Assembly (NCBI GenBank): GCA_963976765.1
Contig: CAXBME010000002.1
Coordinates: forward strand, 124,001-188,000
Origin: an uncultured Planctomycetaceae bacterium
GTDB taxonomy: Bacteria; Planctomycetota; Planctomycetia; Planctomycetales; Planctomycetaceae
Reading direction: 5' to 3'
DNA length: 64,000 nt
Positions 1 to 64,000 of this stretch are shown in pieces. The position numbers and the translations under genes are program-made. Within the stretch, counting starts at the first letter, position 1; the number at the start of each line of letters is the position of its first letter. Under the pieces are notes generated by a model, which was given only the letters and a program-made list of their open reading frames with translations, was not told the DNA's origin and did no database searches.

Positions 1-158
1 CGAGCAATGCTGAGTTGCGATTCGAGCTTGTCAGTATTCCCGATCAGTGCCGGCAGACTGGGCGTTGCCAGCGAAGACTGATGAGCCGCTTTGTGACATC
101 CCGATGCAGCGATGATCGTCAGCATCGCCAATGATAGACAGCCAGCAAATTTCTTCAT
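1..158 (-). CDS. 5' part of a lipoprotein running off the left edge, possibly TPR-containing (TadD-like)
   Basis: ATG at 158 opens MKKFAGCLSLAMLTIIAASG-C HKAAHQSSLATPSLPALIGNTDKLESQLSIAR: basic N-terminus, hydrophobic stretch and lipobox. It is co-oriented downstream of the secretin. TPR identity is a guess from context. Confidence 0.6.
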   Translation of the reverse strand, partial: MKKFAGCLSLAMLTIIAASGCHKAAHQSSLATPSLPALIGNTDKLESQLSIA

Positions 159-168
159 CGTAGTTACC

Positions 169-209
169 AATCCATGGCTTCGTTGAAGTTCCTCTCGCAG
201 CCGTCCCTG
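169..209 (-). promoter_or_regulatory. Putative CsrA/RsmA-type binding sites (ANGGA in hairpin loops) in the leader of the edge lipoprotein gene
   Basis: Minus strand shows gcc-AGGGA-cggc inside the stem ctctcgc..gcgagag, and cc-ATGGA-ttgg just upstream of the ATG at 158. Confidence 0.45.
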
Positions 210-355
210 GCAGCGAGAGATATCATTCTTTTCGTACTTGCCCGGCATGTTGATTCAGAAAAAAAGAGGCTTTGCTCCGGAAAATCGGCTTCCGAAGCAA
301 GGCCTCAACTGAATCGCCTATTGTGAACTCGCGATTGGCAAATCGCTCGCATTCG

Positions 356-946
356 TCAGCGGCCAAGTCCCCCACCGAGTCCGCCACCGACTCCACCGCT
401 CCTTCCGCCGAGTCCGGAGTTCCCGCCACCAAAGCCTCTGAGACTCTGGTAGTAAACGGCTTCGCCTTCGACCTGCTCGTAACCGGGTGTCAGTGCCGGG
501 CCGATGACGACTTTGTTTTCGACATCCTTCGCACCCAGCTCGATCAGAGTATGGACGAGAACTTCGCGACGTCGTTGATCAAGTGCCGGATCGTTATGGA
601 CGGCGAAGCTGTGGACATCACCTTCCCGGGTGCTCATCGAGCTGGACTGAATAATTACGGGATACCCGTTTTCGTCCATCCGAGCAGCTATCTGCCGAAC
701 ATGGGACTCGCCCTTGGCATTAAGCACCGAAGTATTTCCCCGAAACTCGTGTTCGTGGACCACGAAGTCAGAAGCTTCCGCATTCGCTTCCTGGAGCTTC
801 CAGGCTTGATCGCTGTAGGCTCCCAGTGGAATCGGATCGGTCGGTTGCATGTAGGCACATTTGTCTTTGCAGCAGCCGACCGTCAGCAGGGCAAGTAACC
901 CGCAAGTCGCTGTTGGCATCAGACGAGCCCGTTTCAGAATCGGCAT
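356..946 (-). CDS. Lipoprotein in the secretin operon (positional analogue of CpaD/pilotin), Gly-rich tail
   Basis: Lipobox LTVG-C, AAGGA SD upstream, and position directly downstream of the secretin. The C-terminus is GFGGGNSGLGGRSGGVGGGLGGGLGR. Confidence 0.65.
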   Translation of the reverse strand: MPILKRARLMPTATCGLLALLTVGCCKDKCAYMQPTDPIPLGAYSDQAWKLQEANAEASDFVVHEHEFRGNTSVLNAKGESHVRQIAARMDENGYPVIIQSSSMSTREGDVHSFAVHNDPALDQRRREVLVHTLIELGAKDVENKVVIGPALTPGYEQVEGEAVYYQSLRGFGGGNSGLGGRSGGVGGGLGGGLGR

Positions 947-1111
947 TGTCTGTTTTCCTTATTTGATGGTGCCAGCGTGAAATCGATCGAGTCACTTTTC
1001 GGCACACTACGGTGAAGTTGTTCCAGTCGTCGGCCCACTCGCCTTCCGGGATGACTCTGCCACTGTTGAGAAGTTGACGAAGGCCAGCCCGGCATCAGCA
1101 ATCAAGTGAGA

Positions 1112-2731
1112 TTACTTCGAAAACCCATTGTTGCCGTGAACGTAGTACTGTTGAGATTTATTGATCGCTTCGAACTCGTCCTTGCAGCGGCAGTTGCGGT
1201 TCTTGAAGAGCGGCCACACGGTGCTGCGATGGTGGAATCCTGGTCGGCCTTCGATGTCCCCGTAGATGAAGAAGTCAACATCATCCGGCTCGGTGACTTC
1301 CATGCCAGGGAGAATCGTTGGAGCCTCGTGAGATTCCATCGGGTGAACCAGCTCGGGGCTGACCAGAATCAGCAGTTCCGTTTCGTCTCGTGAAACAACC
1401 TTCGTTTCAAACAGTGGTCGCAACAGCTTTGTGTCACCCAGCAGTGGAACGCGAGTCGAATCCCCTCGCTGCTGTTCCTGCAACAGGCCAGCAATGGCCA
1501 GTACCTGTCCTTCACGCAGTTCCACAGTCGTGTTTACTGAGCGAGTATCGACTCCGAAAATTCCAGCAACCGAGTTCGCTGAATTAAGAGTGCTGAAGCT
1601 CGGTGAAACGTTCAGACGAATCCGATCGTTGTCCAGGACCGTCGGGCTGAAACTCAACTGAGTACCAAACCCTTTGAACGTTGTTGTTGATGCCTGAGCA
1701 CCACCGACTCCGACGACGGTTGGCACCGCAAACTGGCCCCCCGAGATGAAATCAGCAGTCTGACCGCTGAGCACGACGAGGTTTGGCTCCGCCAGAATCT
1801 TTGCGTTGCCGTTGCCGGTCAGAGCTTTCAGAGCGAGCGAGAACGAATCATCGTTGAACGTTCCTGTCGCCATAATGTTGCCGCTGCCAGCAAGAGCCGA
1901 ACCCAGCATCAGGTCGCCCACATCGAAGTTGAAGTCGGCCCCGAGTTGTCGAATCGCCGATCGCTTCAGCTCGGCAATTCGAACTTTCAGCATCACCTGC
2001 TTCTCACCGGGAATCCTCAACAGGCTCACGACCTGAGCCACAGGAAGCTCACTGGCGTCCGGAAATGGCTCGGCTGCTGTGCCGGCATTGCCAACACCAA
2101 AGCCCCCGAGCGAACTCTGGACAGGAGTGGCATTTTCCCGCAGCAGAGACATAATCTTTGATGCTTCCTGCTCGTCGCGAACCTGGCCGCGAACGATCAG
2201 TTTGTCGGCGATCGGGATCAACTGAATCCGACTGTTCGGAAACATCTCGTTGATCATTTCCTGAAGTTCGCCGTACTCAAGACGTCGGCGATCTTCGATG
2301 CTGTCGTCTTTTTCAACATTGACAACCAGGCTCAAATGATGCGGGTTGTCCTCATCGCCGAGCCAGAAGGTGACTGTTGTGCTGCCCGATTCTTTTCCGA
2401 TCAGCTCGACTTCGCGAGTCCCGAAGGCCACGATTTCGATGACCGACGGATCAGCGATCGCGGCTCGAAAGATGGGCTGCTTCATTCGCAGAATCTTTGA
2501 ACGGCGAAGCGGGACATCCAGCTCGGCCTCCTGCTGGACAATCTCGTCGACGAGACTCCCAACTTTCTCGGCCAGTTGCGATGACGCGACCGGACGCACG
2601 GGAGGAAGAACTACCGCACGCCCCGACTGAGCGGACGCCGTGTGGCAACTCGGACCAAGCAGACCGGCTGCCATGATCCCAGGCAACCAGAGTCGACTGA
2701 ACGTTTTTCGTTTGAAAAGGCAAGAAAGCAT
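1112..2731 (-). CDS. cpaC: Flp/Tad-type secretin (CpaC/RcpA family)
   Basis: N-terminal pilus-formation domain (RAAIADPSVIEIV..LIGKESGSTTVTFW), BON-like segment (LIVRGQVRD), and secretin domain motifs QVMLKVRIAEL, KILAEPNLVVLSGQTADFISGGQFAVP, TTVELREGQVLAIAGLL, ETELLILVSPELV. The ORF extends to 2761; ATG 2731 chosen. Confidence 0.9.
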   Translation of the reverse strand: MLSCLFKRKTFSRLWLPGIMAAGLLGPSCHTASAQSGRAVVLPPVRPVASSQLAEKVGSLVDEIVQQEAELDVPLRRSKILRMKQPIFRAAIADPSVIEIVAFGTREVELIGKESGSTTVTFWLGDEDNPHHLSLVVNVEKDDSIEDRRRLEYGELQEMINEMFPNSRIQLIPIADKLIVRGQVRDEQEASKIMSLLRENATPVQSSLGGFGVGNAGTAAEPFPDASELPVAQVVSLLRIPGEKQVMLKVRIAELKRSAIRQLGADFNFDVGDLMLGSALAGSGNIMATGTFNDDSFSLALKALTGNGNAKILAEPNLVVLSGQTADFISGGQFAVPTVVGVGGAQASTTTFKGFGTQLSFSPTVLDNDRIRLNVSPSFSTLNSANSVAGIFGVDTRSVNTTVELREGQVLAIAGLLQEQQRGDSTRVPLLGDTKLLRPLFETKVVSRDETELLILVSPELVHPMESHEAPTILPGMEVTEPDDVDFFIYGDIEGRPGFHHRSTVWPLFKNRNCRCKDEFEAINKSQQYYVHGNNGFSK

Positions 2732-2739
2732 CCTGGTTC

Positions 2740-2859
2740 TCCGTCCGTGGATTGAGCCCAAATCTGGTTGAGCCTGCCGTGAGGCCGTTAAATGAAGGTC
2801 TGAAACGAACGTCCCTGCCCGCTGACGTCGACATAGCCTTCCAAACGGCCACGTCCTTG
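2740..2859 (-). promoter_or_regulatory. Three cANGGAcg motifs (putative CsrA/RsmA sites) in the secretin 5' leader
   Basis: Plus-strand cgtccgtg 2742-2749, cgtccctg 2810-2817 and cgtccttg 2852-2859. At least two lie in hairpin loops (tcc-ACGGAC-gga; cgggc-AGGGAC-gttcg). Confidence 0.55.
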
Positions 2860-3509
2860 ACTGAAAAGCACAGGCAACTCGAAAAAAATTCGAAGTCGCG
2901 TCGTGCCTTCACTTCTTCAGTTTCTCGATGAACCGGACAGCTGAAGAGCCAACTCTCCCAGACGCACAAACAATCGTGTTTGAGCCTTCCCGCGCCGATC
3001 CTGCATTTGTTATCGGGTAGTCCGGTTGTGAGGACACAATGGAATGGTCCGTATTCGACGCTCACGGGTACTCCTGCGACGCTCACAGAGAATAGGTAAG
3101 GTAGGGACGCGTCGTAGATTTTTCGGGCTGCCGCTCGACAGGTCAGTTGATCGGCCAATCGGCTAGTTACTTAAGTATTCGCTGACCTGTTCTCAGTTCC
3201 CGGCCTTGGACTCCGTTGCTCAAGTACGCAGCGAGCCATCTGGCAACCAGGCACCGGCAGGAGTGATCGCTGAAATCGTCAAGCTTCACCTGGCTTCGCC
3301 CGCTGTCGCGGCCTGTCGGCGGATTCTGCGATCACGGTCCCCGGCGTCAGGAAACCCACTTCCGTCGGCTCGTTCATGCAATACTCTGTCGGACAGCGGC
3401 GGCTTTGCTGCGACGCGACATCGACCATGCAAAACGCGGGAGCCACGACGACCACACCCGCTCACCCGCCGCCCTTTTGCGTCAACTTCATTTTCAGCCG
3501 GTAACGCCC

Positions 3510-5126
3510 ATGCGAAATCCAGATTTCATCACTTCGTTCTCGCGGGTCTCACGAGCTACCCTCGGCCTGTCGCTTGCTGGTTGCGTGCTCGCGACAGGTT
3601 CGGCGACCTGCCTGGCACAGAAGCCGGACTCGTCACAGGTCGAGTTCGACCCGACGGCAGAATTACCGATGTCCATTATGAAAGGGACGAAGCCGGCAAC
3701 GATGGCAGACACTCAGTTTGCCGGTGCAGAATCCGAAACATTCGTCACGATTGCGCCGAATTCAAACTCACCGAATTCAAGCGGTCACCAACCAGACACT
3801 TCGACGGCGAACAACGCCGCTGTTCGCAAAACAGCGCTATCAGACGCTGAATCCGCGCCCCCTCCTGCGGCGGTTGCAACCAAAGCACCATTCCTTAACG
3901 GAGCCCGCCAAACGGTTCTGGCGAGTCAGCCAGTTCTGATTGTCGCCTCCGCACCTGGTTCCAGAGTCGTCGTCGGCAACTCGGTTTCGGTCCAGACGAA
4001 GCCCCCTGCACCGCTTTCAAAGCGAACGCTTTCGCAGATCGACCAGTTAACCACCCGGCTTGTCAGTCAGAGTCGGGATGCCTGGTTGCGAGGTTTGATG
4101 GATCAGGCGTCGTACGCAGCGTGGCTCAACGTGGCATCGACGACGCAACTGCAAATCGCTTCGCACCAGGGCGACCGAAACCGGGCGATGCTCGTGCTGC
4201 AGGAGCAGGTTGCTCTTTGGGCGGAAGCGGCCAGCGAGCTGGAATCGTTCAACCAGCCGGGAGCCGAGGGCTGGGAAGCCGACCTGTCACACTCGCGTGT
4301 TATGGCGTTGCGGGCAGAGCTGCGTTACAGCGTCGCTGCCGGTCGCAAGCTGACGAACGATGACCAGCAGGCTTACGCTCAGCTTGCCGCCCAGCATCTC
4401 GACCTTCGTCTGCACGACTTCCAAACGGGAACCGGCACCGCGGCGGCCGTTCTGGCAGCAGCAACCATGGTGGACGAGCAGATCGTCGTTTCTCAGCAGG
4501 CCAGCGAACCCTCTGGTTCAAACGCGACCTTTGTAGTGCCAGACTTTCGGGTCGACCGCCCTTCCGCGATTCGCGCGGCACTGGCGGAAATTCGACGACC
4601 GGTCCATCTCGAAACTTACCCGTTCGCAATTTCAACGCGGGACCTTGCCGAAGACAGACAGGCTGTACGGCGTGCTGCAAGCTTCGCCGCTTTCGCCGGT
4701 GCTCCCGCCGACGTTCGAGCATCGGGTGCTTTTCTGACAGACCTTGAGCAGCATGCTGAGGAAATCGCTGCCCAGCAATTTGCCAGACTCCAGACCGGAA
4801 CCGCCACACCAGGCGGAATGCTTCGAGATTGGTGGCAGCAGGAATCGATCGCCACCGGCTTGCAGGAAGAACTCTCTGAAACGGCTTTCTACACCGGGCA
4901 GACGCAAAGGCTGCTGGCGATCCATCAGGTCGCTGCTGCGACGACCGACCTTCGTGGTCGAAACGCTGCCGACGTCGCGGCGGCGGAAATGCTGGTTGCC
5001 GTACGGCAGCTGGATCTCAAACCAGTGTCGAGCAAAAAGAAGCCTGTTCCGTATGCGAAAACGTCGACGGGATCAGAGGCGCTGGTTATCGAGTACAAAA
5101 AGAACGAGGCGACCACTGGGCAATAG
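3510..5126 (+). CDS. Secreted helical hypothetical protein with TolC/OEP-like repeated motif
   Basis: Signal-peptide-like N-terminus (LGLSLAGCVLATGSATCLA), Ser/Ala/Pro-rich linker, then an Ala/Leu/Gln helical region with FQTGTGTAAAVLAA and LQTGTATPGGML. The ORF opens at 3405. Confidence 0.65.
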   Translation: MRNPDFITSFSRVSRATLGLSLAGCVLATGSATCLAQKPDSSQVEFDPTAELPMSIMKGTKPATMADTQFAGAESETFVTIAPNSNSPNSSGHQPDTSTANNAAVRKTALSDAESAPPPAAVATKAPFLNGARQTVLASQPVLIVASAPGSRVVVGNSVSVQTKPPAPLSKRTLSQIDQLTTRLVSQSRDAWLRGLMDQASYAAWLNVASTTQLQIASHQGDRNRAMLVLQEQVALWAEAASELESFNQPGAEGWEADLSHSRVMALRAELRYSVAAGRKLTNDDQQAYAQLAAQHLDLRLHDFQTGTGTAAAVLAAATMVDEQIVVSQQASEPSGSNATFVVPDFRVDRPSAIRAALAEIRRPVHLETYPFAISTRDLAEDRQAVRRAASFAAFAGAPADVRASGAFLTDLEQHAEEIAAQQFARLQTGTATPGGMLRDWWQQESIATGLQEELSETAFYTGQTQRLLAIHQVAAATTDLRGRNAADVAAAEMLVAVRQLDLKPVSSKKKPVPYAKTSTGSEALVIEYKKNEATTGQ

Positions 5127-5180
5127 TCGCTCGAATTCCGCTGTAAGAATTCAGTTGTAAAAATTGCGCTGTAATTAACG

Positions 5181-5226
5181 AAACAACGAGCACGGTCGAT
5201 TTGACGACTTCGTGCTCGTTGTTTTC
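5181..5226. terminator. Bidirectional intrinsic terminator
   Basis: 14-bp inverted repeat aaacaacgagcacg / cgtgctcgttgttt between convergent genes. Confidence 0.75.
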
Positions 5227-5287
5227 TGCTCGTTTCACTCGCGGAGTTTTCAGCTCACAACCCGACGAGTGACCGATGTTGTGTTGC

Positions 5288-6373
5288 TCAGGCAGCCTCA
5301 GCCAGTTCGGACACTGGCTCTGACTTATGAAGTCGGAACTGGTCCCACTGATTGGCTGGCATGCTCATCGCCAGTTTCAAGGCTCCGGCTGCTCCGGCGA
5401 AGACGGAGTCGCCGACCTTGCGAACCTTTCCGCCGCCGTACGCTTCCAGCGACTGTTCGATCAGACGATCGAGGCCGTTCAACTGGCTGCCGCCACCAGC
5501 CAGAATGATGTTTGAAAGCATGGCTCGTCGGAATTCAGGATCGAATCGACTGATCACTTCCCGCAGACCTTCGATGATTGGTTCAACGATTGTCAGGCAG
5601 GCTTCTTTCAGCGGGCCAGAAACGTCGAACTCGGTCGGTCGAGCTTTAACGTCCAGCCTCGCGATGGCCTTTTCGTCAATGTCATGCACGAAACCGTATT
5701 TCTCTTTCAGCTCGCGAGCAATGTTCGGCGACAGTTCCGCTTCAGGAAACTGCTCGCCCATCAGACGCATGAAAGCTTCGTCGACAAAGTCTCCGCCCAG
5801 TGGAACAGTTACCTGATCTTCGTCGGTCGGGTAGGTCGAGTACAGCGGGCAGATGTCGATCGTGCCGGCTCCGATGTCGATCACCAGTGCGTCCGTGAGA
5901 GCGTTCATTCCGTAAGCGACGGTGAACGGCTCCGGGGCGATGACGACGGCATCAAAGGCGTCGCTGGCAACGTCCATGATGAACTTCTTATTGATGATGC
6001 TGGCTCGCGACGGAGCACCGATCACGCCATAGACAGGGGCTCCCGGTTTAGGTCGAGTCAGCTCGACGGCGTGTTTGATCAGCAGTCGAGCGGCTTCGGT
6101 ATGCTCGGCAACTTTCTCCTGGGCAACGCCGGACTCCGCAGAATCAAGATACTTCAGCGCTCCGCGTTCGAACGGGCGGCAGACTTTAAGAGCGAGTCGC
6201 TTCTCGACGACGTCTTTGCCAAACACAACGTCTCGACCAAGGATGGCCCGGGCGACGTGGTCTTTCGGCCAGCCGACGGCACTGAAAAGTGAGTCTCGAG
6301 TTCCGTTCGAACTGACAACCGACGTTTTGAAGGTTCCAAGGTCCATTCCGATAAATGCGGGCTGACTATCCAT
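5288..6373 (-). CDS. MamK-like actin ATPase (MreB/MamK superfamily)
   Basis: Actin motifs GMDLGTFKT, EPFTVAYG, IDIGAGTIDIC, NIILAGGGSQ. MamK-like features include VGWPKD..LGR, VIGAPSRAS..NK, EDQVT and GALKLA..P..W. Confidence 0.88.
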   Translation of the reverse strand: MDSQPAFIGMDLGTFKTSVVSSNGTRDSLFSAVGWPKDHVARAILGRDVVFGKDVVEKRLALKVCRPFERGALKYLDSAESGVAQEKVAEHTEAARLLIKHAVELTRPKPGAPVYGVIGAPSRASIINKKFIMDVASDAFDAVVIAPEPFTVAYGMNALTDALVIDIGAGTIDICPLYSTYPTDEDQVTVPLGGDFVDEAFMRLMGEQFPEAELSPNIARELKEKYGFVHDIDEKAIARLDVKARPTEFDVSGPLKEACLTIVEPIIEGLREVISRFDPEFRRAMLSNIILAGGGSQLNGLDRLIEQSLEAYGGGKVRKVGDSVFAGAAGALKLAMSMPANQWDQFRLHKSEPVSELAEAA

Positions 6374-6505
6374 TTCAGTTGGTGCTCCAGGTTAAGTAAC
6401 AGAGACGCCCGGTCTCGTAGTCCACGTCCCGACAATCAGGGTATGAATTCCGGGTAAAGTGTGCCTTTAAGAAAATCGAATCTCGTGCTGCAGCTGCGCG
6501 CCAAG

Positions 6506-7906
6506 TCAGGCCGCAGCGCGGCTGGCACCGATTTCATTGTGCAGCGAAACATTGTTCTGAATAAACTGCTCCAGGATCGCTGACTCGCGCTGGCGAGCAC
6601 GTTGCTCACTCAGAGACAGAATCCCTTCGAAGTCAGGATCGATTTTCAATTCATTGGTTGCTGCCGACTGAGCGGGTGCCGCTGCCGGAACCGCTCCGGC
6701 AGTCTGAATTGTCAGCGGGCTGTTGTTGACCAGTTCAATTCTGAAGGCGACGCCCTTTTCACCAATCAGTTTTTTGCCGACAGCCAGAATCGCCAGGAAC
6801 AGGAATAACGCCCCGAAAAACAGCACGGCAAAGATCGTCGTCAGCGTTGCCAGAACGTCAAACGTCAACGCTCCGAGGGGTGAGGCCGCTGGAGCTGCCG
6901 CTCGTTGATCAGTGATGATGAGCGGTCGCGGCTCGACCTGCTGAATCGGTGCGACTTGCGTTGAAGCAGCAAATTCGGCTGAGGACTCTGAGACCTGTCG
7001 GTGCGTGTCGACGTTCAGTCGACGAGGCTCGTCGTCTGTTGAACTCGCGAAGGTCGGCTCTGAGTGATACGGTTGGATGGCCGGAAAGCTTAATGGTTGA
7101 TTATCTTCAATCCGAGATGCAGATACGGTTTCGATCTGGCTTGTGTCTGTGTCACTTTCCACCTGAGCGGCCAGTGTCACCGCATCGGCTGACGGATTTT
7201 CGCTCGGCGCAAAAGCCGGGCTGCTCGCCGGACTACTTGTCAGTGCTGGTTTCCAGACACCGATCGTTGTGTTCTGGTCAACACCTGAGTTCGTGGTGTT
7301 GGCCGAGTTGATTCTGCTGATGGCTTCGCGACGGGCAGAAGCCATAAATGTCGGATCGTTGGCGAGCGCTTCCAGTCTGGTCAGGAGTTCTTCGGGAGAC
7401 TGTTCGCCCTGCTCCCATTTCACCGGGTAGGAGTAGGCCAGTCGGGCGGAAATCAGAGCACGGCGAAGGTCGCCGGCGAGAAAATACTCTTCCGCTTCTG
7501 CCAGGACTTTCTTTGCCTGGCTCTTTGCATCGTCGGCGGCCCCTGAAGAAGCATGACTTGAAGTCTTCTGCTGAGGCCACTCAAGCACCAGGCCACCGTT
7601 GCTTCGCTGAGTCCGAACCGGTTCCAGAGAACGATCGGTCGAACCCGAAACACCACCGGTTGCGTTGGCACCACCCGCGGCCTGTTGAGTAGATCTGTCG
7701 CCAGGCTCAGACATCCGGTCGCTTGACGACTGAACCTTCGACCGTCCGAAGTCCATAATCAGCGGTTTGACATCAGCAACGATGTTTCGTGGCGACTGCC
7801 AGATCATCAGCGTCGCAAAACCTGCGAACACAGCAGCCAGCGCCGCCACAGGTAAGGGTGCTCTGCCGAAAAATTGTCTGAACATGATGTTTTTATGGCC
7901 GGGCAT
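6506..7906 (-). CDS. Two-TM membrane protein with TPR-like helical hairpin and long disordered linker, upstream of the actin
   Basis: Hydrophobic segments PVAALAAVFAGFATLMIW and VLATLTTIFAVLFFGALFLFLAILAV. Helical motif AKKVLAEAEEYFLAGDLRRALISARLA..W..GEQSPEELL, and a charged C-terminal helix. Confidence 0.75.
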   Translation of the reverse strand: MPGHKNIMFRQFFGRAPLPVAALAAVFAGFATLMIWQSPRNIVADVKPLIMDFGRSKVQSSSDRMSEPGDRSTQQAAGGANATGGVSGSTDRSLEPVRTQRSNGGLVLEWPQQKTSSHASSGAADDAKSQAKKVLAEAEEYFLAGDLRRALISARLAYSYPVKWEQGEQSPEELLTRLEALANDPTFMASARREAISRINSANTTNSGVDQNTTIGVWKPALTSSPASSPAFAPSENPSADAVTLAAQVESDTDTSQIETVSASRIEDNQPLSFPAIQPYHSEPTFASSTDDEPRRLNVDTHRQVSESSAEFAASTQVAPIQQVEPRPLIITDQRAAAPAASPLGALTFDVLATLTTIFAVLFFGALFLFLAILAVGKKLIGEKGVAFRIELVNNSPLTIQTAGAVPAAAPAQSAATNELKIDPDFEGILSLSEQRARQRESAILEQFIQNNVSLHNEIGASRAAA

Positions 7907-8303
7907 GTGGAGACTCGACTGTTAAAGGTCGTAAGCGAATAAAACGGCCCCGATGACGCGACTTACCTCGCAGAATGTGCGCTACAGGTCAGGTATCGAC
8001 TTTTCCGATTACGACAGTTGAATCAGATGATCCTGTTTTTCTGAAAACTACGAATGTACCACCTCGTCTGAATCAGCATTTGAGCCGCCTCTATTCCATC
8101 TGTTTTTGACAAACCCGAAAACAAGCGAGCAGAAAACTGGAATGAAACATCGACCGAATTCGCGCTGTCCGCTTCCAGGTTCCGAACCATCCACATCAAC
8201 GTTTCGTGGCAAGCTGATCCGGCATTGACGGATTTGCCAGTAGTCCGTCTTTTGCGACTCGCAACGCACGCAATGATTGTTTTGCAACGATCATCTGAAA
8301 CAG

Positions 8304-8318
8304 TGGCACGAGTCGAGC
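8304..8318 (+). promoter_or_regulatory. Possible sigma-54 -24/-12 promoter
   Basis: TGGCACG-agtc-GAGC has GG-N10-GC spacing, 130 nt upstream of the Cys-rich gene. The -12 box is imperfect. Confidence 0.3.
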
Positions 8319-8448
8319 CAGTCCTCACGCATGGCAGGACTGATGACGATTAACCCTGCAGCGTGGTCGATGCCAGGGCAGCATCAGTTTCCGACGCTTG
8401 AATCATCGTCCTGAACCGGGACCTGGCAGCCCCAGGAGAAAACAAATC

Positions 8449-9081
8449 ATGATCAGAACAATCGCTTGTTGCGTCGCGGCCCTCGCCATGACGGTCGGAA
8501 CGTTGTCCGCAGAAATCTACAATCCAGCGGTTCCGGGAGTTACTTCCAGCAGCTCGTGCGGCTGCAACGCTGGCGGACCAGGGCAGTCGTTCGGCGTCTG
8601 CCAGTCCTGCCCGTCAGGTATCTGCCAGAGTGGTCCGATTCCGGGTGGAATTTCGTTTGGTGGAAGCTGCCCGACCTGCCCATCGTCGTACTCACACATG
8701 GGTAACTGCCCGCACGGTGGCAACTGCCCGAATCCCGGTTCATGCCCGTCCTGCCAGTCGTCGCACTGTTCACTGGGCTGGTGCATGAAGACGGGGCTGT
8801 GCTGTCTCGACAACCCTTGCCAGATGCCGCCGCACTACCCGTACGCACCGGTTAACCACGGCAATTACTACTTCGCACCGTACAACTACACGAAACTTCT
8901 GCAGCAGAAGGCGTATGCTCAGATGCAGAATCAGGATCCCCGTCAGCCCTACATCGCCGGAACGTTCGCTTCGTCCTACAAGGCGGTCATCGGCGATCGC
9001 GAAGACGGTGACTTCGAAGAAAATGTCGTGCAGCCGACGAAAGGTTTGCCCGATCTGGAGGTGATCCTGGGGGTTAAGTAG
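8449..9081 (+). CDS. Secreted Cys/Gly/Pro-rich hypothetical protein
   Basis: AGGAG SD, ATG 8449 and signal peptide MIRTIACCVAALAMTVGTLSA. There are 16 Cys in the mature region (CQSC, CPTC, CPSC), followed by the Tyr-rich MPPHYPYAPVNHGNYYFAPYNY. Confidence 0.8.
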   Translation: MIRTIACCVAALAMTVGTLSAEIYNPAVPGVTSSSSCGCNAGGPGQSFGVCQSCPSGICQSGPIPGGISFGGSCPTCPSSYSHMGNCPHGGNCPNPGSCPSCQSSHCSLGWCMKTGLCCLDNPCQMPPHYPYAPVNHGNYYFAPYNYTKLLQQKAYAQMQNQDPRQPYIAGTFASSYKAVIGDREDGDFEENVVQPTKGLPDLEVILGVK

Positions 9082-9158
9082 TTCTCGAATGGAAGCGGCC
9101 AGCCCCCCACACCATTCCATCAGGTCGCCTCTTACAACACTTTCGACCAGAAGCAACG

Positions 9159-9198
9159 CAGCCCGCAGGCGTCAATCAGACACCTGCGGGCTGTTTTT
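9159..9198 (+). terminator. Intrinsic terminator
   Basis: Stem cagcccgcagg / cctgcgggctg followed by TTTTT. Confidence 0.8.
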
Positions 9199-9671
9199 AT
9201 GGACAACCGGCATCACAGTGTCATCGAGACTTGCGGCCTGAACCGGTGCCGATTTCTCGAAACTACCGTTCGAGCAGCTGCAGCCGCTCTCGTGAAAATC
9301 CACTCTCCGTGAGTCTGACCATTTTCATGGTTCCTGCGCAGGAACTGGCGATCGAAAAGACCTTTGTTTCCTGGGTGACCTTCCTCACGAGCACTGAAAA
9401 CCAATTCCGAAAGCGCTCCAACCGGAGAGCCGGCTTGAGAGAATTTTCGTTTTCTTTGGAAAATTTCCGGAATGCGCGTCCGCAGTGTGTACAAAATTTC
9501 GAATTGATAGATAGCGGGACTGGTGCTCGCGTTGCTCGACGCTGGAGTCGCAGTCTGGATTGATGCTGTGATCTCGGGATCTCAGTCCGGATTGACGAGA
9601 CGTCCTGACGACGCATCGGTTGTTTTGTCTATCTTCTTTATGAGTATGCATTTACCGAAAGGCGGGCTGTT

Positions 9672-12600
9672 ATGGTGATGTCGAGCTGGCTGGCGGGGTG
9701 GGTGGGACGCGTTGGTCGGAACTCGGGTGGTGGGCGCTGGATCGGTGTTCTAGAGGGAGCCGGCAATCGAGGCAGTGGTCGCAACAGTCGGTCGAGGCGG
9801 CGGCGGAATTCGGGGTGGTCGGTGGCGGCGGCGGAGGTTTCGTCGGTCGTCGAGGTTTGTGAAGCTCGCGTCCTGCTGTCAGCCGTGACGCCGGTGATTT
9901 CTCAGTCGCAGGCTCAGACGGACGTCACCAACGCTCAGGCTGGTTACAACAGCGCGGTCGCGACTTACCAGACGTCATCTCAGGGCGCGGTTGATGGGTA
10001 CAGCCTGGCGATGCAGGGGCACTACTCCACCTTTTCGAGCAACGTCACCACGCTTGGCGGAAGCTATGACACCGCAGTGCAGGGAATTCTGGCGACGCAT
10101 TCCGGGAATGTTCAGAGTTTGCAGACCAGCTTTGATCTCACTGTCGCGGGTCTGGTTTCCGGCCTGGAAGGCAACTATGCCTCGTCCGAAGCCACGTACA
10201 GCACGGCGACGACCGGTCATTACAACACGTACAGTTCCGCGATGTCGTCGATCGAGTCCGGGCTGAACTCGCAGATCGCCACGGCTGACGGAATTCTGAA
10301 CTCGGCGACGACGGCGGCGTACAGCCAGTTCTCCGGAACCGAGAGCACGGCATCCGGTCAGTACGACACGGACATCGCGACTGCCGACGGCAATTACAAC
10401 ACGGCGGTGGCCGGTCACGATGCGTGGTTGCAGAGTCAGGAAGCCGCAGCGTTTGCCACGTACGACGGTCTTGCTGGCGACAATCCGACCGGAGCGATGG
10501 GGGTTTACAACTCGATCGAAAGCACCGAATCGGCGACTCGCGACGGCGTGCTGACTTCTTATCCGAACTCGACGTACGACCCGATGAGTGTCAGCTCGAT
10601 CGATTTCAATGCGTTGTGGAATACGGCTCTCAGCGGCGTGCAGACTTCGCTGACCACGGCGGAAACGAATTACCAGGCCGCGATCAGCGCCGCAGAATCT
10701 GCCTACCAGACGGGTCTGAGCAACGCTTCGTCGACGTACAGCTCGATGATGGCGACCGCTGATTCCGATCGTGACTCCGACTACGCCACCGCCGACGGAA
10801 CCTACAACACCAACACGTCGTCGGACTGGAACGACTACAACACCGCCGTCTACGGGGCAGGCGGCATTGAAGAAACGTGGCAGAACTCGATCAATACGGC
10901 AGACTCGACATACAGCAACAGTGTCAGCATCGCGATGGCCGCGTACGACTCGACCATGCAGAGTGCGCAGGCGACTCTGGACGGCGACATCGCCGCCGCT
11001 TATCAGAAGTTCGATGACTGGCAGAGTGGAAACCTTGTCGTTGCCGGCGCACCTCTGGGCCAGTCGATCACGATGTCGTTCGAGCGGACTCAGACAATCG
11101 ACACCTCAACCTCACCGGTAACCGTCTATTGGACTACTTCCAGCAGTCTGCTATGGGGTCTGGCTGAGGGGACGTCGACACTGTCCAGGTTCGAGGAAAA
11201 ACCACCGGTCCCGGATGGCTACACATTTACCAATTCATCCATTTCTGTTTCCGGCTCGGTGACAACCATCACTGAGACATACGCCCCGCCGGTGGGTGGG
11301 CTTGGCACCGGGCTGAGGCCGGGGCTTCAGCAGGCGAATGCTGCCGTCCTGACGCCGGCTCATCACAATCCGTGGGAGCTGGCGAAAGTCGCTCGCACCG
11401 AGTTCTACCTCGCAGAACTCGACGGCTACTACGACCAGTACACCGTCGCGATGAACACCGCTCAGACGATTTATAACGGAGCCGTGCAGGCCGCCAACGC
11501 CGGCTACAACACAACTCTGTACGGCGATCCGACCGGCATAACCATTGCTCCGGGAACTCCGGCCGAAACGTTCAACAGCGCGCTCACTGCCGCCTACAGC
11601 GCGTTCGACAGCGGCGAGCAATCGGCGAAGTCGAACTACGACACGAACATCAACGGCTACTACATGGCCGAGTCGCAATACTGGATGGACATGATGATGG
11701 GCATCCCGGCGACCCCGCCCAACCCGGACGATCCCGCTCAGTTTGCGAAGGACTACTACATTGACACGACCGCTCTGGACATCGACTTTGCCGTCGCGGT
11801 GGGGGCGGCGTGGACCGGTTGGGTGTCGGCTCAGGTTGGTGCGGACACGACTCGGGACAACGCGCTGATCAGCGCGGAGCATCAACTGGGACTCGACTCG
11901 GCCAACGCGGCGAACGCTCTGACGACGGCTCAGATCGCTGCGGAAAGTTCCTACGCCAAAGACATGATCGACATCAACGCTGACTACGCGATCGCCATCG
12001 CCGAGAAATTAGCCGAGGTTCAGGGCGACATCGCCGATGCGGAAAAGAACTTCGAACTGACCGAGCACGGCGCCGCTCAGACCGCGGGCAAAGCCATCAA
12101 CGCGGCGGAGAAAGTTCGAGAAGACGACTACGCCACTGCCGACGAGACTCGCGCTGAAGCGCTGTCGCTCGAAGACGAAGATCTCGCCAACGACCTGGCT
12201 GCCGAGGAAGAAACTCGCCAGAACGCCTACGCCACCGCCGATGCCGACTGGCTGTCCGACGAAGCCGCGGCGAACATTGCCTCAACGGCTCTGGCGGCGA
12301 CGGCGACCAGCGGCTTTCTGACCGGGCTGGTCGCTGCCGATGTCGGATTCGTCACCGCCGCCGCTCCGCTGATCACCACCGCGACGCAGGCGTTCAACAA
12401 TCTCGTCGATGCTGCCTACGTCGCCGCGTTCCCTGGCGACGCGGATCAGGCTGCCGTCTCGGGAGCGTGGACGACCTACTACAACGCGATGGTCACCGCC
12501 GCTCAAAACGCGTTGACTTCAGAAGCGACCGCTTACCAGTCCTACATCGGCAGCATGGCGACGGACATTCAGACGACAATGAACAACGTCGCGGGCGAAT

Positions 12601-13892
12601 CCACTCAACTGGCCACCGACTATGGCAATGCCCTTTCCGCCTACGTCAGCAGCGTCGCCGCCGCCGCGACTCTGCACACCAGCCAGGTTGCCGCTGCCGG
12701 AGTCGTCTGGGTCGACTCGGTCGCCACCGATACCAGAAACGCAATCCACTCCGCCACCGCCGCCTGGAAGCAAATGGCCGACGACGATGTCGACGCCGCG
12801 AAAACTCTGGCCGACGACTACTCGAACTTCTGGAACGGCTTCGCCCACAGCTACCTGGCCGCCGCCGTCCCTCACGAAACCGCCGTCATCAACGAAGACC
12901 GCCAGGCTTCCAAAGACGCCGACGACGAACTCACCACCCTCGCCCAGGGAATCGCCGCCGAACAGCACGACCTCAACCTCGACGACCTGGCCGAATGGCT
13001 GTCTACGGCGTTGTCCCTGTCCTCCCTCGACGACGCCCTGATCAACGCCTGGGCCACGCTGGAATCTGCCTGGAGCATCATCTCCGCCTGGGACTACCAC
13101 ACCTACACCCAATCCGCCCCCCTGTCCGACTTCGCCTACTACTGGGGAGTCAGCGCCGGACCCATGACCGGATTAAACCACAACCTCGACCTCGCCGGCG
13201 GAAACGACGACGTCGTTCAACAGGCAGCCCTCGCGGCGACATCACAAGGCAGCTCATGGAGTTCCTGGTTGCCGTGGAACTGGTCTGTTTTCTCCTGGAG
13301 AGAGACGCCTCGCCCTCTGAACGGTGCGACACGCATGGGCGAGCAGCAAGGTCTTGCGAATAATTGGAAAGTACGCCGGGATTTGATGCTCGAAACCGGC
13401 AAAGATGTCAGTGGTTTGCAGGCGGCTACCGCAACCGCTGGCGGCCTTGGCGGTGCAGCGCTTGATCACGCGGAATCGGCGGCAGTTGATCTTACGCTTC
13501 ATTTAGCTGGTGCAGGATCGCTTAAATACGGCGACGATTTGATTGACCTTGCGCGTAGCACACGACGACTCCCAAATGTGTTGGATGGAGGCGAAGCGTA
13601 CCGATCTTTTTCGGCTCTCAAACGAGCCTTGGGGGCAGCAGGAGAAAATAAACACTGGCATCACATCGTTGAGCAGTCTCAGATTGGACAGTTCGGCACC
13701 GCACTGATTAACAATACGAAGAACGTTGTCGCACTGGATGCGGGGATTCACGCAAAAATCAGTGGTTATTTCAGTTCGATACAAGACTTCTCTAATGGAT
13801 TGACTGTGCGACAGTGGTTGTCTGGAAAGTCATTCGAGGAGCAATATCAGTTTGGACTAAATGTTATACAACGATTTACTACCGGTCTTTGA
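9672..13892 (+). CDS. Large secreted polymorphic-toxin-like protein: planctomycete leader, hendecad helical stalk, C-terminal HNH-fold nuclease
   Basis: Leader RSRRRRN..VEVCEARVLLS (LEPR-XLL/Planc_extracel-like) and 11-residue aromatic periodicity. The C-terminus FSALKRALGAAG..WHHIVEQ..N..N..L...H..IS..SS...TVRQWL..SFEEQ is a His-metal nuclease pattern. The 3' end is AT-richer. Confidence 0.8.
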   Translation: MVMSSWLAGWVGRVGRNSGGGRWIGVLEGAGNRGSGRNSRSRRRRNSGWSVAAAEVSSVVEVCEARVLLSAVTPVISQSQAQTDVTNAQAGYNSAVATYQTSSQGAVDGYSLAMQGHYSTFSSNVTTLGGSYDTAVQGILATHSGNVQSLQTSFDLTVAGLVSGLEGNYASSEATYSTATTGHYNTYSSAMSSIESGLNSQIATADGILNSATTAAYSQFSGTESTASGQYDTDIATADGNYNTAVAGHDAWLQSQEAAAFATYDGLAGDNPTGAMGVYNSIESTESATRDGVLTSYPNSTYDPMSVSSIDFNALWNTALSGVQTSLTTAETNYQAAISAAESAYQTGLSNASSTYSSMMATADSDRDSDYATADGTYNTNTSSDWNDYNTAVYGAGGIEETWQNSINTADSTYSNSVSIAMAAYDSTMQSAQATLDGDIAAAYQKFDDWQSGNLVVAGAPLGQSITMSFERTQTIDTSTSPVTVYWTTSSSLLWGLAEGTSTLSRFEEKPPVPDGYTFTNSSISVSGSVTTITETYAPPVGGLGTGLRPGLQQANAAVLTPAHHNPWELAKVARTEFYLAELDGYYDQYTVAMNTAQTIYNGAVQAANAGYNTTLYGDPTGITIAPGTPAETFNSALTAAYSAFDSGEQSAKSNYDTNINGYYMAESQYWMDMMMGIPATPPNPDDPAQFAKDYYIDTTALDIDFAVAVGAAWTGWVSAQVGADTTRDNALISAEHQLGLDSANAANALTTAQIAAESSYAKDMIDINADYAIAIAEKLAEVQGDIADAEKNFELTEHGAAQTAGKAINAAEKVREDDYATADETRAEALSLEDEDLANDLAAEEETRQNAYATADADWLSDEAAANIASTALAATATSGFLTGLVAADVGFVTAAAPLITTATQAFNNLVDAAYVAAFPGDADQAAVSGAWTTYYNAMVTAAQNALTSEATAYQSYIGSMATDIQTTMNNVAGESTQLATDYGNALSAYVSSVAAAATLHTSQVAAAGVVWVDSVATDTRNAIHSATAAWKQMADDDVDAAKTLADDYSNFWNGFAHSYLAAAVPHETAVINEDRQASKDADDELTTLAQGIAAEQHDLNLDDLAEWLSTALSLSSLDDALINAWATLESAWSIISAWDYHTYTQSAPLSDFAYYWGVSAGPMTGLNHNLDLAGGNDDVVQQAALAATSQGSSWSSWLPWNWSVFSWRETPRPLNGATRMGEQQGLANNWKVRRDLMLETGKDVSGLQAATATAGGLGGAALDHAESAAVDLTLHLAGAGSLKYGDDLIDLARSTRRLPNVLDGGEAYRSFSALKRALGAAGENKHWHHIVEQSQIGQFGTALINNTKNVVALDAGIHAKISGYFSSIQDFSNGLTVRQWLSGKSFEEQYQFGLNVIQRFTTGL

Positions 13893-13911
13893 AGGATGTA
13901 ATTACAAAGCC

Positions 13912-14259
13912 ATGAATAATCAATTCGAATGCGATTTGCTGTCAAAATATGTTTCAAAAGTGATCGCCCAGAGCGTGGCACTTGAAGAAGGAGACTCTAC
14001 CAGAGCCAATAGACTGTACCGTGATGTGTCGAAGTTGTTTGAACAGATTGTCAGTGAAGGGTGCCGCCATAAGCTCTTAGAGCTATTGGACCATGAAGAG
14101 CCGGTCGTTCGTTCCAAGGCAGCCTTTCACTCGCTATCGATCGATCCATCAAAGGCAGAATCGACCTTGGAAGCTGTTTCGCAAGAGCCGGGAATCGTCG
14201 GTTTTAATGCTGGGATGACTCTGTCTGAATGGAGAAAAGGCAATCTCCAGGTTCCGTAG
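13912..14259 (+). CDS. Putative immunity protein (DUF2019-like, HEAT-type helical)
   Basis: Starts 20 nt after the toxin stop and is AT-richer. Motifs GDSTRANRLY, LLELLDHEEPVVRSKAA..L, AESTLE and AGMTLSEWRKG. Confidence 0.75.
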   Translation: MNNQFECDLLSKYVSKVIAQSVALEEGDSTRANRLYRDVSKLFEQIVSEGCRHKLLELLDHEEPVVRSKAAFHSLSIDPSKAESTLEAVSQEPGIVGFNAGMTLSEWRKGNLQVP

Positions 14260-14612
14260 GGGTGGGCTGGGTGCCAGAGGCACAAGAGGTTTTCCAACGA
14301 CGGCAGAAATCTCTCGCCCGTGGCCGAGACAATCACGGAGCGTCGACAGGTTGCGTCAGCACTGGAACTTCCGTCGTGATGGCGCTGTCGTCCAAGTCAC
14401 GCAGGTGGCGCCGGTTGATTCTGAAAATGGCGGGTGGCCGCGGTTGCCTGCAACCGGAGCGGCGGAGACGCACAGGGTTGGGTGGGATGCGTCCAGCGAT
14501 ATCTTGTCGCTGCGCGACGCTGACGCTGATTGCGAGTAATCAGGGCCACCCGTGTCACGAGTAATCGATCTTTCTGTCGACGGACGATGTTTGTCTGGAT
14601 CGACGGCCAGAA

Positions 14613-14652
14613 CGAAAACAGCCGGAGCAGTCTTGAATGACCACTCCGGCTG
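14613..14652 (-). terminator. Intrinsic terminator of the BON gene
   Basis: Stem cagccggag / ctccggctg with a TTTT run on the minus strand. Confidence 0.65.
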
Positions 14653-14711
14653 ATTGACTACTTCGGCTTCTGAAACTCGTTCAGAACCGGCTGCTGACCG
14701 TCACCTGCTCG

Positions 14712-16121
14712 TTACCAGTTCTTGGGATCGATGAACCAGAACCAGCGATCCGTCCGAGGGCGGAAGTTCAGGTTCCAGGCTCCGTCGTCCCATTCAAGTT
14801 GTACCTGACGCCATCCCAGTGGCACCTGAGGGTACGGGTAGAACGGGCCAATGTAAGGCCAGGCACTGGCACTGTACTCTTTCGGGTACGACACCTGAGC
14901 ATAGTTCGGGTAGGCCGCGTAGGTTGGCCATGAGTGGTTCGGCAGGTTTGGAAGATCGTACGCCAGGTGTGATGGATTTCCGCCGCCGTGAGCGTGAGGG
15001 CCAGCTCCTGGTCCCATTCCGCCCGGTCCCATTCCCATCGCCCCGGCAGCCATGCCGCCCATCGCTCCAGCAGCCATCATGGCCGGGTGAGGCTGACCGG
15101 GCATCTGATGGCTAACCGGCATCACATTCGGATTCGGCCCCTGAGGACCGGCTCCTGGAAATGCTCCGGGCTGACCAGGCATTCCGACGACCTGCAGACG
15201 ATTGTCGACTTCCAGAACTCCGGGAACGCTTGCGGCGACCTGGTGAGCGATCATCGCAACCTGTGGATGAGGCACAGGACCACTCAAAGTCGCCAGTCCA
15301 CCGTTGTAGCGAACTTCGATGTCCAGACCGCTGAGACGGTTGGCGGCCAGAGCCTGAGCAATCTGCTCAGCAACCCGCTGGTTCGTGCTGCCCGACGTTG
15401 TGCCTGAAACCTGCTGAATGGGCGAGCCCATACCGGGAGCCTGAAGCTGGTTGTTGACCTGTCGAACGCCCGGAACTCGCGAGATGACCTGAGTCAACCG
15501 GGCGACGTCCTGCGGCGACTGAGCTTTGCCCAGCAGTGTTGCCACTCCGCCTTTGTAGCGAAGGTCGATGTCATGACCTCGCACGCCAGACTGCTGAACC
15601 GCCTGAGCAATGCCCTGCGTAATCTGCTGGACCTGCTGTGGCGATTCGCCGGTTGCAGGCTGCGGAGTCGTCGCACGCTGTTCAGTCACCGTTGGTCGAG
15701 TCTGCGTCGGCCGTGAGAAGAATCCGGCCTGTTGAATCGGATTCGACTGGACGTCCTGAGCGACTGCCTGCTGGACAGGACGCTCAGCGCTGTCGCCGAG
15801 CACGGTCAGCCGATTGTCCACGGTGCGAATTCCCGGCACGCGGGAAATCACCTGCGTGGCCTGATCTTTCTGAGCCTGGCTGGCGATCTTGCCTTTCAAC
15901 AGGCAGACGCCGTTCTGAACTTCGAGTTCGATGTCGAAGCCCGAGAACTTTGCAGCTCGGAGGTTGGAAGCCGCCTCTTCGGCGAGCTTCTGGTTGTCTG
16001 AAGCGGCTGACTGCGGAACTGACTGGTCGGACTTCGAGAATGGAAATGGTCCAGCCAGTGCAATCCCTGGAGTCACCGCTGCGATCCCGAGTGACAGGAC
16101 CCACTTGCGATACGCCAGCAT
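14712..16121 (-). CDS. Triple BON-domain periplasmic protein with Pro/Gly/Met linker and aromatic C-terminal tail
   Basis: AAGGAG SD and signal peptide. Three repeats of DI....G.ATL.G.....VPGV..V.N.L, then the tail WPTYAAYPNYAQVSYPKEYSASAWPYIGPFYPYPQVPLGWRQVQLEWDDG. The ORF extends to 16190. Confidence 0.85.
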   Translation of the reverse strand: MLAYRKWVLSLGIAAVTPGIALAGPFPFSKSDQSVPQSAASDNQKLAEEAASNLRAAKFSGFDIELEVQNGVCLLKGKIASQAQKDQATQVISRVPGIRTVDNRLTVLGDSAERPVQQAVAQDVQSNPIQQAGFFSRPTQTRPTVTEQRATTPQPATGESPQQVQQITQGIAQAVQQSGVRGHDIDLRYKGGVATLLGKAQSPQDVARLTQVISRVPGVRQVNNQLQAPGMGSPIQQVSGTTSGSTNQRVAEQIAQALAANRLSGLDIEVRYNGGLATLSGPVPHPQVAMIAHQVAASVPGVLEVDNRLQVVGMPGQPGAFPGAGPQGPNPNVMPVSHQMPGQPHPAMMAAGAMGGMAAGAMGMGPGGMGPGAGPHAHGGGNPSHLAYDLPNLPNHSWPTYAAYPNYAQVSYPKEYSASAWPYIGPFYPYPQVPLGWRQVQLEWDDGAWNLNFRPRTDRWFWFIDPKNW

Positions 16122-16590
16122 GGATTGAATCTCCTTGTACGACCTTGATTCAGGTTTCACACAGCTTGTTTCAACCAGAGAGACAGCCACACAAGTCGCT
16201 GTCCGGAATTCTCCGGATGAAGCCGAGTCTTTGCATTTTGCAGTGCCGGAGACCTCTCAGCCGCCGACTTCCCCCGCGTTTTCAGCCGTGAAACGACCGA
16301 TAGGCAGGCGGACGAGCATTCGCACACAGAATGCTCTGCCTTTTCATCGGCCGAAGACGTCCGGTTAGATAAGCTTTTCTGGTTATCTCGGTCGAATCGG
16401 ATGATCTGATCGCAATCGTTCCGTAGATCACGGATGCTCGCAGCGTGCGGTCACCTCAGGACGATACGATGACTGGCCAGTTTCACGAGCCGGTTCGCGC
16501 CTGTCGAAAACCGCGCCGTTTGCCCGAAATATCGTCTGCAAGGTGGCCATGAGCGTTTCGCCGGCTGAGTCCGGTCATCGAGGTTTCAGA

Positions 16591-17556
16591 ATGAGAAATT
16601 CAGCCCCCAGTTTTCGGCGTCATGCGATTTCCCGATCAGAAATGGTCGCGGGAGCGTTGTCAATATTCGCCGTTTTTGCGATCCAGACTCCGCAACCGGT
16701 ACACGGACAAGCCGGCTACCACACGCAGAACGGCGGAGTAGTCTGGTACGGTGTCCAGCAGCAGCGAGGTCATTATCCAGCCCCTGGGTATTACCCGGCT
16801 CCCGGTTACGTTCAGCACCCCGCCCACAGCCAGCCGGCCGTTCAGGGAACGTATCCCCCTGGCAGTTACCCGGCAGCGGCGAACGCTGCGGCCGCAAACC
16901 GATACGGTGGCACAACAGCCTGGGCACAACCCGGCTACGCCGCTCAGCCGTATCAGCAATACCCAGCTTACGGCGTGCCTCAGCAGCCCTATGGCTACTA
17001 TCAACAAACAGCTCCGACATCCGGCTACGGCCAGACATTCGTCGATCGACAGCGTCAGCAGTATGCCCGGCAACAGGCTTATCCCGGCTACGGATACAGC
17101 AATCCGGTAACCGGCTACCCGAGCTACAGCACGCTTCCTCCTGGGCATCCCGCGCACGGCCAACCGGGGCAGTATCCACAACAGGGGCAATCCCAACTGC
17201 AGCAGCCAAACCAGCAGCACCCGTCCCACCAACTGACGCCGGTTCAACGAGCCGCTCAGCAGGCTGCGCAGAACGTTTCACCCAATGGCGTTCCGGTACT
17301 CAGTCCTGCGGCCTCACAATTCTTCCAGAACCTGCAGGGACCCAACCGTTCGACCTACAACCAGAACCGACAGAACTATTCGTTTTCAGGACAAACGCAG
17401 CCAGGCCATCAGATTCCCAACACCACCTGGCAGTCGGGTTCCCATTATGGCCAGACCAGGTCGAACCGCAACAACTACAACCAGACCACGATCAATCAAA
17501 ACCGCTTCAACTACAGCCTGCACAACCTCACGCGTCCCGGACTTCGAGGTTATTGA
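16591..17556 (+). CDS. Low-complexity Gln/Tyr/Gly/Pro/Asn-rich protein with likely signal peptide
   Basis: GAGG SD and hydrophobic segment MVAGALSIFAVFAI. The remainder is almost free of acidic residues (YPAPGYYPAPGY, QPYQQYPAYGVPQQPYGYYQQ). Confidence 0.65.
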   Translation: MRNSAPSFRRHAISRSEMVAGALSIFAVFAIQTPQPVHGQAGYHTQNGGVVWYGVQQQRGHYPAPGYYPAPGYVQHPAHSQPAVQGTYPPGSYPAAANAAAANRYGGTTAWAQPGYAAQPYQQYPAYGVPQQPYGYYQQTAPTSGYGQTFVDRQRQQYARQQAYPGYGYSNPVTGYPSYSTLPPGHPAHGQPGQYPQQGQSQLQQPNQQHPSHQLTPVQRAAQQAAQNVSPNGVPVLSPAASQFFQNLQGPNRSTYNQNRQNYSFSGQTQPGHQIPNTTWQSGSHYGQTRSNRNNYNQTTINQNRFNYSLHNLTRPGLRGY

Positions 17557-17837
17557 TCAGCGTTCACCGGAGAGCCGAGTATCTTCCGTAAAACAAATTA
17601 CGACGTTCAGGTGCCACTGCCGCCTGAGCCGCCGTCCATCCGATCTCGTATTGTGGCGTTTTGAAAGGCCGGGCTAGAGTACGGGGCTTCGCTGGTGAGC
17701 CGTTTAAAGATCAGTCCGCAGGCTAACTCCGAACGCCAGGATTGCCTCACCAGCGGCCCGAACTGCTCGCAGGCTGAGCCTGAGAATTCAAAGCACCGAC
17801 ACCCACATTCGTCGCACGATGGGAAAACCGAATCACC

Positions 17838-18968
17838 ATGGATGGTGAGCTTTCCAACTCTGAGATCGATTTCTCCGAAACTCGCGACAGCAAGCGCGAT
17901 GCCAGCAGCGCGTTATCGCTGCATCGCCAGCTGGCTGCGCATCGCGACCGTTTACACATTACGGAAAATTCGACTGTGACAGGCCGCTGCTGGTGCATCA
18001 GCAAGGGCATGGCCGGCATGAACAGTCAGACCGCCGGCCTGGCCAGCGCCGTGGGTTTCGCACCGCTGGACAAATCCAACGCCGAATCTGCAACGTACGA
18101 ATTCATCAATACCCGCATGGCGTTTCCCTGGAGCTGTCTGCCGTTCAGCCTGATTCCTGAGGCCGGGCGAGTGCTGAAACAGCCCGAGCTGCTCGAAGCT
18201 TCGCCGCAGCCGAGACTGGTCGTTTCGTGTGGACGACACGGCGTCATCCCCGCTCTGTACTTGAAAAAGAAACTCGGCAGAAAAGTCTTCACCGTCCATA
18301 TACAGGATCCAAAGTGCGACACTTCGGGATTCGACATGGTTCTGATCCCGAAGCACGATCCAGGCCGCGGCCCCAACGTCTACCTCACGATGGGCGCGCT
18401 GCATAAGGTCACCCCCGAGAAACTCGAAGCCGCCCGCCACACACCGGAAGCCGCCTTGCTTGTCGACCCAGATCGACCGCTGGTCTCCGTTCTGCTCGGC
18501 GGAAAAAACGGCTACTACTCATTCTCACAGGCGGACATCGATCGTCTGTTCGTAAAGCTCAATCGACTCGTCGACGAGCACGACGTTCGCCTGGCAGTGC
18601 TCACGTCGAACCGAACGCCTGAAGAGGTCTGCACAAGACTCGTTCGCGACTTTGGCCATAGACACTTCATCTGGAACGGTCAGGGCGCAAACCCGTATTT
18701 CGAAGCGCTCGCGCTGGCTGACTACATTGTCGTTACTGGCGATTCAGTGTCGATGGTTACCGAAGCAACGGCTACTGGTCGACCAGTTTTCGTCGAGCAC
18801 CTGACCGAACGACGCACCGCTCGCCGCTTCCGCAAGTTTCACACAATGTTCGAAGAAGCCGGCCTGACCCGGCGATTCGAAGGAAAACTGGACGAGTGGG
18901 ATTACGAGCCTCCCAACGACACACCCAACGTCGCTCGCATCATCAGAGAAAGAATGGCTGAACAATGA
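17838..18968 (+). CDS. ELM1/GtrOC1 family (DUF1022) putative glycosyltransferase
   Basis: GMAGMNSQTAGLA, VHIQDPK..FDMVLIPKHD, VLLGG, SNRTP and NPYFEALALADYIVVTGDSVSMVTEA..TGRPV. The true start may be near GTG 17976. Confidence 0.85.
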   Translation: MDGELSNSEIDFSETRDSKRDASSALSLHRQLAAHRDRLHITENSTVTGRCWCISKGMAGMNSQTAGLASAVGFAPLDKSNAESATYEFINTRMAFPWSCLPFSLIPEAGRVLKQPELLEASPQPRLVVSCGRHGVIPALYLKKKLGRKVFTVHIQDPKCDTSGFDMVLIPKHDPGRGPNVYLTMGALHKVTPEKLEAARHTPEAALLVDPDRPLVSVLLGGKNGYYSFSQADIDRLFVKLNRLVDEHDVRLAVLTSNRTPEEVCTRLVRDFGHRHFIWNGQGANPYFEALALADYIVVTGDSVSMVTEATATGRPVFVEHLTERRTARRFRKFHTMFEEAGLTRRFEGKLDEWDYEPPNDTPNVARIIRERMAEQ

Positions 18969-19618
18969 ATCTATTGCATGCGCTGAAACATTCGACGACA
19001 GAATTCGACTTTCCCTACACGCACTGGGTCGTCGATCAGCCAGTCACTTCGGAAGTTCTGACCGAAGTTGTCACAACTCCAATGAATAAAGGTCAGCGAG
19101 CATTCGACGGAACTCGAGCTGCCGACAACGGTGGCAACGGACTTGACGCCAAACTTCGGCTGTACATCACGGACGAAAACGTTGACGAGTTTCCGGCACT
19201 GGGCAAACTGATCGACGAACTGCTTGCTCCGGAAACTGTGATGCAGTTTGAAAAAATGCTGCAACGGGATCTCAGCGACGCCTACCTTCGAGTCGAGGCG
19301 ATCGCCGACGTCGATGGTTTCTGGCTGAAGCCGCACAAAGACATCAAAGAGAAACTGATGTCGATGCTGGTCTACGTGAACGTCTGGGGCGAATCCGAAG
19401 AACTCGGCACAGACATCTACGACGACGACCTGAAGGTCGTGAAGACGATCCCGTACCGCAACAATATTGGCTACCTTTTCGCCCCTGGTGACAACACCTG
19501 GCACGGTCTCGAAAAGAAAAAGATCAAAACGGTGAGGCGTTCGATTCTGATCAACTACGTGACCTTCGAAACCTGCTGGAAGGTGCCGGACACTCGCAGG
19601 CAACGAGCTGCGGCGTAG
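18965..19618 (+). CDS. 2OG-Fe(II) oxygenase superfamily protein
   Basis: HxD motif (WLKPHKD), distal His (TWHG) and Arg (RRSILINY). ATGA overlap with the upstream gene. Confidence 0.8.
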   Translation: MNLLHALKHSTTEFDFPYTHWVVDQPVTSEVLTEVVTTPMNKGQRAFDGTRAADNGGNGLDAKLRLYITDENVDEFPALGKLIDELLAPETVMQFEKMLQRDLSDAYLRVEAIADVDGFWLKPHKDIKEKLMSMLVYVNVWGESEELGTDIYDDDLKVVKTIPYRNNIGYLFAPGDNTWHGLEKKKIKTVRRSILINYVTFETCWKVPDTRRQRAAA

Positions 19619-19726
19619 ACCACGCCCGATTGGCCTGCTGCCCTTCTCGACGGACAGCAGGCTTTGTGCGCACTACACTTTCGCGATCTGGAAACCTGAG
19701 AATTCTGTTCGTCGTGAAAGCCTGCT

Positions 19727-20791
19727 GTGACCGTTGACGCCGACTCCATTCAATACATCCTCGCCCTCGAATCTTCGTGCGATGAAACTGCCGCCGCAAT
19801 CATCGGTCGGGATCTGAAGCCGCTGTCGAGCGTCGTCGCTTCGCAGTACGAACTGCACCGCGACTTCGGAGGCGTCGTCCCTGAGATCGCTTCACGAGCA
19901 CACGTGCGACGAATCCTGCCAGTCATTGACGAAGCGTTGAAGGAAGCCGGGCTGAAACTTTCCGATATCGGGGCGGTGGCTGTCGCGACTCAGCCGGGAC
20001 TTGTCGGATCGCTGCTTGTTGGACTGACCGCCGCCAAGACACTGGCCATGGTGCTGAATGTTCCACTCGTCGACGTGAACCATATCGAAGCGCACATTTA
20101 TGCCTGCCGCATGGCGGCTGAGGTTGACACGTTTCCGTGCATTGGTTTCGTCGTGAGCGGCGGACACTCCAACATTTACGACTGCACCAGCCCTGTCGAC
20201 TTCGAACTGATCGGTTCGACAATCGACGACGCTGCCGGAGAAGCGTTCGACAAAGTGGCTCAGATTCTGAACGTCGGCTTTCCGGGAGGACCGGCCATTC
20301 AGAAGGTCGCCGAAGGCGGCAATCCCAAAGCCATTCGGTTTCCGAGAACGTTTCTCAAAGAAGACCGACTTGAATTCAGCTTCAGCGGACTGAAGACAGC
20401 CGTCCTTTACGCGGCGAACGGCGTTCCCGGATCTCGCGTGAAACCGGAACCGTTGACTCCACAACGAGTCGCTGACATCGCGGCCAGTTTTCAGGCGGCT
20501 GTCGTCGAAATTCTGGTCGGCAAATGTCGCCAGGCATTGCAGCAGCGAAACCGGAGCTCGCTTTGTGTCGGCGGCGGCGTGGCAGCCAACTCGCTGCTGC
20601 GGCACAAGCTGGAACAAATGACAAAGCGCGAAGGAGTTCAGCTTTTCATCGCCCCCATGTCGTTATGCACAGACAACGCCGCGATGGCCGCAATTGCCTG
20701 GGAATCGTTGAAGCGAGGCCACGTTGCGTCACTCGATCTTGACGTAACACCCGGACTGGTTCGCCACCGAAAACAAAAAACGAAAACGTGA
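19727..20791 (+). CDS. tsaD: tRNA N6-adenosine threonylcarbamoyltransferase
   Basis: [57 protein letters not shown] and TDNAAM. Confidence 0.97.
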
Positions 20792-20871
20792 CGTAGAGCG
20801 AAGTCCTGACTCCTGCGAAGCCGCAAACCGAACCTCAAATCGCTCGTCCTGCCTGCCTGAAAGGTCTTCGA

Positions 20872-21705
20872 ATGTCCGAATCACCTCTTCGAATTCTGGT
20901 CATCGGCGCTCACCCTGACGACTGCGAAATTACCTGCGGCGGCACGGCCACTCTTTATCGTCAGCTCGGTCACGTCGTGAAATTTGTCAGCGTGACAAAT
21001 GGCGAGTCCGGGCATCACGAAATTTTCGGCGACGAACTGATTGCCATCCGCCGAGCCGAAGCGAAAGCTGCTGCCGACACGGTTGGCATTGAGTCGGAAG
21101 TTCTCGACTTTCGTGACGGGCAACTACAGCCGACTGTCGAAGCCCGCGACGTGCTCATTCGATTGATTCGCGAATTCAGGCCCGACCTCGTCCTGACTCA
21201 CCGCCCGAACGATTACCACCCCGACCACAGATACACGTCTCAGTTGGTCTGCGATGCTGCCTATATGGTGACCGTGCCGCCCGTTGTACCGGAAGTCTCC
21301 GCTCTGCGGGACAACCCGGCGATTGCCTACGTTGCTGACAATTTCCAGAAGCCCTGCCCGTTTGAACCGACCGTCGTTGTCGACATTGGCGCGACGATCG
21401 AATCCGCAGTCAACATGCTGCACTGTCACGCGTCGCAGTTTTACGGCTGGCTGGCGTACAACCATCGTTACGATCACGAATTACCTGAGTCCGACGACGG
21501 TCGACGTGAATTTCTCGGACGACTTTTCCGCAAGCGAATCGGCGGCCTCGCTGACAGGTTTCGAGACAAACTGATTTCGACATACGGCGAAGAAACGGGC
21601 AACCGCATTCAATGGATCGAAGCATTCGAACGTTGTGAATACGGTCGATTGTGGGATCAGGAATTGATCCGAAAGCTGTTCCCTTTCGTACCGGTGCGGG
21701 CTTAA
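20872..21705 (+). CDS. PIG-L/LmbE family deacetylase
   Basis: GAHPDDCE, VTNGE and DYHPDH motifs. Confidence 0.92.
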   Translation: MSESPLRILVIGAHPDDCEITCGGTATLYRQLGHVVKFVSVTNGESGHHEIFGDELIAIRRAEAKAAADTVGIESEVLDFRDGQLQPTVEARDVLIRLIREFRPDLVLTHRPNDYHPDHRYTSQLVCDAAYMVTVPPVVPEVSALRDNPAIAYVADNFQKPCPFEPTVVVDIGATIESAVNMLHCHASQFYGWLAYNHRYDHELPESDDGRREFLGRLFRKRIGGLADRFRDKLISTYGEETGNRIQWIEAFERCEYGRLWDQELIRKLFPFVPVRA

Positions 21706-22003
21706 CACCGATCGGTCGGCTGCTACGATCATCCATTGAAAAGTGACGCGTTTCAAACTTCATTACGAGCACGCAATTCCTGTCAAATCAGCGCATCTTG
21801 CCCTGGTATCGACCTTTCACTACCATCGCCTGGCTTTCGACCGCCCTTCGGGCAGCCAGCTGTCACCCACTTTAGAGTTAACAGCAAAGCACTCTTCAAA
21901 CGTAAAAGTTGAGCTGCATTTACAGGGCAATTGCCCGCCAACAATCGTCACTCAGTCACCGCCTGTACTGCGGGCTGAGGTGCATCGAGCAGACAGGTGA
22001 ACC

Positions 22004-24064
22004 ATGAAATTGAAGTGCCCCTCGAAAGCTGCCTGTACCACCGTAACAGTCGCCGTCCTTCTGGTGGCGACGACGATCTTCGCTCAGCAGCTCGGGCGGC
22101 CAACTGCCGAAGACGCCACCACGGCTCGTCTCGTATGCAGCATGATCAGCCGATACCACATCAATCATGGTGAGATTGACGATTCGGTGTCTCCGAGACT
22201 GCTTGACCAATACATCGAAATGCTCGACCCGCAAAAGGTTTATTTCCTGAAGCAGGACATCGACGAGTTTTCGCGGCTGAAGACACAACTCGACGATCTG
22301 ATCAAGCAGGGCGACGTCAACTTCGCCTACAACGTCTTCGATATTTACCGTCGTCGATTCGACTCACGCATGGACCACGTCCATAAGCTCATCGACATGG
22401 AGCACGACTTCACCCTGGACGAAGAGCTCAGCACTGACGCGGATGCAGTTCCGTGGGCAGCCAGCGACGCCGAACTCAACGAGCGGTGGCGCAAACGCGT
22501 GAAGTTTGACATTCTGAACCGCACGCTCGATAAGGACGAGAAGATCGAAGAAGTTCGCGATCGACTTCACAAGAGATACAACACGCTGCTCCGCTCGATT
22601 CACGACACCGAGAGTTCCGAAGTTCTGGAGATGTTTCTTTCCGCGCTGACCCACTGCTTCGATCCTCACTCAAGCTACATGTCGCCGCAGACGCTGGAAG
22701 AATTCCGCATCTCCATGCAGCTCAGTCTGGACGGGATCGGAGCGGCACTTCGCAGCGAAGACGGCAATACCTTCATCGCATCTGTCGTCAAGGGTGGTGC
22801 GGCCCACAAAGATGGGCGACTGGAAGTTGGTGACCAGATTACAGCAGTCGCTCAGGAAACCGGCGACTTCGTCGATATCGTCGAGATGAAGCTCAGCAAA
22901 GTCGTTCGGCTGATCCGTGGTGAACGTGGTTCAAAGGTTCGCCTGCAGGTCGTCAAAGCAGACACAAACGAGTCGGTTGTCTATGAGATGATCCGCCGGA
23001 AGATCGAACTTTCTGAATCCGCAGTCAAAGGCGAGATCATTGAAACAACGGACCGACTTGGTCGTAAAGCTCGAATCGGCGTGATCAACATCCCGTCGTT
23101 CTATCGTGACTTTAACGGAGCCGAAAAAGGTCTCGACGACTTCAAAAGTACCGCTCGAGATCTTCAGGATGTACTCGTCGACTTCCGTCGGCAGGGCGGC
23201 GTCGAAGGAATTGTGATTGACTTGCGCTACAACGGCGGAGGCGCCCTTAGCGAAGCGATCGAAGTGACCGGTCTGTTCATTGATCAGGGGCCTGTCGTTC
23301 AGGTGAAAGAGCCGGGCAGCAAAGTCAAAACCTACAGCGACGATATCGAGGGAGCCTTTAATGAACCGCTGATCGTTGTCTGTAATCGCATGTCGGCTTC
23401 CGCCTCTGAAATCTTTGCCGGAGCGATTAAAGACTATCGTCGCGGGATCGTCATCGGTGACATGACGACGCATGGCAAGGGAACCGTCCAGAACGTGATG
23501 CCGGTTAGCTCGCAACTGTTCTCGTCATTCTTCAAGGCCCAGGACCGCGGAGCTTTGAAACTGACGATCAACCAGTTTTACCGGGTCAACGGCGACAGCA
23601 CGCAGAATCTGGGAGTGAAGTCTGACATTGTCCTGCCTTCGTTGCTCGACCATATGGACATTGGAGAGTCCTCACTGGACAACGCGCTGGCCTTCGACCA
23701 GATCGCGGAAGCCGAGCACACGTCACTGGCCTATGTGAATGCGGATGTCGTTTCTCGTTTGAAGAAGCAAAGTGCTAATCGAATTGCGAAGAACGAAGAA
23801 TTCAGGAAAATTCAGGAAGATGTCGCTGATTACGTCGAGCGAAAGAATCGAAAGGCGATTCCACTGAACGCTGAGAAGCTTCGAGCGGAACGAGCGTTGG
23901 ACGAAAAGAAGGACGAAAAGAAGGACGATGGCACCGAAGCAGAAGAAGAGGACGGTCCTGTTCTACCCGTGACCGCGTACAACGATGAAGTGCTGAATAT
24001 CGCCGTCGACTATGTTGAGCTGCTTCGCGGAGCGGTGACCGCTCAGATTCAGTCAAGGCAGTAG
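22004..24064 (+). CDS. prc: Tail-specific (C-terminal processing) protease, S41, Prc/Tsp-like long form
   Basis: DPHSSY, GIGA (PDZ), IDLRYNGGG, SASASEIFAGAIKDY, HGKGTVQ and FYRVNGDSTQ. Confidence 0.92.
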   Translation: MKLKCPSKAACTTVTVAVLLVATTIFAQQLGRPTAEDATTARLVCSMISRYHINHGEIDDSVSPRLLDQYIEMLDPQKVYFLKQDIDEFSRLKTQLDDLIKQGDVNFAYNVFDIYRRRFDSRMDHVHKLIDMEHDFTLDEELSTDADAVPWAASDAELNERWRKRVKFDILNRTLDKDEKIEEVRDRLHKRYNTLLRSIHDTESSEVLEMFLSALTHCFDPHSSYMSPQTLEEFRISMQLSLDGIGAALRSEDGNTFIASVVKGGAAHKDGRLEVGDQITAVAQETGDFVDIVEMKLSKVVRLIRGERGSKVRLQVVKADTNESVVYEMIRRKIELSESAVKGEIIETTDRLGRKARIGVINIPSFYRDFNGAEKGLDDFKSTARDLQDVLVDFRRQGGVEGIVIDLRYNGGGALSEAIEVTGLFIDQGPVVQVKEPGSKVKTYSDDIEGAFNEPLIVVCNRMSASASEIFAGAIKDYRRGIVIGDMTTHGKGTVQNVMPVSSQLFSSFFKAQDRGALKLTINQFYRVNGDSTQNLGVKSDIVLPSLLDHMDIGESSLDNALAFDQIAEAEHTSLAYVNADVVSRLKKQSANRIAKNEEFRKIQEDVADYVERKNRKAIPLNAEKLRAERALDEKKDEKKDDGTEAEEEDGPVLPVTAYNDEVLNIAVDYVELLRGAVTAQIQSRQ

Positions 24065-24158
24065 TAGTGAGTCGAGGGCTGACCGTTTCGAATTCTTACG
24101 AATTCCAGTAAACCGGATGATGCCCGAAACGAAACTCGACCAGCAAGCTCTGAATACG

Positions 24159-24196
24159 AAAAACGCCCGCTTCCGAATCCCGGAAGCGGGCGTTTT
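24159..24196. terminator. Bidirectional intrinsic terminator
   Basis: 16-bp perfect inverted repeat aaaacgcccgcttccg / cggaagcgggcgtttt between convergent genes. Confidence 0.85.
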
Positions 24197-24249
24197 ATAT
24201 TTGCAGTCGCTGTTTCAGCGACGTTTTTGGCAATCAACCTGCTTGGGAA

Positions 24250-25521
24250 TCAGGCAGCCGCCGAGTCGGGAAACATGCTGACCTCGCGGCGAATAATCTC
24301 AGGAGTAATGACATACTTCCGCCCGTGCTCCTGATCCGGCAGTTCGAAAAGAATGTCGAACATCGACTCTTCGATAACAGATCGCAGCCCACGGGCACCT
24401 GTCTGTTTTCGGATGGCAATCCGAGCCACTTCGCGAAGAGCTTCTTCAGTAAATTCGATAGTGGACTCTTCCATTTCGAAGAACTTTTCATACTGACGAA
24501 CCAGCGAGTTCTTTGGCTCTGTCAGGATTCTGACGAGATCGTCTTCCTTCAGTGGGCTGAGTCCAGCGAGCACTGGCAATCGACCGACGAATTCAGGGAT
24601 CAGACCAAATTTCATGATGTCTTCAACACTGACTTCACTCATCAGTTCTTCGTGCTGAGCGACCATCTCTTTCTCGGAAACACCGAATCCGATCATCTTT
24701 CGACCGAGTCGTTTCTGAATAATCTGCTCCAGCCCGACGAACGTGCCGCCGCAAATAAACAGAACGTTGGTCGTGTCAAGCTGGATGTAGTGCTGCTCAG
24801 GATGCTTCCGTCCGCCTTGCGGTGGCACGTTTGCAACCGTCCCTTCGATCATCTTCAGAAGCGCCTGCTGAACACCTTCCCCGGAGACATCACGCGTGAT
24901 CGACACGTTACCGGACGTCTTGCCGATCTTGTCGATCTCGTCGAGGAAGATGATCCCTCGCTGAGCGGCTTCCACGTCGAAATCGGCTGCGTGCAATAAC
25001 TTCAGAAGCAGGTTCTCGACATCTTCGCCGACATATCCCGCTTCAGTCAGGGTTGTTGCGTCGCCAATCGCAAATGGCACCTGAAGAAACTTGGCCAGAG
25101 TCTTAGCCATGAGAGTCTTGCCACATCCGGTCGGGCCGATCATCAGAATGTTGGATTTTTCAATCTCAACATCGGTATCTGCCTCAGCCATCATCATCAG
25201 GCGCTTGTAGTGGTTGTGGACGGCGACAGAGAGGCTCCTTTTTACCGGTACCTGCCCAATGACGTATTCGTCGAGATGCCCGACAATTTCTCGGGGAGTT
25301 GGCACTTTGGTGAAGAGTTTCTTTGGTTCGCCTCGTCGTCGTTTTTCCTGTTCGAGGATCGACTGGCAAAGTTCAATGCAGTCGCCGCAGACATAGACGT
25401 CATCTGGCCCTTCGACCAGAGGACCGACTTCGCGGTAACTCTTGCGGCAGAAAGAGCAGTTGGCGTTTTTCTTGCCACCCGCAGTGCGTTTCCCGGTGGT
25501 AAAGTCTTTTCCTGAGGGCAT
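24250..25521 (-). CDS. clpX: ATP-dependent Clp protease ATP-binding subunit
   Basis: Zn finger CSFC..CGDC, Walker [35 protein letters not shown] and TGARGLR. Confidence 0.98.
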
Positions 25522-25760
25522 TCGATTTCCTTCAGTGGTGTCAATCTCGACGAGTTCTAGTCTGCAAGGCCAGTGAGCAGGCCGTGAAGAGTCAGCTCGC
25601 GATCGGTGATCTCAATGGTGCCGGACGGTCTAGCCACACTGGCCATTCGCACGTCTCAAATTACTCAGCCGGACCCAACCATGAGTCCGACGACTCCGCA
25701 ACGCCTGGGGTGGTGTCAGTTTCCCTGACAGATACCACCGGTCGCGCGTCCGTGCGACGG

Positions 25761-26072
25761 TCAGTTTCCACTCTGCAACCCGCAGTCGGTATCGGTATCG
25801 ACTACGAATGAATCCCTGGATTCGTCGATAAGTTGTCCCTGAATGAATCGGAATTCCTGGTCAGTCAGCTCACCCCGACGTTCCAGATCCTTGAACTGAA
25901 GCAGCAATTCAGCGCGGTCAGCCGCAGGATCGGAATCACCCTGATACCAGGATCGAAACTTCAATGCGGCCCAGATCAGTACGATCAGACATAAGACTGT
26001 TAAGCAGTAAGAGACGGCACTCTCTCTGATTATTTCAGAAACTCTATCGGGTGTGCTGAACAAACCGGTCAT
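25761..26072 (-). CDS. Small single-TM hypothetical protein (SHOCT-like C-terminal helix)
   Basis: TM YCLTVLCLIVLIWAAL followed by LLQFKDLERRGELTDQEF. Start uncertain (ORF to 26150). Confidence 0.65.
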   Translation of the reverse strand: MTGLFSTPDRVSEIIRESAVSYCLTVLCLIVLIWAALKFRSWYQGDSDPAADRAELLLQFKDLERRGELTDQEFRFIQGQLIDESRDSFVVDTDTDCGLQSGN

Positions 26073-26264
26073 CCGTCTGAGTGGAGGTACAGCCGCAATG
26101 AGTGTGTCCCTCTGGCAGCAATCATGATTTGCCGGATCACTTTGATCCACGTCAGCTGCCCATTTTACGCGGAATTCAGAGGAATCAATGCTTCATCTGT
26201 CTCACCGGGAAACTTCACTTCATCGCCAGTCAAGGTGTTCGCGCCGCCCTTCGGATCAGTCTGG

Positions 26265-28718
26265 TTATTCTTTTGATGCTGCTACGTTGTCCGCTTCATA
26301 GAACTGGTTCGCCGAGAGCAACTCCAGACAGAAGAGGATGAGCACAATTCCCAGGATGAGCGGAAATACTTCAACTCCAAGTCGCCCAGCCGTTACAGAC
26401 CGAGTCAGGCTTTCGACATCGCGAGCCAGGCTGTATCGATCTTTCCCAAGCAGATTATCCAGGTCGGCCGACGTGGCTCGTGAAAAGTTGCTTTCACCGG
26501 AATCGTGGTTCACCGAGAACGAAATTACCCGACCGTCACCGAGTGGTTTTATCAGGTAGTGCCCCAACTCGTTTGCCTCTTCAATCCAGATCGAATCTGA
26601 ATCTGCACTCGCACGACCGGGAACCTGCGCTCCTGCCGGCTTCCTTAATAAGTAGTCGTCAATTGGACGCTCACCATCGTTCTCTAACGCGATCGTATTG
26701 TTGGCGGAAAAGTTGAATTTCGCATCGGTTCTTCCGGTGACCAGCTGCGTTAATCGATTAACGAGCACAAAAAACGGCCACTCGCCTGGTAGACGATTCC
26801 ACTGCCTGCGATCGTCTAACTCCAGATTTCCAGCCGTTGTAAAAAGTGCAGAGTGACCTTTACCGACAGGACGCTCAATAACGGCCGGCGTGGAACGGTC
26901 GTCGGTAAATCGAACCAGCACTCTCGCGTCCTCAACTTGTTCGACGTTCCAGCATTTCCAGACAGGAATCTGAGCGACGTCCGCCGCCACGCCTTGAACA
27001 TTAAACTCGGCCAGCAGCGGGCTACCAATGTCCTTTACATCCAGCCCGCATGGATCCCGAAACAGCCGCACGACGTCAAGTTTGCCGGGCAGAACGGCCA
27101 GCGCTTCCGGCGTCGTCCACGATCCGACCTGAATTCCTCGCCCTCCGTCAAAAGCCGCGGACCCCAAAAATCCGATCAGGCCGCCACCAGTCAAAACAAA
27201 CTGATGAAGCTGCTTCCAGGTACGTTCCGACGGTGCCGGTACATTCACAAGAATCACAATGTCCTTAGCAGTCAGCTCGGCAGAATCCAGCTTGTGAGCG
27301 GGGAGAAATTCGACCTCGACTCCGGACACCGTCAGAAGATTAAACAGCTCAAACGCAGGACTGTTCCCGACACCCTGGGCGTTCGCATTCGGAGTTGGAG
27401 CAATCAGCAGCACACGCAGGGCCGGCCTGATTCCGATTGTCAGTCGGAGCTGGTTATCAATCGCCAGCGGGTCGCTGGTGACCAGTCGCAATTCACCGCG
27501 GAGGATTTCTTCAGCCGTCACTTCGGCAGCGAACTGCAACGACTGTCCAGCTCCGTTCTTCAGTGCAACCGTTCGCTGGCCTCGCTCGACTGGCTCGTCC
27601 GTCAAACCGTGCGTGTAGAATTCGACGGCCACTTCCTGGCCCTCGAATCCCTGTGAAACCACCGTCGCTTCGACAACAAACTCGCCATCGCTCGAAACTT
27701 CTTCGTCCGACAATTTCAAGTCGGTCAGAGCAATGTTGCGTGGTTCGTCGACGCCAACGTCGATCAGATAAACACTCACCCAGGTCAGCCGTTCAAGCTC
27801 TTCACGCAGCAGTTTCGCAGAGGTATCGCTCCAGGCGGACCGAGCCAGATCCGTGAAGATATAGACTTCCCGGATGAGCCTGTCAGTTGTCAGCCCCGCC
27901 GCGTTCTGTCCTCCGGCGGCGAGCGTCCGATTGCGGTCGTCCTCCTGGAGCCTCAATGCCGCACGCAGTCGATCGTTCAAGGGGACAAACTTCGGCGACG
28001 TCTCCAGTGATTCGATCCGCTTTTTGGCGCCGGCAACATCTGCCTGAAACAGCACGGGCAGCGTTCCTGACGAATCCGCCACAGCGATCCGGCTCTGTCG
28101 GGGAAGTGTCGACAAGTGTTCGCTGGCAAGCACCTTTACTTCATCCAGACGTGTTCGGCCTTCCTGCCGATACTCCATGCTCTGCGACGTGTCGAACAGG
28201 AAGACGGCGGCGACGGGCAAGTCAGGGGAGACTTCCGGCAACGGAGCCGTGATGGCCGCCGCGACTCGCTGCTGGTAAGGCCAGCCGATCAGCAGCAGAC
28301 ACAGCAGCAAACCGACTGCGCCGAGGATGCCACGCAGCGACGTTCGGCGGGAAGCGATCACATGATTGGCGACTCCCTGCCTGCGCCAACGAGCCATGAT
28401 ATAAAGGTACGCAGCCACAGCCGCAGCCAGAATGACTCCAAGCGTCAACGACTCTCTGAAATTCAGCCCGTACTGGGCGGCAGGCAACGACGGTCTCAAC
28501 AAAGCGACGACCAGAATCGCCAGCACAAGCACCCGCAGTAGCAACAGCCAGAAATGTCGCAGCCGAATGCGTCGAACGTTCTGTCGGCGACGTTTCTGAA
28601 TCAACCGTAGCGCCGGAAAGAGCAGTTTCTTCGGCCTGGTCCGCATCATCAGGTGCAACACGATCGGAATCGCGGCGCAGGCGAACCCAAAAATCAATGC
28701 GGGATTAAGGAGTGACAT
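26265..28718 (-). CDS. BatA-domain / VWA membrane protein
   Basis: N-terminal LNPALIFG..AIPIVLHLM..FPALRLI..LLLLLRVL (BatA), MIDAS-like FDTSQSM and YIFTD, and a C-terminal TM. Confidence 0.88.
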   Translation of the reverse strand: MSLLNPALIFGFACAAIPIVLHLMMRTRPKKLLFPALRLIQKRRRQNVRRIRLRHFWLLLLRVLVLAILVVALLRPSLPAAQYGLNFRESLTLGVILAAAVAAYLYIMARWRRQGVANHVIASRRTSLRGILGAVGLLLCLLLIGWPYQQRVAAAITAPLPEVSPDLPVAAVFLFDTSQSMEYRQEGRTRLDEVKVLASEHLSTLPRQSRIAVADSSGTLPVLFQADVAGAKKRIESLETSPKFVPLNDRLRAALRLQEDDRNRTLAAGGQNAAGLTTDRLIREVYIFTDLARSAWSDTSAKLLREELERLTWVSVYLIDVGVDEPRNIALTDLKLSDEEVSSDGEFVVEATVVSQGFEGQEVAVEFYTHGLTDEPVERGQRTVALKNGAGQSLQFAAEVTAEEILRGELRLVTSDPLAIDNQLRLTIGIRPALRVLLIAPTPNANAQGVGNSPAFELFNLLTVSGVEVEFLPAHKLDSAELTAKDIVILVNVPAPSERTWKQLHQFVLTGGGLIGFLGSAAFDGGRGIQVGSWTTPEALAVLPGKLDVVRLFRDPCGLDVKDIGSPLLAEFNVQGVAADVAQIPVWKCWNVEQVEDARVLVRFTDDRSTPAVIERPVGKGHSALFTTAGNLELDDRRQWNRLPGEWPFFVLVNRLTQLVTGRTDAKFNFSANNTIALENDGERPIDDYLLRKPAGAQVPGRASADSDSIWIEEANELGHYLIKPLGDGRVISFSVNHDSGESNFSRATSADLDNLLGKDRYSLARDVESLTRSVTAGRLGVEVFPLILGIVLILFCLELLSANQFYEADNVAASKE

Positions 28719-28835
28719 CGATCGACTGATTCGAGCAGAACATGTTCAGGAAGCGGTTGCCAGGACGGAGCGAAGCGTAGTCGATCGCTCATACAAACGC
28801 CAAAACGTGTCCCATCAGAGGTCGAACATCCGAAA

Positions 28836-30668
28836 CTACCGGGCTTCGTTGCTCGGCGAAGCGTCCGCTGCGATCCCTGCCGAAATTCTCAGAGTTGTTG
28901 CATCAACATTCGCCGTCATCCACGCTCGGTCGAGCAACGCCAGAAACTGATCGAGCTGCTCCAGCCGCTTCAAGGCGTCTGCTTCTGGAACCTTGTCTCG
29001 CTGGGCCTGACGGATGAACCATTCTTTCTGGCTGGCCAGCATTTTCCGAATCGCAATCGAACTAGCCACTACATTCTGCAGGTTTCCGAACGCAGACAAC
29101 GATTCGTTGCCGGTTTCCGCAGCTGTCTTCAGAAACGACTCGCACAGCTCGGGAGTTGTCGCCAGCACGAGATACCCGTCTGCGATCATGAAGGCTGGCT
29201 GGAAGAAGGCAACCGGGTCTGCGAAATGGATCGTCGCCCCATTCACTCTTCGTTGCTTGACGATCGAAACTCTCTGACCAGTGGCGTGGACATTATGAAC
29301 GACAGCCAGCACTCCCAGTCCCGATTGCAACGAATTTTCCAGTGCAGCTTCTGGCGAGACAGGCTCTTCATCATTACCGGTTGGATGCTGGCGTTCGGCG
29401 GACTTCATTTCGATCGCGAATACAGCGTCGACGGGGAACGACGTCGAAACTTTAGAATCGCGTGGTTGAATGCTGAAAATCCACGACGGTCCAACAGCCG
29501 GCAAAATGTCTGCCACGGGATCAAGTCCAAGCAGCAATCCCTGAGCGACCCGTCGAGCCTGAACAAGGTCTTTCGGAAGATTTGTCTGGTCCTGCAACGC
29601 GTTCAGAATCATGGCCGAGATGCTCGGCGAAGCCACCCGCCCACTCATCGCAACTAACGAATCGGGAGGAAGCGGCTGACCAGATGATCGAGCCGTTTCA
29701 GCGATCTGAAGCCATTGCTTCCACCAATCGGGAGTCCCCTGACTATCGTAGTCGGCGATCACGTCCAGTTTGACGGAATCGTCATAGGCAAGACTCAACG
29801 TCAGCCACTGACAACGGGCGAGTGTCGCTTCGATGGCTGAGAAATCTTTGTTTGCTCGACCAAGTTCGCTGACAAGAACTCGCGGATTCACGTAGGCCCC
29901 CGCGATTTCCATCTTAGGCCGACGGGCGAAAGCCTTTGCAAAGGGTGCGTAAGTCGCAAGGCAATCGGGATGCCCTGAGGCTTGAGAACTCGTACGAACT
30001 TCCGCGGCGGAGGACGCAGCCGCGGCGCCGGCCAGTTCGATCGTGCGTTGAATCCGGTCTTCACGCGTTGAAAGAACCAGCACGTCGTCGAAGATCGCGT
30101 AGAAAAAACCTCTCGCGTTCTCATCTGCATTGGCTTTGACCGAATGAGTGTAAGTCGTGTCCTGAAACTTCTTCGTTTCGGTTCGTTGTCGCTCAAGGAC
30201 GTTCCAGGTCGCCAGCGCCGACTTTGCTACAGCAGGGCTTTCGACTTCGATCAGCAGAACACTGTTTCGGGCGAGGTCGGCCTTCGTCCCCGGAGTGTGG
30301 TACCAGGCAAGCACCACATCCTGACTGAACAGCTCCCGTCTCGACTGCGCCAGCGGTTTTCCGGACGCCGCCTCAACCGCCACCCGAACGAGTTCAAGCT
30401 GCTTGTAGTCCGGACTCTGGATCCAGTCTCGAAAGAACGATGCGTGCTGGAGGCGATCACCAAACTCCGATTCCCGCAACCGCTGCCACTGAGCATCCAA
30501 CTGCCGAGCATGCAGACACGCCACCGCATCCTGATCAACCAGTTGAAACAGATCGCGAGCTTCGCAGATGGTCTGCCAGCTGGCGAACACCAGGCTCGTG
30601 GCAATAACGACGACGGGTAGCCGGGATTTGAATTGTTCGAACATTTCGAAGTGCTCTCTATTCATCAC
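28836..30668 (-). CDS. Exported hypothetical protein (DUF3352-like architecture)
   Basis: 610-aa ORF with a signal peptide and repeated beta-rich motifs FYAIFDDVLVLST and FMIADGYLVLATT. It follows the anti-sigma gene. Confidence 0.65.
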   Translation of the reverse strand: MMNREHFEMFEQFKSRLPVVVIATSLVFASWQTICEARDLFQLVDQDAVACLHARQLDAQWQRLRESEFGDRLQHASFFRDWIQSPDYKQLELVRVAVEAASGKPLAQSRRELFSQDVVLAWYHTPGTKADLARNSVLLIEVESPAVAKSALATWNVLERQRTETKKFQDTTYTHSVKANADENARGFFYAIFDDVLVLSTREDRIQRTIELAGAAAASSAAEVRTSSQASGHPDCLATYAPFAKAFARRPKMEIAGAYVNPRVLVSELGRANKDFSAIEATLARCQWLTLSLAYDDSVKLDVIADYDSQGTPDWWKQWLQIAETARSSGQPLPPDSLVAMSGRVASPSISAMILNALQDQTNLPKDLVQARRVAQGLLLGLDPVADILPAVGPSWIFSIQPRDSKVSTSFPVDAVFAIEMKSAERQHPTGNDEEPVSPEAALENSLQSGLGVLAVVHNVHATGQRVSIVKQRRVNGATIHFADPVAFFQPAFMIADGYLVLATTPELCESFLKTAAETGNESLSAFGNLQNVVASSIAIRKMLASQKEWFIRQAQRDKVPEADALKRLEQLDQFLALLDRAWMTANVDATTLRISAGIAADASPSNEAR

Positions 30669-30786
30669 TTAATTCGATCCTGCTGAAGTTTCGTCGAACA
30701 TCTTTTGCAGGGTCGCAGGGTGCGACTTGACGCACCATCGGGAATTCTGTCGTATTTTGTGGTGCATCGAGACGCACCCTGCATCA

Positions 30787-31605
30787 CTAAATTGTAAGCG
30801 TGCCTGCTGGCTCGGCTTTATCAAACAGAAACTCAAACGCCTTATCAACAGCCGATGGCTGCACTGTTTCCTGTCGCTGATCATCGTCGCCGGGTGAAGC
30901 TGAACCGGAGTTGTCGTCTGCTGAGCCGATCACATCCGCAATGCCAAGTTCGTTGCTCAGATTCGGAACGAACACGCTGAACCCGCTGGCCTGACGCGAA
31001 ACGCGGCTCGTGATACCACGCCACGCCGATTGAGCATCCGCTACCAGGTGCCCGATATCGGCCACCTGATCCTGTGGAGTGTCGAGCAGCCCCGGTGGAC
31101 TGTCCCGTACAGAAGGTTGCGGCGTTTTTTCATGGTGAGCGATGCTGCCCGGCTTTTCCCGAAACACAATCGCGATGGCGGCAAGAACCAGGGCAACCGT
31201 CACAACGGTCGGCCAGACGCTGCGTCCTGCTGCTGGTGTCTCTTCAGTGGCCGCTCGGACTACCGGTTCGTTCCCGGACGTCAGCCTGTCAGCTCGCGGA
31301 ACCGCACCATCGACTTTCACACCGGCAGCGTTCACACGGACTGCGGAAACGGTCGACGAGACCAGACCTTCCCGGCGAGCTGCGTCGATCACTCGGTCCG
31401 TAAGATCAACGGATGGTCGACGAGGCGCCCAGACGGTCAACGCGGATTCGATCAGCAGATACTCGTCGTAAAGAACCCGGCAATCGGGACACGAATCGGC
31501 GTGTGCCACAACGGCGGCATTCCGAGCAACATCGGTCTGTCCCGAAACGACTGCCCGACCATCCAGCGCCGCATCCAGTTGTTCTCGAACTTTCTGGCAG
31601 TTCAT
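30787..31605 (-). CDS. Zinc-binding anti-sigma factor (zf-HC2/ZAS) with TM
   Basis: MNC..VRE.LDA.LD and HADSCPDC (HxxxCxxC), TM WPTVVTVALVLAAIAIVF, directly downstream of the ECF sigma gene. Confidence 0.85.
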   Translation of the reverse strand: MNCQKVREQLDAALDGRAVVSGQTDVARNAAVVAHADSCPDCRVLYDEYLLIESALTVWAPRRPSVDLTDRVIDAARREGLVSSTVSAVRVNAAGVKVDGAVPRADRLTSGNEPVVRAATEETPAAGRSVWPTVVTVALVLAAIAIVFREKPGSIAHHEKTPQPSVRDSPPGLLDTPQDQVADIGHLVADAQSAWRGITSRVSRQASGFSVFVPNLSNELGIADVIGSADDNSGSASPGDDDQRQETVQPSAVDKAFEFLFDKAEPAGTLTI

Positions 31606-31666
31606 ATCCGCTCCTCGCAGTCTCTTACCGAAACACCTTGCAGTTTTGCCATCTCGAAATTGCCGT

Positions 31667-32239
31667 TCATGTTGCTTCCAACGCTGACGGGTCAGCCACA
31701 ACGCCTCGCTCCTGCAGTCGCTTCGCCAGTTGAGCACGTGCCCGGTGCAGCCACGTTTTGATCGTGCCCTGCGGACACCCCAGGACTTCTCCGATTTCCT
31801 GATAACTGAGTTCTTCCTGGTGGTACATCACGAAACACGTCCGATAGTCTTCTCGCAGCTCACCCAGCGCCAGTTCCAGTTCCTCACCGATGTCGAGCTG
31901 ATCCTGCTCATGCCTTGAATGTTCGCGTCGTTCGGAAGCCAGATCGACGGCCAGATCGTTCTGTGACGGCAGCTTCGATCTCTTCTCCAGCGCCGTTCGG
32001 CAACGATTGGCCGTGATCGTCAACAGCCACGGTTTGATCGGTCGTTGCTGATCCCACTTTTCGAGGTTCCGAAAAACTCTGACGAGCGCGTCCTGCGCGA
32101 CATCTTCGGCGTCTTCGCGATGCCCGAGCATCCGCAGGCAGATCGAAAACACCAGCCCCTGATACTTGCTGAGAAACGCGCGCATCGACAGCTCATCCCC
32201 GGACAGGCATTGCTGAACAAGCTGCACGTCTTCCGTCAC
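31667..32239 (-). CDS. ECF RNA polymerase sigma factor
   Basis: DAEDVAQD and WLLTITANRC (region 2); LSYQEIGEVLGCPQGTIKTWLHRAR (region 4). GTG 32239 chosen; the ORF extends to 32269. Confidence 0.95.
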   Translation of the reverse strand: MTEDVQLVQQCLSGDELSMRAFLSKYQGLVFSICLRMLGHREDAEDVAQDALVRVFRNLEKWDQQRPIKPWLLTITANRCRTALEKRSKLPSQNDLAVDLASERREHSRHEQDQLDIGEELELALGELREDYRTCFVMYHQEELSYQEIGEVLGCPQGTIKTWLHRARAQLAKRLQERGVVADPSALEAT

Positions 32240-32564
32240 TTGGCATCCTGTTTGACAGGTGATGCCCATTTCAGGGGCATCAAGTGGCTGAAACTCGCTC
32301 CTGCCGTCGAGCAGTTGCTGGACTGTTACCCTTGCTGGCCTACAGAGGTTTCACACAGAACCGCGAGGTCGGGGCAACCAGTGAGCTGATCTTGCCTCGA
32401 ACAGCCGGAACCGTTCGAATCCGCCCTCAATTGTGTCGCCGAGGTGATTTTCGAAACGATTCTGGCTGCTTACGCAGAAAAACTAATCATACCGCTTTCT
32501 CAATGCGAAACAGCGCACGCTGCCGAAGCGTTCTCCGGCAACGGCCGTCCTGAGACGAATACTA

Positions 32565-34703
32565 ATGGAAACTGCCATGCGAATCTGGCCGGGCCGGCCT
32601 TACCCGATGGGTGCAACCTGGGACGGAACGGGAGTCAACTTCGCCCTTTATTCGCGACACGCCACGGCCGTCGAGTTGTGTCTCTTTGAAGACTCAAAGT
32701 CGACGCAGGAATCAGTCGCCGTTCGGCTCAGACAGAGAACCGGCTTCGTCTGGCATGTGTACCTGCCCGACGTGCGACCAGGACAGCTTTACGGATACCG
32801 CGTTGATGGTCCGTACGACCCTGTTGCCGGCCACCGATTCAATCGAAACAAAATCCTGCTTGATCCTTACGCCAAGGCACTTGGTCGCGACATCACCTGG
32901 GACGACGCTTTGTTTGGCTACACCGTGGGTGAGTCCGACGTCTCGTTCAACCCGAAAGACAGTGCACCCGTGGCGCCGCTGGGCGCGGTTATTAATGACG
33001 CCTTCGTCTGGGGCGACGACAAGCCACCACAGGTTCCGTGGAACAGGACTCTGATCTACGAGGCCAACGTGCGCGGGCTGACAAAACTCAACTCGAAAGT
33101 CGCCACGTCAAGACGCGGTACCTATGCCGGCCTCTGCACGCCCGCAGTCATCCGGTATCTGCGCAGTCTTGGAGTGACGACGATCGAACTGATGCCGGTT
33201 CATCATTTCGCCAAAGATCAGTTTCTGGTCGAGCGGGGACAGACAAACTACTGGGGTTACAGCTCGCTGGGATTTTTCGCGCCGGAGATGACGTACTCGT
33301 CAGCCGATTCGCCTCAGGAGACCGTTCGCGAATTCAAGCGAATGGTTAAAACGCTGCACAAAAATGGAATCGAGGTCATTCTCGACGTCGTCTATAACCA
33401 CACCGGCGAAGGCAGCGAGATGGGGCCGACGCTGAGTTTTCGCGGTATTGACAATTCCAGCTATTACCGACTCGCTGGCAACCATCGTTACTACGACAAC
33501 TTCTCAGGCTGCGGAAACTCATGGAATGTCAACGATCCGTTCGCTCTGCAACTGATCATGGACAGCCTGCGCTACTGGGTGCAGGAGATGCATGTTGATG
33601 GTTTCCGCTTTGACCTGTGTTCGGTCCTTGGCCGCGAGCCGCGAGACTTCGACCCCGGAGCCGCCTTCTTCGATGCTGTGCAGCAGGATCCGGTGCTCTC
33701 GCAGGTCAAAATGATCGCCGAGCCCTGGGACGCCGTCGGCAGTTACGACCTCGGAAAGTTCCCGGGCCTGTGGAAAGAATGGAACGGCCAGTATCGCGAC
33801 ACCGTTCGAGAATTCTGGCGGGGCGACCACGGAAAGCTTCGCGATGTCGCTACCAGAATCTGTGGCAGCAGCGACATCTTTCAGCACAACGGCCGCAGCC
33901 CGCTGGCAAGTGTCAACTTTGTCACGTCGCACGATGGTTTCACGCTGAGAGACCTGGTCAGCTACAACCAGAAACACAACGAAGCGAATCTCGAAAACAG
34001 CGGCGACGACCACAATCGCAGTTGGAACAGCGGCTTTGAAGGAGAAACATCCAGCAAGGACATCAACCAGCTTCGAGAACGGCAGCGGCGCAACTTTCTG
34101 ACAACTCTGTTCTGCTCTCAAGGCGTGCCGATGCTTCTGGCCGGCGACGAGTTTGGTCGAACTCAGGGCGGCAACAACAACGCTTACTGCCAGGACAACG
34201 AAATCAGTTGGGTCGACTGGGATCTGGACCCCGAACAGAAAGCTTTCCAGAAGTTTGTTCGAAGAGTGATTCAACTGTGGAATGAAAATCCCGTCTTTCA
34301 TCGGCAGACTTTTTTCAAACCGTCGATGCATGGTGAATCAGAAGACCGGGACATTCACTGGCTGACGCCCGCCGCCGAACCGATGACTATCGCCGACTGG
34401 GAAGCAGGGTATGCCCGATGCGTTGGGATGCTTCTTGACGGGCGGATGATCGAAGAGTTCGACGCCGATGGCGAGCCCTGTGAAGGCAACACCGTACTGC
34501 TCCTTATGAACGCAAGCGAGGATGACATCCCGTTTACTTTGCCGCCACTCGACGACGGCATGTTCTGGCAATGCGAACTCGACACGTTCTATCCGGCAAG
34601 GCGGCCGAAAGGGCTGGAGCCTGGATTCAGTTATCGCCTGAAAACGCGATCCATGGCATTCTTCGTCCGCCGCCGGGAACGCCGCCGCCTGCTTCGACGA
34701 TAG
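32565..34703 (+). CDS. glgX: Glycogen debranching enzyme (GH13)
   Basis: PYPMGATWDG.GVNFA, NYWGY, DVVYNHT, DGFRFDL, IAEPWD, FVTSHDGFTL and GNNNAYCQDN. Confidence 0.97.
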   Translation: METAMRIWPGRPYPMGATWDGTGVNFALYSRHATAVELCLFEDSKSTQESVAVRLRQRTGFVWHVYLPDVRPGQLYGYRVDGPYDPVAGHRFNRNKILLDPYAKALGRDITWDDALFGYTVGESDVSFNPKDSAPVAPLGAVINDAFVWGDDKPPQVPWNRTLIYEANVRGLTKLNSKVATSRRGTYAGLCTPAVIRYLRSLGVTTIELMPVHHFAKDQFLVERGQTNYWGYSSLGFFAPEMTYSSADSPQETVREFKRMVKTLHKNGIEVILDVVYNHTGEGSEMGPTLSFRGIDNSSYYRLAGNHRYYDNFSGCGNSWNVNDPFALQLIMDSLRYWVQEMHVDGFRFDLCSVLGREPRDFDPGAAFFDAVQQDPVLSQVKMIAEPWDAVGSYDLGKFPGLWKEWNGQYRDTVREFWRGDHGKLRDVATRICGSSDIFQHNGRSPLASVNFVTSHDGFTLRDLVSYNQKHNEANLENSGDDHNRSWNSGFEGETSSKDINQLRERQRRNFLTTLFCSQGVPMLLAGDEFGRTQGGNNNAYCQDNEISWVDWDLDPEQKAFQKFVRRVIQLWNENPVFHRQTFFKPSMHGESEDRDIHWLTPAAEPMTIADWEAGYARCVGMLLDGRMIEEFDADGEPCEGNTVLLLMNASEDDIPFTLPPLDDGMFWQCELDTFYPARRPKGLEPGFSYRLKTRSMAFFVRRRERRRLLRR

Positions 34704-34758
34704 TGTCGACCGTGTCCGTAAGGTCAACGCCGTTGAGAACAGACATGGGCATGGCAGC

Positions 34759-36600
34759 TCACTCAGACTTCCCGTCAACCTCACCAGCAGGTTCAGGTTT
34801 GACTTCGTAGATGCGAATTTTTCTGTCATCGGTCTCGAACTGGATTGATAACCGCTGCTGACCGGACAGCTTCTCAACGCTCTCAGGCGACAGAGTGACC
34901 ATGTCGACGACACACCAGCGAACACCTGCCTTCTGAAAGGCGAGCAGCGACCTGTCGTCGGGAAAGCCCTGCACGTTGGCTTTCAACTGAAAGAACTCGT
35001 TCGGAAAGAAGCCCGAATACCCATTCGCCAGCCGCCGCTTGTGATACGTTGACCAGAGCATCGCGACCGTCGTGTCCTCGTAATCAAAAACTGATCGTCC
35101 ACTCGGAAACGGCAGGTGAGCAACAATGTCGTCTGTCTGAGTCTCGGTCCGCAACCACTCACTCCAGGATCGCTGCTGCTCGAATTCAGGCATCGCATAC
35201 AGACCAGGCTTTGCGGGCCATGATTCAATCAGCACTCCGAACAGCAAAGCAACGCGCCCCCATTGCAGCATTCGTCGCCATTCTGCACGTCGGGAAACGG
35301 GCTCCGCCAAAGAACGTTGTTCGTCAGCAGCTTCATCGTTGGTCGTCCCTTGAGAATTCGCTTGAGCGAAGCTCATCCCGGCCAGAACGACGCAACTGAC
35401 CTGGACAAGCACCGCAAATCGATGCGGACTGCGCATCGCGCTGAGTCCGGGCAGCCAGTCCGCGAGAAGCTCGAACGGTCGCAGCCCCAGCCCCAGCAAC
35501 AACCAGCCCGGTCCTAATGAAAGTTGAGCGGCCACCGCCAGAAACAGCAGCAGAAACGCCGTGACACGGCGCGAGTTGCGTCGCCGCAATCCAACAGCCG
35601 CACCGACAATGGCAAGTGCCGAGCAGGCAAGCCCAGGGCTCAACGGGAACCTGGCCTGACTGCCCGCTGAGCCGGAGAGCGGACCTCGCCACAGTGTGCG
35701 GAAATAGTCGTCCTGGACAGCCCTCAGGCGGTAGACCGTTTCCACCCGACGATCCCAGTTCTGCCGACTGGAAACGGACAACTGCATCACGGCAACTGGC
35801 AGAACCATGACGCTGGCCACCGCGCTCATGAGCACAAGACCAACAATCAATCGGCGAAAACAGCAGCGTTTCACAAGAAGCAACGGCAGCGCAAACAACA
35901 GAGTCAGACAAAGCTGATAACCGTAATAGTTGCACGCGAGGTAGCAGAAACCGATTGCCGCGCCGGTCAGAGCCGCGTCTTTCATTCTGTACTCGGTCAG
36001 AAACCGAATCAGAAAATGCAGCGTCAGCAGAATTCCTGAGACCTGAGAAAGCTGCAGTACTCCCAATTGCCAATGAACGAAGGGAAGAAGCAGAATTGCC
36101 GCACCGCTGCACGTTCCGGCGAACCGACTTCTGGTCAAACTTCTGACCAGAAGACTTCCGGCCCAGCCATTCGCCACAAGCATCGTCAGCAGGTAAATGT
36201 TGTAAGCGAGTGCTCGCGAATCGGATATCCACACGACCGGTGCGACGACGACCGTCGTCGATTGCGTTTCCGATAACGCGAAAGCATTGTCGGCGGGAGC
36301 GAAGATCGGGGCGCTCCAGTAATTCGCAAATCCTTCCGCCGCCCGATCCGCGTTCCACCAGATCGTCCAAAGATTGAACAATGGCACGGTCGCGACGCGT
36401 TCCTGCCCTGTCGGAATCGCCTTGTCGAGCTGTGTTGCCAGCGGCCAGGTTGAGGCGAGTGCCAGCAGCAGAAAGAAAACAGCCTCAAACAACGCGTATC
36501 CTGGACTTATTGAGCAATTCCCAGCTTCCCTGGAGCGGCAAGAAAATCCTGAACGGCCAGCAAAGAAACCGGCCAGCACTTTGAGAAGCCTTTCCAGCAT
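34759..36600 (-). CDS. Polytopic membrane protein, GT-C/YfhO-like
   Basis: Multiple TMs with WTIWW, APIFAP..LSE, RSPHRF and H.RRLANGYSGF.P motifs typical of GT-C-fold-like membrane proteins. Confidence 0.7.
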   Translation of the reverse strand: MLERLLKVLAGFFAGRSGFSCRSREAGNCSISPGYALFEAVFFLLLALASTWPLATQLDKAIPTGQERVATVPLFNLWTIWWNADRAAEGFANYWSAPIFAPADNAFALSETQSTTVVVAPVVWISDSRALAYNIYLLTMLVANGWAGSLLVRSLTRSRFAGTCSGAAILLLPFVHWQLGVLQLSQVSGILLTLHFLIRFLTEYRMKDAALTGAAIGFCYLACNYYGYQLCLTLLFALPLLLVKRCCFRRLIVGLVLMSAVASVMVLPVAVMQLSVSSRQNWDRRVETVYRLRAVQDDYFRTLWRGPLSGSAGSQARFPLSPGLACSALAIVGAAVGLRRRNSRRVTAFLLLFLAVAAQLSLGPGWLLLGLGLRPFELLADWLPGLSAMRSPHRFAVLVQVSCVVLAGMSFAQANSQGTTNDEAADEQRSLAEPVSRRAEWRRMLQWGRVALLFGVLIESWPAKPGLYAMPEFEQQRSWSEWLRTETQTDDIVAHLPFPSGRSVFDYEDTTVAMLWSTYHKRRLANGYSGFFPNEFFQLKANVQGFPDDRSLLAFQKAGVRWCVVDMVTLSPESVEKLSGQQRLSIQFETDDRKIRIYEVKPEPAGEVDGKSE

Positions 36601-37241
36601 TCAGCTCCAATGCCTTCTATCGGCCTGGTTGTCCAGAGAGTTACAAGCTCATGGATTGTTGTAGCCCTGTCGTCAGGCTTCAACTCTGGTCCGGGGGCGA
36701 GCAGATCGGACGACAGAGCTGATGAATCAATGACACCAGCAGAGCCCCCATTCGTAAGTCACCTTTATATCGGCCACAAGTCGCTCGTCTGATGCCAGCC
36801 CGTCCCAATCCATCCTCGCTCTCTCGTGTCAAAAGTCAGAGACACTGCCAGAATATCCATCCTCACCTGAATCGCGCAATCGTTATTAAGCGCCCTCGTG
36901 GTACAGGATCAGGTCAGCGAATCCAGCGACTTTGCCGATTGAGTAAAGTTTTCCAGGCACGCCATAAATTCCGGTTGCAACGTTGCTGCCTGCCAGTCAA
37001 GGGCTGACAGACGTGACGGCACGGGTTTGCTGATCAGGTTGCCTGACGCTGTATCCAACTCAGGGGGATTGTGTCGAGTTTCCGATATCTCACTTCGAGT
37101 CGGCCTGCGCTGCCTGAGTGGTTCGCAAGGTCTTCTCAAGGAATCCCCCTCACCGGTCGGCGACACACTCTTTCTGAAGACGATGTCGCAAGGATCTTTC
37201 GACCGTGTACCGGCAGCCCGCAAAAACAATCGGAGTGGATT

Positions 37242-38219
37242 ATGCGAATGATTTCCTGGAAGCGCTGCCTGATGCAGTCGCTGGCCGTGATGACTGCTCT
37301 CAGCGTGTTTACGTACAACACGGCTGAAGCGCAAGTCGTCCCTGGCTCTGGCTACAAGATCAACGAAGTCGGTGACGACTTTGAAGACGAGGACTGGTCA
37401 TACATCCCGAACTGGCCCAAGGCCAGTCAGAACCTGGACAGCCAGACTCGCCATAACCTCGGTGAGTCCGCCAATGGACGCTGGTACGAAAGTGCCTATC
37501 GAGGCCAGCCTGACATCATTCGCCGAGTCCCAACTCCCGCAGGTGGACTCCCGGGAAGTAAGGGCTCGTTGTTGCTTCGTTCGAAGTTCACCGGCATTCC
37601 GGAAATGGTGACGCACAAGCAGCAGCAGGACGACTTCCTGGCAAACGTGAACGGTATCACCGGTGCGATTTCAGTTGCCAACTCGCCGAGCTTCGTCGTC
37701 CGCGTCTTCCTTCCACCGTGGAACGAATGGGAACAGCGGACCGGGGCGACGTTTGGCATCCGGGCTGACTGCGAAGGCATGGTGGTGAAGAGCGAAGAGA
37801 AAAGAGGTCTTTTCGGCATCACCATTCGCGAAAAGCGAAAACAGGACGCCTACTGGCCGGGCTTCTTCATTCAGTACAACTGCAAAAAGGATCCGAAGTA
37901 CGACGAGGATTCCGCCATCGTTCTGATTCGTTCCGACGATAAAGGGCGAGACCTGTTCGGACCATACATCACACAGACCGGCTGGTGGACGTTTGGCATG
38001 TCGTTTACGCCGGACTCCAGAGTTCACTATTACGCCAGTCCTGGCGTCGACGCATTGACCCAGGCCGACTACATCACCTCGACGAAACCTTACAATGCTG
38101 AGACCCAGCGTCTGGTGACATTCTTCTTCAACGTCGTAAATATGGACGATGGTCGCACCTGGTCGACAAACTGGATCGTTGACGATCCGGAAGTGTTCGT
38201 CCTGCGTCGATGGTGGTAG
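37242..38219 (+). CDS. Secreted hypothetical protein (beta-sandwich/lectin-like fold possible)
   Basis: GGAG SD, signal peptide ending AEA-Q, and aromatic-rich motifs VGDDFED, YWPGFFI, GWWTFGMSF, WIVDDP. Confidence 0.75.
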   Translation: MRMISWKRCLMQSLAVMTALSVFTYNTAEAQVVPGSGYKINEVGDDFEDEDWSYIPNWPKASQNLDSQTRHNLGESANGRWYESAYRGQPDIIRRVPTPAGGLPGSKGSLLLRSKFTGIPEMVTHKQQQDDFLANVNGITGAISVANSPSFVVRVFLPPWNEWEQRTGATFGIRADCEGMVVKSEEKRGLFGITIREKRKQDAYWPGFFIQYNCKKDPKYDEDSAIVLIRSDDKGRDLFGPYITQTGWWTFGMSFTPDSRVHYYASPGVDALTQADYITSTKPYNAETQRLVTFFFNVVNMDDGRTWSTNWIVDDPEVFVLRRWW

Positions 38220-38262
38220 GCCACGTCGAAGGGTCGAATTCGCTTTCGTCCTGATTGAATTA

Positions 38263-38308
38263 AGCAAGGCCGTCTGGAATTTCGATTCCAGACGGCCTTG
38301 TTCGTTTT
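38263..38308. terminator. Intrinsic terminator between convergent genes
   Basis: 16-bp perfect stem caaggccgtctggaat / attccagacggccttg with a TTCG loop. Confidence 0.85.
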
Positions 38309-38334
38309 CGGAAGTTGACGATCAATCCGTTGCT

Positions 38335-39042
38335 TCAGCACTTCGCCGACTTGCGTTTCTTTCCGACGCGGCCCATTGATTCGACCTTTGCGATCATTTC
38401 AGTCGCCAGCGGCGTCTGACACGCCGTGTCACCCATGTCGACTTCAACAATGCCAATCTTCTTTGCCGTCGCCTTCGCCGCCTCGAGTAGCGGCTTCACG
38501 TAAGTGCCGACTGAGATCACAAAACCGTTCATGCAGTACTTGACGCGGTTCGGAGCCGTGGCAATCTCCGCTTCGACTTTCTTCAGCAGCGTCCTGATTT
38601 CGTCGAGATCGAGCTGGTCGTCCGCACGAATTGAAAGCACTGCCGAGTAGGTGCTCCACCCGGCGCAAGCTCGTTTGGAGTCTTTCATCTTAAGCCACTT
38701 CATCGCGAGCGCGCACGCGGCCTCGTTCTCCGCCGCGACACCTGGCAACGAGTATCCGCTTAACATGTGCCACCACGCTGTCCTCGACCAGCCATCAAGC
38801 TGCTGGCGAGTCATCAGCCGACCGTCTGCCGCCAGCCCGGCAAGGTACATGGCATCGCCGTTTCCGGTATCCCACAATGCCAGCGCCAATTCCTGATCGC
38901 CCTTAATCTTCTTCAAGACTTTTTTCAGATCACCGATCTGCACCCCGAACATGTCGCCGTCTGCTCCATGCCGACGGTACGTCGCCAACGTGGCTGGCTT
39001 TGCGAGCAACTTCAATTCTTCCATCACTTCGGCGAGCGTCAT
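38335..39042 (-). CDS. DNA alkylation repair protein (AlkD-like HEAT repeat)
   Basis: FGVQIGDLKK..KKIKGDQELALALWDTGNGDAMYLA, NRVKYCMNGFVI.VG and VDMGDTAC. Confidence 0.85.
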   Translation of the reverse strand: MTLAEVMEELKLLAKPATLATYRRHGADGDMFGVQIGDLKKVLKKIKGDQELALALWDTGNGDAMYLAGLAADGRLMTRQQLDGWSRTAWWHMLSGYSLPGVAAENEAACALAMKWLKMKDSKRACAGWSTYSAVLSIRADDQLDLDEIRTLLKKVEAEIATAPNRVKYCMNGFVISVGTYVKPLLEAAKATAKKIGIVEVDMGDTACQTPLATEMIAKVESMGRVGKKRKSAKC

Positions 39043-39268
39043 GCTTGATCCCTTCCAGTTACCAACAGACTGCGGCTCGCGTTGGCAAGCATCCGCGACT
39101 GGCGCAGGCAGAATAAATCGAAGCCGAAATGATTCACAACGACGCACGCAGCGTCCTGACGCATCCTCATTCTGCATGGCGATCGTGGAGTGGTACGTCG
39201 AGACGTTCTTTGCGGGAAACTGACGAAGCGGCCTCGATGTCAGATACACCGCGACCGCTCAATTGTGA

Positions 39269-40633
39269 CTATGCCAGCTTATAAAACTCTTCCCAGCCTT
39301 TTCGGGGCGGGTTGCCTTTAAGAAGTTCGTTGGCGCGAGGGTTGTTTGTGATCTGTTTCGTGTTGGTGTCGAACTTGAGGTTCTCCCCCAGACGCTGAGC
39401 GATGCAGCCCAGCATGAAGACCTGAGTGAGCGGGCCAGCGATGGCAAAGGACGAATTGCAGTGGGGGTCGAGACCGGCGGATGCTCTCAGGAAATTGTCC
39501 ATGTGACTGGTGGACGTTCTGCTGACGGACGGCCCCGGCAGATTTGCAGCAACTTCCTTCTGCCTGGTTCCGCCGACGACCTTGAGCGAAGCACTGTGAG
39601 TGCCGCCGACAAAGGTGAGGTCGTCGCTGTAGATCGCTTTGCCACAACTCGGGATGCTGACTCCTTCTTCGCTGGCCGGGCGATTCTTCACACCGTCGTA
39701 CCAGTTAATGGTCATCTCAGGCATGTCGGAACCACGTTCGGGGAAGTCGAAGGCGATCGTTGTGCCGTGCGGAAAGATGAACTCATTCGGACTTTCGATC
39801 TTTTCAGCACGAATCGTGTGCGGCAGATCCAGCTTCAGGAAACGGTGGATCGTGTCGAGCGTATGCGGTCCCCAGTCCCCGAAAGCACCGTTCCCGTAGT
39901 CGTACCAGCCACGCCAGTTGCCGGGGTCGTATTTACCATTGTACGGACGCTTCGGCGCGGTGCCGGCCCAGACGTCCCAGTTCATTCCGGTCGGCATTTT
40001 CGCTTCTGCCGGAAAGGCTTTAATGTCTCCCCAGGGATGCCAGCGGCGTCCCTTGTTCATGCAGGCGTCAACCCGGCGAACGTTTTTGATGATGCCTTTA
40101 TCCACCCACGACTCGAACTGCAGCCGCTGGCCACTGGAGTGTCCCTGGTTCCCCATCTGACACATCACGCCGTACTTCTTTTCGGCAGCCATCAACAGTT
40201 CGCATTCTTCGAACGTGTGAGCCAGCGGCTTTTCGACGTAGACATGAATTCCCAGCGACATCGCCAGCATCGCGATCGGGAAGTGAGCATGGTCGGGAAC
40301 TCCAATCGTGCAGACATCGATTTTGTCGCCCATCTTCTCGAACATCTCGCGGAAATCATCGAAGAAAACGGCGTCGTCACACTGGCCCTTCATTCTGTTT
40401 CTGAAACCTTCAGCCCGTGACGGAACAACATCGCAGAGTGCTACGCACTGAGTCAGCCGGTGATTGACAGCCCCCGAGCCGATCGAACCGCCCTGATTCG
40501 CACAACCAATGACAGCCAGATTCAGCTTGTCATCCTTCGCGACCTCGCCGCTGACAAAAGTGGGAAGGATCGTTGATGCCGCTGATGCAAGGGCAGACTG
40601 TTTCAGTAACTCTCGACGATTCATTCGGCTCAT
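39269..40633 (-). CDS. Tat-exported Gfo/Idh/MocA oxidoreductase
   Basis: Twin-Arg NRRELLK, Rossmann LAVIGC, PDHAH, HVYVEKPL, QMGNQ and GDWGPH. ATG 40633 has an AAAGGG SD. Confidence 0.93.
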   Translation of the reverse strand: MSRMNRRELLKQSALASAASTILPTFVSGEVAKDDKLNLAVIGCANQGGSIGSGAVNHRLTQCVALCDVVPSRAEGFRNRMKGQCDDAVFFDDFREMFEKMGDKIDVCTIGVPDHAHFPIAMLAMSLGIHVYVEKPLAHTFEECELLMAAEKKYGVMCQMGNQGHSSGQRLQFESWVDKGIIKNVRRVDACMNKGRRWHPWGDIKAFPAEAKMPTGMNWDVWAGTAPKRPYNGKYDPGNWRGWYDYGNGAFGDWGPHTLDTIHRFLKLDLPHTIRAEKIESPNEFIFPHGTTIAFDFPERGSDMPEMTINWYDGVKNRPASEEGVSIPSCGKAIYSDDLTFVGGTHSASLKVVGGTRQKEVAANLPGPSVSRTSTSHMDNFLRASAGLDPHCNSSFAIAGPLTQVFMLGCIAQRLGENLKFDTNTKQITNNPRANELLKGNPPRKGWEEFYKLA

Positions 40634-40796
40634 GGCTTTACCCTTTCGTTCGATCTGTGTGGGGCCAGTGTCGGTCAGTATTTGAAGGTGAGATGGTATT
40701 GCTGGCGAGGACAAAGACGCCAACTCGACGTCGAAAAACCTGTCGACCTGGCGATCCTCAGGACGCGATTCGGAATGGTCAACAATTCGGCCACAG

Positions 40797-41066
40797 CTAA
40801 CGCTGCAAGGTGTCAGGCGCTGGCGCTGCCAATCGGTTGCCGCCAGCGTCGAACGGTTTCCCGTCGAGCGTTCCAATCTGAGCCTTCCGGTCCGACGACT
40901 CCGCAACGTTTCCAGTGATGACTGGCGACTTCGTCGGAGCGAGGATAACGAATGCTGACTGGATCGACTTGAAGTCGTCGGGAACTCCAGGTTCAGCGGC
41001 GACAACCGGATAGACGCTTGATCCGGCAACAGCAACGACGAGCACAACAAAGGTTAGAAACTTCAT
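40797..41066 (-). CDS. Small secreted protein or deleted remnant of a beta-helix protein
   Basis: Clear signal peptide MKFLTFVVLVVAVAGSSVYPVVA followed by VPDDFKSIQSA. Only 89 aa. Confidence 0.45.
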   Translation of the reverse strand: MKFLTFVVLVVAVAGSSVYPVVAAEPGVPDDFKSIQSAFVILAPTKSPVITGNVAESSDRKAQIGTLDGKPFDAGGNRLAAPAPDTLQR

Positions 41067-41327
41067 GGCATGCTGCCCGAAAGGTGATTCGAAAATCGCA
41101 GCACGGCTCCAAACATCGAGCCAGGACAACCGCAACAAGTATCACCAGGCACCCAGCAAGAAAGAAGACTGCCACAAAGACATCCTGTATCGCCGCCGCT
41201 CAGTTCGCAAGCAACCGCTTACCACCCGCGAACTCATTGGTGCAGGCTGGGGCTCGCTCCAGCTTGACGCCTGTTGTCAGGATACGTCTCCGCCGTCGTC
41301 ACTGTTCAAGGGGCGAAAAAACAACAC

Positions 41328-42206
41328 TCAGTTGTCGTAGACCGGGACCATTTTCCGCATGTTGGCGACTCGGACGACCAGGAGACGCTGGAGGCCTCCG
41401 GATTCGTGAATGCTGCGGAAGAAGGAGTGGCCGGCGGATTCGTTGTCTTCACCCTCAGCCGTGATGATGGCCATCTCTCCGACGTTGAGACTCAACGAAA
41501 ACTTCTGGTCGAACAGTGGTTCGACCAGCTGGCCGCGGCGGCGGGTCCAGTCGAGCTGCGTGGCAACGGGGCGCAGCCAGTTCTGCCCGTGGTGGACTTC
41601 CGGCGTGAAGTTCAGCCGGACCCAGCCATCCTGTTCCCGGTCGATCTGAACGTTGAGAATGCATTTTGCATTGGAATAGGTCTTCGTCTTTCCGTCGGCG
41701 ACCGGCTTGAGACGCAGCTCCGGTTGCAATTCGGTCAGATCGATCGGGAGGTTACCACCAGCGGCCAGAGCAACTCGTCGACCGACCAGGCGACGTTCGC
41801 TGTCAATCACCTCGGGGCGTTCAGAAGACATTTCCAGCAGTTGTTCAAGCGCTTTCGGCGGGTGTGAACTGGCGTGTCCGACTCGCCAGCCGTTTTCTCG
41901 AAGCGTGCCTCGAATGTCGGCGGACATGCCGGCGATCTGGTCGACCTGCTTCCACAGTGAGTCGCCCAGTAAGGCGTCGTTGGCAGGCCGGTCGACAAAC
42001 AGGATTTCGAGTTGAACAGCGTCTCGGGAGGCGACAATCGGTGGAAGTTTAAGTTCAGACTTTCCACTTGACTCAGTTGATGAAAACAGCGTCGAGATGT
42101 TTAAAAGATTGCAGCCTGTTGCGCACAGGCAGGCTCCAGCGCAGAGCACGCTCAGCAGCCGGGTAGTACGGCGTCGAAGATCAGGTGCCTGGCGACCCGA
42201 TATCAT
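41328..42206 (-). CDS. Lipoprotein, hypothetical
   Basis: Lipobox ATG-C, and motifs VQLEILFV..LWKQVD..LRENGWRVG, VRLNFTPEVHHG and RLLVVR. Confidence 0.75.
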   Translation of the reverse strand: MISGRQAPDLRRRTTRLLSVLCAGACLCATGCNLLNISTLFSSTESSGKSELKLPPIVASRDAVQLEILFVDRPANDALLGDSLWKQVDQIAGMSADIRGTLRENGWRVGHASSHPPKALEQLLEMSSERPEVIDSERRLVGRRVALAAGGNLPIDLTELQPELRLKPVADGKTKTYSNAKCILNVQIDREQDGWVRLNFTPEVHHGQNWLRPVATQLDWTRRRGQLVEPLFDQKFSLSLNVGEMAIITAEGEDNESAGHSFFRSIHESGGLQRLLVVRVANMRKMVPVYDN

Positions 42207-42381
42207 GTGAGGTTTCCACGGGATGAGCTGGGAATGCGACTGATGATCGTTAGTCGCCGAATCCGATGAGTCAGAGTGACTCGGAAGTGAGATCTGGAAG
42301 GGACCGGAGTCTAGGTGGCAATTGCCAGGCAGGTCAATTTCAGTCCTGACAAGAGAAATTGCGGCGTTCGAAGTGGGAAGT

Positions 42382-42459
42382 GTGTGCCACTGGCTCTGCC
42401 AGTGTTTTGGTGAATCGGAGTCTACCGGCGATCCCGCACTACCAGAGCCAGTGGCACAC
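42382..42459. repeat. REP-doublet (REPIN-like) inverted repeat element, copy 1
   Basis: gtgtgccactggctctgccagtg - 32 nt - cactaccagagccagtggcacac (inverted, 2 mismatches). Confidence 0.75.
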
Positions 42460-42664
42460 GATTGACTGAATCTGTTCGGTCGGTTTCAGCAGGGAACGTT
42501 CCAGCGACAGCTCTGGAAATCAACGCAGCTTGCTGGTGTTTCCGGCTTCGCCTACACTCGATTTCGGCTGTTCCGCTCTGTCGAGACCGCCGAATGCAAC
42601 TAAAAATTACCGGCTGCCAGAAACCAGCGGTTGAGTGAATCATCCGATATCAGGAGCGGCGATT

Positions 42665-44038
42665 ATGGCGTTTGACATGCGTTGGAGAGTTCGAACTCTG
42701 TGGGCTCTCGTCCTTGTGTTGATGGTGAGCCCGGTCGACGCTCAGGATGAAACCAAGGCCGCTCCGAAACAGGACGACTACTTTGAGCTGATGCAGACCT
42801 TTGTCGATACGTTCGAGCAGGTCGATCGAAACTACGTCAAGGATGTCGATCGCCGCAAGCTGCTCGAAGCAGCGTTGCGTGGCATGATCAAAGAGCTGGA
42901 TCCGTACTCCAGCTACATCCCGCCGGAGGAACTGGCTCGCTTCAATCAGCAGGTTGATCAACAGTTTGGTGGTATCGGAATTCAGGTTCAGCCGGACCCG
43001 AGAACAAGTCGCATCCTGGTCATTTCTCCGCTGCCCGACACCCCGGCCTACAAAGCGGGTGTCCGCGCTGGAGACATCGTGACCGAGGTCGAAGGGTACG
43101 ACACCGAAAACATGCCACTGTCCCGGGCTGTTGAACTAATGAAAGGTCCGCCGGGAGAAACCGTCTCGATCAAGGTTCGTCATCTGTCTGCCACAGAAGA
43201 CGAAGAGATCGTCATGGAGCGAGCGATTATCAGCGTCAAATCAGTGCTGGGGGACAAGTGGGGCAAGGACGGGGCGTGGGATTTCCTGATCGATGACGAA
43301 CAGAAAATCGGATACGTGCGGCTCACTCAGTTTGGACGAAAAAGTGCAGAGGAGCTGGCTGCGGCCATCGACACCCTCCAGAAGCAGGGGATGAAAGGTC
43401 TGATTCTGGACCTGCGATTTAATCCCGGTGGGCTGCTTTCACAGGCCGTCGAAATTTCTGACATGTTCATTGATTCGGGAACGATTGTCAGCACCGAAGG
43501 AAAGAACACAGAGAAGCGAACGTTCTCCGCCACTAAAGCCGGAACTCTTCCTGATTTCCCAATGGCCATTCTGATCAACCGGTTCAGCGCGTCGGCGAGC
43601 GAGATTCTCAGCGCGTGCCTGCAGGACCACAAAAGGGCCGTCGTCGTGGGAGAGCGAAGCTGGGGTAAAGGCAGTGTCCAGAACGTGATTGAACTTGAGT
43701 CGGGCGCCAGTGCCCTCAAGCTGACCACTGCCGGCTATCTACGACCAAGTGGGAAGAACATTCACCGCTTCCCTGACTCAAAGATCACGGACGAGTGGGG
43801 CGTACATCCAGACGAGGAAGTCAAATTCACTCGCAAAGAACTGGAAGACTACGATGAGTATCGCCGAGCCCGCGACGTGTTAACCGAGGCCGCCCCTCCG
43901 GAATCGGAATTCAAAGATCGTCAGTTTGAAACGGCTCTGGAACGCGTTCGAGCGATGCTCAACGGGGAAGGAGCGAAAGAAGAAACTGAAAAAAACGACG
44001 ACGCTGAAACGACAGAGAAAGACAAAGCGGCTGCCTGA
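42665..44038 (+). CDS. ctpA: S41 C-terminal processing protease (CtpA-like, PDZ)
   Basis: LDPYSSY, FGGIGI, LDLRFNPGG, SASASEI, WGKGSVQ and LKLTTA.Y..PSG. Confidence 0.93.
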   Translation: MAFDMRWRVRTLWALVLVLMVSPVDAQDETKAAPKQDDYFELMQTFVDTFEQVDRNYVKDVDRRKLLEAALRGMIKELDPYSSYIPPEELARFNQQVDQQFGGIGIQVQPDPRTSRILVISPLPDTPAYKAGVRAGDIVTEVEGYDTENMPLSRAVELMKGPPGETVSIKVRHLSATEDEEIVMERAIISVKSVLGDKWGKDGAWDFLIDDEQKIGYVRLTQFGRKSAEELAAAIDTLQKQGMKGLILDLRFNPGGLLSQAVEISDMFIDSGTIVSTEGKNTEKRTFSATKAGTLPDFPMAILINRFSASASEILSACLQDHKRAVVVGERSWGKGSVQNVIELESGASALKLTTAGYLRPSGKNIHRFPDSKITDEWGVHPDEEVKFTRKELEDYDEYRRARDVLTEAAPPESEFKDRQFETALERVRAMLNGEGAKEETEKNDDAETTEKDKAAA

Positions 44039-44302
44039 TTCGAGTCTGGAAAAGAGAAGTTAGAAGTTGATTAAAAGCTGGGAAATTCAGGCAGATTCGA
44101 GTCTTGACACTCTGATTTTGCAGAACTACGATCCCGCGCAGCTTCTGGTTTGCCTGCAAATTCCAACGAATTCGACCAGGCAGGCAGGATGGGCTCAGCA
44201 GTGGTTGCGAGCCAGCCGATAAGTGTCGCGTCACAGGTTTCACACTTCTGAGTTTCGCCTCTGGATGCCGATTTATCGGCGGGCAAAAGAAAAGGATTCA
44301 CA

Positions 44303-44578
44303 ATGGCTCACATCGTCGCGGAACCCTGTTTCAACTGTAAGTACACAGACTGCGTCGTCGTTTGCCCCGTAGAGTGCTTCTACGAGGGGGAAGCGATGCT
44401 CTTTATCCATCCGGATGAGTGCATTGACTGCGAAGCCTGTGTTCCAGAATGCCCGGTTGAAGCTATTTTCCATGAAGACAATCTGCCGGAAGAATGGGCC
44501 GGATACAAAGAACTGAACGCCGAAATGGCTGCTCAGTGCCCGGTTCTGACCGAGAAAAAAGAGCCAATGGGCGAGTAA
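44303..44578 (+). CDS. fdxA: 7Fe-type ferredoxin (FdxA family)
   Basis: [33 protein letters not shown]. Confidence 0.93.
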
Positions 44579-44637
44579 CCGCTCTCGCTCGAAGCGACTT
44601 TCCGTTGAGTCGAGCAATGGCTTGAAGACGACAATTG

Positions 44638-44677
44638 AACAGGCGGCTGATCTTCGTGGTCAGCCGCCTGTTTCGTT
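44638..44677 (+). terminator. Intrinsic terminator after ferredoxin
   Basis: Stem aacaggcggctga / tcagccgcctgtt followed by a T-rich tail. Confidence 0.75.
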
Positions 44678-44955
44678 GATCGATCGTTTTTCTTGGCGCC
44701 CGGCGATGAACAGGTCACTACCGACGCCACGTCGAACGACTCTGAGGCTCAGTCGGATGCACTACCAGGCTGCGTAATCGTTAAAGTCGCCTTCCCGCAC
44801 AAGTCGATGATAGAGGTGCCGCTGGTTTCTTCGGAGCAGGGTGCGTCCGCGCTCCGTCCGATCCCCGAAATCTCCACGAATGCAGATTTCACCAGTACCA
44901 GCCGACCGATGACCCGCACCATGACTCACTCGCATCGACTCAGGACCCCCCCTCT

Positions 44956-45525
44956 ATGTCTTCAGGTTCGAAAGAACGTAAGGAACAGATTCGTCTGGGC
45001 TTTATGACGGCAGTCGAAATCGGAGACCGCAATTTCGTCGGCGGCCTGCTTGTCACTGACCGCTTCGGACGACCTCTGGAATTTCAATGCACAACTCCGG
45101 TCAAACCAAATCGTACTCAGGAACTGCTTTACGGTCCGACACTAGTGCCCTTTATCCTGGGCGATCTTCTCGGGAAGGCATTGCTGGATCGAGTGTCCGT
45201 TAAGCCGTCGCTGATCCTGACCAGTCGCATCGAAATGCTGCAACTTCGCACGAAAGTTTCCATTCCCATTATTTACGACGAAGCATCAACCGAGTCCGAT
45301 TCGCAACCGACGACCGACAACAAAGCAAAGTCGGTCAGTCAGGAGATTCGAATCGGTCGACAAACATTCCGAATGCACGACGAGTTCACAGATGATCGTT
45401 CGGGCATTGAAAAAATCAGCCTGCAACTCTCCGATGACGCCAATATGCACGAACCGCTGGAACGGGTTGGCGAAGCTTTGCGGGAAACGCTGTCAACGAT
45501 TACGGCGCGACCACGCGTCGCCTGA
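44956..45525 (+). CDS. Conserved hypothetical protein
   Basis: GGLLVTDRFGRPLEFQCTTPVKPNRTQELLYGPTL and EPLERV.EAL. It lies upstream of the helicase. Confidence 0.75.
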   Translation: MSSGSKERKEQIRLGFMTAVEIGDRNFVGGLLVTDRFGRPLEFQCTTPVKPNRTQELLYGPTLVPFILGDLLGKALLDRVSVKPSLILTSRIEMLQLRTKVSIPIIYDEASTESDSQPTTDNKAKSVSQEIRIGRQTFRMHDEFTDDRSGIEKISLQLSDDANMHEPLERVGEALRETLSTITARPRVA

Positions 45526-45576
45526 CTGAATCGCAGGAAAAATTCACGCTACACGAAACGCTGCCGGAGTCCCTGC

Positions 45577-47457
45577 ATGCTGCCCGACCAGGACAATCCA
45601 GGAAGCTCGACGGCCTCTGTCACCTACGATGTGCCGTGCCCGCGAGCGGCAGACTTTCCGTTCGACACGTCGCCGATCGACTTGTTGCCGACAGTCGACA
45701 TTTATTCGTCCGGAGCAAACGTTGCGCTGAATCGCTGGCCGACCATCGAGTGCCGGCAGGTAGATCAAAAACTGACGGTCGGAACTGTTCCGTCGTGGAA
45801 GCCCGGTTGGCCGAAGGTTCACACCGTTGGCCTCGCCTTTCCCGAGGCGATCGAGTTTCTTCCACCCGATGTCCCGAAAGACGAAGAGAAGCAGGAAGCA
45901 TCGCGTCCGAAAACAAAGAAGACTTCGGACTCTGCGGATGAAAACTCACCTCGCAAGCCAACTCGACTGAAGCCGCCGAGCGATGCTTTGTCGCTTGAAG
46001 ACCGGCTTTTCTACATCCTGCAGCCACCACTCGAAACGATGCTGGCCGGCCAGGAACTGATCATGCCGTTCGAGCCGTTCCCCCATCAGTACGAAGGCAT
46101 CGGCTGGTTGTTTTCGCAGGAAGCCGCGTTGCTTGCTGACGAAATGGGCCTCGGAAAAACCATGCAGATGATCACAGCAGTCAGGCTGCTACTACGTGGT
46201 GGCCAGGTTCGCCGGGTTCTTCTGGTGTGTCCGAAACCGCTGATTCCAAACTGGCAACGCGAGTTTCGTGCGTGGGCCGAAGAGTTGCCGATCGTCACTG
46301 TCGAAGGCGACACAGCTCGCAGAAACCTGATCTGGAAGATGCCCGGCGTTCCCATCCTCATGACGAATTACGAAGTCATGGTCCGAGACATGGAGGCCAT
46401 GCCGGAAGAAGAGCGTCCGAAATTTGATCTGGTCGTCCTTGATGAAGCGCAGCGGATCAAGAACCGTGATTCAAAAACGGCGGTCATCACTCGCGACCTG
46501 AAGCGAAAGCGCAGCTGGTGCCTGACCGGAACGCCGATCGAAAATCGGCCTGAAGAACTGGTATCGCTTTTCGAATTCATGGAAGTCGTCAATGCTCGTG
46601 CGACGCCGGATTTGCGGCAACTTTCAAAACTGGCAGACAAGTACATTCTGCGACGCACAAAAGACGTCGCCATGAAGGACATGCCGCCTCGGCTTGACCG
46701 GGATGCGTATCTCGAACTAAGCCCCGCTCAGAAGTACGCCTACACGGTGGCTGAGAAAGAGGGCGTCGTTCAGCTCAACGAAATGGGCGACCAGGTGACC
46801 GTCCAGCACGTTTTTGAACTGGTCCTTCGCCTGAAGCAGATTACGAATTTCGACCCGCTGACCAACGAAAGTTCGAAACTCGATCGATTAGTCGCGGACA
46901 TGGAAGAAATTGCACAGAGTGGCGGCAAGGCAATCCTCTTCAGCCAATGGACAAAGGTTTTAGACTGGCTTGGCGAACGCCTGCAACAGTTCAACCCGCT
47001 GATCTATCACGGTGGCGTTCCGACTAAGAAGCGAGAACCAATCCTGGCGGAGTTCAAAGAGGATCCGACCAAACACATTCTGCTGATGAGCTATGGAACA
47101 GGGGCCGTCGGCTTGAACCTTCAGTTTGCCGGTTACGTCTTTCTGTTCGATCGCTGGTGGAATCCGGCCGTCGAGGATCAGGCCATTAACCGAGCACACC
47201 GAATCGGGCAAACCAGCACTGTGATCGTGACTCGGTTTATCTGTAACGATACGATCGAGGAACGCATTGATGCCGTTTTGCGGCACAAACGAGCGATCTT
47301 CGAGAGTGTACTGGGTGACGGAGATGTCGAGGACGCAGCCCGCAGCCTGACCGCCGCCGAGATTTTTGGCCTGTTCGATCTGAAAGCCAAACACGGCAAG
47401 GGGACCAGAAAAATCGCTCCGAAGATTGTGAAGGACGCGTCGTCAGACGCCGCATAG
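45577..47457 (+). CDS. SNF2-family helicase/ATPase
   Basis: [50 protein letters not shown] and TIEERI. Confidence 0.95.
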
Positions 47458-47494
47458 CCTCAGCCCGTGACACCACTGTTTGTAAATATCGCCC

Positions 47495-48706
47495 ATGCCC
47501 GATCGAATCCGAGTCCTGTTCGCGATCGGGTCGTTAGCTGGCGGCGGCAGCGAGCGTCAGGTCGTCAATATTCTGCGACACCTGGATCGCTCGCAGTTTG
47601 AACCGCATCTGTACCTCATCAGTCGAACGGGCGAGTTCCTCTGCGAGGTTCCCGACGACGTCCCGGTGACGGCTTTCGACGACCAACCGGATCCCAGTGG
47701 CATGTACCTGCCCGGACGGATTCGGCGGGCTCAGATTGCTCACTTCGCATCCGTTCTGATCAACCAGAACATCGAGGTCGTTTACGACCGCACTCCGCAC
47801 ATGACACTCATTGCCGGACCGGCATGTGAAACGCTCAACGTGCCACATCTCTCAACTGTCGTCTCTAATCCAGTCGACGACCTGAATGAAAACATTGGCC
47901 GCTTCCGTTGGCTGAAGTATCGAATCCTGAAACGTGTCTATCGGAATTCCAGTTTCGTTATTGCCAACTCCCGACCGCTCGCCAGAGCGTGTCGCGACTT
48001 TTACGAACTACCGGTCGACCTGGTAACAGCGTTGTCGAACGGTTTTGATTTCGCTGAGATAAACAGTCTCGCCACCGAAAACGCTGCCTCTTCAGACACA
48101 CTTGCCGGCACCTTTCACATCGTGGCTGTCGGGCGGCTTGAGGAATGCAAAGGGCTCGACCTTCTGCTCAACGCAGTCAACGAACTCGTCAACGTTCGCG
48201 GGAAAACCAACCTTGCCGTGTCGATTGCCGGGCGAGGCTCCTGCAAAGCTCAATTGGAGCATCTGACCGCTCAAAATTGCCTGGAACAGGTGGTGCGGTT
48301 CGCTGGCTTTCAACCGAATCCATATCCGCTGATCAGGTCAGCAGATTTGTATTGCCTGACGTCGCGTTACGAAGGCATGCCCAACGTGCTGGTCGAAGCA
48401 ATGTCGCTGGGCGTGCCCGTCCTCTCCACCGACTGCCCGCACGGACCGCGTGAAATTCTGGAAGACGGAAAGCTTGGAATGCTGGTTCCGAATCTGGACG
48501 TGCAATCGATCGCCGACGGTATTGAGCAGGCAATGAAGTCCGACTCCACCCGCGAAGATCGAACAGTTCGGGCGAAAGAATCCGTGCTGACTCGTTTTGG
48601 TATTGGTCCAACGACGCAGGCTCTGGAAACGCTCCTGCTCAAGGCGGCAGGACGAACGTCACACGCAAGCAATAACTCGTCAGCTGACGTTCGCTCCACG
48701 CCTTGA
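47495..48706 (+). CDS. Glycosyltransferase family 4 (GT-B)
   Basis: GGGSER, VGRL..CKG and SRYEGMPNVLVEAM..G.PV. Confidence 0.92.
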   Translation: MPDRIRVLFAIGSLAGGGSERQVVNILRHLDRSQFEPHLYLISRTGEFLCEVPDDVPVTAFDDQPDPSGMYLPGRIRRAQIAHFASVLINQNIEVVYDRTPHMTLIAGPACETLNVPHLSTVVSNPVDDLNENIGRFRWLKYRILKRVYRNSSFVIANSRPLARACRDFYELPVDLVTALSNGFDFAEINSLATENAASSDTLAGTFHIVAVGRLEECKGLDLLLNAVNELVNVRGKTNLAVSIAGRGSCKAQLEHLTAQNCLEQVVRFAGFQPNPYPLIRSADLYCLTSRYEGMPNVLVEAMSLGVPVLSTDCPHGPREILEDGKLGMLVPNLDVQSIADGIEQAMKSDSTREDRTVRAKESVLTRFGIGPTTQALETLLLKAAGRTSHASNNSSADVRSTP

Positions 48707-48707
48707 A

Positions 48708-50636
48708 TCATGCGGCGACGGTTTTCGAGTCAGTTTTCTTCGTCACGAGCGAAACTCCGACCAGCGTGATGAAGCCAAGTGGAATAGTCACGATACCTGG
48801 CTGGCCAAAGGGCACCAGAGCGTCGCCAGCGGTCAAGCCAAAGACCTGTTCCATCGAATCGGCGCTGCACAGAATCCAGCCGAGGCTGCTGAGCATTCCA
48901 ACAACGACTGCGGCGATGACTCCTTCTTTGGTGACGCCTTTCCAGAACAGGATCATGATCAATGATGGCAGATTAGCCGACGCGGCCACGCTGAATGCCC
49001 AACCAACGAGATAGCTGACGTTCATTCCTTCGAACTTGATTCCGAGCACGATGGCGATGGCACCGACAATTACTGAGGCAATCTTGGCGACTCGAACCTT
49101 CTGATGATCGTCCATTTCGATTTTGAAATAGCTCGACAGCAGGTCGTGAGTCACCGCGCCGGCGGACGCAAGAATCAAACCACTGACTGTTCCCAGAACG
49201 GTCGTGAAGGCGATGGCCGAAATCGCCGCGAAGAGCAGTTCGTTCATACTTCGAGCAAGCAGCGGAGCCGCCATGTTGCTGTTCGTAACGTCCATGCCTC
49301 CGCTGGTCATGGCTCCAAGCCCCATGTAAAGCGTCAGAACATAGAAGAAACCGATACTGCCGATACCGACGATTGTGCTCTTCCGAGCCGCCGCCGCGTC
49401 CTTGACGGTGTAGTAGCGAATCAGAATGTGCGGCAACGAAGCCGTCCCGCAGAAAAGAGCGAGCATCAGCGAAAGAAAGTTTAACTTACCGATGAAACTG
49501 TCGCTGCGGATGCCTTTGAACTTCGGATGCTCACCAGGACGAAGCACGTGACTTCCTGGAGTCGGCTTCTGGTAATAGACAGTCGTTTCAGAACCGTCGT
49601 CATCCACGATTTTCTTACTCAACCACAGAACCACTTCGCTCTTCTGAAGCGTGCTGAAGAACTCCAAAGGGCCAACAGCCGAGCCGGCCTCGTAGTCGTC
49701 AGGCAGTTTGCTGATATGCCCAACTGAGTGCAGTTCCGGTTCGCCCCTCTTCGTACCTTTCTCTTCTCCGTTGACCAGGATTTTGCCGTCTTTGGTTTTG
49801 GTTAGCGTCTGAGCTTCCCGCAACAAGGACGCCGTGCCATCCTGCGATTCAACGTCCTGCTTCGTCCAGACGGAAATTCTGCCGGTAGACGAGTCCTTCA
49901 ACCGCAGGAAATCAGTTTCAGCCCAGGCTCCGGTTGGATTCACCACTTCCCATTCCGAACCTGCCACGTCGTGAGCATTCAGTGTGCGAAGTCCCGTTGA
50001 TGCTTCATCGGAGTTTTCGGTAAACCCCTGATTCAGAATCATCACAGTCAGGATCGCACTGAAGACAACCAGCAGCGTTCCCTTAATAAACTGCACCCAC
50101 GTCGTTGAGACCATTCCCGCCGTGACGACGATCAGAATGACCGTCACGCCGACGATGACAACCCCCACCCAGTGGTCAAAACCGAGCAGCGGCTGAACCA
50201 GCACCCCTGCTCCAACCATTTGCGGAATCAGGTAAAAAACACTGACGGCCAGCGTGCTGATGCCTGCGGCGAGCTTGATTCCCGGTGAGTTGAACTTCGC
50301 GTCCAGCGCGTCGGCGAAAGTGAATTTGCCGAGCCGTTTCATTGGCTCTGCAATGACAAACAGCGCGACGATCCAACCGGCGAGATAGCCGATCGAGTAG
50401 AGAAACCCATCGTAGCCGTAGAAAGCGATCATCCCGCAGATGCCAAGGAACGACGCGGCTGACAGGTAATCTCCGGCAAAGGCAACGCCGTTAACAAACC
50501 ACGGAATCTGACCGTGAGCTGCGAAATAGCCTTTGGAGTCGGTCGCTTTTCGGCCCAGCCAGAAACTGATGCCCAACGTGATTCCAACGAAGACAAAAAA
50601 GATCACCGCCGCAGACACTGAGGGTTCGTAAATCAC
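48708..50636 (-). CDS. actP: Cation/acetate symporter (SSS family)
   Basis: GDYLSAASFLG, GMVSTTWVQ.IK, GTASLPHILIRYYTV, AFTTVLGTVSGL and AASANLP. Overlaps the stop of the DUF485 gene. Confidence 0.9.
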   Translation of the reverse strand: MIYEPSVSAAVIFFVFVGITLGISFWLGRKATDSKGYFAAHGQIPWFVNGVAFAGDYLSAASFLGICGMIAFYGYDGFLYSIGYLAGWIVALFVIAEPMKRLGKFTFADALDAKFNSPGIKLAAGISTLAVSVFYLIPQMVGAGVLVQPLLGFDHWVGVVIVGVTVILIVVTAGMVSTTWVQFIKGTLLVVFSAILTVMILNQGFTENSDEASTGLRTLNAHDVAGSEWEVVNPTGAWAETDFLRLKDSSTGRISVWTKQDVESQDGTASLLREAQTLTKTKDGKILVNGEEKGTKRGEPELHSVGHISKLPDDYEAGSAVGPLEFFSTLQKSEVVLWLSKKIVDDDGSETTVYYQKPTPGSHVLRPGEHPKFKGIRSDSFIGKLNFLSLMLALFCGTASLPHILIRYYTVKDAAAARKSTIVGIGSIGFFYVLTLYMGLGAMTSGGMDVTNSNMAAPLLARSMNELLFAAISAIAFTTVLGTVSGLILASAGAVTHDLLSSYFKIEMDDHQKVRVAKIASVIVGAIAIVLGIKFEGMNVSYLVGWAFSVAASANLPSLIMILFWKGVTKEGVIAAVVVGMLSSLGWILCSADSMEQVFGLTAGDALVPFGQPGIVTIPLGFITLVGVSLVTKKTDSKTVAA

Positions 50637-50878
50637 TGGTCGTCCTCCGTGGACGAACCAGGTTCGTCATTCGAATCGCAAAGAACTCCGTACAACAGAG
50701 CCATGATGAATGCCGCAATAATCAACCCGAAGCCGTACAGAATGGCGACGTTGATCCCGGCAATCGGAGTGGCCTCCATCGACTCGGGTGAAAACGTGTT
50801 GATCAGCACGAATCCGCCGTACAGAACCAGATAAACGGCGAACAGGATGAGCCCCATTCGAGAATTGCGGGTTTGCAT
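50633..50878 (-). CDS. DUF485 (YjcH-like) small membrane protein
   Basis: Two TMs (LILFAVYLVLYGGFVLI; AILYGFGLIIAAFIMALLY) in the canonical position upstream of actP. Confidence 0.85.
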   Translation of the reverse strand: MQTRNSRMGLILFAVYLVLYGGFVLINTFSPESMEATPIAGINVAILYGFGLIIAAFIMALLYGVLCDSNDEPGSSTEDDQ

Positions 50879-50993
50879 AAGAACCTCAGGTTTGCAGCCT
50901 GGTTGCGGAGTAACTTGGTCAAAAACCATAGGGTGCGTCTTGACGCACCGGAGCAACAATCGGTCGGCGGTGCGTCTTGACGCCCCCTCGAAG

Positions 50994-51839
50994 TCAGCCG
51001 ATTTCCGCTCGCAGTTTTTCGAGCAGGCGGACGGCCGTGCCGATGTCCGCTTTCTGACGAACAGGGTCGTGAGCGATTTCACGCTCGATCGTGAGCGGAC
51101 CTTCGTAGCCGAGTTCCTTCAGCGTTCGAAGGTAAGTCTCCATGCCGACGTCGCCTTCGCCCAATGGAACTTCCGCTCCCCATTCCGTGCCTCGAACATC
51201 TTCCGCTGCCCACGTGGCGTCTTTGCAATGAATGCTGCGAACCAGATGGCCGACTTTCTTCAGAGCATCGATCGGGTCGCCGGTGCCGTACAGAATCATG
51301 TTGGCCGGGTCGAAGTTGATGAACAGGTTGTCGCGATCGACGTCGCCGATGAAGTCCAGCAGGTGCTCGGCAGATTCCTGTCCGGTTTCCAGGTGCAGGT
51401 TCTGGCCGTTGCCTTTGACATAGTCGAGCAGCGACTGAGTAACTTCGATCAGATTCCTGTAGCTGTCAGTGGATCGGTCCGGGACAAATCCAACGTGCAT
51501 GCCGACGACGTTGCAGCCGATGAACTTTGCGAAGTCTGACACCGTGCGGTACTCGGCAGCGCGCGCGTCTCGTAAAGCTTCCGGGACAAGTCCGACCGTT
51601 TCTGCCGTTCGCTGAATGCTTTCGTAGGTCTCGCCGGCGAAACCGCTGAAAACAACTGTCGCTTCGAAACCGCCTTGAGCAGCTTTGTCGAGATACGCCT
51701 TCGCGTGATCTTCCGTTCGATTCTCAGGGCCAGGACAGTGCAGATGAACGGTAGGGATTTTCAGTTCCTTCATGACGTCGATACTGACGCCAAGTCCTTC
51801 GTCAATAGATGTAAAAACGCCGATCGGCCACTTACTCAT
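50994..51839 (-). CDS. Sugar phosphate isomerase/epimerase (xylose isomerase-like TIM barrel)
   Basis: LETGQE, NFDPANM, HCKD, GEGDV and LTIERE. Confidence 0.9.
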   Translation of the reverse strand: MSKWPIGVFTSIDEGLGVSIDVMKELKIPTVHLHCPGPENRTEDHAKAYLDKAAQGGFEATVVFSGFAGETYESIQRTAETVGLVPEALRDARAAEYRTVSDFAKFIGCNVVGMHVGFVPDRSTDSYRNLIEVTQSLLDYVKGNGQNLHLETGQESAEHLLDFIGDVDRDNLFINFDPANMILYGTGDPIDALKKVGHLVRSIHCKDATWAAEDVRGTEWGAEVPLGEGDVGMETYLRTLKELGYEGPLTIEREIAHDPVRQKADIGTAVRLLEKLRAEIG

Positions 51840-52135
51840 CGAGGTCGCTCCTGAGCAGAATTTAAGCAGAAATCAAAGTCGAAACCGGCCTCCGAAATGG
51901 CCAATGAAATACGCTCCGCATCTTAGTGCTGCCGATTCGGTTTCTCCAGCAGCCATCGAACATCGTTGATGTTCCGGGTATGGCCAGCATCGCGATCAGT
52001 TTCACTCGTCTTAGTGTCAACGCGATTTAAAGCCTCACAGCCAGCAGTGCCGACTCAACTAACGTACCTGCCGGACGAGCACCAGTGACACCGCGAAGTT
52101 GACAGCGAACCAAGCCGTTTTTGTACGATGCAGTT

Positions 52136-53005
52136 TCAGGAATGACAGCCGCCTCCGCCGCAGCCTTCCTTGCCGCAGCCACCGCCCTCGGGTTCCGGTG
52201 GATCGATGAATGGGTAAAGTTCGATGCGGTCCAGACCGTGGCGTTTGGCGATGTCGGTGACGAGAGGCCCGGCGTCGGGATTGGAGTCGCCCAGGAAGTA
52301 GATCACGGCAGACTCGCCGTCGAACAGGACTTCACCGTCGACGATGGCCAGGTCGATGTCCGACTCTGTAAGCACGGCGCTGCATTCTTCGATCAACTGA
52401 GACGTCAGCTCGCGCGACCGAGGTTCGTGAGTTTTTACTTCATCGGGCGTGGCCACGCGGACGACTTCTCCCCCCGGTTTGTCGCTGTTGTTCTGCGCGG
52501 CAAGGTCTTCCGGCGTGGAGAGCACTTCGCCGATTTCCTGGCCTCGGTGCGTTTGCAGGACGACTCGGTCACGATGCTGGCATTCGACGCGGTCGACGTT
52601 GCCGAAAACTCCGACCCAGCCGAGCGATCCGTAGCGGACGAGGTATCGATGAATGCCGTCGTCGACATTTGCCGCCAGCGACGTTTTCTGAGGGAGAGTT
52701 TCACGGTCGATTTCGATCGAGCCGTCATTAACCCGTACGGCGAGTGATGCCACGGGCGAGGATGGATTGGTCAGACCTTCGCCGGTCTTCAGGTCGAACT
52801 TCCAGTCATGCCAGGGACACGTCACCGCACCATCTTCCAGCACACCGTTTCCGAGCGACGCTCCTTTGTGAGGACAGCGGCCTTCAATGGCGTACAGATC
52901 CCCCTCGGAACGAAAGACGGCGACCTCGACGTCGTCCACAAAGAACTTCGCGCCGGAGCCGGTGGCAATGGCTGATTCTTCGACAATGGAAACCCAGTCT
53001 GGCAT
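52136..53005 (-). CDS. Rieske [2Fe-2S] domain fused to PSP1 (YaaT/RicT-like) domain
   Basis: CPHKG...CPWHDW (Rieske), DRVVLQTHRGQEIGEV, VVRVAT, VDGEVLFDGE..YF (PSP1), and C-terminal GCGKEGCGGGGC. Confidence 0.8.
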   Translation of the reverse strand: MPDWVSIVEESAIATGSGAKFFVDDVEVAVFRSEGDLYAIEGRCPHKGASLGNGVLEDGAVTCPWHDWKFDLKTGEGLTNPSSPVASLAVRVNDGSIEIDRETLPQKTSLAANVDDGIHRYLVRYGSLGWVGVFGNVDRVECQHRDRVVLQTHRGQEIGEVLSTPEDLAAQNNSDKPGGEVVRVATPDEVKTHEPRSRELTSQLIEECSAVLTESDIDLAIVDGEVLFDGESAVIYFLGDSNPDAGPLVTDIAKRHGLDRIELYPFIDPPEPEGGGCGKEGCGGGGCHS

Positions 53006-53172
53006 TTGTTTCGTTCGTTGAGGCAGGAGGCGATTGAGATGTTCGATGCGTACTGTAGTCAGACTGAGATTTTATCGCAGAGGCCGCCGAGGAGAAAAAC
53101 GCCAAGGGGTGGAATCGCAGGCCAGGCTTTGCCTGACCTGCAAATGCCCGAGGGATGTTAAAATATTCCGAT

Positions 53173-53201
53173 TAAAGAGACTTTGCCGGATCTGCCGATA
53201 A
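53173..53201 (+). promoter_or_regulatory. Possible sigma-28-like promoter
   Basis: TAAA-N17-GCCGATAA. The -10 box is a perfect match, but the spacer is longer than the enterobacterial N15. Confidence 0.35.
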
Positions 53202-53308
53202 ACAGAGGAACCGAGATCCCGCCTGCGCGGACTCGGGGCGGCGTTTTTGCGGCAGCCAGAGCGGCTGCCAACGCCGCTCCACGGACGCTTTCCTCTGCGG
53301 CAGTCAGC

Positions 53309-55051
53309 ATGTTTCGAGTTTTCGCCCTGACAATCAGTCTTTTGCTGCCTCTGGCAGGCTCCGGCTGCGCCGTTGTCGAAATCGGCATGCGGAACCCGGT
53401 CGTCGGGCTGGAGACCGTAGCTGTGGCTCCGTTTTTTAATCTCAGCCAGGAACGAACAGTCGACGGGCGCGAGTTTGCTCTCGATTATTACGCCGAGCTG
53501 CAAAAGATACCCGGCTTCGAAGTTGTACCCGTCGGAGTGACTGAACGGGCGATGATCGAAAGCGGCATCACGCTGTCCGGCCCCAATGACGCCGTTCGGC
53601 TGGCTCAAATTCTGAATGTTGACGCCGTCGTCGTCGGAGCGGTCACCGATTACGACCCGTACAACCCTCGGATCGGTTTAAAGGTTGCCTGGTACTCACC
53701 GCGGCAATGGCTGTTCGTGCCGACTGAAGATTCAGCTGTTTCGTCGTCCCTCTATCGCTCAAGTGATGAACCAGCGAAGCGGCCTGGACGCCCCAAATAC
53801 GGCACTGCGCGAGCACAATCGCCGGACGATTCCGATCAATGGGTCTCCGCCGAGTTTGAAACTTCCGGGTTTCGCACGACGCGTTCGACGGCTGGACGCG
53901 CCCAGGTTTTCGTTGAAGAGGGAGACTGGGAAGCGATCGAGGCCCGGAAAAACGCGTCTCAGGTTCTGCTGGCTGAAGCCGGGAGTTTCCGAAATCAGAA
54001 TTTCGCCACTGGCCAGTCACTGTTGCCCGAGGGGACGTCACTGCTGGTTCCGGCCGGCGACGATCATTTTCCTTCGTTGCCCGAGCCTGAACCCGCGAGA
54101 GAGCCTCAACCAGCCCCGCCAGCAGAAGAAGATTGGTCATCGCAGACTCTTAGAGTGCGTTATCAGGACAACGTTGATCTCTCAGATGCCTCACCTGAGG
54201 CTGCGGAGTTCGTGCCGCCGCTCACAAAGTCTGTCCCCGCCCAGGCTGTCTCCACTCAGGCTGGTAATCTCGATCCGCCGGTCGCGTTTCAGCCACCGCC
54301 TTCGGCCCAGCCGATCGCTCCCGTCAGGCCAGCGGTTGAGGCCCCCCAGTCGCCAGTCGCTACAAATGAACCGACGCCGCTGCCCGGCAGCGATGCCCCG
54401 AGCAGGCAGCCAGTAATCGCTTCGCCGTCTGACAACAATCCATTCACTCGGCATCTGCAAGACGCCTCGCCGCCTGACGAATCTCGAAGCAGAGCCATGA
54501 CGTCGCGAACAGGATTGTCGGATTTGCCTCGGAACGAGACTCCGAGAATCGCAGCCGCAGAACCAGAATTTCCGGGGCCGGAGCTCGCAACGCCGGGCAG
54601 AGAGCCCGCGCCAACGGTAACGATGCCGCCGACTGCGGACACCAGTCCCGCTGAACCTCAGCCCGGCCTGCCAGGTTCTGTCATGCGGACGCCGCTGTTT
54701 CCCGTGCCGAATTCAGAAGCAAATCAATGGCCAACCCCACCGGCTCAGAGTATGCAACCGGAGCTGAGCTACGACGATCCGGTTAACGTCCATCTGAACG
54801 AGGTCGCTTCAGCGGAGCCCTTGATGGCGTACGTCCGTTTGTTCGACGCGACCGATCGGCGACTGATTGCTCGGCTGTCAGACTATCTCGAACTGACAGG
54901 CCAGCTCCGCAGCGGCGATCTTGAGGCCTACATGAAGCGGAGCGAGTTTTTTCGAAAATTCACCGCACATGTAATGATTTCGGAAATGTTGCAGCTTCAC
55001 GGAGGCGAAGCCCAGCGACAGCTCGTTCTGAAACCACGAAAATACCGGTAA
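53309..55051 (+). CDS. Lipoprotein with CsgG/LpoB-like alpha/beta domain interrupted by a long Pro-rich insertion
   Basis: Lipobox GSG-C, VAVAPFFN and LNVDAVVVGAVTDY.PY.PRIGL, then about 350 aa of Pro/Ala/Glu-rich sequence before a folded C-terminus. The ORF opens at 53183. Confidence 0.7.
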   Translation: MFRVFALTISLLLPLAGSGCAVVEIGMRNPVVGLETVAVAPFFNLSQERTVDGREFALDYYAELQKIPGFEVVPVGVTERAMIESGITLSGPNDAVRLAQILNVDAVVVGAVTDYDPYNPRIGLKVAWYSPRQWLFVPTEDSAVSSSLYRSSDEPAKRPGRPKYGTARAQSPDDSDQWVSAEFETSGFRTTRSTAGRAQVFVEEGDWEAIEARKNASQVLLAEAGSFRNQNFATGQSLLPEGTSLLVPAGDDHFPSLPEPEPAREPQPAPPAEEDWSSQTLRVRYQDNVDLSDASPEAAEFVPPLTKSVPAQAVSTQAGNLDPPVAFQPPPSAQPIAPVRPAVEAPQSPVATNEPTPLPGSDAPSRQPVIASPSDNNPFTRHLQDASPPDESRSRAMTSRTGLSDLPRNETPRIAAAEPEFPGPELATPGREPAPTVTMPPTADTSPAEPQPGLPGSVMRTPLFPVPNSEANQWPTPPAQSMQPELSYDDPVNVHLNEVASAEPLMAYVRLFDATDRRLIARLSDYLELTGQLRSGDLEAYMKRSEFFRKFTAHVMISEMLQLHGGEAQRQLVLKPRKYR

Positions 55052-55297
55052 CCCGAGAAACGATCCGCCCAACCACGGCAGGTCGCGGAACCAGGCTCAA
55101 GCATCATGATCGGAATCGTCGAAGGAAGAGTTCACGAGGGCAGTGTTTCAGGCTGTTTGAGTCATGCTCGAAAAGCCAGGACTGATAACACCGCGATCGT
55201 GACAAAACACAGCTACGGAGCAGTCATTCCAGTGCCGTCGCCGACGGCCATGACGGACGCAGCAGGGAAGCCAGCGACGACGCACCGAGGAGAAATC

Positions 55298-55531
55298 ATG
55301 CAGCGAAGCATGAATGTACTTGCACTGGTGAAGGATTCTGAGCGCTACGTGTTTCTGTACGATGAGGACAGCGCGGCATCGCTTCTGCAGACGCTGGGAA
55401 AGTACGCGGCCGATAAGGATCTCAGCTTTACCTGGTACGACGCAGCGGTTCTGAGCCAGAAGGTTCGTAAACTGCGTCAGGAAGCAGAGTCAGAACAACG
55501 AAGTAACCGGCTCCCCGAAACGGCCTGGTAA
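55298..55531 (+). CDS. Small conserved hypothetical protein
   Basis: GAGGAG SD; NVLALVKDSERYVFLYD..LLQTLGKYAAD.DLSFTWYDAAVLSQKVR. Confidence 0.8.
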   Translation: MQRSMNVLALVKDSERYVFLYDEDSAASLLQTLGKYAADKDLSFTWYDAAVLSQKVRKLRQEAESEQRSNRLPETAW

Positions 55532-55585
55532 AACAGGCTGGCGAGTTCGCCCGCGCGGGATTTGCCCCACAACATCGAAAAACTC

Positions 55586-55632
55586 AAACGCCAGCCGGTC
55601 GTTCCCGATAAGAACTCCTGCTGGCGTTTTTT
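55586..55632 (+). terminator. Probable intrinsic terminator
   Basis: Stem aaacgccagc / gctggcgttt followed by a T run. Confidence 0.55.
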
Positions 55633-55790
55633 CGTCGGCTCAGTGGGAAGGAAGTTTCAACCGCGGATGAGCACGGATTTCACACAGATCTTGAGGATGC
55701 TTCAGGGCACCATCCGTGGCTATTCATCTTTTTCGGTTTTGCGCTGCAAGCATTGTCTGAAACTGAACTGAACGAACTAACGGATCACTC

Positions 55791-56702
55791 ATGGAACAGG
55801 CGATCGACGGATTTCTGCGGCACCTGAAGATCGAGAGAAACTCGTCGCCGCTGACGGTGAAATCGTACGCGGAAGACGTGGCCAGTCTGCTGGCCTACTT
55901 TCAGGATCGAGTCGGTTACGTTCCGGAAGCTCGGCAGGTCAGCGTCGGGATGCTGCGAGGCTACGTCGCCTACCTCCACGAATGCGACTACGCGAAAACG
56001 ACCGTCGCTCGCCGACTTGCGTGCCTGAGAAGTCTGTTCCGTTTCTGCCTGCGCGAAGGAATGACGACGTCCAATCCTGCGCAGGCACTACGGACACCAA
56101 GAACCGGTCGCAAGCTGCCGAACCTGCTGACGATCGAGCAGCTCGCGACCCTGCTGGAAGCTCCCCCAGCGAACGAGCCAATGGGGCTTCGCGATCGTGC
56201 GATTCTGGAGACGACCTACTCAGCCGGGCTTCGAGTCGCGGAAGTCGTCAGTCTGGATGTTGGAAGCTGGGACCGGGACGCGGACGTTCTGCGAGTCATC
56301 GGAAAGGGCCGCAAAGAACGCATCAGTCCGCTGGGCAGGTACGCGGTCAAGGCACTCGACGACTGGATGGAAGTCAGGCAGCCGAACCCGCAGAACAAAG
56401 ACGGCAATCCGCTGTTTCTGAATAAGTTCGGCAAGCGACTGACGACACGCAGCATTGGACGGATGCTCGACAAGTATCTCATGCTGACCGGCCTCGACCG
56501 ACAATCGACACCGCACTCCCTGCGGCACAGCTTCGCCACGCACTTGCTCGACGGTGGCGCGGACCTTCGCAGCGTCCAGGAACTGCTCGGCCACAAAAGT
56601 CTGACGACGACCCAAATCTACACCCACGTCAGCACCCGCCGCATGCAGGAAACCTACGAGCAGGCACATCCGCACTCCGCAAAAAACCGCAGCGGGAAGT
56701 AG
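55791..56702 (+). CDS. xerC: Tyrosine recombinase XerC
   Basis: [61 protein letters not shown]. Confidence 0.92.
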
Positions 56703-56882
56703 GACAGGTACCGGCCATCGCGCGGCCGGATGCGTCATTCCCGCTCAGGTGGAAAACCAGTTCTTTCGACTTTCGCAGGAATGATATACCTGGGAATCGG
56801 TCAGTTATTCTGCACACTTCCTCAACGGACAGCTAACATCGTACTTGGCGTACTGTTTCGTGATCGAAGTCTGGAGTTCTCT

Positions 56883-57986
56883 GTGTCGGCATCGACTGGT
56901 CCAAGCCTCAAACAAGGCAAGACGTCTCGCAGGCGACGTCTCGTGTTTCGGCTGATTGCCGTTTCAGTTGCGTCAGCGTGTTCGTTAGCGATCGGCGAAC
57001 TCGTTGTGTTGCTCAGCGGCGTGAACAACGACTTTCGAATGACCAGTTCGTCCGAGATCATTCCTCGATCGGGCGGACCTTACGATTTGCTGCCGCACGG
57101 TTTCGTTCCTCACGCATCCATCCGATACACGTATGCAACGAATCCGCGAGGCTACTTCGACCAGCATGATAGCATCACTCACACATTCAATTCCGAAGGC
57201 TGGCGGGACTCTGAACGTGATATCGAGAAGCCCGTCAACGTCATCCGCATTCTCGGCCTGGGCGACAGCTACACGTTCGGCCAGGGAGTCAAACACGAGC
57301 ACCTCTTTCTGTCACTGTTGGGACCGCTGCTTGAAAGTCAGATAGCCGGAAAGCAGATCGAGACGATCAACACCGGGCAACCCGGATACAACACTTCGAT
57401 GCAGAAGCAACTGCTGGAAAGACGCGGATTAGATTATCGCCCAGACGTTGTACTGCTGTCTTTTGTGCCGAACGACGTTGAACCGGACATTTACACCGAC
57501 CGACCAAAGGTCGAATTCTTCACGGAGTTCACGACGTCGTACGCTCAGGGTGACTGGCTATCTCAGTATTCCGAATTGTGGATGCTGGCTCGGCGAAAAT
57601 ATCTGCAGCACAGAACTGCAGATTCCTACCTGAGGAAATCGATCAACAGCTACTTGAATGAACCTGAGAAATGGGATCGGTGCCGCGATGCTCTGGCGGG
57701 AATTCAAGACCTCTGCAAACAGAAAGACTGCAAACTTGCCATTACCATTTTCCCGTTCTTCGTGAACCTGAATGGCGAATACCCATTCGAGCCGATCCAC
57801 GATCACGTCCGCAGTTTCTGTAAGGAAACGCAGATTCCCGTGCTGGACCTGCGTGAAATTTTTCGCGATTTCGAAGGCCCCGAGTTGTGGGTTCACCCCA
57901 CAGATCAGCACCCCAACGAGCTGGCTCACCGTATCGCCGCTGGGGCGATCGCAAAGTTTCTCGTCGAGAAGCAACTCGTGCACTGA
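56883..57986 (+). CDS. Membrane-anchored SGNH/GDSL hydrolase
   Basis: N-terminal TM, NSEGWRD, LGDSYTFG, IN.G.PGY, PND and DQHPN. GTG 56883 has a GGAG SD; the ORF opens at 56730. Confidence 0.88.
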   Translation: MSASTGPSLKQGKTSRRRRLVFRLIAVSVASACSLAIGELVVLLSGVNNDFRMTSSSEIIPRSGGPYDLLPHGFVPHASIRYTYATNPRGYFDQHDSITHTFNSEGWRDSERDIEKPVNVIRILGLGDSYTFGQGVKHEHLFLSLLGPLLESQIAGKQIETINTGQPGYNTSMQKQLLERRGLDYRPDVVLLSFVPNDVEPDIYTDRPKVEFFTEFTTSYAQGDWLSQYSELWMLARRKYLQHRTADSYLRKSINSYLNEPEKWDRCRDALAGIQDLCKQKDCKLAITIFPFFVNLNGEYPFEPIHDHVRSFCKETQIPVLDLREIFRDFEGPELWVHPTDQHPNELAHRIAAGAIAKFLVEKQLVH

Positions 57987-57993
57987 AACAATT

Positions 57994-58347
57994 TCACGCG
58001 TCGAAGTTGATCATGTTGCCGCGGTGGTCGTCGAGGGGCTGGCCGATGACTGCCGGGCCGGATGTCGAATCAGCTGAGGTCTGTCCTTCGCCGGAATCAG
58101 GCTGAGGCTCTGATTCGTTCTGCTGGTGGTTGCCGCCGCTGGCTGTGAAGAAAGCATCGGCGTCGCGGTCATCGGAGCGCTCTGTTTCGCCGGCGCCGTT
58201 CAGGTTTTGTGTAAACGACGACCGATCAGCGGCTGTGGATCGGTCCGAGGAATCAGCACGTGCGGCATCGGTTCCTTTGGTGCTGTTCACATTGCCCGCG
58301 TACGGGTTGACGCCGGGTCCGAAACCGGCAGAGCCAATTCCACTCAT
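57994..58347 (-). CDS. Small disordered hypothetical protein with C-terminal GxxIN/DxxA motif
   Basis: GAGG SD; MSGIGS...SDDRDAD...DDHRGNMINFDA. Confidence 0.6.
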   Translation of the reverse strand: MSGIGSAGFGPGVNPYAGNVNSTKGTDAARADSSDRSTAADRSSFTQNLNGAGETERSDDRDADAFFTASGGNHQQNESEPQPDSGEGQTSADSTSGPAVIGQPLDDHRGNMINFDA

Positions 58348-58537
58348 CGCGACCTCACTTTCGACCAGTCCAGCCGCCACGCAGCAAGTTCAGGCTGGAC
58401 GGCAATGAATCCGTGTCTGCGGACGACTGTCGTCCGCAACTATGCTCGGCGGCTTGCGACTGCCGCAGCTCGGAGGTCGATCGAAGAGGCTGTTCTGAGA
58501 GCAAATCAACTCGACGTTCTAACAGTCTGTTGAACGC

Positions 58538-58613
58538 GTGCCACTGGCTTTACCAGTGCCAGCTACTATCGGAGGCTTCAACAGGTTTCACACTCCCAGA
58601 GCCAGTGGCACAC
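58538..58613. repeat. REP-doublet (REPIN-like) inverted repeat element, copy 2
   Basis: gtgccactggctttaccagtg - 32 nt - cactcccagagccagtggcacac. Confidence 0.75.
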
Positions 58614-59014
58614 GGCGGGATGATGAATCCTTCGTTTTCAACGGTTTGCTAACGTCGTCGAGTGGTGCGTCATCTTGAGCGATCTTTTTATTCTTCGGCA
58701 CCCGAGTTCTCCCCTGATCGCAAGAATCGTCCCCGGATTTCTCAGATTTCCGCGATTCGTCGGCTTCACTTTCGGTGTCGAACCGGCGTTTCCTGCGAGG
58801 TCTGATGGCTTGCGCAAGGAATCTGAACACCTTGGCGAACTCCACCATCCTGTCAAGCCGAAACCACCTGGAACAAATCCTGTTCACCCGGCTGAGTGCC
58901 CTGCCAATCGTTGTGATTCGCCGTTGGCAGGGGTAGACTGGCCGACTTGTTTTCCGCCGCTGAAATCGTGCGACCAATATGGACGATTTCGGCAGATTTT
59001 AACCGAGCATTGTA

Positions 59015-59548
59015 ATGAAACACGTTCTCTCAGCAGTTGTTGTCAATCAGCCGGGTGTCCTGGCTCATGTTTCGGGAATGATGGCCTCGCGTGCTTTCAA
59101 TATTGAAAGCCTTGCGGTCGGCGAAACCGAAAACCCGGAGTTCTCGCGGATCACGTTTGTCGTCAGTGGCGACGAAAAAGTACTTGATCAGGTCCGCAAG
59201 CAGCTCGAAAAGATTGTCACAATCGTCCGTGTGATCGATTTCTCCGGTAAGGAATTCGTCGAGCGTGACCTTATGCTGATGAAAGTTGCCGCGTCGGGCA
59301 AGAATCGCAGCGAAGTCAAAGAGCTGGTCGACGTGTTCCGCGGAAGCATTGTTGATGTCAGCCCTGGCCACGTGATGATTGAAATTTCCGGCCAGGAAAA
59401 GAAGCTGGAAGCGTTCATCGATCTGATGCGACCGTTCGACATCCTCGAGATGGTCCGGACTGGCAGAATCGCTCTGCTGCGTTCAAATGAGGAAAACGTC
59501 GACGTCGACGAGCGGGCTGCTTGTGAGGATCCAAGCGCCGCCTGCTGA
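59015..59548 (+). CDS. ilvN: Acetolactate synthase small (regulatory) subunit
   Basis: NQPGVL..VSG....RAFNIESLAVGETE, ERDLMLMKV and EMVRTG. Confidence 0.96.
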   Translation: MKHVLSAVVVNQPGVLAHVSGMMASRAFNIESLAVGETENPEFSRITFVVSGDEKVLDQVRKQLEKIVTIVRVIDFSGKEFVERDLMLMKVAASGKNRSEVKELVDVFRGSIVDVSPGHVMIEISGQEKKLEAFIDLMRPFDILEMVRTGRIALLRSNEENVDVDERAACEDPSAAC

Positions 59549-59722
59549 GCACTTGCTGTCGAGTGCAACTCCCGTTGAGTTTTAAGTGGAGCGGATTCTT
59601 CTCCGCTGACAACCACACAACCGTTAGCACGACGGTTACCGATTTCAGCAGGCAAGAAGCCTGCTCCGCGTTCCGGAATTCGGAGCGAGGTCTACTTAAA
59701 CAACGTCCGAAAGACCCAAGCC

Positions 59723-60727
<1,005 letters not shown>

Positions 60728-60851
60728 AGCATTTTCAGTGTTCTGCGGAAGAGCCGCTACGGAAACAACACTTATTCCGGACGCCAACTCCTATACAGAA
60801 ATCATGAAAATAGCCGAAGCCAGGTCTGAAAGCTGAAAGCGTAAATAAGAG

Positions 60852-60882
60852 AAGCTCGCCCCTGACCGGGGCGAGCTTTTTT
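60852..60882 (+). terminator. Intrinsic terminator after ilvC
   Basis: Stem aagctcgcccc / ggggcgagctt plus a T run. Confidence 0.85.
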
Positions 60883-61146
60883 CGTAGAGTCAGCGACAGC
60901 ATTACGGAACAGTCCTGTGACACCAGATGGCGAGAGCAGGCATCGACACCCGGCGAATCCCCACCACATCCGAAGGTTCGATTCGTCGCTTGAGCAGAAC
61001 GGGGATTAGCGCAAGCAATCAGCCCTGAAAGGCCGGACGCAACGTTCGCCTGTTGATTCTCACAGGCTGCCCTTGTTTGCCACAGTGCGTCGTTTCGGCA
61101 TGAAGCCCGCTCAAGCGGCCGCTGCACACCGAATTCTCTGTAGAGC

Positions 61147-61182
61147 AAAAGCAAAACCCCGACGGTCGTAAAACCGTCGGGG
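61147..61182 (-). terminator. Intrinsic terminator of rplM-rpsI
   Basis: Stem ccccgacgg / ccgtcgggg followed by TTTTGCTTTT on the minus strand. Confidence 0.8.
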
Positions 61183-61215
61183 CTTGTTTCAGCTTTAGCT
61201 TGTCGACGTCGCGAA

Positions 61216-61845
61216 TTAACGCTTCGAGAACTGGAAGCTTCGGCGAGCCTTGCGGCGACCGTACTTCTTCCGCTCGACCATTCGGTCGTCTCGTGTCAGG
61301 AATCCACCCGTAGCCAGCACGTGATGCAGTGAAGGATCTTTAACCTGCAGAGCACGCGCGACTCCCAGAACAACAGCTCCAGTCTGGCCGGTCGTCCCAC
61401 CACCGTTGACACGAACCCAGACGTTGACAGTATCTCTTGTCCCCGTCAGATCAAGAGCTTCCTGCACCATCTTGCGATCACGCTCAACACAGAAGAACTC
61501 ATCAAACGGCTTGCCGTTCACGGTGAATTCGCCATTGCCATCTTTAATGCGAACCCGGGCGACAGACGTCTTCCGACGACCAGTCCCCATCGCTACCCCA
61601 AATCGGTCAATCTTCCCTCGAACAACTGCCGGAGCTACCAGCTCTTCAGCTTCAGCAGGAGCACCATCACCCAGTGTCAACTCGGGCAGATCACTGCCAC
61701 CTTCCTCAGCATCAGCTTCCGCCACTGGCTCGTCTGCTGGAGCTTCCGGTGCAGATGCCTGCAACTCTTCTTCCGGTGTCGGTGTTACTTCCTCAGCTTT
61801 AACTTCGGGAGTGACGTCTTCTGAAGATGGGTTATCCGTGCTCAT
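61216..61845 (-). CDS. rpsI: 30S ribosomal protein S9 with acidic N-terminal extension
   Basis: GTGRRKTSVARV, GGG.TGQ.GA and LTRD.RMVERKKYG.RKARRSFQFSKR. ATG 61845 has an AGGA SD. Confidence 0.97.
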   Translation of the reverse strand: MSTDNPSSEDVTPEVKAEEVTPTPEEELQASAPEAPADEPVAEADAEEGGSDLPELTLGDGAPAEAEELVAPAVVRGKIDRFGVAMGTGRRKTSVARVRIKDGNGEFTVNGKPFDEFFCVERDRKMVQEALDLTGTRDTVNVWVRVNGGGTTGQTGAVVLGVARALQVKDPSLHHVLATGGFLTRDDRMVERKKYGRRKARRSFQFSKR

Positions 61846-62022
61846 CAATGATTCCTGCTCATCAGATTCTCGCCGTTTAAGTTTCCGGCTTGATGTGGGC
61901 TGTTGATTCTGAACGTTGACCGTTCCTGGATTTCGGCGGCCGGACATCAGCCGCTGCGATATTACTTTTCAAAGCCAACCTCAACGAATCGAGCCGGCTG
62001 ACTTTATCTGGAAAACTTACGA

Positions 62023-62514
62023 CTACGGTAGCAGATGCTCCGGAAACGGCTGCGGGTTCTGTGCCTGATGCTCATGCTCAGAGCCGCAGACCAGCCGAAG
62101 CTTTTCGATCATCCGGCGTGCCAGCTTGTTCTTCGGCAACATCCTTCGAACAGCTTCGTACAGAATCTTTTCCGGTTTCGTATCGAGCAACTTGGCTGCC
62201 GTTGTCACCTTACGACCACTTGGGTAGCCCGAGTAGGTTTCGTAGGTTCGCATTTCCATCTTCGAGGTATAGTAAGGGTGCGTAGGGTGACGGCCTTCTG
62301 CCCCGGAAAACCGGACTTTGTCAGCATTAAGCACAATGACGACATCACCACAATCGACGTGCGGCGTGTAGCTGGCCTTGTGCTTCCCCATCAGAACTGT
62401 CGCAATTTGCGTCGCAATTCGACCAACAATCATCCCGTCGGCATCGAGCACCAGCCAGTCTGGCGTAGTTTCCTGCTTCTTTGCCATCGAAGTTTTCTGA
62501 GTAATAGCCGGCAC
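62023..62514 (-). CDS. rplM: 50S ribosomal protein L13
   Basis: W.VLDA....GRIA, GKHK..YTPHVDCGD.VIVLNA, AVRRMLPKN and H.HQAQNP. Confidence 0.97.
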   Translation of the reverse strand: MPAITQKTSMAKKQETTPDWLVLDADGMIVGRIATQIATVLMGKHKASYTPHVDCGDVVIVLNADKVRFSGAEGRHPTHPYYTSKMEMRTYETYSGYPSGRKVTTAAKLLDTKPEKILYEAVRRMLPKNKLARRMIEKLRLVCGSEHEHQAQNPQPFPEHLLP

Positions 62515-62805
62515 GTTTCTCTACCTTAATCAGACGCAAATGTATCGTTCAGAAATGCTGCAACGAATCGTCGTAGCCTGTTTGACTGTAATCAGTTACG
62601 CAGAATCTTCGCAAAAGTTGCTGCGAAGGAACGCGGAAGGTTAGCGAGATCCCACTGGCGATTCAACCTGGCCAGTCAAAATAGCAGACAAGATGGTCTG
62701 TGATCGGAATCCCAGCCCTGCCGACTGCAACTTTCCGTGGACGGGAAGTTCGAATCGGCCTGCTGAATTCTTAAAAGAGCCGTTCAGAACTGCGTCAGAT
62801 CGCCT

Positions 62806-63807
62806 TCAATCGTCGCTGAGAATTTTCTGCCAGAGTTCCCGAATCTGCTTAAGCCGGCGTTCCACTGTTCGAGTCGTGATGTCGAGCTTGCCAGCGATCT
62901 CCTGGTGAGTGAACCCTTCAATTTTGAGAGCGGCGACTCGCTGAGCTGTTTCGTCAGGAAGCTCAGCCAGTAGTTTCCGAGTCTGGTCAGCCATGACGGC
63001 AGCGATGTCCGGAGACGGACTTCCTGAGGTCAGCCTGTCAAACCCGCCGGAAACAATGCCCTCGTTTTTTCGAGCCATGACTGCTGAATCGCCGCGTACG
63101 TCACCTCCACCGCGTTTCTGGCGATGATCCTTCTCGATGGCGGCAGCGGCTTTTCGAGTTGTAATGACCATGAGCAGCCGCCACAGCTTTTCACGTTGAT
63201 CCAGCTCAGGAAACCGTCCGGCAGAGATGCCAGCCAGCAGGCTTTTAAAAGCGATAACGGCGACGTCTTCCTCGTCCTGAACGCGGCGCGAAGCGTCTTT
63301 CAGGCTACGGCGAGCGACCTCGACAATTCTTTCTGAATATTTATCCCATAATGCCTGAGCGGCAGCTTCATCGCCCAAACGGACCTGTCTAATCAGGCCC
63401 GTCACATCGCTGGCATCACTCGATCCATCCGGGTCTTCACCCAGAATATGTGGGTCGCCGGTCGGTCGCCCCCCCGGATCGCGAAGCATGAACTGCAGAA
63501 TCGGCCCTCGCTTGCCCAGTCGCACGACCGTGCCGGGTTCGACGAACAGGGTGTCGATCTTGTCGCCATTCGCGTACGTGCCATTAACGCCGAGGTTGTA
63601 GTACTCCCAGCACTGTCCGTCATGCAGCAGAACGGCGTGGCAGCGGGAAATCTTTCCCCCCTGATCCTTGATGGTCACGTCGGACTCTGAAGACCGCCCA
63701 ATCGAGACCGTGTCGGGCGGACGGAATTCCTGCTGAAAAACTACATCCCCTTCGCTGGAGACGACTGTAATTTTCAGACGCTGCATTGACGAAGCCTTAC
63801 CGGGCAT
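62806..63807 (-). CDS. FHA domain fused to planctomycete-type ECF sigma factor
   Basis: FHA motifs IGRSSESD, ISRCHA, NGTY.NG; ECF motifs GDEAAAQALW..Y, DEEDV, LWRLL..IT.RK, EGFTHQEIA..L....RTVERRL..IR..W. Confidence 0.88.
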   Translation of the reverse strand: MPGKASSMQRLKITVVSSEGDVVFQQEFRPPDTVSIGRSSESDVTIKDQGGKISRCHAVLLHDGQCWEYYNLGVNGTYANGDKIDTLFVEPGTVVRLGKRGPILQFMLRDPGGRPTGDPHILGEDPDGSSDASDVTGLIRQVRLGDEAAAQALWDKYSERIVEVARRSLKDASRRVQDEEDVAVIAFKSLLAGISAGRFPELDQREKLWRLLMVITTRKAAAAIEKDHRQKRGGGDVRGDSAVMARKNEGIVSGGFDRLTSGSPSPDIAAVMADQTRKLLAELPDETAQRVAALKIEGFTHQEIAGKLDITTRTVERRLKQIRELWQKILSDD

Positions 63808-64000
63808 TCGGGCCGTCCCATTGATTAACTCGGAGGATGTGAAGGCGATGAGGTCTGAACGGGTGTTTTCCGTGGAGCATAGAACTGAGGTCAGAGGTTG
63901 CTACCGTCGCAACGTGTCTCGAAACCGTATCCATAACACTGAGAACAGCCCGGAAGAATCCACAGAAAGCGACAGTGGCCCGAATGTCGCGAGGCGAAAC

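Follow-up and report, generated by a model that had tools for sequence, protein, structure and literature searches.

In type IVa pili (PilM-PilN) and in the MreB-RodZ pair, a bitopic membrane protein links a cytoplasmic protein of actin fold to the envelope. For the MamK relatives outside magnetotactic bacteria, saltatorellin and BeeR, we know of no cargo or partner. A MamJ-like gene located directly upstream of mamK codes for the cognate adaptor of MamK, according to the excerpted text of PMC10653835. Saltatorellin is a MamK-like actin of other planctomycete classes, and a planctomycete MamK-like protein forms filaments, as stated in the available portion of 10.1101/817700. BeeR is a three-stranded, MamK-related actin of Verrucomicrobiota, found in non-magnetotactic PVC bacteria (PMC11929497). 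Among the components of Tad pili, CpaD is described as OmpA-like and as belting CpaC in the extract available from 10.1101/2025.11.05.686773. Here we analysed a planctomycete locus where a MamK-like actin and its putative membrane anchor lie among genes of a Tad outer-membrane channel. The recurrence of this neighbourhood in other genomes suggests an undescribed cytoskeletal add-on which would place or brace pili.

The locus occupies positions 1..9081 of the window, i.e. the whole stretch of 64,000 nucleotides that was analysed, and all seven ORFs listed there by the first-pass annotation were confirmed (Table 1). Intergenic gaps measure 197, 165, 778, 161, 132 and 542 bp in gene order and, together with the strands, fit the four transcription units that had been proposed, the actin operon being separate from the secretin operon within the window. 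Scans of the locus for promoters and terminators gave counts at chance level (3 against 2.8; 12 against 11.0).

Table 1. Features of the locus, with positions in the window, strand and basis of the assignment or remark.
Feature	Position	Strand	Basis or remark
TPR lipoprotein, TadD/CpaO-like, 5' end	1..158	-	start at 158, continues left to C2:123250, ~302 aa
Lipoprotein, OmpA-like fold, Gly-rich tail, CpaD/RcpB-like by fold and position	356..946	-	
CpaC/RcpA-type Tad secretin	1112..2731	-	PF00263 and PF13629, RcpA 8odn
Secreted all-helical protein, accessory to this type of Tad locus	3510..5126	+	AF2 model, homologue neighbourhoods
MamK-like actin ATPase, Planctomycetia clade	5288..6373	-	NF040964, motifs, tree
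Putative actin anchor, membrane protein	6506..7906	-	same architecture upstream of actin in homologues
Conserved C-terminal amphipathic helix of the putative anchor, aa 439-462	6521..6592	-	alignments A2 and A5
Small Cys-rich secreted protein, accessory to this type of Tad locus	8449..9081	+	homologues beside secretin

The secretin, the OmpA-fold lipoprotein and the TPR lipoprotein constitute the outer-membrane module of a Tad (type IVc) pilus. In Pfam the secretin reaches 131 bits with PF00263 and 49 bits with PF13629, its best solved relative is RcpA (8odn, E 4.7e-37), and in the tree it groups with the secretins of full Tad clusters in loci L148 and L158; close secretins, 59-64% identical, are also carried by actin-negative genomes. 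The OmpA-fold lipoprotein has no Pfam or NCBIfam match, including no CpaD/RcpB family model, and one of 17 members of its family matches PF00691, at E 0.02. It shares with CpaD/RcpB its lipoprotein nature, the position directly downstream of the secretin and an OmpA-like fold with weak but consistent scores: profile A4 retrieved RmpM 1r1m at E 2.2e-4 together with a run of OmpA-like domains, and OmpA/Pal/MotB domains dominate two fold searches (Z about 6, Foldseek E 3e-3 or weaker; pLDDT of the AF2 model 77.7). The TPR protein has a lipobox-like signal and matches TPR families over the cut-off; like TadD/CpaO, it is a TPR lipoprotein encoded beside a secretin, and its gene comes after the secretin and the OmpA-fold gene in 18 of the 20 module loci fetched. 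The OmpA-fold lipoprotein would probably belt the secretin pore and tie it to peptidoglycan, and the TPR lipoprotein is a candidate pilotin of the secretin.

The first reading of the locus had recognised no Flp pilin, CpaB, TadA ATPase or TadB/C, and genome-wide searches agree, listing no match within the window for CpaA/B/E/F, TadB/C/E/G or pilin-like genes, nor did ORF-by-ORF reading up to 16 kb. The sequence left of the window was also inspected, and the ORFs of these 24 kb include no tad or flp genes. The whole genome holds four CpaC-type secretins and four CpaF/TadB/TadC sets. One cluster (C14:136516-143959) contains CpaB (RcpC), CpaF and TadB/C-like genes together with four short pilin-like genes, whose N-terminus is a G followed by hydrophobic residues and which have no Pfam match, and it has no secretin. 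The CpaF of this cluster groups with motors adjoining orthologous secretins (SH-aLRT 99), and its pairing with the window secretin is based on two quick trees. Given this secretin-less cluster, the window machine probably does have a motor and belongs to a split Tad system, and C14 probably represents the cognate pilin/motor half of its secretin module. CpaE is absent from the C14 and C18 motors and from the L148 and L158 clusters. A replacement of CpaE/TadZ by the actin was considered and dropped, since in G772 and G594, two genomes with linked actin, CpaE adjoins motors, and most CpaE-less clusters are devoid of actin.

Two secreted proteins accompany this type of Tad locus. The one encoded between the secretin and the actin had been labelled a TolC-motif protein; it has an all-helical fold and is not a channel, and its identification as TolC or another outer-membrane factor was rejected, as the listed chains of such factors align with TM 0.11-0.13 only, at an rmsd of about 31 Å. 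The AF2 model of its 343-residue core (pLDDT 85.5, pTM 0.85) consists nearly entirely of short helices. Fold searches gave no clear known fold: the top matches were helical toroids, none above Z 11.5, a score short of the bar applied to helical bundles. The protein has no Pfam match, PF02321 included. For this protein and the OmpA-fold lipoprotein, the ESM Atlas returned unnamed Planctomycetota clusters only. Homologues of the helical protein adjoin TadE/TadG-like genes in L143, L145 and L266. The Cys-rich protein has 18 Cys in 210 aa and an aromatic C-terminal part, which is the conserved one; its homologues lie beside the secretin in L102, L144, L145, L147, L148, L150, L158 and L246, with or without actin.

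The actin scored 361 bits with the MamK model NF040964, under the curated cut-off of 400, and four relatives of its clade scored 332-389 bits. Its best solved relative is MamK 5jyg (E 2e-68). Scores with other families were 196 bits for BeeR and 49 bits for MreB, the PilM and MreB models being far below the cut-off, and a separate mreB gene is present elsewhere on C2. The MamK-type ATPase motifs checked (phosphate 1, EP connect 1, phosphate 2 and adenosine) are intact, with DLGT at 11, EPF at 148, DIGAGT at 166 and GGGS at 293. The actin clade is separate from the relatives of other classes (SH-aLRT 100); the first actin tree was a quick tree.

A membrane partner for the actin turned out to be the best supported part of the first-pass annotation. 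The protein encoded directly upstream consists of an N-terminal hydrophobic segment, a periplasmic helical hairpin (aa 118-200), a disordered linker, a TM segment at about aa 352-375 and a cytoplasmic tail, and homologues of 290-700 aa upstream of actin share this architecture; judged from them, a signal/anchor plus one TM segment is more likely than the two TM segments assigned before. NCBIfam gave no match for 15 members of the family. The tail ends in an amphipathic helix of about 24 residues with an invariant Asn. Of 401 genomes, the profile of this helix matched 23, every one of which belongs to the 26 actin-positive genomes, with the motif directly upstream of actin. The motif precedes actin at 37/42 Planctomycetia loci, at 13/16 loci of other classes and, among the 63 independent metagenome loci whose upstream flank reaches 500 nt or more, at 41. 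At metagenome loci the tail pattern occurs in 41 of 103 upstream ORFs vs 6 of 1974 other ORFs. This helix is a candidate actin-binding motif. The N-terminus of a 1978-aa secretin encoded on C18 repeats the periplasmic hairpin of the anchor (hhalign 96%). On C11, the tail and a second actin were lost together; this joint loss is a single deletion and, therefore, no independent evidence of co-evolution.

Comparison of neighbourhoods showed that actin orthologues of other genera and families also co-localise with this secretin module or with further genes of Tad pili. Of 59 loci, 25 have Tad genes no further than about 10 kb from the actin-anchor pair; these span 15 genus codes and three families and vary in gene order. 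The own-genome background is 1.25% (secretin modules) to 5.8% (any Tad-like gene). Whole single-strand strings of secretin, OmpA-fold lipoprotein, TPR, anchor and actin genes are found in G914, G958 and G941. Other co-directional strings are anchor-actin-secretin-lipoprotein-TPR (L110), secretin-lipoprotein-TPR-anchor-actin (L244-L246), anchor-actin-lipoprotein (L104-L117) and actin-pilins-CpaB-CpaF-TadB/C (L254), and in G461 actin, lipoprotein, TPR, secretin and motor form one cluster. The pair is unlinked at 34/59 loci (20/37 among loci with at least 5 kb on both sides), and a subtree of 15 rows of the actin tree is wholly unlinked. Tad genes were found at none of 80 metagenome loci, only 2 of which are of the actin's clade with long flanks, and at none of 16 loci of other classes. 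The actin is optional: it is present in 26/401 genomes vs 241/401 for the module lipoprotein, so that most genomes with the secretin module are without actin, and in G476 and G479 the secretin, TPR and lipoprotein genes are kept and anchor and actin are both absent.

We explain the locus, with middling confidence, as a combination of two modules, the outer-membrane half of a Tad system and an optional actin-anchor accessory that would position, cluster or brace Tad machines. From gene identities, folds, anchor-actin co-occurrence and repeated Tad synteny, we infer that actin filaments form, that the helix binds actin, that the Tad machine is contacted and that C14 is its other half. The first module would comprise the secretin pore, the OmpA-fold lipoprotein, the TPR pilotin and the two secreted accessory proteins, with pilins, CpaB, CpaF motor and TadB/C platform probably provided by C14. 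In the second, the MamK-like actin would, as expected from its relatives, build ATP-dependent filaments; the cytoplasmic C-terminal helix of the inner-membrane anchor would bind the filament, as MamJ adapts MamK to magnetosomes, and the periplasmic part would reach envelope components. It had been proposed that an actin filament, through its membrane partner, positions or powers a secretin-based apparatus. The partner has been retained and powering has not: it is unnecessary if the apparatus is, as is most likely, an ordinary Tad pilus with pilins and motor encoded elsewhere, and the pilus would be driven by CpaF and not by actin. No result points in particular to a stalk, holdfast or bud site, which had been named as candidates. 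A bolder version, which we put forward tentatively, is that a dynamic MamK-type filament in the cytoplasm is coupled by a membrane-spanning adaptor, through the wide periplasm of planctomycetes, to Tad secretin complexes, so that pili are moved or clustered as magnetosomes are by MamK-MamJ. The C-terminal helix would then be an ancient general MamK-binding motif that lineages fused to cargo domains of their own, in Planctomycetia to membrane anchors, in deep-branching magnetosome clusters to partners, and elsewhere to soluble coiled-coil proteins, and the magnetoskeleton would be one instance of a broader system for positioning cargo.

Possible, though doubtful, is that the anchor-actin pair forms a self-standing envelope-tethered cytoskeleton for polarity, shape or membrane organisation, which lies near Tad genes through a common life stage such as attachment and shared regulation, with no physical link. 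The pair is indeed far more constant than the Tad link, as the motif frequencies upstream of actin show (37/42 and 13/16 loci), over half of the loci are unlinked, and in one unlinked clade it precedes a large secreted cyclophilin/RTX-repeat protein. However, actin is in several cases wedged within same-strand Tad strings, and in seven f5 loci the sole OmpA-fold lipoprotein gene found in the genome comes after actin, away from its secretin. As related genomes do not count as independent cases, a small number of ancestral arrangements could account for the synteny by inheritance; that the synteny reflects a few insertions next to Tad genes, inherited or accidental and with no functional meaning, seems unlikely to us. 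The patchy distribution of the actin (30/301 genomes of the family), the frequent loss of linkage and the concentration of 13 of the 25 linked loci in one f5 clade would agree with it, but the linked rows are scattered over nine distinct positions of the actin tree, with differing gene orders and Tad partners (22 with the outer-membrane module, 3 with pilin/motor genes alone), against a background of 1-6%.

Quite unlikely is the boldest form of the first-pass proposal, a secretin machine that has no motor and whose fibre or stalk is extruded by the polymerisation of actin itself. The absence of pilin, CpaB, CpaF and TadB/C from the locus and the presence of secretin and actin on one strand in several genomes speak for it, but the four CpaF/TadB/TadC sets of the genome include a phylogenetic match in C14, CpaF is present in all 10 other actin-positive genomes tested, and orthologous secretins occur in full Tad clusters (L148, L158). 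That the actin is a relic of a magnetosome gene cluster is very improbable, even though its closest solved relative is MamK and the same tail pattern occurs upstream of MamK-family genes in the magnetosome-cluster-like loci L235 and L177. Three mam families were searched in this genome, rated 100% complete: MamP and MamM remained far below the cut-off and MamI had no match, the MamI control also matching nowhere. None of the Planctomycetia loci showed a recognisable mam neighbour, and the actin gene, 85-94% conserved within the genus, is intact. The family NF040962 was set aside as unrelated to magnetosomes.

For MamK relatives of non-magnetotactic bacteria, the analysis points to a candidate partner, to a candidate binding helix of about 24 residues preceding these actins across many lineages, and, in one planctomycete clade, to a candidate cargo, the Tad pilus. 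If the positioning or bracing of Tad machines by actin and anchor is true, a cytomotive filament would serve a type IVc pilus. The secretin operon, which looked like an orphan, would also be resolved as half of a split Tad system, the pairing with C14 being probable.

Compared with known systems, the window module has the same order of RcpA-type secretin, OmpA-fold lipoprotein and TPR lipoprotein as the Tad modules of Pseudomonas aeruginosa (RcpA-TadD) and Caulobacter crescentus (CpaC-CpaD-CpaO), and its orthologues sit with CpaA, CpaB, CpaF, TadB and TadC. It differs in being split from its motor, in lipoprotein and pilin-like genes without a Tad Pfam match, and in the actin and anchor genes, of which the portions of the Tad literature examined make no mention. 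Unlike BeeR (NF053558), the window actin scores 196 bits against a cut-off of 530 and lacks an N-terminal extension of 30-50 residues, its fold starting at residue 6. Like saltatorellin, as described in the part available of 10.1101/817700, it is a MamK relative of a non-magnetotactic planctomycete. The fetched relatives of other classes, presumably saltatorellin loci, are 40-48% identical to it and also have the tail motif upstream, but the window actin belongs to a separate clade, and their partners are without TM segments by hydropathy and without Tad linkage (0/16). The logic of an actin-fold protein with a membrane partner is that of PilM-PilN and MreB-RodZ, whereas the cytoplasmic motif of the anchor is C-terminal and the PilM and MreB scores are far below the cut-off. 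As in the MamK-MamJ magnetoskeleton, a MamK-like actin is combined with a low-complexity partner of variable length encoded directly upstream; the anchor is likened to MamJ by this position and low complexity, the tail motif being absent from the protein at the mamJ position of L195. In contrast to MamK-MamJ, none of the magnetosome families searched in the genome passed its cut-off, and the partner lies in the membrane and has a periplasmic part.

Reading of the sequence bore out the seven consecutive genes described in the first-pass annotation of this part (C2:124001-188000) of the 8.57-Mb source genome, and likely starts and gaps between ORFs give the four transcription units it had counted. 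When the ORF translations of the 24 kb left of the window were read, as that annotation had advised, no tad or flp genes were found there; proC-like, dehydrogenase, ECF sigma and similar genes were. The helical protein had been taken for a TolC-motif protein, an identity now rejected: its 343-residue core is predicted to fold into short helices (pLDDT 85.5), outer-membrane factors align at only TM 0.11-0.13, and the best fold matches, helical toroids at Z 11.5 or lower, fall below the bar for helical proteins. Further along, the gene for a 1406-aa protein, whose C-terminal 196 aa match no Pfam family, and an overlapping ORF look like an inserted polymorphic toxin-immunity pair, insertion being suggested because relatives L027, L029 and L045 lack it at the same spot.

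Features of the window, the source genome (G000) and comparison loci
Feature	Location	Strand	Description
Unit 1		minus	TPR lipoprotein, lipoprotein and secretin genes
Unit 2		plus	helical protein gene
Unit 3	window 5288-6373, 6506-7906	minus	actin and membrane protein (anchor) genes
Unit 4		plus	small secreted protein gene
Toxin-like gene	window 9672-14259	plus	secreted, low-complexity; C-terminal His-rich nuclease-like motif
Immunity-like ORF	overlaps the toxin-like gene		132 aa, weak DUF2019 match
BON protein	window 14712-16190	minus	secreted, three BON domains; near same locus in same-genus relatives G004, G007
mreB-like gene	C2:13.7-14.8 kb		separate from the window actin
L120	G676:C1:6399-8030		two tandem anchor genes, tail motif in each, upstream of one actin
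L263	G000:C11:38098-39240		anchor paralogue, tail joined in frame to last ~24 codons of second actin
L265	G000:C16:147654-150608		second orphan pair, secretin and OmpA-fold lipoprotein, without actin
Motor cluster	C18:39.9-47.7 kb		secretin-less, second of its kind
L261	G000:C18:13790-19726		1978-aa secretin; about seven N-terminal helical-hairpin repeats matching no Pfam family
Pilin array	G000:C30:90277-101559		at least 13 short pilin-like genes, C14 type
L235	412-939		tail motif ends gene upstream of MamK-family gene; weak, 18.0 bits
L177	2137-3669		as L235; weak, 8.7 bits
L237	573-905		as L235; weak, 2.9 bits

The MamK-like assignment of the actin stood: it scored 361 bits on the MamK model, though under the cut-off of 400, against 196 for BeeR and 49 for MreB, and it aligns with MamK over its full length with four ATPase motifs kept. 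By eye only, the neighbours of the mreB-like gene look like mreC, mreD and a PBP. Among the magnetosome families searched in the genome, MamP and MamM remained far under cut-off and MamI was unmatched. Across the phylum MamK-like genes are common (151/401 genomes), but they are rare in the class Planctomycetia (26/401; 30/301 in the family), whose actins form their own clade of 54 rows with support 100 after exclusion of six partial or long-branch rows. At L263, a single deletion took the conserved helix and nearly the whole actin gene that same-genus relatives retain. Locus L195 is a cluster of mamE-like, parA-like, acidic protein, mamK, mamM and mamN genes, placing a ParA-family gene within a magnetosome operon.

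The membrane partner proposed for the actin proved, as judged from sequence, to be its constant companion. The protein encoded upstream has 290-700 aa and comprises a hydrophobic segment at the N-terminus, a disordered linker, a single TM helix and a tail; at the end of the tail is a conserved amphipathic helix that contains an invariant Asn, and we infer that this helix binds actin. The tail motif lies upstream of actin at 37/42 Planctomycetia loci and at 13/16 loci of other classes, whose partner proteins lack a TM as judged by hydropathy. A 49-position tail profile matched 23/401 class genomes, all within the 26 actin-positive ones and always just upstream of actin; four of these lay outside its alignment, and it missed three actin-positive genomes and matched none of the 375 actin-negative class genomes. 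Among 80 metagenome loci, none used to build the profile, 63 had at least 500 nt upstream; the upstream gene was matched by the tail profile (once by a hairpin profile) in 41 of them, a looser pattern was found in 8 more and neither in 14. In the metagenome loci the tail pattern occurred in 41/103 upstream candidate ORFs vs 6/1974 other ORFs. The motif was present in 602 cluster representatives, and a TM helix shortly precedes it in 82 of the 89 listed representatives of at least 250 aa. The anchor's periplasmic hairpin is the unit repeated in the N-terminus of the L261 secretin. Loci L235 (coiled-coil and HEAT-repeat genes), L177 (MamM-like neighbour) and L237 look like magnetosome clusters.

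Together the genes of the TPR-lipoprotein-secretin operon make up the outer-membrane module of a Tad-type pilus. The secretin, rightly called CpaC-type in the first-pass annotation, has PF00263 and PF13629, with RcpA as its best solved relative. The 196-aa lipoprotein had no match in family-model scans; its profile (17 members) reached OmpA-like domains in the PDB (best E 2.2e-4), and both fold searches with its predicted model (pLDDT 77.7) returned OmpA/Pal/MotB domains at modest scores (Z about 6). Its family is present in 241/401 class genomes. In 20 loci chosen by score and extent of contig, a secretin adjoined the lipoprotein in all 20, the TPR gene was present in 18 and further Tad genes lay within 10 kb in 6; L148 and L158 hold complete clusters, made up of pilin-like genes, CpaA, CpaB, CpaF, TadB and TadC. 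The helical and Cys-rich genes also accompany the module where the actin is absent from the genome.

The missing motor is probably encoded elsewhere in the genome, which holds four CpaC-type secretins (C2, C3, C16, C21) and four CpaF/TadB/TadC sets (C3, C14, C18, C40). The C14 set has four pilin-like genes, CpaB, CpaF, TadB and TadC, and no secretin. In quick trees, the window secretin clusters with those of L148, L158 and L102 (support 90) and the C14 CpaF with those of L148, L158 and L122 (support 99); the window module would thus pair with the C14 motor. CpaF was found in 10/10 other actin-positive genomes tested. None of the C14-type pilin-like genes scanned, from C14, L103 and L148, matched Pfam. 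The C18 motor cluster may be the partner of the L265 pair.

The neighbourhoods of actin orthologues, a comparison proposed at first pass, bore out the link to Tad in part. With up to about 10 kb fetched each side, Tad genes were found at 25 of 59 Planctomycetia actin loci outside the source genome, related and hence not independent genomes included (the secretin at 15, the lipoprotein alone at 7, pilin or motor genes alone at 3), and at 17 of the 37 flanked by 5 kb or more on each side; the tally leaves out short loci L007, L009 and L026 and adds the L033 secretin from its BLAST match. Of all positions in the source genome, 1.25% are no more than 10 kb from a secretin module, a share that rises to 5.8% if the distance is taken to any Tad-like gene on a generous list. 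The linked loci span 15 genus codes and families f1, f3 and f5, and occupy nine places on the actin tree with at least 11 changes. Gene order varies: anchor-actin-secretin-lipoprotein-TPR (L110); secretin-lipoprotein-TPR-anchor-actin on one strand (L244-L246); anchor-actin-lipoprotein with secretin-TPR divergent or a few kb off (L104-L117); anchor-actin adjoining pilins and CpaB (L103); and actin-pilins-CpaB-CpaF-TadB/C (L254). In G941, of a different genus, homologues of all seven genes lie inside about 16 kb, accompanied by CpaA, pilin-like and TadE/TadG-like genes. The arrangement, a probably split Tad pilus to which a MamK-like actin and a membrane anchor are optional additions, is real and conserved. 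The most likely reading, to which we give about an even chance, is that an actin filament would position or brace the pilus machine.

Against a general link, the other 34 loci are unlinked, including one whole 15-row subtree. Tad genes were found at 0/16 other-class loci, two of which give weak, non-CpaC secretin matches, and at 0/80 metagenome loci, just two of which belong to the window-actin clade with long flanks. Secretins 59-64% identical to that of the window occur in actin-negative genomes, and G476/G479 keep secretin, TPR protein and lipoprotein with both anchor and actin absent. Since there are unlinked loci and secretin modules without actin, the actin is accessory and the anchor-actin pair also exists independently of Tad. 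The main rival, that anchor-actin and Tad genes are co-regulated with no contact between their products, is a rather unlikely account. Several members of the unlinked subtree precede a large secreted cyclophilin/RTX-repeat protein, possibly a second cargo; both domains were present in the two scanned (L035, L039). Unlinked anchor-actin copies lie 5' of a large secreted protein at L035, L036, L039 and L041-L044.

The arrangement is apparently new to the literature: subscription literature aside, no title or abstract found on MamK, planctomycete actins or Tad pili describes the partner motif or an actin-Tad link. The accessible text of a Gemmataceae genome paper lists Tad genes and does not mention MamK (PMC7397252). 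As far as their accessible text goes, saltatorellin, a planctomycete MamK-like actin, assembles into filaments in E. coli (10.1101/817700), and BeeR forms three-stranded tubes of function not known (PMC11929497). In magnetotactic bacteria, a cognate adaptor of MamK is encoded directly upstream of mamK (PMC10653835). The TPR lipoprotein resembles the pilotin TadD (PMC10499894), and the window's other lipoprotein resembles Caulobacter CpaD, an OmpA-like lipoprotein that is encoded directly 3' of cpaC and forms a belt around the secretin (10.1101/2025.11.05.686773).
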